Position numbers and translations under genes: made by a program
In this document: piece by piece, positions 1 to 64,000 of the stretch
How positions within the stretch are numbered: position 1 is the first letter of the stretch
Layout of the letters: each line of letters begins with the position of its first letter
Source: Octopus vulgaris
Taxonomy: Eukaryota
Assembly (NCBI GenBank): GCA_951406725.2
Contig: OX597815.1
Coordinates: 120,776,001-120,840,000, forward strand
Reading direction: 5' to 3'
Length of the DNA stretch: 64,000 bases
Notes under the pieces: model-generated
Told to the model about the DNA's origin: nothing
The model's database searches: none
Seen by the model: the letters and a program-made list of their open reading frames with translations, nothing else

Positions 1-2
1 TT

Positions 3-248
3 AACTGTCTGAGGAGCCTCCATGGAGTGGATGTAGATGCTTTCAAACATGAACTTGACCTCTGGCTTGCCAAGATCCCAGATGAGCCAATATCTAAGCA
101 AGAAACTCAAAAGAGGGCAGTAGCATCGAACTCCATCCTTCACCAAAAGCCGCTCCGACAAAGCTGGAAAATTGAGAAATGATCGCAATGGTGGTGCTCT
201 AGCATGGCCACAGTCATTGGACTGAAACATATAAAAGAATAAAAGAAT
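3..248 (+). mobile_element. 3' end of a CR1/L2-like LINE (ORF2 C-terminus plus 3' tail)
   Basis: Frame 3 reads NCLRSLHGVDVDAFKHELDLWLAKIPDEP...AVASNSILHQ...KIEK*, the FK..LD..L..IPDEP C-terminal pattern of invertebrate CR1-like ORF2. It is followed by the tail ggtggtgctctagcatggccacagtc..gactgaaacatataaaagaataaaagaat. Confidence 0.75.
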
Positions 249-302
249 ATATATATATACACACATATATATAGTAGAATAAGAAACAGAAAATCCTTGA
301 TA

Positions 303-1580
303 CAGTAGTATACATTTGAAAAACGAATAGAAATGGCTTTTCTGATAATTTTTCCACTTTAATCATTGGATGTTTATAAGTATACACCTTTTGTAAACTT
401 ATAAAAACCATTTCTAATCATTTTTTCAAATATAGAGATATGACAGAAGTAAATTGACACCCTTATAATCATTAAAATTTATTAAAATTTGAATTTATGC
501 ATTCAAATTATTTATTAGTTGTTATAATGTGAATATTTAATATCTAGTAGACATGCCCTTTGCATTTTTTAATGCAAAGACCTTATTGGACATGTTACTG
601 ATCAGATGACATATATTCCCTTACAGAATTTCTTGCCAAGTTTCATGTAGTAATCTCAGAAGATCTGGCTTTGAAGATGCTTTCTTGTTCTTTTTATGAA
701 GTGCCCTGCCCATCATATCCCAGAGGTGTTCAATAGGGTTCATATCTGGGGACTGGCTTGGCCATGAAAGCTTTTTAATGCTATCCTCATCCAACAAATC
801 TTAGGTCATTTTAGCCGTGTGACAAGGAGCCTCATCTTCCATCAATAAAGAGTTTTCTTTAATCATTTCACCACTGGAGAAGATTGGAAGGAGTTCTTTC
901 TTCACACTCCACTAGCTCTGATCAACCATTGCTCCAAATTGCTCCCCATACCATCACAGTATAGCTGCCATGTTTCATTGTTGGCTGCAATCTTATCACT
1001 TCAAATTTTTTATCACAGTCTCCAGACCCACACTCGACCACTATCAGGAAATACAGCAAATCTGGACTCATCAGAAAATATGACAGTGTCCCAAAATGCT
1101 AGTGGCCTCTCTACCATCTCACTGGCCCAACCTTTTCTCCGTTTGAAGTCGGCAAGTCGAAGAAGTGGCTTCCTTCTCGCTACTCTGCCATAGTTGCCAA
1201 GTTTGTGGAGATACCTGACAGCTGTTCTGGGACTGACATCAACTTGTTCTGCTATATCAGAGGCCTAGCAATGAGGATTATCCTCCATACTTCTCTTAAC
1301 AAAGAGAAGGGTCCTCTCAGAAGGCCCTGGTTGATCTGGATGAGGTGATGTGGACTCTTTCCCCTCTCTGGTGAATTGCACAATCACTCTATCAACTGTA
1401 AAAAGCAGGATCCCAAGGTTTACTGCGACTTTACTCTGACTATATCCACCTTCAGAATGATCCACAATACGGCCTGTTTGAAATTCAGACAGTTCGAGGT
1501 TTTTTTTTTTATGGCATGATTAAACAGTCACATATAGAACCTGAAACATAAAAGTGTCAATTAATAAAAAATATAAACCT
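303..1580 (-). mobile_element. Degenerate Tc1-type DNA transposon (DD34E transposase pseudogene, about 1517 to 537)
   Basis: Minus strand: N-terminal [21 protein letters not shown], then [40 protein letters not shown] (34 residues between the second D and E), and C-terminal NAKGMSTRY* ending at 537. One terminus TA|CAGTAG at 301-308. Stops and frameshifts present. Confidence 0.9.
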
Positions 1581-1702
1581 TTACAATATGGCGGTGCCCC
1601 TGCATGGCCACAGCTTGTGACCTGAAATGAGATGAAATAAAGAAAAAAAGAAGTTAGAATAAGCAAAACAATGTTTTATGGGGAGCTTATTTACTTCTGC
1701 CA

Positions 1703-1759
<57 letters not shown>

Positions 1760-1944
1760 GTGTGTGTATATATCGATATCTATATCTATCTGTCTATCTA
1801 TCTATCATCATCATCATTTAATATCTAATCCATGCTATTATAAAATAATATATATGAAATGAATAATATATACTAATAATATTTTGGATCAATTCAATAT
1901 ACTTCACTTCCTAACAGAAAATAAAAAATTGATTTGTTGCCAAA

Positions 1945-2350
1945 GGTACAGGAGTGGCTGTGTGGCAAGTTGCTTGCTTACCAGCCACATGGTTCCGAGT
2001 TCAGCCCCACTGCATGGCACTTTGGAGAAGTGTCTTCTACTATAGCCTCAGGCCGACCAAAGCCTTGTGAGTGGATTTGGTAGACGGAAACTGAAAGAAG
2101 CCCACTGCATATATATGTATGTATATGTATGTGTGTGTATATGTTTGTGTGTCTGTATTTGTCCCCCCACATCGCTTGACGACTGATGCTGGTGTGTCTA
2201 CATCCCCAGAACTTAGCAGTTCGGCAAAAGAGACTGATTGAATAAGTACTAGGCTTACAAAGAATGAGTCCTGAGGTTGATTTGTTCAACTAAAGGCAGT
2301 GCTCCAGCATGGCTGCAGTCAAATGACAGAAGCAAATAGAAGAACAAAAG
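1945..2350 (+). mobile_element. tRNA-type SINE family A (internal TA/TG microsatellite, CR1-like tail)
   Basis: A-box-like tggctgtgtgg, B-box-like ggttccgagttcagccc, central cttgggcaagtgtcttctactatagcc-type block, tail ggcagtgctccagcatggc..gactgaaac. More than 15 related copies in the window. Confidence 0.85.
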
Positions 2351-2429
2351 AGTGAAGTAAGAAACCAACAGTATTGAAGAATAGATATATGATCTTTTAT
2401 TTTGAGTTTGGGGTATCTTGTGCAGCTGT

Positions 2430-2632
2430 GTTTTGTGGTAATGGTGGTGGTGATGTTGGTGAGGGTAGTGGCGAGGGGTGGAGGTATTGGCAATGACAGC
2501 AATGGTGACTATAATGACACTGACAGCAGCAATGATGATAGCAACAATGGCAGCAGTAATGGTGACAATAACAATAGTGGTATTAATAATGGTGGTGGTG
2601 GTGGGTTGCAACACTATTATGATGGTGGTGAA
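2430..2632. repeat. Degenerate (GGT/GAT/AAT)n trinucleotide low-complexity tract
   Basis: Seen directly. Confidence 0.85.
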
Positions 2633-3001
2633 TAGGAAAGTCCTTGACTAGACACATAGCTGTTTTTAAAATGTTTTCAGGTGGAGGGGTCAGGGTCACT
2701 AGTTGTTTAAATCAACTGCTTCGTATTTTGTCAACCCTGGAAGGATGCAAAGCAAATTTGACAGTGACAGGGTTTGATCTCCAAAAGTAAAGCTCCCGTA
2801 ACTAATACTGCAAGGTATGTTGTACAATGCTCTACTGACTCTATTAATGAACCACTATTGATCAGTTTAATGCTTTGTGTGTCTCCAGAACAAACTACAC
2901 TTCTAAATTCAAGATCAATAAAGCAACCATCAAAAATATATTCTGCTAATTCAATTTAGTGTGTCTCCGCAACCTTCTAAGATAGAGCCCTGCATTAAGA
3001 A

Positions 3002-3350
3002 ATCATCATCATCATCATCATCATCACAACTAGCGACAACAAGAGAAACAATAGCCGAACCACTGTCACCGCAACCATCACCATCATAATCATCATCACC
3101 TCTACCACCACTACCATCACCAACAACACTACCACCATCACTGTCATCATCATCATCATTACCACCACCACCATTACTGTCATCATCATCACCACTACAA
3201 TCACCACCACCACCATCACCAACAACCACCACCACCATCTTTGCCATTATCATCATCATCACCACAACTACCACCACCACCATCACCACCACCACCACCA
3301 CCACCACCACCACCACCACCATCATCATCATTACCATCATTATCATCATC
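3002..3350. repeat. (CAT/CAC)n trinucleotide low-complexity tract
   Basis: Seen directly; the source of the spurious poly-V/M/D ORFs. Confidence 0.9.
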
Positions 3351-3669
3351 AGTATAAGAGGTGCATGATGTTCATTTCCTGTTGTAAATGTTACCTTGTG
3401 ACTTCTGGCCAAAAGCTCTTCTGTGCAATACAGAAATAATTAGAAATAATTATAATTCTCCTCCTCCTACCTCTTCCATCATTTTCTTCTTTACCCTCTA
3501 AGAGCTACATCTTCCACACTGCCATTATCAGATCTTCAATATAACATACTGACCTGTCTCGAGTCTTAATCCACTGTCATTCCATCTGGGAAATTCAATA
3601 TTCATAGTCCACACCCCATTGTCTTGGAGATATAAAGGATAAGACACTGTGCAGTGTATTTACTCTCAA

Positions 3670-3885
3670 CCCTGTGGCATTCAGATTATTTTGTCAAATG
3701 TCCTTATTCTTTTCATATTGTTTTGAATTAATAATGCATTATCTTGTAGCTTGGAGACTTTGCCAGGGTAACTTAATTTTTTGAATGATATTGTAGGGTT
3801 GGTGTAAGAGGCCAGATCTGGCCAGTTAGCGCATAAAACAGATGTAGTAGTTTGGCTGGATTTGACCTATTTAAATGCAAAAGGG
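3670..3885. mobile_element. piggyBac-like MITE (CCCT...AGGG ends)
   Basis: Termini tcaa|CCCTgtggcattcag ... aaatgcaaaAGGG|tcaa; related copy at 23830-24048 is flanked by TTAA. Confidence 0.6.
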
Positions 3886-4516
3886 TCAAATAATCCTAAA
3901 AAGTCTTCAGGGTCCATATTGAAATACCTTCACTCATATGCCTGTTTCATTAGAGCTTGCCTGCACCAAATAATAACAATAACTGCCTTAATTAAGCACT
4001 GTCTAATTAGATAACATGTGTTGCTGCTAACTTTCAACAAGGAAAACTGACTGCAAGAAGAGAAATGTCTTTTTATGAATGCTTCACAATGGTTGTACAA
4101 TATTTGATAACTTCATTCCATAATCCTATTTGCTCAAGCATGCACACACACATATACATTTAAATATACGTGCGTGTGTGTGCATGTGTGTGTGCATGTA
4201 TGCATGTGTGTGTGTGTGTGTGTACATTCATCATCATGATCACCATTTAATGTCCGTTTTCCATACTGGCATGGTTTGGGCGGTTTGGCCAGAGCTGGTA
4301 AGGACAGGGGCTGCACGAAACTCCCTTGTCTGCTGTGGTGTGGTTTCTATGGCTTGATGCCCATCCTAATGCTAACCACTCCACAGAGTGTACTGGGCGC
4401 TTTATATGTGGCATCAGCATCATTCCAGATAAAGGACATAAAATAAGAACAGCGATAAATCTGAAGTGAAGAATATATAGTGCATGTGTTTATTTGGCAA
4501 GTAAAAAAAAAAAAAT

Positions 4517-4925
4517 GGCATGGCTGTGTGGTAAAAGTCTTGCTTCCCAACCACATGGTTCTAGGTTCAGTCCCACTGTATGGCGCTTTGGGCAAGTGTC
4601 TTCTACTATAGCCTCAGGCTGATCAAATCCTTGTGTGTGGATTTGTTAGATGGAAACTGAAAAAAGCCAGTCATATATATATATATATGTATATATGTAT
4701 ATATTGATGTGTGTGTGTGTGTGTTTGTGTCTGTGTTCCGGCCCCCCCCCTCCATCGCTTGACAACCAATGTTGGTGGGTTTAAGTCCCTGCAACTTAGC
4801 AGTTTGGCAAAAGAGACTGATAGAATAAGTACCAGGCTTACAAACAATAAGTCCTAGAATACTCAACTAGAAGGTGGTGCTCCAGCATGGCCAAGTCAAA
4901 TGACTGAAACAGATAAAATAAAAAA
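4517..4925 (+). mobile_element. SINE family A copy
   Basis: Colinear with 1945-2350 and 21561-22035. Confidence 0.85.
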
Positions 4926-5034
4926 TAAAAATCCCCAAATAAATTAATATGTATATGTTTATATATATATATATGTATAATGGCAAAATGACCATTCCTA
5001 AATACAACAATATATATATACATATATATTGCCA

Positions 5035-6470
5035 TCATCATCATTGTTTAACATTTGCCTTCCATGCTGGCATAGGTGGGACAGTTTGACAAGAGCCAGT
5101 TAGGTAGAATTCTGCACCAGACTTCTGTAAGTGTTTTGGCAGGATTTTTACAGCTGGATGCCCTTCCTAACACCAACCACTCAGCAGAGTGGACTTAGTG
5201 CTTTTTACATGGCACAAGCACAGGTGAGGTCGGTTTTGGCAAGGTTTTTACAGCTGGATGCCCTTCCAAATGTTAACCACTTTACAGTGTGGACTGGGTG
5301 CTTTTAAGTGGCACTTGCACTGTCAGGGTCACCAAGTACTTGCAAGACAAAAACAAAAGCTCTTTTGAGAGGGGAGGGGGCATTGGAGAAGGTGATCTTG
5401 TGTCAGATGATGAAAGGTGATAATGAGACAGAGAGAAAGAAACAGGTGTCTTGCTGTAGAGGAGCTACAAGGTTAGCTGACTGGAGAGAGATAGATAGAT
5501 AGAGAGAGAGAGAGGGAAAGATGGGAAGAGGGAGAGAGAGAGAGATGGGAAGAGGGAGAGAGAGAGATGGGAAGAGGGAGAGAGAGAGAGATGGGAAGAG
5601 GGAGAGAGAGAGAGAGAGCAGGAATGAGGACAAAAGCAGGTGGCTACCGCAAAGGAAATGCATTGTTACCCAACGTGAGGGAAGTGCAGGAAAAAGAGAG
5701 AGAGTGGGAGACAGCAGGACAGAAATGGTGCTGGGCATATTTACAAGGGATGGGGATCAGAATATATATTTACAAGGGACAGGGATCAGAATATAAATTG
5801 TTGAGTAAAGGAAGAGAGAGATATAGATGGTGGCAAGTGCCAGGGCATACCTTTGAGGTTTGAACATCATAATGTAAGTGGCAGGATATTGTGAAGAAAG
5901 TACGATTAATGAGTACGGAGTTGGGGAGTGAGTGACAAAAATCTGAGTATATATAGAGTCGGAGTGAGGTGGAGTGCTACCGGATAGCAATGATACAGAG
6001 GAATAGGGCTGTGAGGACAGGATTGGGGAGTGAGAGGTAGGCATAGTGATTGAAGGAGGAAATATGAGGAAGAGAAGAGATGTAGATTGGTTTGTTAGAG
6101 TAGGGTATGCGAAAAGTTTTCTTGTTATGTATGGGTGGAGCAAATAGGTCAGGAGCTAGCAAATAGCAATAATACATGAGACAGAGCATGTGACTGGAAC
6201 ACACAGGTCAGAGTCTAGTGGAGAGCAATGATACAGTGGCACAGGGCCAAGTGGATAGGATTGTGGAGTGGGAGGTAAGCATAGTGCATGAAGTAGAAAT
6301 GTGAATAAGAGAAGAGATGTAGAGATGTAGAGATGTAGTTTGGTTTGTTGTGGTAGAGTGTGTGAGAAGTTTTCTTCTTAAGTGTGGGTGGGACACACAG
6401 TGCTTCTAGAACTCAGTTTCACTAACGTAGGGGGGTCTTCTCAAGAACTTCATATTGCCAGACATCTCGG
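5035..6470 (-). mobile_element. Degenerate retroelement-derived repeat with (CAT)n tail, GA-rich minisatellite and internal duplication
   Basis: Tail block ggatgcccttcc..aaccac is shared with the RTE 3' UTR repeats; 5975-6145 resembles 6215-6395; related sequence in the opposite orientation at about 51300-52010. Confidence 0.5.
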
Positions 6471-6711
6471 CCCATTGTCATTTATTCCATTAGGCCCAAC
6501 ATCCTAAGATTGGTCCTTACCACTTCATATCGTGTCTTCCTGGGTTTCATATATATATATAAATTGACTATACACACACACACACACACACATATAGTCA
6601 ATTCATTGAACAAACAATTCAAAAAACGAAAAAGAGGAAAGAAAAAAGAAAAGAATGAATGTGAAGACATGCACAAGAAATATATTAGCTTGACACTCGG
6701 CGAAAGGAGAG

Positions 6712-6744
6712 TTTAACGTTTTGAGCATAGCTCTTCATCAGAAA
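6712..6744 (-). ncRNA. Degenerate minimal hammerhead ribozyme motif in a Penelope-like terminal fragment
   Basis: Minus strand ttt-CTGATGA-agagctatgctc-aAAAC-GTT-aaa; stem II gag/ctc; the catalytic GAAA is mutated to AAAA. Confidence 0.55.
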
Positions 6745-7023
6745 GGAGAAAGGGCAAAACCCAAAGGAGAAGAAAAAATCACCAAAGGCCCACATATCAT
6801 TACACTTCTGTGTATATTTCAGCCCTAAGGTTGTGGCCATGCTGGGGCACTGTTCTAATAGGATCCTTACTGCATGTATCTACCATATGCAGTCAAGCAG
6901 CTTTGGTTTGGTCAAGGCACCAGTGGAAGACACTTATTTGAGATACTGCACACTGAAACAGAACATGAAACCATGTAGTCACAAAGCAACTTCTTTACAC
7001 AACCATGCCTCTGATGGTGTGTG

Positions 7024-7079
<56 letters not shown>

Positions 7080-7648
7080 TGTGCATGTGTGTGTGAGAGA
7101 GAGAGAGAGATTGCATTGAGTAAAGATTAATTGGTGGCAAGACATCATTGTTAAAGGAGTGCCCAACCTTAGAATGCCAAACTCTCAACAACCTTTAACC
7201 CTTTCTTGTTCAAAACCCGGACATTGTAAAATTATATGCACATCTTAAATATCTTTTGTGAAATTCATCTGTGAATATGCATGAAGGATTACCACCCCAA
7301 ACATTTCCAAGCTTTTAGCATGAACCTATAATTGAGTGATATTTCTCAGTTCTTTGCTGGTGCTGATCCTTTGCAAGTGCCAGTGTCACGTAATATGTAC
7401 TTGTGCTGGTGCTACATAAACACACATAAAAAGGACCCAGAATACTCTGTAATGTGGTTGGCATTAGGAAGAGCATCCAACTGTAAAGACCATGCCAAAA
7501 CAGACAATTGGAGTCTGGACAGCTCTCTGGCTGGTGAATTCCTGTCAAGCTGTCCAAACCATGCAAACATGGAAAAATGGACATTAAATAATAATGATGA
7601 TGATGTTGTTGATGATAATGAACTTTATAAATAAAACTGAATTATATA

Positions 7649-7879
7649 CAGGGTGCAGTAGAAAGGTTGCTCTGATTTCAAAGGCTGATAAAAAAAAACT
7701 ACCCCATGAAGATACAGGAAAAACAATGCTCTCCATTCCAGGCTTCGGTGGGTACTACCTGAGACAGAAAAAAATGGTATTTAATGAACTTCATAGAAAT
7801 GCAAAGTGTTTTCATGCATCTTCATGTATCTGTTTTTTATTAACCTTTGAAATTGGGGCAACCTTTCTGCCACAACCTG
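7649..7879. mobile_element. Tc1/mariner-type MITE
   Basis: TA|CAGGGTGcagtagaaaggttgctctgatttcaaagg ... cctttgaaattggggcaacctttctgccacaaCCTG|TA: imperfect TIRs with TA flanks. Confidence 0.75.
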
Positions 7880-8594
7880 TATACACATGGTGAAGGCAAG
7901 GCTGTATGGTTAAGAAGTTCACTTCCAAACTATGTGGCTTCAAGTTCAATCTTACTGCATGGCACCTTGGGCAAGTGGGGAAGTATTTTCTATTCTAGCC
8001 TTCGGCTAACCAAAGCCTTGTGCATGGATTTGGTAGGTGGAACCTTTTATGTTGTTGTTTGTGTACATGTATGTATGTATGTATGTATGTATGTATGTAT
8101 GTACTTACATACAAGGCCAAAGAAGGTACGGGTGCCGCTATATATAGTATATGTAGAAAAATACAAACTGGGACAAGTGTCCCAGTTTGTATTTTTATAC
8201 ATATAATATGTATATATGTATGTATGTATGTGTCTCCTTGTCTTGGCATCGCATCATAAGCTGTAAAAATGTGTTACCATACAAGGGGTATCATTTGTTC
8301 TCAATCCTCTGTAAAAAAATGCCTGCATATTGGAAAATATCACCTTCCATGGAAGCACATGACAGTTGGTGACAGGAAAGGCATATGGCCATAGAAAATC
8401 TGCCATAACAAATTCTGGTTGATCCATGCAAACAGAAAAATAGACATTGAAATAATAATGATGGTGGTGGTGTTGGTGGTAACACCAACATGATAGTAGT
8501 TTCTACATGATAGTAGGGGCGAAAAAACATCTGTACATAATTTTATGTTAATTTTCTTCAGAAAATTTACCTTTAATTTTTTTATCTTTAACAG

Positions 8595-8768
8595 ATTGGA
8601 CCAGCAATTGTCTACTTGGAGTTTCGGAGTATATTTGGTAAAGGAATATATATTCAGAGTGTCATTCCAACCGAACCAATGGTGCAGAAAGTTGTTCATA
8701 ATATCTATGTTAGCAAAAGTGTACCTACACTATTTGCAAAGTTTCTTTTATTAGCAGAAGCTATTCAA
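8595..8768 (+). CDS. nvd: Cholesterol 7-desaturase (Rieske oxygenase, neverland/DAF-36 family), penultimate coding exon
   Basis: Acceptor ttttatctttaacAG, donor caa|GTGAGT, 174 bp, phase 0/0: IGPAIVYLEFRSIFGKGIYIQSVIPTEPMVQKVVHNIYVSKSVPTLFAKFLLLAEAIQ, matching the IGP.IVYL.F.S.FG.G...Q.V.P.EP..Q segment of Neverland/DAF-36. Confidence 0.9.
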
Positions 8769-9104
8769 GTGAGTACCATCAAAAATTGAATTAATTTGAT
8801 ACACCTGATTGTTAGATACACTATAGAATTACAAGACAGAGTATCTTTTCCAAGAAATATATTTCACATACTTTAATTTACAGATAACTGGCAGAGTTAT
8901 AAAGTTACTTATATCTTATACTTGACCTGTTTGCCTAACCAGTGGGTTGGCATCAACTGAAAGCTAAAACAATGTGAAACGCATTGTGACCAGTGGTGCA
9001 TAACAAAATTTGATTGCTTGGTCGATACTGTGATGCCGAGATATATAAAAGTATTAGCCAAGCACTGGATCTTTTACAGATAATTTTTTTTATCACATAG
9101 CTAT

Positions 9105-9425
9105 TGAGGCACATGGCTCAGTGGTTAGAGTGTTGGGCTCCCAGTCACAGGGTTGTGAGTTTGATTCCCAGACTGGGTTACGTGTTGTGTTCTTGTGCAA
9201 GACACTTTATTTCACATTTCTCCAGTTCAGTCAGCTGTAGAAATGAGTTGCAACATCTCTAGTGCCAAGCTGTATCACTTTTGCCTTTCCCTTGAATAAC
9301 ATCAGTGGAATAGAGAGGGGAAGCTGGTATGCATAAGCAACTTCTGGTCTTCCGTAAACAACCTTACCCAGACTTTCTAGGTGCAATCCCATGGTCATTC
9401 ATGACCAAAGGGGGTCTTTACCGTT
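9105..9425 (+). mobile_element. tRNA-derived SINE family C (inside the last nvd intron)
   Basis: A box tggctcagtggttagag, B box gagtttgattcc, central tgtgttcttgtgcaagacactttatttcac; partial copies at 9430-9545 (-), 14990-15065 and 34400-34520. Confidence 0.7.
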
Positions 9426-9664
9426 TTAGTAGCATGGAATGAAGTGTTTTGATTAAGAACACAATCCATCACCCAGTCCAGGAATCAAAACCACAATTTT
9501 ACGATCATGGTGCTGACACCCTAACCACTAAGCCATCCACCTCTACAGATAAATAAATCATGATGTATGCATATATGCTTTCTTTCATGATGTATGCATT
9601 TAATGCTTTCTTAGAGATTTCTCTAAAACATATTTGTTTTTTTTTAAAAAACATAATAACCATA

Positions 9665-10253
9665 ACCCATGGCCTATGCCAGAGGTGTAACCAGTCCACT
9701 TATGCGTACCTTTCCTTCAGTGGACACTAAACTCTGCTTGTGAAGACCTGTTGAGGCAAGTGAAATTGAAATCAAATCAAATTCGCAAATTTGATGACTG
9801 GCACCTGTGCCAGTGGAGTGCTAAGAGCACCATCCGAGCTTGATCGCTGCCAGAGCAGCTGACTGGCTTCCGTGCCGGTGGCATGTAAAAAGCACCATTC
9901 AAGCGTGATCGTTACCAGTGTCGCCTTACTGGCACTTGTGCTGGTGGCATGTGAAAAACATTCAAGCGAGGTCTTTGCCAGTGCCGCTGGACTGGCTCCT
10001 GTGCAGGTGGCACGTAAAAAACATCACTTGAGCATGGCTGTTGCCAGTTCCGCCTGACCGGCCCTTGTGCCGGTGGCACATAAAAACACCCACTACACTC
10101 TCAGAGTGGTTGGCATTAGGAAGGACATCCAGCTGTAGAAACTCTGCCAGATCATATTGGAGCTTGGTGCAGCCATCTGGTTTGCCAGTCCTCAGTCAAA
10201 TCGTCCAACCCATGCTAGCATGGAAAGCAGACGTTAAACGATGATGATGATGA
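9665..10253 (+). mobile_element. 5'-truncated RTE LINE 3' UTR with internal tandem units and (GAT)n tail
   Basis: Reverse complement of the sequence following the RTE ORF end at about 44732-45330; ends ggttggcattaggaagg..tgctagcatggaaagcagacgttaaacgatgatgatg. Confidence 0.75.
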
Positions 10254-10293
10254 ATAACCATAGTTTAACATAACTGAATTTCTTCTATTATAG

Positions 10294-10461
10294 TTTGAAC
10301 GTGACATCATGATTTGGAACAACAAGCAGTACCAACACAAACCTGTTTTTGTGAAATCAAAAGAAGATTCCCTGATGATGAGACACAGAAGATGGTTTTC
10401 TCAGTTTTATTCAGAGAATAGTCCTCGGATGACATTTCAGAAAGAAAGCCTAGATTGGTGA
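10294..10461 (+). CDS. nvd: Cholesterol 7-desaturase (neverland/DAF-36), last coding exon
   Basis: Acceptor tttcttctattatAG, 168 bp: [55 protein letters not shown]. The ERD..IWN.K and [12 protein letters not shown] motifs and terminal LDW are Neverland hallmarks; in frame with exon 8595-8768. Confidence 0.93.
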
Positions 10462-11744
10462 TCCAACATTTCTTTCAGCAGACACTTTTCTTTATTAACC
10501 TTACATTTTCCTCATGTACAAATGATATGAACTGACTCTTATCATATCTCTGACTTACTGAAGATGAGTTGTGATTTTATGAAAGCAAGATATTAATACT
10601 TGTTCAACTATTTTCTCCCCACCACCCAGCTCCACTTCCTTCATCCAGGGCTCAGAGTAAAGTTGTATTTTTCTTTTTATTTAAATATAGTCCATTTTAT
10701 TTTTTTATTTTTTGCTTTTATTTTTTAGTGAGAATTAATTACTTAATTAACTTCATCAAGTAATTTTAATATATCATTTTCAAATGAAACTGTAAGATAA
10801 AAATATATTTGGAATGACTTTTGTTGTCTTCTACTGAAAAAATGCAATAGGGGGGGAGTGGGGAATATGAAAAATAAAGGCATGCATACACACATGCACA
10901 CTCACACATTCATGCACACACACACACTTACATGCATACATACATACACACACACACATACACGATTAATGAATAGAACGGTGAAAATAATGGATGTAAA
11001 ATAAAATATACCAAATGTATAGAAAAGAAGAAATCATATTTTTTGTCTGTTCAAATCTATTTATTTTGAAATTCATTAGTTGGGCATTTTATATTTAAAA
11101 AAAATAAAAATTCAATTTTGTTAGGTTTTCAAACTAACACAATTTTTCTTTGAACCTTAAAAAAAATGAAATCCCCAAGTAAAGGAGTTAATGGTTTGAG
11201 AATATCCAAATCCAAAACAAAATGTATATCATGTTATTTCCCCATATTATATTGACATTTCACCCCAAAGACATTTGATTTTAATAACCAGTTACAGGTA
11301 CTTTGAACATTCATTTATTTTCTTGTAGTTAACGAGTATTAATTGGATCATTGTTAAGTGTGTGAAAAATACACTGTTTTACACAACTTAAAATATACCT
11401 TGCTAATTATTCTTTGAAAAATTGTTATTATTTGCGAAAATATTATTGTATAAATTTTCAATAAAATTTATTTTGAGCAAATGAAATGTAATTATTACAA
11501 GACAAAAACAGAATAAAACATTTTTAAAAATCAAGAATTTCCTTCAAGAAAAAATAACCAAATAAAAGATTATATCTTGTTGGTTGTGTGAACAAAATTG
11601 TGAAAGCTTCAGCTTAGCTCCATCATATTTTGAGTCTTCATTTACCTTTATATTTTACTTCAGTCATTCATTTTCAGCCTGGTTTTAAATTGATTCTTCA
11701 TTCACCAGATTTCTTTTCTAATCTTTTAAAAGATTTATCAACTA

Positions 11745-12141
11745 CTAGCAGTATCGCCCGGCGTTGCTCGGGTTTGTAAGGGAAATAACTATATAAGCAT
11801 TTTTAGAGAGTTATAGCCAAAAAATAGCAAAAAAATGCATTAAAAATGGAAAAAAAATGATGGTAATTTTTTTTTAAATCGTTGATTCATCGTAGACATT
11901 TTTAGAGAGTTACTTCCCTTATATAATAGCGAAAAAATGCATTAAAATGGAAAAAAATGATGGTAAATTTTTTTTTAAATCGTAGACTCATCGTAGACGA
12001 GCGCTAATACCCAGAAGGGCTTGATATGAATCATGACTATAAGATACCCGGTTTTGGTTACACTGCACCGCAAAATGTGGGAGTAGTTAGGAATCTAAAT
12101 CGTAGGAGACAGACACACAACTTGACTTTTATATATAAAGA
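11745..12141 (-). mobile_element. Non-autonomous Helitron
   Basis: Minus strand A|TCtttatatataaaag ... hairpin cccgagcaacgccggg ... actgCTAG|T; no TSD; internal tandem duplication of about 110 bp; CpG-rich. Confidence 0.85.
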
Positions 12142-12302
12142 TTAAAATTAGAAATTGCAGTTATACACACACACACACACACACACATACGTAAAAATAG
12201 GAATAAAGAAATTATATACATATTAGAGTATGTATGTATGTATCTGGCTGTCTATCTATCTCTCCCTCTTTCTCTCTCTCTCTCTTTTTCTCTCTCTCTC
12301 TT

Positions 12303-12376
<74 letters not shown>

Positions 12377-12784
12377 GAGAGAGAGAGTTCAAATTTACAG
12401 AAAACAAAAGATGAAGGCAGGTGAGGGAACAACAAGCAGGTGTATTAGTTTGACACTCAGGAAGAATGGAAAAGTCTTTGATGTTTCGAGTCACCACTTT
12501 TTGATTTAAAGTGTTGAGAGGAAAAAATGAGAGAGAAAAAAATGTGTAGGGATTAACAATTCAACATAATGAAATGACTAGAATAAATGCATATATTTGG
12601 AATGACTTTTGTTGTCTTCTTCTGAGAAAATACAATGGAGGGGAGGGAGTGGGGAATATGAAAAATAAAGGGTTGCATACACACACATGCACACTAACAC
12701 ATTCATACACACACTTACAGACATACACTTACAGGCACACATACACAATGAATATATATGTATATATAAACAGTAGATAGCTTT

Positions 12785-13240
12785 TGTTACCTAGAAAACC
12801 AAGTTAGTGGTGGTGAAAAAAGTTTCGAAAGTGTAATTACTAGAATAAGAACAGATTGGGCAAAGTTCAGAAAGCTTCTACCTTTGTTGGTAACAAATGG
12901 CCTCTCTCTCTCTCTCAGAGTGACAGGCAGATTGTATGATACCTGTGTACAAACAGCTATGTGAAACATGGTCTTTCACTACAGAGGACTTGTGAAAGTT
13001 TGAAAGAAATGAAGCTAGCATGCTCCACTGGATGGATAATGTCAGTGTATACACACAACAGATTGTAAATGGTCTAAGAGGAAAACTAGGCATAAGTGGC
13101 ATCAGACATTGTGTGCAGGAGAGAAGATTACACAGGTTTGGTCATGTGATGCATATGGATGAGGACAGCTGTGGAAAAAGTGCCAAGCTCTAATTGTGGA
13201 AGAAGTAGACCCAGGAAGACATGGGATGAAGTGGTGAAAA
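12785..13240 (+). mobile_element. RTE LINE 3' RT fragment
   Basis: YLENQVSGGEKSFESVITRIRTDWAKFRKLLPLLVTNG..GRLYDTCVQTAM..FERNEASMLHW; same family as 45368-47160. Confidence 0.8.
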
Positions 13241-13734
13241 CACCTGCATTTTACGAATGTCTTATATAAAAGCTTATAACATTCATGTGAGTGTATGCAT
13301 TGTGTGTATACTGAGTGTATATTAGAGGTATATTAAATTCTAAGCAAATGGTTACTAACTATGCCTTTTAAAAGTATAGCATCTAAGGTTACTTGTTGTA
13401 GCCCAATGTTAGGAAATTTTCTTTTCCAACAGTCTAATCTGTTGTGCATATATGGAATAATAATAATAATAATATATTTCTCATATGTGAATGCAGTAGG
13501 CTAGCACAAAAAGAGTATAAGTGTGTTTACATTCCCCATAACTTAGCGGTTCGGCAAAAGAGATTGATAGAATAAGTACTAAGCTTACAAAGAATAAGTC
13601 CTGGGGTAGATTAGCTTGACTAAAGGCAGTGCTCCAGCATGGTCACAGTTAAATGACTGAAACAAGTAAAAGACTAAAAGAATACAGACAAACAGACAGA
13701 ACCAAGCCAGAAGAAATACCACCTTAGTAAGCAA

Positions 13735-14395
13735 TTCTAGTTGGGGCAGCTATTTGAATACATCAGCTACAGTGCTAGACTGGTTTCTGTATTTTATTGA
13801 CTCCAAGAAGGGGAAAGATAAAGTTAACCTCAGTGGCATTTGAACTCGGAACTTTAAGAGATGAAAGAAATATGGCTAAGCATTTGTCTGATACACCAAT
13901 AATTTTGCCAAGTCACTGCTTTTTCTGATATAATGGTTTCAAATTTTAGCTCTAGGTAAGAAAGTGTGTGTGTGTGTGTGTGTGGGGAGGTTAAATCTAT
14001 TACATCAACCCCCAAGGTGCAACTGGTACTTATTTTTATCTCATCCCAAAGAGATTAAAGGAAAAGTCATCATTGGTGGTATTTGAACTCAGAATGTGAA
14101 AACATGAAATGCCATAAAGCATTTTGCCCAGCATGCTAACAGTTCCACTGGCTCATTTCCTTTTCTGATATAATACTTCCAAATTTTGGCACAAGGCCAG
14201 CAAGTTTGGGAGAATGGGTAAGTCAATTACATCAACCCCAGTGCTCATCTAGTATTTATCAACCCTGAAAGGATGAAAGGCAAAATCAGCCTTGGTGGAA
14301 ATTTGAACTTAGAATGTAAAGCTGGATGAAATGCAGCTTAGTGTTTGGCCCAATATGCTGACGATTCCTTCAACTCACCACCTTTTCTGATATAA
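13735..14395 (-). mobile_element. Three tandem copies of SINE family B
   Basis: Each has gaaaggatgaaaggcaaagtc-like..tttgaactcagaatg; separated by the same linker ttttctgatataat at about 13920, 14160 and 14382. Confidence 0.7.
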
Positions 14396-15190
14396 TGCAA
14401 TAGAAAAGGTGCTGCAGAAAGAAACTGATAAGAAAGGAATAGATTAAAGAACTGAATGGAATAAGGAAGTGAGAGGATTAAAGATGTAAATGGATTAGTA
14501 ATCAATAATTCATTGGTTTAATATGACATTTTTCCCATTGCTTGCCTGGTTTGAATGGGTTTGCCAAATAAAACAAGATTTATTTTAAATAATCTTGTTC
14601 TGTATCGTCCAGCCAGAGAAATATTCACTTTACAATAGTGAAAAATTAAATATGGTGATTATTAAACTGGCAACTTTGTTGTAGGCCCAAGAATTTGTTT
14701 TCGAGTGAGATAATATATCTAACAACTCCAATGACTTGCTAATACTACTTCCTAGTAGAATTATTTTTTGAAATTCAAATATTATCATTAGAATTACAAA
14801 CATCAAAAATTTGTCTTCTTAATTTTTATCCTCCTCCTTTTCGTTGTCGTCATCGTCATCATCGTTGCCGCCACCATTGCCATTGCTGTCATCATCATCT
14901 TTATTATTAGCACACTGGACAAAATGCTCAGCAGCATTTTGCTCTTCTTTATATTCTGAATTCAAATTCTGCTGTGTTTGACTTGTGTTTGAACGGTAGT
15001 TTCAATTCCTGGACTGCACATTGTGTTGTGTTCTTGAGTAAAGAAAACTTCGTTTCATATTGTTCTGCTTGGGTTGTTTAAAAGAACATTAATTATGCTA
15101 AAATATTTTGTAAAAGTATATTTTACGCAGCTAACGATGGCATAAAGATATAGTGTAAATGGTACTAGACACCAGGCTGTTTTCCTAGAT

Positions 15191-15484
15191 CAGTGATTCC
15201 CAAACATTTTCGGGCTGCTGCCCGCTTGATACTCAGGCCACATTCCTAGCACTTCCACCTAACCCCATCTAACCACCCCAACTAACCATCTCAAACATGG
15301 ACCTCTTTCTGAAGCAAATACAAAACAACTGTATTTCACAAATAAATCTTAACCTAATAAACTCATTATTTTATTGTTTTTACATGAATCACCACCACAT
15401 TATCGCCCCACTTTTCTTCAACAACCCCTTGAAACTTTCCATCATCCCCCAGGAGGGCAATACCATCCACTTTAGGAACCACTA
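15191..15484. mobile_element. hAT-type MITE with 8-bp TSD
   Basis: TIR cagtgattcccaaa / tttaggaaccacta; identical TCCTAGAT at 15183-15190 and 15485-15492. Confidence 0.85.
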
Positions 15485-15742
15485 TCCTAGATTGTCTAAC
15501 GAAGGCAAATCTTTGACATATTTAGATATTTTCTTCTCTCCATGACATACCAATAAACTTCAGTTTTTGTTTTTAAAGAATATAATGTATATATTCATTA
15601 TACAGTATTTATATATATATATATATATATATGGCCTGCTCGCTCAGCCAGCAGGGTGGCGTCATTTGAAGGCTAAAACAATGCGAAAGCATTGTGACCA
15701 GCAATGTGTAACTACATCTGATGGACTGGTCGGTCACGTGAT

Positions 15743-15790
<48 letters not shown>

Positions 15791-15797
15791 GCACGCA

Positions 15798-15828
<31 letters not shown>

Positions 15829-15847
15829 GCATACATACATACATACG

Positions 15848-15889
<42 letters not shown>

Positions 15890-15984
15890 CACAGAATGCA
15901 TTCTACAAGTTTTTATGTTTATGAATTGGTTTTTTGCAAGATTCCTGATGTGAAACAGATATCGTTATATTTCGGGATGGTAAT

Positions 15985-16201
15985 TTTTTTTTTGCCAAAT
16001 AAACACATGCACTATACATTCACTCTCCACTTGTTTATTATTGTTCTTATTTTATCTCATGTCCATTATCTGGAAATCTTCCATCACACACCTGTGACCT
16101 CTTCAGTGACTCTTCCATCTCATGTGTCTCCTGTTTTGTTTAGTATGTTTTGTCTTTCTATGGTGTGTATCTTTATTTGCACATAAATTTGTTTCTGTAT
16201 C

Positions 16202-16249
<48 letters not shown>

Positions 16250-16508
16250 TATACATATCTATGTGTTTCATATGTATGTTTTGTGCATGTGTATATGGGT
16301 GTGCTTACCATATTGTTTGATACACACCATAGAAAGACAGAACGGACTAATCAGAACAGGAAGAGACACATGCGATGGAAGAGTCGCTGAAGAGGTCACA
16401 GGTGTGTGATGAAAGATTTCCAGACAATGAACATAAGATAAAATAAGAACAATAATAAATGAGTGAAAAACGAATATATAGTGTATGTGTTTATTTGGCA
16501 AGAAAAAA
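15985..16508. repeat. About 190-bp imperfect inverted repeat around (TG)n, Penelope-like terminal structure
   Basis: 15985-16171 is the reverse complement of 16320-16508; possible hammerhead-like ctgaaga-ggtcacaggtgtgtgat-gaaa at 16387-16414; related fragment at 4420-4510. Confidence 0.65.
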
Positions 16509-16610
16509 TGTTTTAAAAAGTCATGCAAGTTTATTTTATACTATATATTTTATATTATTTTACACTTATTTTATATTTACAAAATAACACAGGCTTGTTA
16601 TATACTGTGT

Positions 16611-18313
16611 TTTTTGTTTGGCATCCTTTCTGTCTCGGGAGACAATGGAGTTGCGCATTTTTTTTTTTTTTTTTTTTTTTCTAGGTCTAGTCCGGCTGTT
16701 ATATTTTATTTCCTGTTACATTTCTTGCTGTGGCTGTGTAGTCCTATCCTGGACAAACACTCCCTCTGGCAGGTACTGCAAATGTAGCGAAGACTGTTCC
16801 TGGCTGGTTGTAGTACCATGGTCTCTTGTTTATGTCTCTTCCTTTCTTTCCATTTCTCCTCTCTCTTTCTGTCACTCCTCTGTATACCCTCTTTTACTGT
16901 ACGTCGCCATTCTCCACGGTTGCCGGCGACTGCCTCCCAACCGCTAATGTTGATGTTGCAGGCCTTCATATCCCTTTTGCAAACATCCTTGTAACGTAAG
17001 ATCGGTCTACCCACAGACCTAGTACCCCTAGCAAGCTCTCTGTAGAGTATGTCCTTGGGGATTCTGCCATCTTTCATATGGCTAACATGCCCAAGCCATC
17101 TCATACGTCTTTGTGTGAGGAGTGCAAACATGCTTGGTATTCCTGCTTGCCTGAGGACATCTTTGTTGGGGATATGATTCTGCCATTTGATGTGGAGGAT
17201 TTTTCGGAGGCAGCGCAGGTGAAAGATGTTTAGGCGACGCTCTTGGCGTGTGTATAGCGTCCAGGTCTCGCTTCCATACAGTAGAGTGCTGAGTACACAT
17301 GCCTGGTAGATCTTCATTTTTGTGGTCTTGGTCAGCTTATTGTTGTCCCAATCCCGTTTGGAGAGTTGGGCCATCGCAGCAGCTGCCTTGCCAATGCGTA
17401 TATTGAGCTCAGCGTCAAGGGATAGGTTGAAGGTGACGGTAGAGCCCAGATAGGTAAACTTCTCCACCTCTTGTAATCTGTGGTCTCCAATATGTATGTT
17501 TGGGATGTCCGATGTAGCCTGGCCCATGATGTTGGTCTTCTTAAGGCTGATAGCTAAGCCAAAGTCGTTACATGCTTGCTCAAAACAGTTAATGAGCCTT
17601 TGGAGGGCTTCTTCTGTGTGTGTTACCAGAGCGGCATCATCAGCAAATAACATCTCCTTGATCAGGACGTTTCTGATTTTGGTCTTGGCACGCAGGCGCG
17701 AGAGATTGAACAGTTTCCCGTCACTTCTACTGTGCAGAAACACTCCATCATCTGATGTCTGAAAGGCATGTGACAGCAAGAGTGAGAAGAAGATGCCAAA
17801 CAATGTAGGAGCGAGGACACACAGCCTTGCTTTACCCCGTTTTTTATTTGGAAGGCGGCTGATGTTGAACCATTGTGCTGTATGGTGCCTTGCATGTCAT
17901 CATGGAAAGACTTGATGATCCTCAGCAGCTTTGGTGGACATCCGATTTTTTGGAGCAGGAGGAAGAGGCCTGTTCTGCTTACCGAGTCAAAAGCCTTTGT
18001 TAGATCAATGAAGGCCATATATAATGGCATTTTCTGCTCTCTGGACTTCTCCTGAAGTTGGCGTATGGAGAATATCATATCGATAGTTGATCTGCTTCTT
18101 CTAAAGCCACACTGCAATTCCGGATAGATTCGAGAAGCAAGTAGTTGTAGCCTGGCCAGGATAACGCGGGCAAAGGTCTTTCCAACAGTGCTTAGAAGGG
18201 ATATACCACGGTAATTGTTACAATCACCACGGTCACCTTTGTTTTTGTAGAGCGTAATGATGTTGGCATCCCGCATATCCTGAGGGACTGTACCCTCTTC
18301 CCAGCTGTGGGAA
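16611..18313 (-). mobile_element. Young 5'-truncated RTE/BovB-like LINE (reverse transcriptase)
   Basis: ORFs 17662-18276 and 16706-17803: NYRGISLLS, QCGFR, FIDLTKAFDSV, GVKQGC, MLFADD, FTYLGS, C-terminal CSTC..H...C; single frameshift near 17818; 12-bp TSD TATATACTGTGT at 16599-16610 and 18314-18325. Confidence 0.93.
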
Positions 18314-18349
18314 TATATACTGTGTAATTTACAGAATATACAATATACA

Positions 18350-18810
18350 TTTATTGCTGTATGTGAGACATGGTGTCTGAGGAAAAGTGAAATGGCAATT
18401 TTGAGAAGGACCGAGAGAACAATGGTGAGAGCAGTGTATGATGTGAAACTATTGGATAAAAGGAAGGCTGAGGACTTGATGGGGATGCTGGGGTTGGGGG
18501 AATCAGAGGAACAGCTGGCAAGGGTGAATGGAGTTCAGTGGTAAGGACATGTGTTGAGGGGGATGAGGATCATGTTCTGAGGAGAATGCTTGAGTTTAAA
18601 GTGAATGAACCGTGAAAGCAAGGTTGACCAAAGAAAACGTGGAGGGGTCAGGTGGAGGAGGAGATTGCGAGGATTGGCTTGAGGTTGAAGGACACCCAAA
18701 ATGGGGCAAGCTTGGCGTGATGGTGTGAGAGCAGTTGCTGTAAGGGTGAGGTAAATCCGGCCACCCCTGTTAATGGGGACAAACCCAGACTTAAAATATT
18801 GGACATCAAT
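18350..18810 (+). mobile_element. Degenerate RTE-type LINE 3' fragment (different family)
   Basis: Reads LLY..ETWCLRKSEMAILRRTERTMVRAVYDVKLLDKR..QW*GHVLR, the post-RT region of RTE elements. Confidence 0.7.
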
Positions 18811-18877
18811 CGATCTCCTGTACATTTACTGAGAATACTATATATGCACATTATATGCAATATATTTTCAGAATATA

Positions 18878-19096
18878 CAGGGTTATTCAAAAAGAACTGA
18901 TTTTAACACAATATTTTAATAAGGAAAAGCAATAGAAAACTCCAGCTAAGTCACAAGTATTTACTCACTATCAACTTTTATTTCCTGTCTTACAAGTGTA
19001 CAATGTGGCCGTCACCTGCAGCTGGAATTTTCTATTGCTTTTCCTTATTAAAATATTGCATAAACAAAATTGGTTCATTCTTTTTGAATAACCCTG
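18878..19096. mobile_element. Tc1/mariner-type MITE with about 70-bp TIRs
   Basis: cagggttattcaaaaagaa..aatattttaataaggaaaagcaatagaaaactccagct versus agctggaattttctattgcttttccttattaaaatatt..ttctttttgaataaccctg. Confidence 0.8.
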
Positions 19097-19659
19097 CAGT
19101 ATATAGCTTTATTATAAATAATATATCTACTGAATGCATAATATAGTGCTTATTATATACTATATATTTATTCACCACCACCACCACCACCACCACCACC
19201 ACCACCACCACTACTACTACTTAATGTCTGGCTTCCATGTAGGCTTGACTTGGACAGTTCATTAGCTATTAACAGTTTGGAGCACTGTATCATGCCCCTG
19301 TGTCTATTTGGCAGAGTTGCTTTGACTGGTTGCTTTTCCTATGGCACAATTTCTTTGGCTGGATACCAATCACTCTACAGAGTGTACAAGGTGCAGTTTT
19401 CCATGGTCCCAGCACTAATGAAAATCACTTTGTAAACTTGCCAGGCTGAGGACCTAAAGTGAATCCTTAGCCTTGCACATCACATGGGAGAATAGAAGAG
19501 CATGAGGGATGATTCTAAGCAGGAGGATGAGGAAAAGCAAGCAAGATGAGAGAAGCAGAATATAGTTGAAATCAGCTGGTACTGGATAGAGTAACACTGT
19601 AATAAATATCATCACTATTTGGGGGTTTATGGCAGGGAACAGATAAAAGAAAAAGAAAA

Positions 19660-19952
19660 AACTATTGGTTGCCAGGAGACTAAGGGGCCCACCTACAACT
19701 ACCAGGGGGCCAACTCACAATTACAATACTATCATCTATTTATTTTTTTTGTTAAAAGTATTTTTTTCAACTGTCTACAAACACAGCAAGGCTGAAATAA
19801 TTAATGCATTCTTCCAGAAGTGAATAAAAAATTCTCCAACGTTGAGGGGATGGGCCCCTTAGATACTAATATGGGCCTCCTTATATGGATTCTAATGGCA
19901 CAGGAGCCCACTTGACATCGGGCAAGCTGGCGACCTGGCCAGTCTGCCACTG
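19660..19952. mobile_element. hAT-type MITE, copy of the 37840-38118 family missing one end
   Basis: Colinear with 37860-38118; ends cctggccagtctgccactg. Confidence 0.7.
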
Positions 19953-20698
19953 GTGACAGGGGTTATTGAGAGAAGAAGGGTCCCAAGCAATAGGTTTCAT
20001 AATGAATCAGGTTATAAAAACAGAAGCAGTTTATATTACAGTTCCTTAAGTTGAAGTAGAGACAAATGTCCATGAAATATAAGTATTTACTTCATCAAAG
20101 TACTTTTAACTCAGTGGTTTTTGATCAGAATAGTAGGGACTCCTTGAGGATGTTTGGTTCACAATTAAATACTGAATGTTAAGAAGAGATTATGGTTTTT
20201 GTTTAAATTAAGATAGATAAATCAAGTATAATCTTTTCTACTGGAAGCACAAGACCTCAACTTTTGTGAGGAAGGGATTAAGTTGATTACATCGACCCCA
20301 GTGCATGACTGGCGCTTATTTAATTGACCCCGAAAAGATGAAAGGCAAAGTCAACCTCGGCAGAATTTGAACCCAGAATGTTAAGCGTTTTGTCTGGCAT
20401 GGTAGCAATTCAGCCAGCTCACCACCTTAGTCAAATACTAATAGTTTAACACATTTCCAAAATAATGTCTATGTTGGACTGTCAGATAAAATGTACTTGT
20501 GTGGTAAGGGGATTGCTTTCACACCACATGGTTCCAGGTTCAGTCCCATTGCATGGCACTGTGGAGGGGCAAGTGTCTTCTATAATCTCATGCCAATCAA
20601 AGTCTTGTGTATGGATATTTTTAGACAGAAACTGAAAGAAGCCCATCGTATATGTGTATGTATATATATATATGTGTGTGTGTGTGTGTATATATATA

Positions 20699-20748
<50 letters not shown>

Positions 20749-21560
20749 TGTGTGCCCGTCTTAGTTTTCGTTCCCACCACTGCTTGACAGCCATCGTTGG
20801 TATGTTTACATCTTCTTAACTTATCAGTTCAGCAAAAAAAAAATTTAAATAAATAAATAAACTGATAAAATAAGTAAAAGGCTTTCTAAAATAAATAAGT
20901 ACAAGGTTTGATTTCTTTGGCTGAAATTCTTCAAGGTGATGCCACAGCATGGCTGCAGTCTATTGACTGAAACAAAAGATAAAAGATCTATTTTACTCCT
21001 TATTTTCCGTCAACAATTTTAACAAATCAGTCAAAGAATTGGCTAAAGGAACGTTGGCAAGAAATGAAAAATGAAAGAAAATATAATACTGATTTCTACT
21101 TTTGGCAAAAGGAAAGCAATTTTGTAGGAGAGGGTAAGTCGATTACATCAACCCCTAATGTTCATCGATTCTGAAAGGATGAAAAGCAAAGTCAACCTCG
21201 TTGGAATCTGAACTCAGAACATTAAGCAGGATGAATGCCACTAAGCATTTTGGACGGTGTGTTAATAATTCTGCCAACTTGCTGCCCCCAAGACGTGTTT
21301 AATATTGGCCCATTTGTTAAACTTTTGAAACAAATGTTTAAAAGGAAAAAAAAAAAAACAATAAAGATTATCTGACAAACCAGTATCATTAATACAACGT
21401 TGTGCCATCAGTAAACAGTAACGTAACTGATGACATGAGAAGATCCAAAATCATTTTCTTTTTGTAAATCCTTGCTTTCTTCAATAATTTTTATAAAGAT
21501 TTAACAAAAGGAGTTGTAGCTTGTGAAAATATCAAAAAAAAAAAAAAAAAAGACGAACAC

Positions 21561-21736
21561 AGACGCAGGAGTGGCTGTGTGGTAAGTAGCGTGCTTACCA
21601 ACCACATGGTTCTGGGTTCAGTCCCACTGCGTGGCATCTTGGGCAAGTGTCTTCTACTATAGCATCGGACTGACCAAAGTCTTGTGAGGGGATTTGGTAG
21701 ACGGAAACTGAAAGAAGCCCGTCGTATATATGCATA

Positions 21737-21813
<77 letters not shown>

Positions 21814-22035
21814 GTGTATGTGTTTGTGTGTCTGTGTTTGTACCCCCGCCCCTACCATCGCTTGACAACCGATGTTGGTGTATTTACGTCTCCGTAACCT
21901 AGCGGTTCGGCACAAGAGACCGATAGAATAAGTACTAGGCTTGCAAAGAATACGTCCTTGGGTCGATTTGTTCGACTAAAGGTGGTGCTCCAGCATGACC
22001 GCAGTCAAATGACTGAAACAAGTAAAGAGAATAAA
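21561..22035 (+). mobile_element. SINE family A, well-preserved full-length copy
   Basis: CpG-retaining copy with A/B boxes, internal (TA)n and CR1-like tail. Confidence 0.9.
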
Positions 22036-23117
22036 AAAAAAGAATACTTCCCAGCACTTTGAAATTCTATAACTTCATGACTCTGAAGGTTTAAATAAAA
22101 AATTTCCGTGATTCGTGAAGAATTCTCTGAGAATAGTTGGGGATATTTTGAAACTTTTTGGTATTTTCTGTATTGTTCCAAATACTTTTCCTTCGAGTGT
22201 TTTGAGGTTTATGCAATCTATTAAAAACCCTGTCTCATTTTTCCGTTTTTTTTTTTTTTCGTTTTCATTTTCTCAGTTGTTACTTTTTCATTTTATCCTA
22301 TCTGGTACATAAGTGCTTTTGACTTCTATTAACTTCTCTTAATCCCTCGTAACTTAGCTTGGAGTCCCCTGTTTTTATTCTGATACACTATTTCATTCTC
22401 CTCTTTCACCTTCTCAACCTCTCCTTCGAACGGCGTTACCCTTTTGCCTTTCTATACTAAACTAATATTAAATATACGTGAGAAATAACTGAATAAAAAT
22501 TACCTTTCCTTTATTAGAATTATGATTATGCTTTTTGTATGGGAAGGACACGTCTGTAGGGGACGCGAAGCAACAACAATCTGAGATCAATTTCAATAAC
22601 TCAAACGTTAGCAGTTCACTAACAAATTTGTATTACGATTAAAGGGAAATAACTCAAGTTTGTAAACAAGAGTTACGTCCCTTTACACAAACCAATGAAC
22701 GTGAATTTCAGCTTTATTTATATATCTATTTATTTTATTTGTTTATTTTCAAAATAAATTGCTTCTTAGATATCTGAAACATTTTCTAAATTGCCGAAAT
22801 GCAAGAAATTAAAGACGAAATATGTTACAAACTACAGAATTTTCTCAAGAAAGCCAAGAGAAAATAATGTTTTATAAACACATTCTACCAGTATACGAAG
22901 TTTAAAATTTTTTAGTTACCTAGAAATTATGTTAAAAACTGCCGTTCAAACCGAAAAGATCCGCAATTAGTTCATTACTTGTTTTCCGAGCAGAACAACA
23001 GTAACATAAAAAAAAAAATTAACATAACTGTTTAGAGAGACCAAGTTACGAGATGTTAATTACGCTAACCTGTTACGTTTACATTTTATCAAAATCAATT
23101 TTCAGAATAAGACTAAT

Positions 23118-23640
23118 AATAATAATAGCATTGAGTTTATTGTATACAGCGTTCAGGTGCACTACAATTCATATGAAACGGTGGGAAATGGGGACAGGCA
23201 GCAGGAATAAGTCAAAGAAATTAAGGCAGCTATGATAGCCAAAAGTACATACACAATACACAGAATAAGACATAAACGGACAGAAAAGCAAACAATAGAA
23301 GAGTTATGAAGAGGAAGGGGTGCATAGGCATGTCAGGAGTTTTGGGGACAAATTTCAGGAAGCAAGGAATCTTGGAAAAATGCAGTGTTCTGACAGTTAA
23401 CAATTAATTTATTCCATGTTGCAATACATCTAAACATGAAAGAATATTTCCAAAAGTCCTGTAGTACCACAATTTTTCCTTTTCAGTTTTAACTTATTTT
23501 ATTCTATTAAGCACACCAAGAACTTTATTAAAATAATAATAATAATAATGAAATTATTGTATACAGTGCTCAGGTGCACCACAACTTGTCAGAAAGTGCA
23601 TATAAAGTACATGCAGTAGTGTAGAAATGTCTGGGTGTAT
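23118..23640 (-). mobile_element. Two CR1-like LINE 3' ends with (TTA)n tails
   Basis: Tail gtggtgcacctgagcactgtatacaataatttcattattatt (also + strand at 56293-56338); minus-strand remnant DFWKYSFMFRCIATWNKL resembles the CR1 FF..RV...WN.L motif. Confidence 0.6.
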
Positions 23641-23829
23641 TATTCCACAGTAGGACGTACAATATAATTTTGGTAAAAATAATAACGAAATACTTTACAT
23701 CATAAGAATTTAGCCATGAAATATCTAAATGAGGTACATGAAATAATTAGTTTTTAATAGAGGAACTTGAATTTGATAGAACTATAAATAATAGCATGTA
23801 AATACTGGGATTCTTAACCCAATATTTAA

Positions 23830-24048
23830 TCCTTTGGTATTCAGGATTTTCTGTCAGATGTAAGACTTATTCATTCACATTGTTTTAGATTAATTATGCA
23901 TTATCTTGTAGCCTTCAGATTTTGATGATGTGATTGTTTATTTTCAGAATGACATTGTAGGGTAGGTGTGAGAAGCAAATTTGGCTGGTTTGAGCATAAA
24001 ACAAGGAGAATATCTGGGCCAGATATGGCCAGGTTAAATGCTAAAGGA
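23830..24048. mobile_element. piggyBac-like MITE flanked by TTAA
   Basis: TTAA at 23826-23829 and 24049-24052; colinear with 3670-3885. Confidence 0.65.
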
Positions 24049-24589
24049 TTAAATGCCATTATTTACAGCTTTATCTTCTTACAATTCCACCTTTAAAAAT
24101 GAATAAGTAACTTATTAGAAAATTGTTTTTTTCTTCTTCATATATATTATTACCTTTGGAAGGGATGTAAAAATTTCTTAGGGGCTTAGAGTACAGAAAA
24201 GTTTGGGAATCACTGAGTAAGACTGTTGTACATTAAAATGATTCTTAAGTTATTAACTGTTGCTGGAAAAAAATCTAAGAATGGAATGATAGAAAAATAA
24301 AAGAAATTAAGAAAATAAAATAATAATTATAAAATAATAAAATAGTTAATTTTGTAATATATCAATAATATTTTAGTACTCGTAAAATATTTATTTTAAT
24401 GATATATCAATAATAATCAAACCCATACAATATTAATTTTAGTAATATATTGGACTCTGTTGCCACTTTGATGAATGAGAATGCAGCATGACACAGCTGT
24501 ACACTATTCTTAGTTCAATACATCAATAATATTACAATACCATAAAATATTCATTCTAGTAATATATCAATAATATTACAGTAGGCATA

Positions 24590-24960
24590 GGACAGTAAGA
24601 TGACAGAATCGTTAGCTTGCCAGAGAAAATGTTTAGTGGTATTTCATCTGTCGCTGCGTTCTGAGTTCAAATTCCGCCGAGGTCGACTTTGCCTTTCATC
24701 CTTTCGAGGTCGATAAATTAAGTACCAGTTACGCACTGGGGTCGTTGTAATCGACTTAATATCTATGTCTTTCCTTGTTTGTCCCCTCTATGTTTAGACC
24801 CTTGTGGGCAGTAAAGAAATAGGTATTTCATCTGTCTCTACATTCTGAGTTCTATTTTGGCCATGATTGATTTTTGCATTTCATCCTTTTGGAGTTGCAG
24901 TTAAACACTGAGGTAATCAACTTACCCCAACCCCTAAAATTGCTGAGCTTTATGCCCGGT
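24590..24960 (+). mobile_element. SINE family B copy followed by a partial tandem duplicate
   Basis: gacagaatcgttagc..ctgagttcaaattccgccgaggtcgactttgcctttcatcctttcgaggtcgataaattaagtacc; other copies at 47243-47450, 59098-59320 (+) and 20245-20430, 21100-21290, 58790-59000 (-). Confidence 0.8.
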
Positions 24961-26348
24961 TTGAAACCAATATTAATGTATTCATATACAACCCATTGCC
25001 TTGTTGCTGTAAGCTTGCCAAAGCATGCTCAATGTCTCTGCAGCAGACATCCCAAGTTTAAAGCCAAAGTTCATGTTGGGTCTTTGTTCTTGTCCATGAC
25101 AAAATCACAGACCACAGCATAGACGTAATCACAAAAACACAAATTTCACAAATTGCAAAGTAAACACTGCCTCATGAAGATCACTGCTAGCTCTCACTGT
25201 GCACACAACTATGTGCTGCCATCTGTTGGCACACTACAGGTATGACTGTGTGGTAAGAGGTTTGCTTCCCAACCACATTATTCTAGGTTCAGTCCCACTG
25301 CATGGCACCATGGGCAAATATCTTCTACTATAGCCTTAGGTTGACCAAAGCCTTGTGAGTGGATTTGGTTGACGGTAACTGAAAGAAACCCGTTGTGTGT
25401 GTGTGTGTGTCCTTCACTACCACTTGACAACCAGTGTTGGGTTGTTTATGTTCTTATAATTTAGTGGTTCAGTAAAAAGTGACTGATAAGAAAATTGCAA
25501 TAAAAAGGAAGAAGAAAAAAAGAATCAGTAAACAAGGAACAAAATAAAGACATGTGCATGCTCTCTAAATTTTGTATCTCTCTAAGTTACCCTAGTGTAT
25601 CACTCTAAAAAATATTTAATTGATTTCTTAAACAAAGACCACTTTGAAATGGAAATAAATATTTTTTTAAAAAATGAAAGAAGAAATTGTTTTAGAAAAA
25701 GCATAATTTTACATAGATTTAATAAGTACAATTTTCATTTCAATTTACTGTCTTTTCAAATCAATTGAAGAAATTTTCTTTTCCAAATATTTTTTAATTG
25801 GTAGAAGAAATGAAAACAGTAACCTCTCAGTATATATATTAAAAGAAGATTCAGGTTATGTAGTTATTAATCTTAGAATTAAAACTATTGACATGTAATA
25901 TCTGTTAATGTGGTATGGTTTGTCTTTAATGTCTTGCTGTATAGGAGAATTAAAGGCCAAACAGCATAAAGCTGTGAGAATACATGAATGTGAGAGCTAG
26001 CAAGCTGAATGCCACATGTTTCCTTTGCATTATATTCAATGTTACTAACAAGAATGCAAATGTAAACTAAAAACATCAAATTTTGGTAGTAAATTTTCTT
26101 TCATGATTGAAACTTTTACCATAGTGGTTGTGTACGCTACAAAAATATTTCTGTCAAAAATATCCAAGTTAGTTCCCATATATAATTAACTATGTTAATG
26201 ACTAACTAATCAAAATGACTGTATAAAGCAACATTCTCCAACTGCTTCGCTTTTGGAGAACCCTTGAAATACATTCTATGTTTCAAGGAACTTTGGGCAA
26301 ATGTCTTCTACTATAGCCTCAGGCCAGCCAAAGCCCTGTGAGTGGATT

Positions 26349-27935
26349 TCATCATCATCATCATCATTGATTAACGTCCATTTTCCATGCTGGCATGGGT
26401 TAGATAGTTTGACTGAGATCTGGAGAGCCAGCGGCTGCACCAGGCTCCAGTCTGGTCTGGCAAAGTTTCTACAGCTGGATGCCCTTCCTAATGCCAACCA
26501 CTCCAAGAGCATAGTGGATGCTTTTTACAGGCCACCCACACCGAAGCCAGTAAAGCGGGCCTGGCAATGAACACGTTCAGGTGGTGCTTTTTAAGTGTCA
26601 CCGGCACAGGAGCCAGTCAGCAGGGTTGTGACATCAATGTTTTTTACAGACGAACCTGGCTTCAACCATCAGCATGGGAGCCAGCCAGAGGGCATGGGCC
26701 CCAGCTACGATATTGGTTTTACTTGACTCAACAGGTCTTCTCAAGCATATCATATTGCCCAATGCATCTGGAGTACTTTTAACAGGGCAGAATGTGGTTG
26801 GGTCTTCTCAATCACAGTGTATTTCTAAAGGTCCCAGTCTCCTGTCATTGCCTTTGTGAGGCCCACTGTTCAAAGGTCATGCTTCACCACCTTATCTCAT
26901 GTCTTCCTGGGTCTACCTCTTCTACAGGTTCCTTTTGCAGTTAGGGAGTGGCACTTTCTTACACACCTGTCCTTATACATAACACATAACAATACCAGTG
27001 CAGTTGTCTCTCTTGCACACCACATTTGATGCTTCTTATGCCCAACTTTTCTTTCAGGGTGCTTACACTCTGTCGTACATGCACACTGACATTACACATT
27101 CAGCGGATCATGCTACCTTCATTTCTTTCAAGCCTACGCATGTCGTCAGCAGGCACGGCCCACGTTTCACTGTTGTGAAGCACGGCAGTTTGCATACATG
27201 CATTGTATAATCTACCTTTCGCTCTGAGTGAGAAGCCCTTTGTTGTCAGTAGGGGTAGAAGCTTTCTGAACTTTGTCCAGGCTATTCTTATTCTAGTTGT
27301 AGCACTCTCTGAGCAGCCACCCCCACTACAGACTTGGTCACCCAGGTATTAGAAGCTATCAACTACTAGTTTCTCACCCTGGCATGTGATGGAATCTGTT
27401 TTCTGAGAATCTGTGGTGTTTATTGCCCCTGTGCATCTGCTGCACATGAAAGTTATCTTCCCAGTTAATCTTCCTTTGATGTTGCTGCACCTCTTATGTG
27501 TCCATAGCTAACACAGGGTACATCTTATGGAGTTTCTACTTACACCTTACATTGCTGTCATAATACAAATTAACAATGTTATTCCATTACCACGAATAAA
27601 AATTATTTCCTTGTGCTACCATACATTTCGCCTCTTATAGTTTTCCACATGGATTTTGTTATTGTCCCAGTGTGAGTGTGTGTGCAGGCAGTGTGTGTAA
27701 TTCTGCCTACACCTTTTCCAGCTACCCTCTATGTCCGAGGTTTGTAGTTCCTCTTCCCTCTCATTAAATTTCTTGATGAGGATGTCCCTAAATTTCTGAC
27801 CATGTGAAGGGTTCTTTAGCTTCCAATTCTTTCTTTTTGGATTGGTCTGCTTCTTGGCATCCCTCTGGCCTCGAGTTTAAAGTCACTAATGACTAGTCTA
27901 TGTGGAGGTGGGGGGGGTACATTCTTCACTCGGGA
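26349..27935 (-). mobile_element. Degenerate RTE LINE (PHD-RT family) with internal deletions
   Basis: (CAT)n tail at 26349, 3' UTR tandem units, RT remnant 26830-27548 and upstream remnant 27690-27935; colinear with 44732-47160 and 52121-54362. Confidence 0.8.
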
Positions 27936-28055
27936 GTCTCTGACAGAGAAAAACCTAAAGAAACCCATCTTATGTGTGTGTGTGTGTGTGTATTATGGAG
28001 ATGTACTTTCATAGCAAGTAACTTGATCTGAGATTGTGAGTTGAAACAAAAACAA

Positions 28056-28277
28056 ACTGCAGCATGGAAGGTGTTTATAAGCCATTTAAGAAACACACAA
28101 AAACCGTTAGTTTCACTTCAACATTTAAATTTAATTTGTGTCAAAATATTTTCATCACTTTGAAAGTGGTTTCAAAGCACTGAAAATATTTTGACTCAAA
28201 TTAAATTTAAATGTTGAAGTGAAACTAATGGTTTTTGTGTGTTTGTAAGCCATTTACAAACATCTTCCATGCTGCAA
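28056..28277. repeat. About 220-bp imperfect palindrome (foldback)
   Basis: tgcagcatggaagg..ttcaacatttaaatttaatttg.gtcaaaatattttca / tgaaaatattttgactcaaattaaatttaaatgttgaa..cttccatgctgca with a very short loop. Confidence 0.85.
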
Positions 28278-28295
28278 TCATATATATGTATATAA

Positions 28296-28382
<87 letters not shown>

Positions 28383-28638
28383 CACACACAAAATTTAGAG
28401 GATGGACCACTAAAAGAGGACAGCCTGTATGCTAGATATAGATGTCAAAATCGCCATTTTCCACGGAGAATGTGTTCTCAAGAAAAAATTCAGTAAAAAA
28501 CCAAAGCATAAAAATAAGCGAGAGAAATGAAAATATACGAAATAAAAAACAACGTATGTAAAAAAACTTTTAATCTTTGGATTTTTTGAATATGCTAGGC
28601 CACTGGTTTTAATTGATTAATATCAATTTCTACCCTTA

Positions 28639-28675
<37 letters not shown>

Positions 28676-28761
28676 CAAATTTATAGAAAAGCAAAAGACA
28701 AAGACAGGTGCATGAACAACAAGCAGGTGTATTACTTTGACGCTCGGGAAGGTGAGAAAGT

Positions 28762-28797
28762 CTTTTACGTTTCAAGCCTACAGTTTTCAACAGAAAG
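28762..28797 (-). ncRNA. Hammerhead-like motif (CUGUUGA variant) in a Penelope-like terminal fragment
   Basis: Minus strand cttt-CTGTTGA-aaactgtaggctt-GAAAC-GTA-aaag; stem I cttt/aaag. Same repeat family as 6600-6790 and 12388-12492. Confidence 0.5.
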
Positions 28798-28903
28798 GAA
28801 CACAAGGAAATAAACAGATATATATATATATGCATATATAGAAGGCCTGCCTTTCAGTTGTTAATTGCAAATAAGCCACCCTTATTATAAATATATGTAT
28901 GTG

Positions 28904-28951
<48 letters not shown>

Positions 28952-29996
28952 CACTCACTCACACACTCACACACACACATACATACATGTATGTTTATGT
29001 GTGTGTACATTTGTGTGTTTCTCCTTCACTACTACTAGTCAATGGGTGTTGGCGTGTTTATGTCCTCGTGATTTAGCAGTTTAGCAAAAGCAACTGGTAG
29101 AATAAGTACCTGGCTTCAAAAGAAATGCTGGAGATGATTCATTTAACTAACATTCATCAAAGTGATGTCCCAGCATGGCCACAATCTAATGACTGAAACA
29201 AGTATAAGATAAAATGATAAAGATATCTTTACTAATATTTTACTTTCTCTTTCATCATCATCATCATTTAACATCTGTTTTCCATGCTAGCATGGGTTGG
29301 ACAGTTCGACCAGTATCTGGGAAGCCAAGAGGCTGCACTGTTTCTACAGCTGGATACCCTTCCTAATGCCAACCACTCCGTGAGTGTAGTGGGTGCTTTT
29401 TACATGCCACCGGCACAGAGGCCAGAGAAGGCTGGCAACGGCCATGATTGGTTGGTGCTTTTTACATGCCACCTGCATGGAAGCAAGTCAAGGCAGTGCT
29501 GGCATCGGCCATGTTGGGATGGTGCTTTTTACGTGCCACTGACATAAAGTTAAATTTCATTTGAGATTAAACACATCATAAAACTGTCTTTGAAAGACTT
29601 GACACTTCCAAATCTGTCCACAAAAAATGTTTAAGGAATTTCATCCTGACTAATACCAAAATCCTCATCATTTCACACTAAAGAAATAATATTTTTTTTT
29701 CCTTAAGGTTCCCTTCCTACCTAAAGATGCCAAGATTTCTCTACATTAAGGATTATATAGGGTAATGAACTAAAACGTAGCCCAGGTTTTGTAGTATAGT
29801 GTAAATACAGAAATACATGAAAAAGCACCCAGTCTTTCATTTGCAGGTGTCATTGCATTGTTTCAACCATTTGTAACTGGCGAACAAAGATGGTGCATTA
29901 GTTGACTACTTGCTATGTTATCCTCACTGCATCCTCACCACATTAGTTGACTGTAAGACTGCATTGAGTGAACATCTCTAGCCCTTTTCTGAAAGA

Positions 29997-30362
29997 TGAT
30001 GTACTAAATTGTAAAAAGAGGGAAGATTGTGGAAGCATGTATGGGAACAGGTTCTGTTAAGCAAAAGCATGAAATTTTTGGAGGTGAGTCTCTGAGTAAA
30101 GACTTACCATCAGCGAAAGTGATACAAATGCTGGTTAAGAAGTGGTGTACAAGGGAGTCAGTGGAAAATGCCCCAAAGCAAAGAGTCCACACAGTTTGAA
30201 CACCAGAAGTTATTCAGGATATTTACCAAAGGATTAGTTGACGTCCAAAGAAGTCAACACGTGAGCTGGCACAGCAGTTTCACAAAAGCAGGAGGTCATG
30301 CCAACAGGTTTTGGAAACTCTAAAGTTGAAGTCATATCATTTCACATCTGTACAGCAATTAG
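29997..30362 (+). mobile_element. Tc1/mariner-superfamily transposase N-terminal remnant (DUF4817-type HTH)
   Basis: IVEACMGTGSVKQ..LPSAKVIQMLVKKWCTRESVENAPKQRVHTV*TPEVIQDI..RPKKSTRELAQQFHKSRRSCQQVLETLKLKSYHFTSVQQL, with stops. Confidence 0.7.
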
Positions 30363-30519
30363 TAGCCAAGTTTTTCAGTCAAAATAACACAATGACACTT
30401 GCAAACAAAGGGCAGAGTTCTTTTCTCTGTGTGTAAATTTACTTCTGTATTTATACCATGCTATGAAACCTGAATTACTTTTTCATGTGCTATCCTGTAC
30501 CATGCATACTCACTCTACG

Positions 30520-30892
30520 CTTTTACTCTTTTACTTGTTTCAGTCATTTGACTGTGGTCATGCTGGAGCAACACCTTTAGTCGAATAAAATCACACCCAG
30601 GACTTATTCTTTGTAAGCCGAGTACTTATTCTATCGGTCTCTTTTTGCCGAAATGCTAAGTGACGGGGATGTAGACACACCAGCATCTATTGTCAACACA
30701 TACATACATATATACATATAGATATATATACGATGGGCTTCTTTCAGTTTCCCTCTACCAAATCCACTCACAAAGCTTTGGTCGGCCCATGGCTATAGCA
30801 GAAGACACTTGCCCAAGGTACCACGCAGTAGGACTGAACCGAGAACCATGTGGTTGGGAAGCAAGCTTCTTACCACACAGCCACTCCTGTGC
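30520..30892 (-). mobile_element. SINE family A copy
   Basis: Reverse complement of 21561-22035. Confidence 0.85.
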
Positions 30893-31284
30893 ATATTTAT
30901 AAAAATTACAAATATTGAATACAATGCAAAAATAACTCAAAAATACATTTGCATATAACTTGCATATTTAATCACTATTTCTCATGGAATACTACAATTC
31001 CATAGAAGCCTGCTTCCCTCTTGACTGTAACCTCATTCAATCAAAAGAGATCTTATTCTTGCAAGTTACATGGCAACCTCACTAGTGTTGGTGCCACACA
31101 AAAAAATGTACTTAGCACAATCTGTGAAATGGTTAGCATTAGGAAGGGCATCCAACTGAAGATTCCATGTTAAAACAGGCACTGGGACATGATGCAGTCC
31201 TCTGACTTGTTGCATCACATCTAACCAACCAGCCTACACAAGCAGGGAAGACAGACACTAAAAGATGATGGTGATGATGATGAC

Positions 31285-31321
<37 letters not shown>

Positions 31322-32361
31322 GTAATGTGATGGTGGTGGTGGTATTGGTGATATTGCTGTATAAATATCCATCAGACAATTTGTCTTGAGCAATTTACAA
31401 GCAATAATGAATATTGCCATAAAAAAGCAGCAAAACGCAATGAAAAATATCGACAATGACTATAATAGATTAAAGAAAAGCAAGATGAGCAAACATTAAG
31501 TGTTTTGTTGTATCACTTGGCCATTAAAAATAAATAAGTAAACAAACCAGTAAACAAATAAATCTCTCCATGAAAATTTCACGTTTTAACAGTTTTATCA
31601 GCAAGAGTTGTTTCCCTTGACAATCTCTTTCTTCCCCACACGTTCTTTTTTTTTTATACTTACCACACAAAATTTGATAGATGATTTCTATTAAATACAT
31701 CGATGCTGTTTGGAGAGAGCGAGTATTCTTTAAGATTCCTTCTAGATTACTATTAAAATGCAATTTGATATTCTATCTAAAATGAATGCCCAATTATTAC
31801 TTAAATGTAACAAAGACCTAAAAGTAAGCATGTCTTTTCAATTATACTTTCATGTTTACTTCAGGCAAACAAAACAAATACAGCAGATAAAATTGCATAT
31901 ACTATATATATATACATATATAAGTCCAACACATGCATCATTATCATCATCATCATCATTTAACGTCTATTGCTCATGCTGGCATGGGTTGGACGGATTG
32001 ACTGGGTTGGCACACTGGAAGGCTGTCCCAGACTCCAGTCTGATTTGGCATGGATTTCCACAGCTGGAGGCCCTTTCTAATGCCAACCACTCTGAAAGTG
32101 TGATGAGTGTTTCTACATGCCATCAGCACAGGTGCAATTTGCATGACACCAGTATCTACCACAACTGTGATTTTGCTCAGTTTGATGGGTCTCCTTCTCA
32201 AGCACAACATATTCGAGAGGAACTTAGTCACCTTGCCTCCATGAGGCCCAACAGGCATTAAAAGAAAATGATATGTATATATGAATACATGTATGTATGT
32301 ATGTATGTATGTATGTATGTATGTATGTATGTATGTATGTATGTATCTATCTATCTATCTA

Positions 32362-32437
<76 letters not shown>

Positions 32438-32471
32438 TCATCGTTTAACGTCCGTTCTCCATGCTAGCATG

Positions 32472-32514
<43 letters not shown>

Positions 32515-32518
<4 letters not shown>

Positions 32519-32677
32519 TAGAGATAAAACCACTATTAGGCAAATCAAACAGTGAAAATCATAAACCAATACATAGAAAAAAATTAATTCATAAAAAATA
32601 TAAAATATAAAATTTCTATGTATTGGTTTATGATTTTCACTGTTTGATTTGCCTAATAGTAGTTTTATCTCTAATTT
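32515..32677. repeat. About 62-bp inverted repeat beside (TA)n
   Basis: aaattagagataaaaccactattaggcaaatcaaacagtgaaaatcataaaccaatacatagaaa and its near-perfect reverse complement at about 32612-32677. Confidence 0.85.
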
Positions 32678-32752
32678 AATATATATATTTATACTATAAA
32701 ATTAGATTTAATCTTCAATCTAATTTTTCCCTGTAAGTTTAGATATACTCCC

Positions 32753-32854
<102 letters not shown>

Positions 32855-32888
32855 CAGACAGATAGACAAATAGATAAATAGACAGACT

Positions 32889-32930
<42 letters not shown>

Positions 32931-33278
32931 TACACACACACACATGCACACACATACATACATATATACATTGTCATCATCATCATTAAACATCTGCTTT
33001 CCATGTTTGCATGGATTGTTGGACAGTTTAACAGGAACTGGCAAGTCAGAAGACTGTGCCAAGCTCTACTGTCTGCATTGGCATGATTTCTATGGCTGGA
33101 TACCCTTCCAAATGCAAACCACTTTACAGAGTGCTTATTACATAGCACCAACACCAGTGAGGTCACCAGATAACTTTCAAGACAAGACTCCAGGTGATGA
33201 ACGGTTAAAGTATGATAGAGAGATAACATAATATATATATACCAAATTACCGGAGTTATTCTTGTTGCTTATTTTGAT

Positions 33279-33304
<26 letters not shown>

Positions 33305-33309
<5 letters not shown>

Positions 33310-34049
33310 GAGTGGCTGTGAGGCACAGGAGTACCAGTGTGGTAAGTAGCTTGCTTACCAACCACATGGTTCTGGGTTCAATCCTACTGTGTGGCACCTT
33401 GGGCAAGTGTCTTCTACTATAGCATTGGGCCAACCAAAGCCTTGCAAGTGGATTTGGTAGACGGAAACTGAAAGAAGTCTGTTGTATATATATATGTATG
33501 TGTGTGTGTGTGTGTGTTTGTGTGCCTGTATTTGTCCCCCCAACATCGCTTGGCAACCAATGCTGGTGTGTTTATGTCCCCATAACATAGTGGTTCAGCA
33601 AAAGAGACCGATAGAATAAGTACTAGGCTTACAAAGAATAAGTCCTGGGGTCAATTTGTACGATTAAAAGGCAGTGCTCCAGCATGGCTACAGTCAAATG
33701 ACTGAAATAAATATAAGAGTAAAACAATAAAAAGAATATATGTATGTATATATATGTGTGTGGGTGTGTGTGTGTGTGTGTGCATGCGTGTGTGCATGTG
33801 TGTATGTATATGTATATATACTCTGTACTCTTTCTTTTACTCTTTTACTTGTTTCAGTCATTGGACTGTGGCCATGCTGGAGCACCGCCTTTAGTCGAGC
33901 AAATCGACCCCAGGACTTATTCTTTGTCAGCCTAGTACTTATTCTATCAGTCCCTTTTGCCGAACCGCTAAGTTACGGAGACGTAAACACACCAGCATCG
34001 GTTGTCAAGTGATGTTGGTGGGGACAAACACAGACACAAACATATACAC

Positions 34050-34096
<47 letters not shown>

Positions 34097-34165
34097 CATA
34101 TATATATACATATATACGATGGGCTTCTTTCAGTTTCCGTCTACCAAATCCACTCACAAGGCTTT
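33305..34165. mobile_element. Two SINE family A copies in tail-to-tail inverted orientation
   Basis: + copy 33305-33740 and - copy 33830-34165. Confidence 0.8.
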
Positions 34166-34866
34166 GGTGCTCCAGCATGGCTGCATTCAAATGATTGAAA
34201 CAAGTAAAAAAGTATATATATATATGTGTGCGTGTGTATGTGCGCGCGCGTGTGTGTGTGTGTGTGTGTATGCAATTTATAAAAGAGATATCATGATACA
34301 CTACCTACCAACCTTCTGATAAGTTCAAGAAATGTGGTTTTACCTAATTTCTTTTATATGAAATCAATTGGTAAAATGAACTGAAATTGGTCTTGCATCA
34401 ATATTGACCTAGTAGTCAGGCTGTTGCTCTTATCATTGCTAGATCATGGATTCGCTTCTCTGACTGGGCGCTGCATTGTGTTCTTGAGCAAAACACTTCA
34501 TTTCACATTGATTCAGTCCCTCTTCAATCAGGAGATTTGTTGGCCTGCTCACCTAGCCAGCAGGGTGGTGTCGTTCAAAGGTTAAAACAATGCAAAAAAT
34601 GCACTTTGACCAGTGATGTGTAACAACAGCTGATAGTCTGGTTGTTCACATATATATGTGTGTGTGTGTATTTCTATATTATTTTGTCATTATCATTATT
34701 ATTACAAAACCCACAAAAAGCCTCATGAAATACAGGTACACAGTGTTTCCTGGGCAAAATATTAATTGAATTCACAAGTTTTTGTGGTTTTTATTAAAGC
34801 AATATCTTTACTCTCTTAACTGGTTGAGTGCTATACTATCTGTCAAAACCTTACCACATGGTATAA

Positions 34867-34906
<40 letters not shown>

Positions 34907-34911
34907 ATAGT

Positions 34912-36448
34912 CATCATCATCATCATTGTTTAACGTCCGTTTTTCCATTCTAGCATGGGTTGGATGGTTTGACCGGTGTCTGGGAAGCTAGGAGGCTGTA
35001 CCAAGCTCCAGTCTGATCTGGTAGTGTTTCTACAGTTGGATGCCCTTCCTAAACGCCAACCACTCCGTGAATGTAGTGGGTGCTTTTTACATGCCTCTGG
35101 CACAGGGGCCAGAGGAGGCTGGTAACATCCACAATTAGTTGGTGCTTTTTATGTGCTGCCGGCACGGAAGCCAGTCAAGGTGGCACTGGCATCTGCCATG
35201 TTTTGATGGTGCTTTTTACATGCCACCGGCATGGGTATCAAAACTACAATTCCATTTGATTTTTATTTTGACTCAATAGGTCTCCTCAAGCACAGCAGGT
35301 TGCCCTACAATCCAAGCTAAGCACAGCAGGTTGCCCTACAATCCAAGGTACTTTTGAATGGGCCAGGGCTGGTTATGTGAAACTGGTGTAGGATACAGCT
35401 GTGAACTCATTTTATTTGCCGGGTCGTCACAGTCACAGCATATCTCCAGAGGTCTCAGTCTTTTGTCATTGCCTCTGTGAGGCCCAACGTTCAAAGATCA
35501 TCCTTGACCACTTCATCCCATGTCTTCCTGGGTTCTACCCTTCAACTGATTCCTTCAACAGTTTTGGAGTGGCACTTCTTCACACATCTCTCCTCATCCA
35601 TCTGTAGTACATGACCATACCAGTGAAAATGTTTCTCTTGCATGCCACATCCGATGCTTCTTATGTCCAATATTTCTCTCAGGGCACTTACACTCTGTCA
35701 TGTGTGCACACTGACATTACACATACAGTGGATCATGCTAGCTTCATTCCTTTCAAGCCTACACATGTCTTCCACACTCATGGCCCATGTTTCACTACCG
35801 TGAAGCATGGCAGTTCGCACACATGCATCATACAATTTACCTTTCAGTTTGAGTGAGAGGTCCTTTGTCACCAGTAGGGGTAGAAGCTTTCTAAACTTTG
35901 CCCAAGCTATTCTAGTGGTAACACTCTCTGAGCATCCACCCCCACTACTAACTTGGTCACCTAGGTAGAGGAAGCTATCAACTACTTCTAGTTTCTCTCC
36001 CTGGAGTGTGATGGAATTTGTTTTCTGAGCATCCGTGGTGTCTATTGCCCCTATGCATCTGCTGCACATGAAAGCTATCTTCTTGGTTAATCTTCCTTTC
36101 ATGTTGCTGCACCTCTTATGTGTCCATAGCTTACACTGGGTACATCTTATGGAATTTCTATCTACACCTTTACTACAGATTGAGCAGAGGTTGTGTGATG
36201 GGTTCACCTTCCTACTTACAAGAACTTTGCAACCTGTCTTGAATTCTTCTGTTATTGCCTGGAGGACTATGATGAATAAAAGGCTGAACCTTGGTGGACC
36301 CCTACTTCTACCCGGAAATCTTCACTATACTCATTGCTAATCCTAACCTTACTAACGTCATCTCTGTACACAGCCTGTACTGCTCTTATTAAACATTCGT
36401 CAATCCCCAGTTTCCACATCGCTCACCAATAAGGGATCGGAGGACCCT
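34912..36448 (-). mobile_element. Degenerate RTE LINE (PHD-RT family)
   Basis: ORF 35698-36207: CSICSKGVDRNSIRCTQCKLWTHKRC..FMCSRC..VVDSFLYLGD..LYDACVRTAMLHGSETW; 3' UTR and (CAT)n tail at 34912. Confidence 0.85.
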
Positions 36449-36895
36449 ATATGCATATATATATATGTAGGCGGTTGAAAAGGAACACACGAATTGATAT
36501 GTATAAAGAAAATAAGTCAAGGAAGAAAATGATAAAATTATTTTAGCATTTTCTACCTAGTCTTATTTTCCTTATATAAGCTGTCTTCTTGGTTAATTTT
36601 CCTTTGATGTTGCTGCAACTCTTATGTGTCCATAGCTTACACTGGGTACATCTTATAGAGTTTCTACCTACGCCTCTACTACAGATCTTATATATAAACG
36701 AATAAAATATATATAAGCATATATACATACATATATGTACATACTGGCATTTATATGTACATATATATATATATGCATATATGGGTACAGGACATCACAA
36801 AACGTAAACAACATGAAATAAGAAATCATAAAATCTGAAATACGAAATACATATATGTGTGTGTGTGTGTATTATATATATGTATATATATAATT

Positions 36896-36929
<34 letters not shown>

Positions 36930-37124
36930 ATATAAGTATATATATATGTATATATATGTATATAAATATATACACATACATATATATATACATATGCTTA
37001 TATATGTATATGTATATATATACATATTACATATATATATATATATATATCACATATATATATATGTATTTATGTATATATACACACAAACACACACATG
37101 CACACAAATATAAATGAATATACA

Positions 37125-37202
<78 letters not shown>

Positions 37203-37839
37203 TACACATACACGTCTTTCATCATTTGCCTCAGTTAGCAATATCTGATCATATATTTATAACTCCATACCATAAATCAAACACAATCTAATATAATACA
37301 CCTCATTAATTCTACTGATTCAAATAGCATTAAAAGTAACGAAGTATTGGTTTAGTGTAGTTGGCAAATGATTTTTAATGTCAATGATGAAGTGTGGCTT
37401 ATAATTTCTAAGTTAAGCTGTATATCACACATTATTATATACCATATAACATAGTTTGGGATTGAGGACTCAGCATCTTTCATGATGCAAGGCAATGTGT
37501 TTATTACATTGCTGTCATAATTCAAATTAACAATGTTATTCCATTACTACATATAAAATGCGTGTGTTTGTATTTGTGTGTATATATACATACATACATA
37601 CATACATGCATATATATCAAAAGGATGTGTTACAACACTATTATACAAAAGCAGCCATACCAACAATCCAACATATCTCCATCATCAGCTGCCCCACGGA
37701 TGTCATCATGGTTTTGACACCTGGGTAGTACCATTCAATCTGGCAATGTCAACAGCACTTAAAGAAGTACTGTTTGGGAACAAACAGACGGAAAAACAAA
37801 ACATACATCTTTCAAACATATTTATCCTATGTACAACAG

Positions 37840-38118
37840 CAGTGGTGGACTGGGTATAAAAATATTGGTTGCCAGGAGACACACACAACTACTATGCAGT
37901 TATTTTTTTAATTTTTGTTAAAAGTATTCTTCTTCCCCTGTCTATGAACACAGCCAGGCTGAAATAATTAATGCATTCTTCCAGGAGTGAATAAAAAATT
38001 AATTCTCAAACTTGAGAGGATGGGCCCCTTACAAACATGAGTCCCCATATATGGATTCTAATTGCACAGGGGCCCACTTGCCATTGTGCAAGCTGGCAAC
38101 CTGGCCAGTCTGCCACTG
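37840..38118. mobile_element. hAT-type MITE with 8-bp TSD
   Basis: TIR cagtggtggactgg / ccagtctgccactg; TACAACAG at 37832-37839 and 38119-38126. Confidence 0.88.
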
Positions 38119-38545
38119 TACAACAGTATTCAATCAAATATAGGCAGGAATAAACACTAACTTTAAAATTAAACTAAAACAATGAACACATAAATCTATG
38201 TACATCTGTATTGGTATTCATAGTAAATCTACAATAACTAAACTATATACTAAATAGCGACCAATCTTTAAGTCCATTCAAATAATAATTCCACCAGTCT
38301 TCCATAGTTATTACTATAACATATATATATATATATACATTCTTTTTTACTCTTTTATTTGTTTCAGTCATTTGACTAAAGTACTGCCTTTAGTCAAACA
38401 AATCGACCCCAGGACTTATTCTTTGTAAGACTAGTACTTATTCCATTGGTCTCTTTTGCCGAACTACTAAGTTACGGGGACGTCAACACACCACCATCAG
38501 TTGTCAAGCGATGGTGGGGGGACAAACACAGACAGAGACACACAC

Positions 38546-38647
<102 letters not shown>

Positions 38648-38841
38648 GTATATATAGAACAATATATATAATGGATAAAATTCTTTTTAAGAGCAGAAAA
38701 ATTTGCCAGCAAACAGCCATGAAGATTGAACTTACACCCTTCCAATATCTAGTTGAGATACTTTACCCAGTAAGCTAAACTACCGACAGGCAAATTCTTC
38801 TGCATGATTTATATGACATCTAACGTTTCTGGATGACTTTA

Positions 38842-39132
38842 TCTGTATATATATATATAAGGCAGGATGTGTGTATGTGTGCGTGTGTGTGTGTGTACGT
38901 GATTGTAGTTTATGCACATGCACAAATTAGCACCCATGTCACTCAAATTTTAGGAGGATATTCGTCATGATCCTAGCTGTATTTTCGTCAAATTATTTTC
39001 CCCCGAGGCACCCGCGAATAGCGGTAAATAATTTTGAGCCATAACTTCTAAATTTTTATGGCGGAGAAACCTACCATTGTTTACAAAGCAAACATGAGTT
39101 AAGTCCCTTCCTAGCGACGGTGTAAAGAGAGA

Positions 39133-39168
<36 letters not shown>

Positions 39169-39738
39169 AGATTTTTAAAATTTCATCTTTTTACTGGCAA
39201 AAATAGACAGACAGGTGTTGTTATGTATGTACGTATGTGTGAATGGCTTCAGTCACACATACACACACATGAGCATGTTTGTGTACAAAACACATGTATG
39301 CAATGTGTGTGTGTGTGTTGCCCGTATATATATATATATATACACACAACTATTTTCCAAATTAGTTGAATCCGTTGCTCTACTCAGCGATATGCATGAA
39401 CATGGGAGAGAGCAGAGGTTACCAGAGCAAAAGACCTACGTGTTGACTGTAGACACACTCCTTCACAAATGATCAGCTATTATTTTGTAAACAATGTTTT
39501 GAAACTGTTCATGTTTTCGAAAGGAGCGGTATGACTTTCACATCTCTGCGGGAAAAGGTAGGCTTCTCTATTCCTGTTACAAAACTTATTTCTGGGTACC
39601 AAATTTGCTTCCATTGATGGTATTACTTGGGTAGTAGATGGTGGTGGGACAGTGGCAGGGGCAAAGGTGTGCAAAAACATGTATGCAATAGGTATATGTA
39701 CGTATATGTTTGTGTGTGTGTGTGTGTGTGTGTGTTGC

Positions 39739-39769
<31 letters not shown>

Positions 39770-40101
39770 CTTAGTTGTGATCTGAACATAACCGCTTCTC
39801 ACACAGAGGATCAGGGGCCCTTTTGGGCATTCTATTTTCCTTGCTGGAAGGGTTCTCAACCCACGTGCAAAGTGGGGTTACATGAAAAAAAAATGCAATC
39901 GATGAGGGGGAAAAATCAATAAACCGATTCCTTATGGGATTTCCCAATCAAATTGTCTGCAAAATTGCTGCCAAAAGTTTACCAATTTCAATGGATTTCA
40001 CTCAAATTGATGTCGATGTTACTTAGTTTGGTTTGAAATAAAGAGCTTGATTAGCTTAATAATCCTAACTTAATTCCAAGCAAACCAGGCTATACTGCTA
40101 G
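38842..40101 (+). mobile_element. Probable non-autonomous Helitron
   Basis: Begins A|TCtgtatatatat.. followed by (TG)n; ends ccaagcaaaccaggctatactgCTAG|T, a decayed version of the 3' end of the 11745-12141 Helitron. Confidence 0.55.
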
Positions 40102-40630
40102 TAACTTCTTAAATTGCAGAAGAATTTGCCAGTCGACAGTTTGGCTTAAAGGGTAGAGCACTCCAACCAGATAATAGAGGGGTGTGAATTTGATCCTCAT
40201 GGCTGGTTGCCAGCAAATTTTTCTGCTTTTAAAAAGGATTTTATCCTTTATATATACTGTTCAGTGCTTACATGTTGAAAACAAATATATCTTTCTACTT
40301 GTTCTACAATACATTTCAACGCTTCAAAAACAAACTTAAGTTTGTTTACATATGATGCAAAATATATATGTGTATGTGTGTGTGCGAGTAGATGAAACCA
40401 AGGCGACTGAAGAAGGGGAATTTTCCTTGTGTTATTTGTCCTGTACTCTATTTTTTCGTTGTTTAAGAAAAATGTCCAGTTCCTTGGTTTTGTGTTTATG
40501 TTTTCGTTTCTCATGGTGTTCAACGTTTTTTTGGTGTCCTGTACCCATATATGCATGTATATATATATATGTAGAGGTAGGTACGTACATACATGTATGT
40601 ATATATGCATATGTTTTATTTATTAATTTA

Positions 40631-40734
<104 letters not shown>

Positions 40735-40799
40735 ATATATATAATACATATAATATAATACATATAATATAATACATATATAATAAATAAATAAATGCG

Positions 40800-41043
40800 G
40801 CCTTTTAAGATTATGGCAACATTCACCAATTTAAACAAGGAGACTGCCCAGAAGAGTTGCACGAGATTCCAAAGTCATCTGGAGTCTGTGATTGAAGCCA
40901 ATGGTGATTTTATTGAACAAATTTACTTTTTAGTATTTCAAGATATTTTTATGCAAGTTTGGTAAATATATCTGTTAAATTGAGATGTCAGTGTTATTTT
41001 CATTTTTGCATAATTTAGATGACAGTTTATTCATTGCAACCTG
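40800..41043 (+). mobile_element. Tc1/mariner 3' remnant
   Basis: KIMATFTNLNKETAQKSCTRFQSHLESVIEANGDFIE resembles a transposase C-terminus; ends gcaacCTG|TA. Confidence 0.65.
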
Positions 41044-41506
41044 TATATGTATATATATTAGTGTGTGTGTATGTGTGTGTGTGTGTGTGTGTGTAGGTGT
41101 GTGAATAAATAACAACAGATGGATAATGTGTTAATTCATAGCAGCTGCTTCCAATGAATTTCTAATTTCTAGACATTATATCATTACAAAAAAAAAAAAA
41201 CGTTTTCCTCAGGTGAATACATGAACCCCAACATTCAAAAACATTCAAGAGCCAATGGGATGTGCATCTTCATGATTCTATGATCCTGGATAGATATATA
41301 GATAAATATAGAAATATATTTATATGCACTCTGTAAAGTGGTTGGCATTAGAAAGAGTATCAGCCATTATGAATCATGCCGAAATAGACATTAGAACTCA
41401 ATGCAGTCCTCTGGTTTGCTGAACACTGTCAAACTGTCAGACAAACAGACAGATAGACAGGCAAGCAGGCAGACAGGCAGACAGACAGACAGACAGAAAG
41501 ACAGAC

Positions 41507-41555
<49 letters not shown>

Positions 41556-42216
41556 TGCCTGTGTGTATGTATATAAGCCAACATTATCAGGCAATACTAG
41601 TAAATAACTATATTTCACTGAAGAGATCTAATAAGACTGAAACACATAAAAAGTTGTCACCATACTGCCTCATGTAATTTTACATTATTAAAATGTAGCA
41701 AATGTAAAAATCATTTTCATCTCTGAAAATGGTAGTAATAGTTTGAATAATCATAATTTTACTAATAATAAAATATCTTAGATGTATAAACAACTAGCTT
41801 AAAAGCCAAACTCCGTGCAGGCTAGCTCCTGCAGAGGGCTAATTGGACCTGTGGCCCAAAACTAAAGAGAGCTAAATTTATTATAGACTAAGTCTCAATG
41901 ACAGCCTTTATAATAAGTATAATGTTCGGTGACATGAAAAGTATTAAATTCTTATCTTTATCTTTTATTTTTTACTTGTTTTAGTCATTTGACTGTGGCC
42001 ATGCTGGGGCACTGCTTTGAAGGGTTTTAGTCAAAAGGATCAACCCCAGTACGGGGTTAAGTCTGGCACTTATTTCATTGCTCTCTTTCACCGAACTGCA
42101 AAATTATAGGTAAGTAAACAAACCCACATGGTTATCAAGCAGTGAAGTCAGGGGACAAAAACAGACACAAGGACACAGAAATATATATATATATACACAC
42201 GCACACACACACACAC

Positions 42217-42284
<68 letters not shown>

Positions 42285-42337
42285 GTCCAAGAAACATGAT
42301 GGTCTTCCATGTAGCTCCTGTCTACCATATACACTCA

Positions 42338-42536
42338 TGCACAGGAGTGGCAGTATGGTAAGTAGCTTGCTTATCAACCACATGGTTTTAGGTTCAGTCC
42401 CTCTGCATGGCACTTTGGGCAATTGTCTTCTACTAAGGCCTCAGGCTGACCAAAGCCTTGTGAGTGGATTTGGTAGACAGAAACTGAAAGAAGCCCATCA
42501 TATACATACATACATATATATATATGTGTGTGTGTG

Positions 42537-42595
<59 letters not shown>

Positions 42596-42820
42596 GTGTG
42601 TATATGTTGTGTGTTTGTCCCCACAACATCACTTGACAACAGATGCTGGTGTGTTTACATCCCCAAAACTTAGTGGTTTGGCAAAAGATACCGATAGAAT
42701 AAGTATTAGGCTTACAAAGAATAAGTCCTGGAGTCAGTTTGCTTGACTAAAGGCAGTGCTACACCATGGCCACAGTCAAATGACTGAAACAAGTAAAAGA
42801 ATAAAAGAAAGTAAAAGATA
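42338..42820 (+). mobile_element. SINE family A copy
   Basis: Colinear with 21561-22035; a partial inverted copy lies at 41960-42180. Confidence 0.85.
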
Positions 42821-43505
42821 TTGGTTTGCCCAGGGCTATAGTAGATGACATTTGTCCAAGGTGTCACACAGTGAGAATGAATAAAAAAACCACAGGCTTG
42901 CTAAAAAGGGTTCTTTACCACTCAGCCATGCCAGCTTACATTTTTCAATATTATAAGATTAAGGGTGATAAAAGACAACGCAGCAGAATACTGGACTAAA
43001 TGCATTACATTATTTAGTTTCAACTAAATTAATAAAATTATTTTAATCCATCAATTTTCAGTTGAGATTTTCCACTAAATCAATAAAATAAATACGAGTA
43101 ATATACTTTTAATTCTATTAAAATTTCACTCATGTATTGCCTGTATTCTGGTTTTAATTATTTTTGATTAATTAAAATTTCTGAATTGTCTTCAGGATTA
43201 ATCATTAAGTCACTGATTCTCACTCTTCCCCACAAATGTAATTTTATTAATTAAAATCTTTTGTCTGACTTCATAAAGTATGTTAACACATAATCTTACT
43301 ATTTAGTTTTCACGCAGAGTGAGTAACCAGGTATTTTCATTCTGGTCTTTACTTCAAGTTATCACATATCTATTCACAGACACTCACACATGTATATGTA
43401 TGTATGTATATATATATATATATATATATAAATATATATATATATATGATTTTGATTTTGATTTTTCCAGTTTCAGCTAATGAGCTGTGGCCATGCTGGG
43501 GCACC

Positions 43506-43543
<38 letters not shown>

Positions 43544-43885
43544 CAACAATTGAGGGTAAAATTAATTAATTATTAATCAATTTCACCAAGTATTCAGTAT
43601 GTAAAGGGACCATTTTAGGCGAATTCAAAATATTACATTATATATAAGGGCTTAGTAAAATAAATTACTTTGCCACATACTGAACTCATTAGAAATAGCA
43701 GCTAAAGAAATTTCTTTAGCTATTTCTAATACTTAAAGAAGATCTCTCTCAGATAGTGTTTGCTCAAACCAACTCACAAAGGTATGGGGGAAAAAACATT
43801 AGTTCGAGCGGAATTCTAGAGGTGATAAGAAGCCAAAAGGGTATGCTCCCACTTTCAGTGTTCCCAAATCCGAATCAAGGAGTTC

Positions 43886-43937
43886 TGAGCTGACGAAAGA
43901 AATGTCGATTTGACTAATCTAGAAACGTACGTTCTCA
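43886..43937 (+). ncRNA. Type I minimal hammerhead ribozyme motif, copy 1
   Basis: tgag-CTGACGA-aagaaatgtcgatttgactaatcta-GAAAC-gtac-GTT-ctca: stem I tgag/ctca, stem II aga..gtc(gattt)gac..tct, stem III within palindromic ACGTACGT. Confidence 0.7.
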
Positions 43938-44442
43938 AATAACCTTTGCACTTGATTTTTTAATGTTTTTTCCCCCATACCTTTGTGAGTTGGTTTGAGC
44001 AAACACTATCTGAGAGAGATCTTCTTTAAGTATTAGAAATAGCTAAAGAAATTTCTTTAGCTGCTATTTCTAATGAGTTCAGTATGTGGCAAAGTAATTT
44101 ATTTTACTAAGCCCTTATATATAATGTAATATTTTGAATTCGCCTAAAATGGTCCCTTTACATACTGAATACTTGGTGAAATTGATTAATAATTAATTAA
44201 TTTTACCCTCAATTGTTGAAATTATAATTCATTTCTCTCTGTTTAATGCTTTGGTTTTCACCGATAAAACATAGTGTTTGTCAATTTTAACCCACGCTGG
44301 TGGAAAGGGGAGAGCAGAAATTCTTCGCTTGCATATTTTGAATTTGATAACACTTTTAGTTTGAGCGGAATTCTAGAGGTGATAAGAAGCCAAAAGGGTA
44401 TGCTCCCACTTTCAGTGTTCCCAAATCCGAATCAAGGAGTTC

Positions 44443-44494
44443 TGAGCTGACGAAAGAAATGTCGATTTGACTAATCTAGAAACGTACGTTCTCA
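44443..44494 (+). ncRNA. Type I minimal hammerhead ribozyme motif, copy 2
   Basis: Identical to 43886-43937, 557 bp downstream. Confidence 0.7.
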
Positions 44495-44672
44495 AATAAC
44501 CTTTGCACTTGATTTTTTAATGTTTTTTCCCCCATACCTTTGTGAGTTGGTTTGAGCAAACACTATCTGAGAGAGATCTTCTTTAAGTATTAGAAATAGC
44601 TAAAGAAATTTCTTTAGCTGCTATTTCTAATGAGTTCAGTATGTGGCAAAGTAATTTATTTTACTAAGCCCT

Positions 44673-44705
<33 letters not shown>

Positions 44706-44731
44706 CATACATGTGTGTGTGTGTGTATCTT

Positions 44732-47160
44732 CATCATCATCGTTTAACATCCGCTTTCCATGCTGGCATGGGTTGGACGGTTTGACTGGGGACTGGTGAG
44801 CCAGATGGCTGCACCAGGCTCGCTCCAATATAATCTGGCAGAGTTTCTACAGCTAGATGCCCTTCCTAATGCCAACCACTCCAAGAGTGTAGTGGGTGCT
44901 TTTACGTGCCTCTGGCACAAGGGCCAGTCAGGCAGTGTTGGCAACGGCCCCGCTCAGATGGTGATTTTATGTGTCACCTGCACAGGAGCCAGTCCAACGG
45001 CACTGGCAACACCCTCTCTTGAATGTTGTTTTTCACGTACTATCGGCACAAGTGCCAGTAAGGCGACACTGGTAACGATCACGGTCAAATGGTGCTTTTT
45101 ACATGCCACTGTCATGGGGTCTAGTCAGTGGCCCTAGAAATGATCACATTCTGCTGGTGCTCTTAGTGCTCCACTAGCACAAATGCCAGTCATGCAGTGC
45201 TGTCATCGAACTTGATTTCGATTTCACTTGACTCAAAAGGTTTTCGCAAGCAGAGTTTAGTGTCCAATGAAAGAAAGGTGCGCTAAAGTGGGCTGGTTAC
45301 ACCACTGGCATAGGCCACAGGTTATGGTCTCACTTGGCTTGCCAGGTTTTTCAAGCACAGCATATTTTCAAAGGTCTTGGTCACTAGTCATTGTCTCAGT
45401 GAGGCCTAATGTTCGAAAGTCGTGCTTCACCACTGCATCCCAGGTCTTCCTGGGTCTACTTCTTCTACAGTTTCCCTCAACCGCTAGAGTGCGACACTTT
45501 TTCTCACAGCTATACTTATCCATTCGCACCACATCACCATACCAGTGCAGTCGTCTCTCTTGCACACCACATCTGATGCTTCTTAGGTCCAACCTTTCTC
45601 TGAAGACACTTACACTCTGTCAAATATGTACACTGACATTACAGATCCAGCAGAGCATGCTGGCTTCATTCCTTGCAAGCTTACGCATATCCTCGGCAGT
45701 CACAGCCCATGTTTCACTGCCATGTAGCATGGCTGTTCGCACACATGCATCATACAGTCTACCTTTTACTCTGAGCAAGAGTTTGTCATTAGCAGAGGTA
45801 GGAACTCTCTGAACTTTTCTAGCAGCTACACTTTCAGAGCACCCATGCCTGCTACTGACTTGGTCACCTAGGTAATGGAAGCTATCAACTTCTAGCTTTT
45901 CTCCCTGGAATGTGGCAGAAGTTGTTTTCTGCACATTTTCAGTGTTTATTGCTCCTGAGCATCTTCCATATACAAAAACTATCTTCCTAGTTAGCCTTCC
46001 TTTGATATTGTTGCACCTCTTATGTGTCCATAGCTTACACCAGGTACATCTTATAGAGTTTCTACCTATGCCTCTACTACAGATCGAGCAGGGCCATCTA
46101 CCTGAAGGAATTTGTGGTTTGTCTGCCTTCTTACTTTGGCTTTTGATAGATTGACTCCAAGGCCCTTCAAGTTTAGACCTTGCTTCCACACCTGAAACTT
46201 CTCTAGTTCTGGTTGTGACTCAGCTATTAGAGCAAGGTCATCAGCATAGAGAAGCTCCCAGAGGCATCCTGTCTTGAAATCCTCTGTTATTGCCTGGAGG
46301 ATTATGATGAATAAGAGGGGGTTGAGGACTGATCCTTGGTGAACCCTCCTGCCTGGAATTCTTCACTATACTTGTTGCCCAACCCTCACCTTTATGACAG
46401 AATCCCTGTACATTGCTTATACAGCTCTCACTAACCACTCATCTATCTCTAGTTTCCACATTGACCACCAGATAAGTGATTGGGGTACCCTGTCAAAGGC
46501 TTTCTCCATGTCAACAAAAGCCAGGTACAGAGGTTTATCTTTGGCTAGGTATTTCTCCTGCAGCTGTCTTACCAGAAATATAGCATCAGTGATGCTTTTC
46601 CCTGGCATGAACCCGAACCGCATCTCATCTAAACTAACTCTCTCCCTAATTAGTTGGGCTATGACTCTCTCTGTGACCTTCATTATCTGATCCAACAACT
46701 TGATACCTCTGTAATTATTTGTATCTAAAGCATCACCTTTACCTTTGTAACAGTTGACTATAGTGCTGGTACACCAGTCATTGGGTATGACCCCTTCATG
46801 TATCACCTGGTTAACTATATGGGTGACTAGGCTATAGCCGACACTGCCAGATATTTTGAGCATCTCTGCAGTGATTCCTGATGGGCCAGGAGCTTTCCCT
46901 GTCTTCATACTCTTAACTGCTTTTTCTACCAAGGTACTGTCAATTCGGATAGCTGGTCCCTCTGTTGGGTCAACATTCAGCAGACTCTCTTTCTCCCATT
47001 GATTCTCTTTATTGAGCAACCTTTCATATTGGTGTCCCCAAACCTGTCTCTTTGCAGCCTCGTTTAGTGCAAGTGAGTCATCATCCATGTGGACACATTT
47101 CTCTCGTACGACATCATGATTCTCTCTCACACCCTGTCTTGCAACATGAAATACTTCAAG
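44732..47160 (-). mobile_element. RTE LINE (PHD-RT family), 5'-truncated and frameshifted
   Basis: ORFs 46417-47241, 45620-46189 and 45368-45592: GKAPGPSG, YKGKGD..NYRGIKLL, FGFMPG, AFVDMEKAFDRV, LLYADDL, FHYLGD, LHWYGDV; 3' UTR tandem units; (CAT)n tail. Confidence 0.92.
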
Positions 47161-47204
<44 letters not shown>

Positions 47205-50169
47205 GTATGTATGTATGTATGTATGTATATGTATATATCAAGGTGGCAAGCTGACAGAAACATTAGCATGCCGGGCAAAATGCTAAGCGGCATTTCATGT
47301 CTGTACATTCTGAGTTCAAATTCCACCAAGCTCAACTTTGCCTTTCGTCCTTTCAGGGCTGATCAATTAAGTACCAGTTGCATACTGTGGTTGATCTAAT
47401 CGACTGGCCCCCTCCCCCAAAATTTCTGGCCTTGTGCCTAGAGTAGAAAAAAAAATATATATATCATCATCATCATCGTCATCATCATCTTCATCATTAT
47501 TTTATCATCCAATTTTCCATGATTGCATGGAACAGGCAGAGTTTACTGAGGCAGATTTTCTGTGGCCTGATGCCCTTTCCTGTTGCCAATCCTTATCTGT
47601 TTCCTCATAGTCAGACATGTTTTCACAAAATATTGGAAATGAATGACATTCATTTACAACAACAATACAGAATGAAGCCATGCATAGCCACACTCATGCA
47701 TACACACACACACATGCACACGCATGCACACACACACACACACACACATGCATATATACAATAGGCTTCTATCAGTTTCCTTCTTGCATTGGCAATAGGA
47801 GTGAATATTAGTTGTAGCGACAGCAGCAATTCTAATGGCTGTAGTAGTTGTGGTTGTTTTAGTTTAATATCAGTAGGGTTCATTGTAATTCTCTCTTCTC
47901 TCTCTCTCTCCCTAACCCTCCCCCTCTCCCTCTCTCTCCATCTCACAGGGATTTAGAATTGGCTGGTATTTGGTTAAGAAGTTTGTTTCTCTGTTGATGC
48001 GTTGTTGTATTGTGTAATCACTGAATTGATGTAGAGGGAAAATGGTATAATTTAGTTGTCTAACCGCAGCATATGTCCATATGTTCACTGAGTCTTATTT
48101 GTCTGCATTTCAGTATTTTCATTTGTGATCTATGAAAAGTCATGCACTGTCTTAAAGACCCTCTAGTTTGTCATATATAATGATCTCCATATCCTGAGAA
48201 TGTAATTACATACCCTAAATAAATCTATAAGATTTATGTATATGACTGATCCAATTTTCTGTCAGATAATGTTAATTTTTTAAAAATGCAAAAGTTGGAT
48301 ATTTTCCATCATGCTGGTGCTCCAGCAAGGCCACAGTTTTGAGGGTGAAACCAGTACTAAAAGGAAAAAAATGGAAAAGAAGAATGTAAAACATTTCCTA
48401 TGTTGGTAAATTAGTAAATCCAAATAGTTGCTTTGATATAATAGTTAGAACATCTACCATATTTACAGATAATGTGGGCTTGAGTCCCAATGGCAACCTT
48501 TGACTTTTTATATAAGCACAGGTAATGCAAATGGAAGCATTGACAAGTGGTTGAGAAGTTTGCTTCCCAATCATGTGGCTCCAATTTTAATTCCACTATT
48601 TTGGCACCTTGGATAAATGACTTCACCTCTGGCCCTGGGTCCATCAAAGACTTGTGAGTGGATTTGGAAATCAAGTGATGATAATGGTGATGATGATGAT
48701 GATAATGATGAGGATATATGTATATGTATATTTGTCTGGGTGCATGTATGTGCTTGTGTGTCTCCCTTGCATTCACTGGTTTGTTTACAAACTCTGCCTT
48801 AAACAGTGTTGCTTGCTTCCAGCTTCCTGCATAAACATGCCTGGGCTGTTAGCTGTTCCATGAATTGGGAGATTATTACCTCCCTAGGAAACAAACAGGG
48901 AGAGAAAAGTTAGCAACAGGAAAAGCATCTGGGCAAAGCAAAATTCTGCCCTACTGTAGTATTGTTTGACCCATTCAGACATGGAAAAGTATACATTAAA
49001 ATGATGATGATGAGGAGGAGGAGGAGAACACTGATGCTCCTGCTGCTGCTGCTGAGGATGCTGATGATGATGATGATGATGACGACAACGAGGAAACTAG
49101 TGTTTATATATTTATATTTATTGTTGATCATCTCTGTTCAAAGATGTTCCTGTGGTGACCATCTAGTCTATGATTTTCTGGGGGTTTTTTTCCATCTAGT
49201 GTGTCCGTTCCTTATTTAGAGTATGTACCCTGAAGAGAACATGGCAACTGTTTCTAGCAAGTTGGATGATCATGTACAGGTTTCTTCATTGTCTCATTAT
49301 GTCTATGTATGCGTTCATACCAAGATGCATTTTCAGTACGCCTCCGTAATATCTTGCTACATTTTCACCAAGCAATCACTTTTGGAATTCTGTTTCTTGT
49401 AGTCAGTATATCCATTTCCACAGTTTTTGATTAAATAAATAAAATATGTATTCTCTATTCAATCCCAGATTAATTTCCCAAAATTTAATATAAATTCATC
49501 ACAGTTTCAAATAATCACATTTCTCCAATTGCTGAGGTTTTTTGGTTATTTTGTTCTACGTATGTTTTGTTGGGTTTATGTGTATGTGTGTGTGTGTGTG
49601 TGTGTGCACGTGTGCATGTGTTTCCTTTTCATTTACTGCCCTCCATTGTCCAGTGTTAAAGTAATCTTTTCTTCATTACATTTCCCAGTATTTGCCTTGT
49701 TTCAAATGTTTTGCATTCCATGTACACATGCTATCTCACTTCCTTCCATCCCACACATCCATTAATATTGTATTTCAGTCACCTGATATACCTGCTGATA
49801 TTTTCTTCATCCATATACACCTTCCTATCTTTAATCCAGTCAGTTGATTTTGAAACAAGCTCTGAAGCAACTCATCAACACATCACTATTTCTTTCTTTT
49901 ATTTGCTGACTTGTTCTATAGGTTTATTTATTACTACACTGTTTAATTTCACACTAATGCTGCTATGTTGTGCAGCGTTTCAAATCAGCTGACACTTCTC
50001 AAACATAAGCTAACACCTTGATAAACAGCTTAAGAGAAATTGATATATAGAATAACATGTTAGATTGCTACTAAAACGTCTCACCACAGCTAGATATTAT
50101 CTTCCCACACCAGGCTGAGTTTTAATGAATATCATTGCATAGTTCTGTCTGTTAGGTAACATTACAGTA

Positions 50170-50239
<70 letters not shown>

Positions 50240-50248
50240 CATATATAT

Positions 50249-50302
<54 letters not shown>

Positions 50303-50309
50303 ATGTATG

Positions 50310-50353
<44 letters not shown>

Positions 50354-50487
50354 TACACACACACATACACACAAATTGTATTGAATAAATATGTTGACAT
50401 AACATACATTTCATTTGTATCGTAAAAATAATTAAACTTTTATTGAAAAGATTTTGAAGGATTTGGTAGAAAAAAGTGAACTAAATA

Positions 50488-50900
50488 GGCATAGGAGTGG
50501 CTGTGTGGTAAGTAGCTTGCTTACGAACCACATGGTTCTGGGTTCAGTCCCACTGCATGGCTCCTTGGGCAAGTATCTTCTTCTATAGCCTCGGGCTGAC
50601 CAAAGCCTTGTGAGTGGATTTGGTAGATGGAAACTGAAAGAAGCCCGTTGTATATATGTATATAAATATATGTATGTGTGTGTGTGTGTATGTTTGTGTG
50701 TCTGTGTTTGTCCCCCCAACATTGCTTGACAACTGATGCTGGTGTGTTTATGTCCCCGTAACTTAGCGGTTCAGCAAAAGTGACCAATAGAATAAGTACC
50801 AGGCTAACAAAGAATATGTCCTGGGGTCGATATACTCGAATAAAGGCAGTGCTCCGGCATGGCCACAGTCAAATGACTGAAACAAGTAAAAGAATAAAAA
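50488..50900 (+). mobile_element. SINE family A copy
   Basis: Colinear with 21561-22035. Confidence 0.88.
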
Positions 50901-52016
50901 GAGTAATGGGTAAATATGCGGGGGAGTTTTATATAAATTATTTTAATAGTTTCTTGAGGTTAAAACAATGAAAATCTCTTTATTTAATTATTGAAAATTG
51001 CTCTAAATATCATTTTATTAAATTGCTAATGAGTCTGCACCATGGCAGAGATTAACACATGTATTAAAAAATTATTCACATGCATGACTTATGGCAAGGA
51101 AAACTGAAAAAGGCTGTGGAATTTACTGACCACAGTTTAGTTACTTTCATGCATATGTGAATGATACAGCTGACAAAATTCCCTGACAAATATTATCCCT
51201 AAAAGAAGTTGAAATCATGGCCCTCTTTGTGAGTTCTCTTACTGAACTACATGAACACACTTTCCAGCCATTCTACCCTAAGAAACCAAACTACAAACTA
51301 CAACCCCTCTTCTAATTGCATCTTTCTCAGCCTCACATTTCATCTTTGTAAATCATAATTGTTTTCCAGTCCCCTTTCTTGCCCTCACTGCCCTACTCAC
51401 TGTATTGCTGCTACCGCACTCTATTTTTCTACCCAGGTTCTATGCTCAGATCCTTGTTACTTGTGAGTATACCTTAGCACCACATCATCTCTCTTCTGCT
51501 CTCTCTTACACTTTTGCCGTTTCCTACTCTCTCTCTTTTTCTCTTTGGCCATTCTCACTCCCCTTCTTTTGTTCTTCCTCTAACCAGGTAACCGAGTATC
51601 TCCTTTACATCAACTCACTTGTTTCTGGCCTCTTTCTTGTACCTCTCTCTCACCCTCTACCTCTTTTCTCTCGCTCTCTCACTCTTTCTCTCTCACACAC
51701 ACACACACATACTGGGTAACGATGTACCTCCTCTATAGCAAGACATTTCTGCCTCTCTATTTCTCTGTTACATCCTAACCTTTCATCATCTGATACTGGA
51801 TCACCTCTTCTAATACCCTCTCTGTTGTGGTAAGACACCTGCTTCTGTCACTCTATCTCTCTGTCACACTCTAACCTTTCATCCTCTGACACAAGTTCCC
51901 CTCAAATGCCCTGCCCCTCTAATAATTCCTTGTCTTGTGAATTACTTGGTTACCCTACCAGTGCTGGTACTACATTAAAAGCATCCAGTTCACACTGTAA
52001 CATGGTTAGCATTTTG

Positions 52017-52053
<37 letters not shown>

Positions 52054-52120
52054 GTATGCATGTATGTATGTATGTATGTATGTATGTATGTATATGTGTG
52101 TGTGTGTGTATAGATATATA

Positions 52121-54362
52121 TCATCATCATCATCATTGTTGTTTAACGTCTGCTTTCCATGCTGGCATGGGTTGGACGGTTTAACTGAGGGCTGGCAAGC
52201 CAGAAGGCTGCACCAGGCTCCAATCTGATCTGGCAATGTTTCTACAGCTGGATGCCCTTCTTAACGCCAACCCTCCGAGAGTGTAGTGGGTGCTTTTTAC
52301 GTGCCACCAGCACGAGAGCTAGTCAGGCAGTACTGGCATCGACCATGCCTGAATGATGCTTTTTACATGCCACCGGCATGGAAGCCAGTCAGGTGGCACT
52401 GGCAATAGCCGGCACTGGCATCAACCATGCTCAAATGGCACATTTTACATGCCACCAGCATGGGACCACTCAGATGGCACTGGCATCGGCCATGCTTGAA
52501 TGGTGCTTTTTATATGCCACCAGCACGGATGCCAATCAGGCAGTACTGTCATCGGCCACGACAATGACATCACTTGACTCAACATGTCTTCGCAAGTGCA
52601 GTTTATTGCCCAATGATTGAAGAGTGCTCTTAAATGGGCTGGTTATGCTGCACTGGTTATGCTGGTTATGCTGTTTTCTGCACATTTTCAGTGTTTATTG
52701 CCCCTGAGCATTTGTCACACAAAAAGCTACCTTCCCAGTTAGTCTTCCTTTGATATTGTTGCACCTTTTATGTGTCCATAGCTTACACCAAGTACATCTT
52801 ACAGAGTTTCTACTTACACCTTTTCAACAGATCAAGCAGGGCTATCTACCTGAAGGGATTTGTGGTTTGTCTGCCTTCCTACTTATTAAGACTGGTTTTT
52901 GCTATATCGACTCTAAGGCCCTTTAAGTTTAGACCTTGCTTCTACACCTGAAACTTCTCCTCTAGTTCTGGTAGTGACTCAGCTATTAGAGCAAGGTCAT
53001 CAGCATAGAGAAGCTCCCAGAGGCATCCTGTCTTGAATTCCTCTGTTATTGCCTGGAGGACTATGATGAATAAGAGGGGGTTGAGGACTGATCCTTGGTG
53101 AACCCCCATTCCTACCTGGAATTCTTCACTATACTTGTTGCCCAACCCTCACCTTACTGACAGAATCCCTGTACATGGCTTATACAGCTCTCACTAACCA
53201 CTCATCTATCTCTAGTTTACACATTGACCACCAGATAAGGGATCAGGAGACCCTATCAAAGGTTTTCTCCATGTCAATGAAGGCCAGGTACAGAGGTTTA
53301 TCTTTGGTTAGGTATTTCTCCTGCAGCTGTCTTACCAGAAATATAGCATCAGTGATGCTTTTCCCTGGCACAAACCCAAAATGCATCTCATCTAAACTAA
53401 CTCTCTCCCTAATTAGTTGGGCTATGACCCTCTCTGTGACTTTCATTACCTGATCCAACAACTTGATACCTCTGTAATTATTCATATCCAATGCATCTTC
53501 TTTACAGTCATACCCAATGACTGCTACACCAATCATTGGGTATGACTCCTTCATGTATCACCTGATTCACTATACAGGTGACAAGACTATATCCGACACT
53601 GCCAGATATTTTGAGCACCCCTGCGGTGATTCTTGATGGGCCGGGGGCTTTCCCTGTCTTTATACTTTTAAATGCTTTGTCTACCAAGGTACTGTCAATC
53701 CAGATAGCTGGTCCCTCTGTTGAGTAGACATTCAGCAGACTCTCTTTCTCCCTTTCATTCTCTTCATTTAGCAACCTTTCATAGTAGCATCTCCAGGTCT
53801 CTCTCTTTGCAGCCTCATTAAATGCAAGTGAGCCATCATCCGTGCAGACATATTTTTCTCCTATGACATAATGATTCTGTCTCTCACACACTGTTCTGCG
53901 ACACAAAATACTTTAAGCCTTTGGTCCTCACAAATTTTTTCTTATCAGCTTCCCCTTTGGCTAAGTAAACCTGTCTCCTAGCTTCCCTTCTGTCAAACTG
54001 ATACAATTCCTTACTACTACCAGTTCCTTTTCCCTAATGGCCCTGTCAACTAAATTGTTCCATCACAACATTACTTTGGGTGAAGCAGGGACTTTACACC
54101 ATCCACAGATCTGGTCAGTAACGCTCAACATGTTGTGCCGTAGGAACCTCCAGTTGTCTTCCACATCATGTGATGCTATATCCCCCTCTATTTCGTCAAA
54201 AGCTTTGAGTAATATGTCTCTAAATTTCTGTCCTTTTACAGGATCCTTAAGCTTTCAGACTCTTCTTCTGGTCGTCTTCTGGGCATCCATTTAGTCCTGA
54301 TCCTGAAGTCGTTAACTACTAATCTATGTTGTGGGGTGCATTCTTCACCTGGGAAGGTTTTA
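52121..54362 (-). mobile_element. RTE LINE (PHD-RT family) with internal deletion
   Basis: ORFs 52942-53145 (GVHQGSVLNPLLF..LLYADDL), 53243-53554 and 53508-53906; endonuclease-end remnant FPGEECTPQHRLVV; closely similar to 45920-47160. Confidence 0.9.
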
Positions 54363-54769
54363 ACTATATATATATATATATCATCATCATCATCATCATC
54401 ATTTAACATCTGTTTTTCATACTGGCATGGACGGTCTGACTGAGGACTGGCAAGCCAGTAGGCTGTACCAGGCTCCAATATGATCTGGCATGGTTTCTAC
54501 AGCTGGATGCCCTTCCCAACACCAACCCCTCTGAGAGTGCTTTTTTACATGCCACCAGCATAAGAGCCAGTCAGGTGGCACTGGCATCAGCCACAACTAC
54601 AATTTTGATTTTGATTTTACTTGACTCAATAGGTCTTCTCAAGTACAACATATCACCCAATGATTCAAGGGTACTTTTAAATGGGCTGGTTATGCAACAC
54701 TGTTATCAGCCACGACTGAGATCTCACTTTACTTGCCGGACCATTGGACACAATTCAATATATATATAT

Positions 54770-55030
54770 TTGACTGCGGCCATGCTAGAGCATCACCTTT
54801 AGTCAAACAAATTGACCCCAGGACTTATTCTTTGTAAGCCCAGTACTTATTCTATCGATCTCTTTTGCTTAACTACTAAGTTACAGGAATGTAAACACAA
54901 ATACGATGGGCTTCTTTCCGTTTCTGTCTACCAAATCCACTCACAAGGCTTGGCCCAAGGCTATAGTTGAAGACATTTGCCCAAGGTGCCATGCAGTGGG
55001 ATTGAATCCAGAGCCATGTGGTTGGTAAGC
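54770..55030 (-). mobile_element. SINE family A copy, internally deleted
   Basis: Reverse complement of family A, lacking the microsatellite segment. Confidence 0.75.
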
Positions 55031-56826
55031 AGAGTCCCTGAAATGTTGGCTGAACCCTGGAAAATATATGAAAATATATGATTCATTTTATTTATTTATT
55101 TATTTATTTATTTATATATAACATTTCATCTAATTGTGTTATAGCAATAAATACGTTTTGGTCCCCTTAAGCACCAATAAAGATTTCATTACAATTTCAA
55201 GAATAATACAGTAACTTGAAAGAATTAAAAGGAATGAAAGATAATGATTATAATCATATAAAATTTCAGATGGTAGCCAGGTTTTATGAGATATCATATA
55301 ATATCTCATATAATAACAAACTTCTCTAAACAATTGTTATGAGATTTTTATTTTATATTTTGTTCCTTATTTTTGCTGTGTTTTTCCTTTTCTTTTTTTC
55401 CCCTCCATATTCATTTAGTGAACTGAATTCATAGTGAAGTAGATTACTTGCCAACATACAGGGTTTTATTCAGCAAATGCAAGGCACATGTGTCATATGT
55501 TTTTGTCTTGTTGAGCTGTGATTGCATTGCAATCTTGAGAGAGATAATGAGATCTATTTACCTCAAATTGTCCAGTGGGAAAATAGCTACCAGTCCATGT
55601 CAGAATAATCTGATATATGATTACTATACAAACACTCTTTCTGATTAAATTTAGAGATACAGCCAGCTGAGCTATTAAATAGCACTATATTCTGTGATAC
55701 ACATACACATGTACACACACATACATGCACTTGTGCATCATCATTGTTATTACCATCACTGTTACCATCATCAATGCCACCATTACACCCATTATTATTA
55801 TCGTCATGGTCATCATCATCATTGTCATCACCATCATCATCACTGCCATCATCATTATCATCATTACCACTGTTGTTGTCATTGTCATTTTACTTCCAGG
55901 GCAGTTTTTTTTTTCGCATGGACGGGTCATAATGTCATCTTCCAACTACCTTCCATAGTTTTTCATTATCTGGCACACACAGCAGCAAGAGAGAAAATAT
56001 GACTTCATCTATTGTTATATACACTGTTTTTGGCATGCTTTCAACCTTTCCTTGACCAGTTATGTACAGTAAGGACTGGTGCACTTCATCAATTTACAAA
56101 CATTGGACATGTTATCCCTGACAAGACAAATGAAACTCCTCTGCCTTGCATTGTCTTCATTTATTTTTCACTTTTTGGTGTGGTTTTTACAGCTAAGTAC
56201 CCTTCCTGTCACAAACCTCATTACAGATTCAGTTCTTGAATTTTATCATGCCATTAGAAAATGTCCCCAGCATGACTAACTGTCCCCAGCATGTGGTGCA
56301 CCTGAGCACTGTATACAATAATTTCATTATTATTATTATATAACTAGCTTTCCACACAATATAAATACATAGACACATACACACACACATATATATATGT
56401 AAGTATATATCGAACTGGTAAGTGCGTTAAGTAATAAGGCTCTAAAAGAGAGTGACTCTCCCCAGAAACAAGGGCTACCTGACTGATTACCTTGCCGGTG
56501 GCACATAAAAAGTGCCATCCAAACATGGCTGTTGCCAGTGCCCCCTGACTGGCTCACATGCCAGTGACATGTAAAAAGCACTATCCAGATGTGATCGATG
56601 CCAGGTCTGCCTGACTGGCTCCTGTGCTGGTGGCATGTAAAAAGCACCCACTTCACTCTTGGAGTAGTTGGCATTAGGAAGGGCATCAAGCCATAGAAAC
56701 ATTGCCAGATCAGATTGAAGCCTGGTGCAGCCACTGGCTTTCCAGACCTGTGAAACTGTCCAACCCATGCCAGCATGGAAAACGGACGCTGAATGACGAC
56801 GACGACGATGATGATGATGATGATGA

Positions 56827-56883
<57 letters not shown>

Positions 56884-57432
56884 CGCGGTCTGATCAATAA
56901 GTATCCGGACTGTTGCTATAATAACAAAGCTAAAGTACAGAGAGTGAAGCTGCTTGGTACAGATTGACCTGGAACACTGCTGTGTATGTGCACTAAGTTT
57001 TAACATTCTAGCTCTGTTCCACTGTTTACAGCAGTGCTTGAAAGGAAGGTGTGTAGTACATGATCGTTGCATTGACAATGACACAGAAAGTTGGGCAGAG
57101 AATCTGCATCAAATTTTGCCAAAAGCTTGGCAATACTTGCATAGAGGCCTATGCAAAGTTTACAAAAAGTTTTCATTGTTCTCGACACAATCAAGGAGAT
57201 CTTGGTCAACTGAAACTCGAGTGTCTTTTTGGTCAGCTGAAAACAGTGTTGGCACAAACTTGGCTGACATCCATCTCATACACAAATCTTCAGTGATAAT
57301 GGACTGAACTGAACCCTAACTAATCTGCACATCTGATGGTGATTTGACAATTTCCCCTCACAACTGCATGCATAACTGTGATGTTTTTCTCAGTTTTGCT
57401 GGTTGCAGAACTTTCATCTCCCAGAACATTCA
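56884..57432. mobile_element. Rearranged mariner transposon remnant
   Basis: TA|cgcggtctgatcaataagtatccggact end; + strand MTQKVGQRICIKFCQKLGNTCIEAYAKF; then minus strand SVQSIITEDLCMRWMSAKFVPTLFSADQKDTRV. Confidence 0.8.
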
Positions 57433-57466
57433 CCAATATCAGCATTTTTGCCCTCATAAATGTATG

Positions 57467-57507
<41 letters not shown>

Positions 57508-57530
57508 AGATATAGATATAGATATGGATA

Positions 57531-57614
<84 letters not shown>

Positions 57615-58147
57615 TTGAGAATATGTTAACCTCATGAAGGGATGGTTGCATCCAGGAAAATATTGGTTCAATGCCTAGTATGGCTTTTTTTTATGCTGGT
57701 GAAATTGTGCTCATGTCACATAAATGCAAATTTAATGTACAAATTTGTAATTAAATTATTGAGTATTAATTGAAACAGCTGTAAGACGTGAAGATGACCA
57801 ATTTGTTAATAATAAATAAATACGTACCACCGGTATGGAAGCCAGTTGAGCGGACCTGGCATCAACCACATTTGGATGGTGCTTTTTATATGCACTGGCA
57901 TGGGAGCCAGTCTGGGGGTACTGGCATCAGCCACGTTTGGCTGATGCCTTCTACATGTCATCAGCACGGGAGCCAGTCAGGTGGACCTGGCACCAACCAT
58001 GTTCAGATGGTGATTTTTATGTACCACAGGCACGGAAGCCAGTCAAGGCTTGATATTGATTTTAATTGATTCAACAGGTTTTCTCAAGCATATCATATTG
58101 CCCAATGCATCAGGTGTATTCTTAACAGGACTGGACATTCATACATA

Positions 58148-58290
<143 letters not shown>

Positions 58291-59010
58291 ACACACATAT
58301 TTGAGTTTAGAAAAATCCTGGCATATTTCTTATACAGATTTGATACAGAGTCCCAGTGACCTTCATTTCAGGACTAGTATTTTCATGTTGTGGATTTGTT
58401 GTTCTATAAGATATAATCCATAGGTGCAAGAAATCCAGATTCATAACACTGATAAGAATAAGTTGGTTTTGCATACAACAGTATTACATGTGATTGCAAA
58501 ACTAAATTTTCACAAACTAAATCTCCAATTTTTCCTTGGTGATCTTTGGACAGTTATGGAAAATGGAACATAGCATTTATTATTTAAAATACATATGGAA
58601 GACTTTGAATAAAATAGTGTGCTTTTGTTTACCAGTATAATACAATGGAAAGATATCATTGGCTGGTTTGGTGTAAGAAAAAGATAATCTGATGCAATGA
58701 TAGGTATTGCACATATATAAATATCTTTTTTTCAGTTCTGATATTGTAAAAGCACTTTCAACAACAACAACAATAACAATAATAATAATGGTTTCAAATT
58801 TTGCCACAAGGACAACAATTTTGCGGCAGGGGATGAGTCGATTACATCAATACAAGTGTTCAACTGGCACTTATTTTATCGACCCTGAAAGGATGAAAGG
58901 TAAAGTCAACCTCGAGAGAATTTGAAGACAGAACATAGCAATGGGTGAAATATCATTGAGCATTTTGTTTAGCGCACTAATGATTCTGTCAACTCATTGT
59001 CTTTATAATA

Positions 59011-59083
<73 letters not shown>

Positions 59084-59322
59084 AGATAATAATAAAGGTG
59101 GCGAGCTGGCAGAAATGTTACCACACCGGGCAACATGCTCAGCGGTATTTCATCTGTCTTTACGTTCTGAGTTCAAATTCCACCAAGGTCGATTTTGCCT
59201 TTCATCCTTTCGGGGGTCAATAAATTAAGTACCAGTTATGCACTGGGGTCGATGTAATCGACTTAATCCCTTTGTTTGTTCACTCTATGTTTAGCCCTCT
59301 GTGGGCAATAAAGAAGCAAATT

Positions 59323-59353
<31 letters not shown>

Positions 59354-59360
59354 TAATAAT

Positions 59361-60015
59361 CCTGTAGAGTACAAATCCAGACATGACAGAGTTGGCCAAT
59401 ATTTACATTGGATAATGTGTCAGAATTATAAAATCAAAACTACTGACAAATGGTAGAAGCACCACCCTGAGGCTGTAACTGAGCGTGAAAATGTAACTAT
59501 GCTTTATAACTATTCTAACAACAGTATGTACAGACTGGACTTTCAAAGCAAATAAACCTGACATTGTTATGGAAGACTAAAACAAGAATTTGATAAGCTC
59601 AGAACATATAAAGATTTGCTAATTGAAAATCTGTGACATCTCAAGACAATTACGATACCAGTGTTGCAGGAGCACTTGGGATGATCAAAAAAAGGAACTG
59701 AAAATTATTTAAGAAAACCATCCATGCAGGAAATGCAAAAGATTGTTTTAACTGGTACATCACACATATTGAGAAGAGCATTGTTGCTGTGAATTTTCTC
59801 CCCACCCCTTTATTTTATTTGTTTACTTTTTTATTTTTATTTTTTCCTTTTCCTCTCTGTCTTTCTTCCCCTTTTTCTCTATCACATGACTTTATGAATG
59901 AATAATCTGGTGTATTTATTTTAATGGCCTACCAATGTATACAGTACGTTCCTCTGCTCAAGGTATCAGGAAAACACTCAGCAAGAAATGGAAACAGAAT
60001 CAAAAGAAGAAGCTA
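59361..60015 (+). mobile_element. Dong/R4-like RLE retrotransposon 3' remnant 1
   Basis: YKSRHDRVGQYLHW..KW*KHHPEAVTE..ANKPDIV..YKDL..GALGMIKK..MQKIVLTGTSHILRRAL*; flanked by (TAA)n. Confidence 0.85.
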
Positions 60016-60018
60016 ATG

Positions 60019-60065
<47 letters not shown>

Positions 60066-60377
60066 TAATAATGCCCTGATGCAGTACCAGGCAGTGGTCC
60101 TTACGGCTTTTGATATCTTGTCTACAGACAGACAAACAAACAAACACAACTGTAAACAATACCTCCGCCTTAGTGAAGGCGGAGGTAATAATAGCCCTGA
60201 TGCAGTACCAGGCAGTGGTCCTCATGACTTTTGATCTTAACTGACTGGAAGTGTTATCATGTACATTGTTTTGTCTTGGTATAAAAGATAGGCTACTGCA
60301 AATATTCTGCTCAATACCACAGATTTGCTTGTCAGTTGTTTGACCTTAACCAGTTAAGCATGTCCCTTAGTGGCTGA

Positions 60378-61745
60378 CAAGGAAAGCTTGTCAGGACAGG
60401 AGACAGTTTGTTGCCAAGTGGTGAAATGATGAAGGGAGTTCAACCCCAATCTGGCTATAAATACCTGGGAATACTTGAGGCAGATGGAATTAAACACAAT
60501 GACATGAAGGAAAGACAAAAAGAGAGTACCTGTGGTGAGTGAGAAAAATATTGGCTTCAAAACTGAATGCCAGAAACATAATTTTGGTAATAAACTCACA
60601 CATAGTCGCAGTAGTTCATTATGGTGCTGGAATGCTGAAGTGGACAAAGGAGGAACCAAAGGAGATGGACAGGAAGTCAAGAAAACTCCTAATGATGCAT
60701 GGAGCCCATCATCTACATGCACTCATTGACCATCTATATATGAAGAGAGCAAATGGAGGAAGAGGACTGATAAGTGTGAAAGACTGCATACTTATTGAAC
60801 TTGAGACCTTAATGAGATGCCTAGCCCAAAGTAAGGAAATCTTGCTAATATCAGGTAGAAATGATGGAGTATTGAAAGCAGAGAAAAAAGGAAGTACAAA
60901 AAGGACATGAAGAAAAATTATGCAACAAAGGACTTCACGATAAAATTGGTGGGATTGGCTAAAGAAAGGAACACTAAAAAACGAGACTGAGAGCATTATA
61001 CTGGCTGCGCATGACCAAGCGTTGGCTATGAACTGGAGGGTTAACCCTAGGAATGAACAAATGTCTTCGCTGTGCTGCATCTGTAATAGGGTGGATGAAA
61101 CCATTGCCCATATCATGAACAAATGCCCTAGACTTACCCAAGACTACTGCAAGTTGTGGCAACATGATCAGGTAGCAAAGTGCTACAATGGAAACTATCT
61201 GAAAAGTAGGGGCTAGAGAGAGGAAAGACGTGGTATGAGCACAAACCACAGAGAGTGGAGGAGTCAGAGGCTAGCAAAATCCTCTGGGATTACCCAATCC
61301 AAATAGATCAGGTGCTAAAGCATAACAGACTGAACCTAGTGGTAGTGGACAAAGTGCACTATGCGTGCTATATAGTTGATATTGCATGCTCTTTTGATCC
61401 ATGAATAGTCAAGAAGGAAGGTGAGAAGATAGATAAATACAACCTTCGTAAGTATAAAATAGCCTGGCTTTGGAAAATTAAGAATTTGAAGATAGTGCCA
61501 ATTATTGTTGTGTCCTGGGGAACAGTATCTGAAGGCATCAAGAGGAATATAAGGGAAATTGGAATAGAATGCCCAGTAGAAATGTTACTAAAGGTTTGCC
61601 TCCTTGACACAGCCAGAATAATCAGGAAAGTATTAGATAGCTGAAAAGAACAGATAGCATGTGACCGTAAGCTTTAGGTAGCAAACCCATTATGCATGCA
61701 AAACTGCAGGAGTTTCAACAAAAAATGTACTAAAAAGAAAAGCAA
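60378..61745 (+). mobile_element. Dong/R4-like RLE retrotransposon remnant 2
   Basis: YKYLGILEAD, RKILASKLNARN..LYMKRANGGRGL, ETESIILAAHDQAL, CCHC knuckle CCIC..ETIAHIMNKC, ILWDYPIQID..YIVDIAC; (TAA)n tail from 61746. Confidence 0.88.
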
Positions 61746-61794
<49 letters not shown>

Positions 61795-61943
61795 TTAATA
61801 ATAATAATAAAGGATTGATGTTACTCCTCCTAAAGAAGAGTGCAACTGTTATCGAATGAACAACATTTTGACACTTCATGTGTCTTCCACAAGTTAAAAA
61901 TAATCATCTCAATTTACTTCATTACTTCATTTTGGTAATAATG

Positions 61944-61986
<43 letters not shown>

Positions 61987-62069
61987 GAAGAAGAAGAAGA
62001 AGAAGAAGACGAGGAAGAAGACTAGATCTTTGCCTTCCCCTTTCTATCCATTACCTTTTTACCTTTGCT

Positions 62070-62565
62070 TTCCCCAAACACAATAGACAAAAAGTCGAAG
62101 GCAAAGATCCTCTGTGACTTTGGCTTTTAGACAGACAAGATGTTAGAGCACCAAAGGCTGGATATAGAAACCATTAGGAAGGACAAACAAGAGTGCCTAA
62201 TAAACGATGTGGCAGTGCCAGGAGGTCAACATATCATGAAACGAAGAGAAAAGGTAGATAAATATAGAGATCTCAGAATTGAGATCACCAAGATGTGATA
62301 GCCATGAGAGTCAAACATAAAGGTTGTCACTGTTGTCATCAGATAATTGGGTTCAATACCACCTGACCTGAAGAAACATCTGGAAACCTTAGAAATACTT
62401 TACAATCTAGGTGTATTGCAAGAATCAGCTCTGCTTGGAGCTGCACACATAAAGTACTGTCTGTCTGAAGTCTTTGCTGTGACTTGGCAGACAGTATTAA
62501 CCTCCAACAGACACGATATCTTCAATCCATAACATCATGATATTGGATACTGTGTGACATTTATG
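62070..62565 (+). mobile_element. Dong/R4-like RLE retrotransposon remnant 3
   Basis: AKILCDFGF*TDKMLEHQRLDI..CLINDVAVPG..EKVDKYRDLRIEI..LQESALLGAAHI; followed by (TAA)n. Confidence 0.8.
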
Positions 62566-62600
62566 ATGATAATAATAGTAATAATAACAATAATAATAAT

Positions 62601-62647
<47 letters not shown>

Positions 62648-62648
<1 letters not shown>

Positions 62649-63062
62649 TGGACTAAACTAAACGAAAAGAAATAGACAAAGAAAATCCCAGCAATGGCTG
62701 AGAAGCTCAGGACTCAAAGCAGAAACAGAGGGATTTTTAATTGCAGCCAAGACCAAAGCCTCCCACCAGAAATTACCAAAACATGTAATGAAAAGAAATA
62801 TTACAAGTAACTGCAGAATATGTGGAGATGGACAAGAAACAATAAATCATATTATCTCTAGCTGCCCAGTCCTGGCTAAGAAGGAATATATTCACAGACA
62901 TGACAGAGTTGGAACTTACATACATTGGAAGCTATGCCAACATTATGGAATAACAACAGAAAAAAGATGGTATAGGCACACCACAGCACATACCCAAGGC
63001 ACACAGAGCTGTGCTCGGTAGTGAAGTGAAAGCACGCTATAAAAATAAAAATAAAACTACTG
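62648..63062 (+). mobile_element. Dong/R4-like RLE retrotransposon remnant 4, internally deleted
   Basis: SQQWLRSSGLKAETEGFLIAA, CRICGDGQETINHIISSC (CCHC), YIHRHDRVGTYIHW; (TAA)n on both sides. Confidence 0.88.
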
Positions 63063-63079
63063 AATAATAATAATAATAA

Positions 63080-63404
63080 TGCCCTGGGAATGATAGCGAA
63101 AGGGACTGATTGCTACCTAACTCAGATACCAGGAAACCCCAAAATGGCAGAAATTCAAAAGATAGTGCTCATGGGAACTGCTCATATCCTACGCAAAATA
63201 CTCTCTATGTAATCCCAAGGTTTAAAACAAACTTTTTTATTTTTTTATTTATTTTTTATGTATTAGACATTCACTAGTACAACACCAAAAAAAAAATAAA
63301 TAAACCAAATATATGGCACAGAACTTCCAACCTGTTGTCTCTTGAGGTCTCTGGGTGAGACTTGGAGCCAACTTGTACCGACATAAAGCAAAAGTCAAAC
63401 ATAG

Positions 63405-63405
<1 letters not shown>
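63080..63405 (+). mobile_element. Dong/R4-like RLE retrotransposon remnant 5
   Basis: ALGMIAKGTDCYLTQIPGNPKMAEIQKIVLMGTAHILRKILSM* plus 3' UTR; (TAA)n on both sides. Confidence 0.8.
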
Positions 63406-63433
<28 letters not shown>

Positions 63434-63435
<2 letters not shown>

Positions 63436-63986
63436 GCCCTGATGCAGTACCAGGCAGTGGCTCTCATGGCTTCTGATCTTAACTGATTGGAAGTGTTATC
63501 ATGTACATTGTTTTGTCTTGGTATAAAAGATGGGCTACAGCAAATATTCTGCTCAATACCACAGATTTGCTTGTCAGTTGTTTGGCCTTAACCAGTTGAG
63601 CATGTCCCTTAGTGGCTGATATGTGCATCTCTGATCACGAGCAGAAGTAGTGGGGGAGCATCATGGCCATGTGTTGAGAGGGATTCTTTGGGGTTTGAAT
63701 AATTCACCTCTGGAAACATAGGTGTTTCGTTCAACATCCTAAAGCAACCCTTATTCAGGGACCTTTTGAGCAGGATGGGCTACTCAACCTGAAGAAAATT
63801 CTAACTGGGCTCCACCTGCAAGGTCATGTGCTGTTTATCTTGATATGAGATCACCATGTCGTGCACATATGGTTGTGATGCATGTGCCTGGTGTACCTTT
63901 ATCAGACAGGTAGTCATGATGGGTATATTGGGCTTCGTATATTTTACCCCAGTGTCACTTTGATGGCATGAACTGCTCTCTCACTC
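63434..63986 (-). mobile_element. Unclassified (TAA)n-associated interspersed repeat
   Basis: gccctgatgcagtaccaggcagtgg..gatcttaactga..; partial copies at 60073-60120 and 60194-60378; each abuts (TAA)n. Confidence 0.6.
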
Positions 63987-64000
63987 AATAATAATAATAA

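Follow-up and report, generated by a model that had tools for sequence, protein, structure and literature searches.

In Octopus vulgaris contig OX597815.1, the 64,000-nt stretch of DNA analysed here (the window) contains a repeat-rich insertion at 43536–44682, which raises the question of what kind of mobile element produced it and by what route it was copied. A preliminary description had read it as a recent insertion of the Penelope-like element (PLE) type with tandem hammerhead ribozymes, and that reading was borne out by the near-identity of its copies and by a layout published for PLEs. We consider that it very probably represents a non-autonomous family mobilised by PLEs; for the whole chain of dimer cleavage, ligation into a circle and copying in trans by a PLE reverse transcriptase (RT), we judge the chances to be about even.

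In the forward part of the insertion a non-coding unit of 557 nt was present in 1.6 tandem copies, and an inverted, 5′-truncated copy preceded this part. As previously claimed for a 266-bp arm lying before the units, this copy (43536–43801, minus strand, 266 nt, without a hammerhead) was an exact reverse complement of 43961–44226 with 0 mismatches, the two arms being 159 nt apart. The direct repeat, at an offset of 557, joined 43799–44125 to 44356–44682 with 326 of 327 positions identical, the sole mismatch between the forward copies being 43805 C against 44362 T. The offset and the single mismatch given earlier stood, but the start given for the repeat (43801) was 2 nt late (43799), because a 3-nt microhomology at the inversion joint (43799–43801) fitted the arm and the forward copy alike. 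The first forward unit (557 nt, plus strand), complete in this permutation, occupied 43799–44355, and the second, partial unit (327 nt, plus strand), a pseudo-LTR-like terminal repeat, occupied 44356–44682. No second copy of the unit was found elsewhere in the 64-kb window. Together the insertion had the partial tandem with an adjacent inverted 5′-truncated copy that is seen in PLE-type insertions.

(TA)n tracts were found on both sides of the insertion (43509–43539 on the left, 44673–44709 on the right), as expected from the earlier placement of the element in (TA)n, and the target remnants proper were 43509–43535 and 44683–44709. Each outer end lay at a TATAAT-like word of the unit, at 44682 (=44125) on the right and at 44226 on the left; since these words merged with the (TA)n tract, a target duplication was unreadable. 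The two alternative 3′ ends of the unit (44125=44682 and 44226) were 101 nt apart and delimited a “tail” (44126–44226, plus strand); they were probably two reverse-transcription start sites. Both 3′ ends recurred in other copies; the tail that two RT start sites give in PLEs usually measures 30–40 nt, against the 101 nt found here. The outer end of the inverted arm was the second 3′ end of the family, and its inner end lay 27 nt past the predicted cleavage site. In multimer coordinates the arm ran from −397 to −132 and the forward part from −2 to +881, so that a template consisting of one molecule would have to be circular or span 2.3 units.

The unit had a GC content of 0.327 and its longest stop-to-stop frames were of about 60 aa. 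Three unit frames of 57–60 aa were scanned and gave no Pfam match, and a 59-aa frame ending at the hammerhead had no longer homolog at E≤1 among 12 candidates, which is weak evidence. The earlier statement that the element holds no ORF was upheld in this way. An RT/GIY-YIG ORF between the hammerheads, which lay 557 nt apart, was absent. The insertion is not an autonomous PLE; its absence of coding capacity and its GC content below 50% are those of non-LTR retrozymes.

The window was AT-rich and microsatellite-dense, with LINE-type RT fragments. Broken LINE-type RT frames (Pfam RVT_1), which we take to be RTE-like, were located at 16709–18534, 46069–47262 and 52945–53557, all on the minus strand. 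PHD-finger matches (E 9e-6 to 4e-5) were located at 35701–36321, 36546–36794 and 45623–46219 (minus strand), and the position of the last, just downstream of RT frames, suggests a LINE family in which a PHD-like finger follows the RT. Two zf-RVT matches on the plus strand (60944–61213 and 62662–63018) were ends of another LINE family, and a fragment of a Tc1/mariner-type transposase HTH was found at 1016–1264 (minus strand). A dispersed family of 63–67-bp tandem units occurred at 9795–10090, 29392–29539, 52291–52558 and 57825–58045, and a stretch that looked similar by eye followed the insertion at about 44870–45200. Among 150 of the 248 filtered frames of at least 55 aa (window 1–64000), no host-gene Pfam domain was found, so the window is intergenic or within a deep intron; no GIY-YIG match was found among 150 of the 248 window frames.

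Each unit contained a type I hammerhead core with an open stem I and the cleavage triplet GUU. Motif 1 was located at 43876–43948 (plus strand; core 43890–43933, predicted cut after 43933) and motif 2, identical to it, at 44433–44505 (plus strand; core 44447–44490, predicted cut after 44490), with a predicted 557-nt monomer between the cleavage sites (43934–44490, plus strand). Stem I had 4 bp and was extended past internal loops by 3 and 5 bp. Stem II had 3+3 bp around an internal loop, with A.A opposite each other at its base (10.1/11.1), and stem III was an 8-nt palindrome with a self-duplex energy of −9.8 kcal/mol. The core and the three helices were in register in each unit, which confirmed the hammerhead with palindromic stem III noted before. 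Two successive units with a complete type I hammerhead, the second unit being partial, are found in non-LTR retrozymes; the palindromic 15.2–16.2 with loop 3, the long helix II and the short helix I are those of PLE minimal hammerheads. A hammerhead search had been proposed in the preliminary description; Rfam did not return the motif: at E≤5 there were 29 matches, all below the gathering score, and 0 of the 29 was a hammerhead. The hammerhead call rested on anatomy and conservation for this reason.

A conserved G10.1–C11.1 pair is typical of PLE minimal hammerheads (PMC4209133); in the unit A.A was found instead, and no variants at 10.1/11.1 were present among those listed in the contig survey. 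Reservations had been raised about the GUU triplet and about the mismatch opening stem II. In File S2 of PMC8557442, counted by hand with the repeated Penelope-13_HM row taken once, GUU occurred in 10 of 25 Hydra-clade families and a 10.1/11.1 mismatch in 15 of 25 (14 U.U, 1 U.C, 0 A.A). GUU and a mismatch at the stem II base were clade-typical on this count and the reservation about them is weakened, although A.A itself was present in 0 of the 25 families. The unit's hammerhead core did not turn up in a motif search of the supplement to PMC8557442. A pattern search with the variant core gave 0 loci in viral contigs and 15 loci in metagenome contigs. The latter were rejected as chance matches: none was like the unit by blastn, 1 of the 15 passed a loose hammerhead rule, with a 2-bp stem II, and none was convincingly complete.

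Folding predicted the active hammerhead for dimers only, in agreement with the dimer-type hammerhead proposed earlier. In the monomer, the active fold (−6.7 kcal/mol) competed with a minimum free energy of −11.0 kcal/mol and had a probability of about 1e-4. The double hammerhead, at −28.0 kcal/mol against a dimer optimum of −30.5 kcal/mol, lay 6 kcal/mol below two monomers. In three dimer transcripts starting after the arm, an inter-copy stem III was formed in 988, 994 and 688 per 1,000 sampled folds, and all three helices of one hybrid core were present together in 46, 51 and 34 per 1,000. For a transcript including the inverted arm, the inter-copy stem III had a probability of 0 and +123 kcal/mol was required to force it, so that upstream read-through of the locus would give a 266-bp duplex, likely with no cleavage. 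On this model the insertion copy at 43536–44682 may be a dead end.

The predicted monomer was highly self-paired, like those of non-LTR retrozymes. Its folding z was −5.6 in linear form (0 of 100 shuffles as good) and −4.9 as a circle, and that of the opposite strand (linear) was −4.8. A perfect 22-nt palindrome (44041–44062) lay at the tip of a long hairpin, and in the family both partners of one of its G-C pairs varied toward A-U (44605/44612, in the second unit). Two U6 runs lay just 3′ of each hammerhead (43956–43971 and 44513–44528), and the inverted arm ended in the first U6 run after the hammerhead.

The unit was present in 20 of the 24 public sequencing runs listed, 14 of them with at least half of its words; the runs with the unit spanned 10 studies and 4 organism labels, and the best word share was 0.74. 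None of the listed runs with the unit was recorded as RNA, X13 being at most a presumed RNA run. Contigs of four runs (X1, X2, X7 and X13) were aligned to 44126–44682 at 80% likeness, giving 1,666, 3,532, 1,132 and 224 matching contigs, respectively, which carry no strand, RNA-end or circularity information and whose summed depth is not a copy number. The unit was covered in 30 of 30 bins in all four runs, and end-to-start closure of the 557-nt unit was listed in X1, X2 and X7 and not in X13. (TA)n was met after 44226 in three contigs of X7 and after 44219 in two contigs of X13; from their sequence, these are taken as other insertions using the second 3′ end. An opposite-strand joint (44586/44629) in one contig of X2 was likely another inverted insertion of the family. 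Judged from the contigs, the 557-nt unit is an abundant multicopy family and not a one-off, with the unit as its monomer, as in non-LTR retrozymes.

Where the second copy has T at 44362, a C within a CpG was found in the first copy and, for X1, X2 and X7, in the great majority of the contig depth. We infer that the T of the second copy was a later deamination, CpG to TpG, away from the family majority base, and the lone mismatch being of this kind, the insertion reads as very young. At about 20 of the 40 listed substitution sites the window base was in the minority in X1, which places the 43536–44682 copy in a subfamily that is minor or specific to a species.

The insertion's own inversion joint was absent among the joints listed in the four runs. 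This absence, together with arms that are 100% identical and the trouble that such structures give to assemblies (PMC8557442), could point to an artefact, of assembly or of chimeric reads, built on one copy of the repeat. Such an artefact is most improbable. The unit closes in three of the four runs, and the end of the arm coincides with a site at which (TA)n follows in other copies as well. A microhomology and a non-palindromic spacer of 159 nt mark the joint, and the single mismatch is a CpG to TpG change off the family majority base.

Forty listed substitution sites, out of 54, were mapped on the circular fold of the window copy. Sixteen were unpaired, 13 kept the pair by a one-sided change and 5 broke a pair, while the remaining 6 made up 3 pairs whose two variants again form a pair. 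The null redistributed these changes at random among positions carrying the same base and ignored kinship among copies; against it, pair-breaking sites were depleted (5 observed, 12.8 expected, P 0.0009) and both-side pair changes were enriched (3 observed, 1.05 expected, P 0.013), the two changes of each “compensatory” pair being counted without regard to linkage on one molecule. Pair-preserving variants connected the middle of the unit with the part after the hammerhead. The ribozyme (44444–44494) contained 0 of the 40 listed sites (P 0.02), all the indels listed within the hammerhead motif affected loop II, and in a variant whose stem III was 2 bases longer (3 contigs, X1) the palindrome persisted. 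A core varying freely among copies had been named beforehand as evidence against a ribozyme; in this multicopy family it proved to be conserved. On the modelled fold, these data showed that family variation spares the ribozyme core and mostly preserves a strong fold, indicating selection on RNA structure.

This variation also bears on a further alternative, an element moving as DNA (a MITE, a foldback or a Helitron-like satellite) with a chance look-alike of a hammerhead, which would account for the long inverted repeat, the TA target and the missing Rfam hammerhead match. We give it very little credence: the inverted repeat does not make up the termini, and its two ends are unequal by the length of the tail, the variation respects G-U pairs, with pairing kept by a one-sided change at 13 of the 40 listed sites, and all core bases stand in register with three helices.

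The distribution of contigs along the unit raises another alternative, a truncated or internally deleted autonomous PLE with long non-coding ends, of which the contigs would be 3′ stubs and the closed 557-nt unit a rare by-product. Summed contig depth peaked shortly before the two 3′ ends in all four runs and dipped at 44240–44277 and 44335–44391 in 4 of 4 runs, where the ORF of a parent could branch off, and most PLE copies are 5′-truncated stubs (PMC8557442). A junction with a coding parent may have escaped notice, since 24 of 257 loose ends and 32 of 6,594 contig pieces, each of at most 119 nt, were shown. However, the loose ends at 44270, 44338, 44381 and 44617 appeared by eye to be colinear diverged subfamilies, and at most 3% of contigs continued into unlike sequence (0 in X1, X2 and X7; 0.03 in X13). 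The middle of the unit has its own subfamilies and was bridged by diverged contigs, e.g. 44214–44312 with 11 other letters and 44327–44418 with 14; it was tied by pair-preserving variants to the part after the hammerhead, and no ORF remnant was detected in the unit. With the whole unit behaving as a diverged, closed family, an origin as PLE stubs becomes less likely, and we rate it as improbable.

For the favoured reading, a non-autonomous family mobilised by PLEs, the following life cycle is proposed. A tandem copy would be transcribed, likely by Pol II read-through: a scan with the consensus Pol III boxes gave no B-box match, and U6 runs lie just after the ribozyme. A Pol III origin was rejected on the same two grounds. 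According to the folding model, two hammerheads would pair through the 8-nt palindromic stem III, cut after GUU and release the 557-nt monomer, which, by analogy with other retrozymes, a host RtcB-type ligase would close. The GIY-YIG endonuclease/RT of an autonomous PLE, the presumed enzyme, would nick (TA)n on both strands, with cDNA starting internally at two points that are separated by 101 nt and each lie next to a TATAAT-like word. The cDNA from 44682 would reach 884 nt, exceeding one round of the unit and crossing two cleavage sites; another cDNA from 44226, of 266 nt and on the opposite strand, would be joined to it via the 3-nt microhomology, in an order that we presume. Comparable steps have been reported for an anole PLE protein, which nicks AT-rich DNA on both strands and with which two internal RNA start sites define the tail (PMC11167929), and pLTRs suffice for mobilisation in trans (PMC3846280).

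The passage of the forward copy through two intact cleavage sites is also what would be left if the template for the same non-autonomous family were read-through RNA of tandem loci that stayed linear and uncleaved, with no circle needed. The hammerhead would then be a module, weak or assisted by protein, that was retained from the pLTR of the parent, in keeping with A.A in place of G10.1–C11.1 and with a fully active fold that was a minority state in the sampled dimers. Precedents exist: in the anole PLE, the one PLE reconstituted in vitro, cleavage was dispensable and protein-assisted, insertion having no need of hammerhead cleavage and no RNA reads ending at the cut site (PMC11167929), and of 9 retrozyme dimers predicted in Xenopus, 1 cleaved and 8 did not (bioRxiv 10.64898/2026.07.22.740005). 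Copying from linear transcripts is a possibility that we take seriously, at well below even chances. The spared core and a stem III kept palindromic fit selection for an active dimer instead, and a 1.6-unit locus could not template a longer product, so that something must regenerate the tandems, a deduction that follows the circle argument of PMC4209133.

For the driver of the PLE-mobilised family, our best guess is the Hydra clade, on account of the (TA)n target and the hammerhead style. The unit combines (TA)n with a canonical-type hammerhead near its 3′ end, as Hydra-clade families do, and (TA)n was the target in 26 of 27 Hydra families (File S1, PMC8557442). The target is not specific, for Naiads and some others also use (TA)n, Naiads being without canonical hammerheads (PMC8557442). 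Hydra-1_Obim, a Hydra family of Octopus bimaculoides (PMC8557442), was rejected as the parent: by eye its 3′ end was unlike the unit, its hammerhead differed, and an 11-nt word shared near its 5′ end was estimated to be at chance level. A living pair of retrozyme and driver, in which an A.A dimeric hammerhead yields an abundant circle that a Hydra-clade PLE copies in trans, is put forward tentatively, as a doubtful proposition for now.

Were it true, 43536–44682 would be the footprint of a circle copied from two start sites, the hypothetical circle-template model of retrozyme/PLE transposition would become directly testable, and a new natural hammerhead core variant would be added. The unit is a convenient small substrate for tests of cleavage, circle formation and mobilisation in trans, with the full, near-perfect PLE signature and with both predicted RT start sites readable, and the A.A core variant, if it cleaves, would widen the descriptors used in hammerhead searches. 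None of this amounts to a new type of system. Dimer-cleaving PLE hammerhead variants have reportedly been described by Lunse et al., and the A.A variant may already be in print there.

The suggestion that this was an undescribed RNA-based mobile system was overstated, as retrozymes, a circle-and-PLE cycle and a pLTR origin are in print (PMC7229834; 10.64898/2026.07.22.740005). PLE mobilisation of retrozyme circles is a published hypothesis (PMC7229834), with support so far from co-occurrence and from pLTR phylogeny in frogs (PMC7229834; 10.64898/2026.07.22.740005). The latter paper derives non-LTR retrozymes from PLE pLTRs, with other organisms outside its scope, and its supplements may list related families. 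For the family of the 557-nt unit itself, no description was found in the open literature on octopus Penelope hammerheads and cephalopod retrozymes (Repbase/Dfam and subscription journals lying outside this search), nor in the available parts of PMC6765202 and PMC6962438.

By criteria at the level of sequence, the insertion can be assigned to the non-LTR retrozymes (PMC7229834; 10.64898/2026.07.22.740005), with which it shares tandem non-coding units with one type I hammerhead each, a low GC (33%), a highly self-paired monomer, a dimer-type stem III and a proposed mobilisation by PLEs. The unit of 557 nt exceeds the 150–450 bp given in PMC7229834 and falls within the 51–972 bp of 10.64898/2026.07.22.740005. 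It differs in its PLE-style hammerhead, in which stem II starts from A.A, and in that this copy, whose cleavage and circles are predicted, was inserted at a dispersed site and shows the complete PLE signature of inverted arm and tail. With endonuclease-bearing PLEs (PMC8557442, PMC3846280, PMC11167929) it has in common the partial tandem, the adjacent inverted 5′-truncated copy, a tail from two 3′ ends, a microhomology joint, an AT-rich target and a hammerhead in the terminal repeat; unlike them it is without an RT/GIY-YIG ORF, and its tail is 101 nt against 30–40.

Hydra-clade PLEs (PMC8557442) resemble it in the (TA)n target, in GUU and unpaired 10.1/11.1 being common among them, in a near-palindromic stem III of 3–4 bp and in a hammerhead near the 3′ end. 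Their 10.1/11.1 mismatch is U.U or U.C and, in the 25 families of that source, never A.A, and six Hydra-clade 3′ ends compared by eye had no visible sequence likeness to the unit. The clade is defined by protein motifs (RWK, DKT, CxCX5C; no endonuclease CCHH), whereas the unit has no protein. The non-autonomous Chlamys elements, e.g. MRC1 (PMC8557442), are likewise short non-coding PLE derivatives with pLTRs and head-to-tail copies; they differ in being green-algal and in belonging to a clade mostly without hammerheads. Set beside these systems, the insertion stands out by its 557-nt unit, by a tail of 101 nt, by A.A as a variant of the hammerhead core and by the complete PLE signature borne by a unit without coding content.
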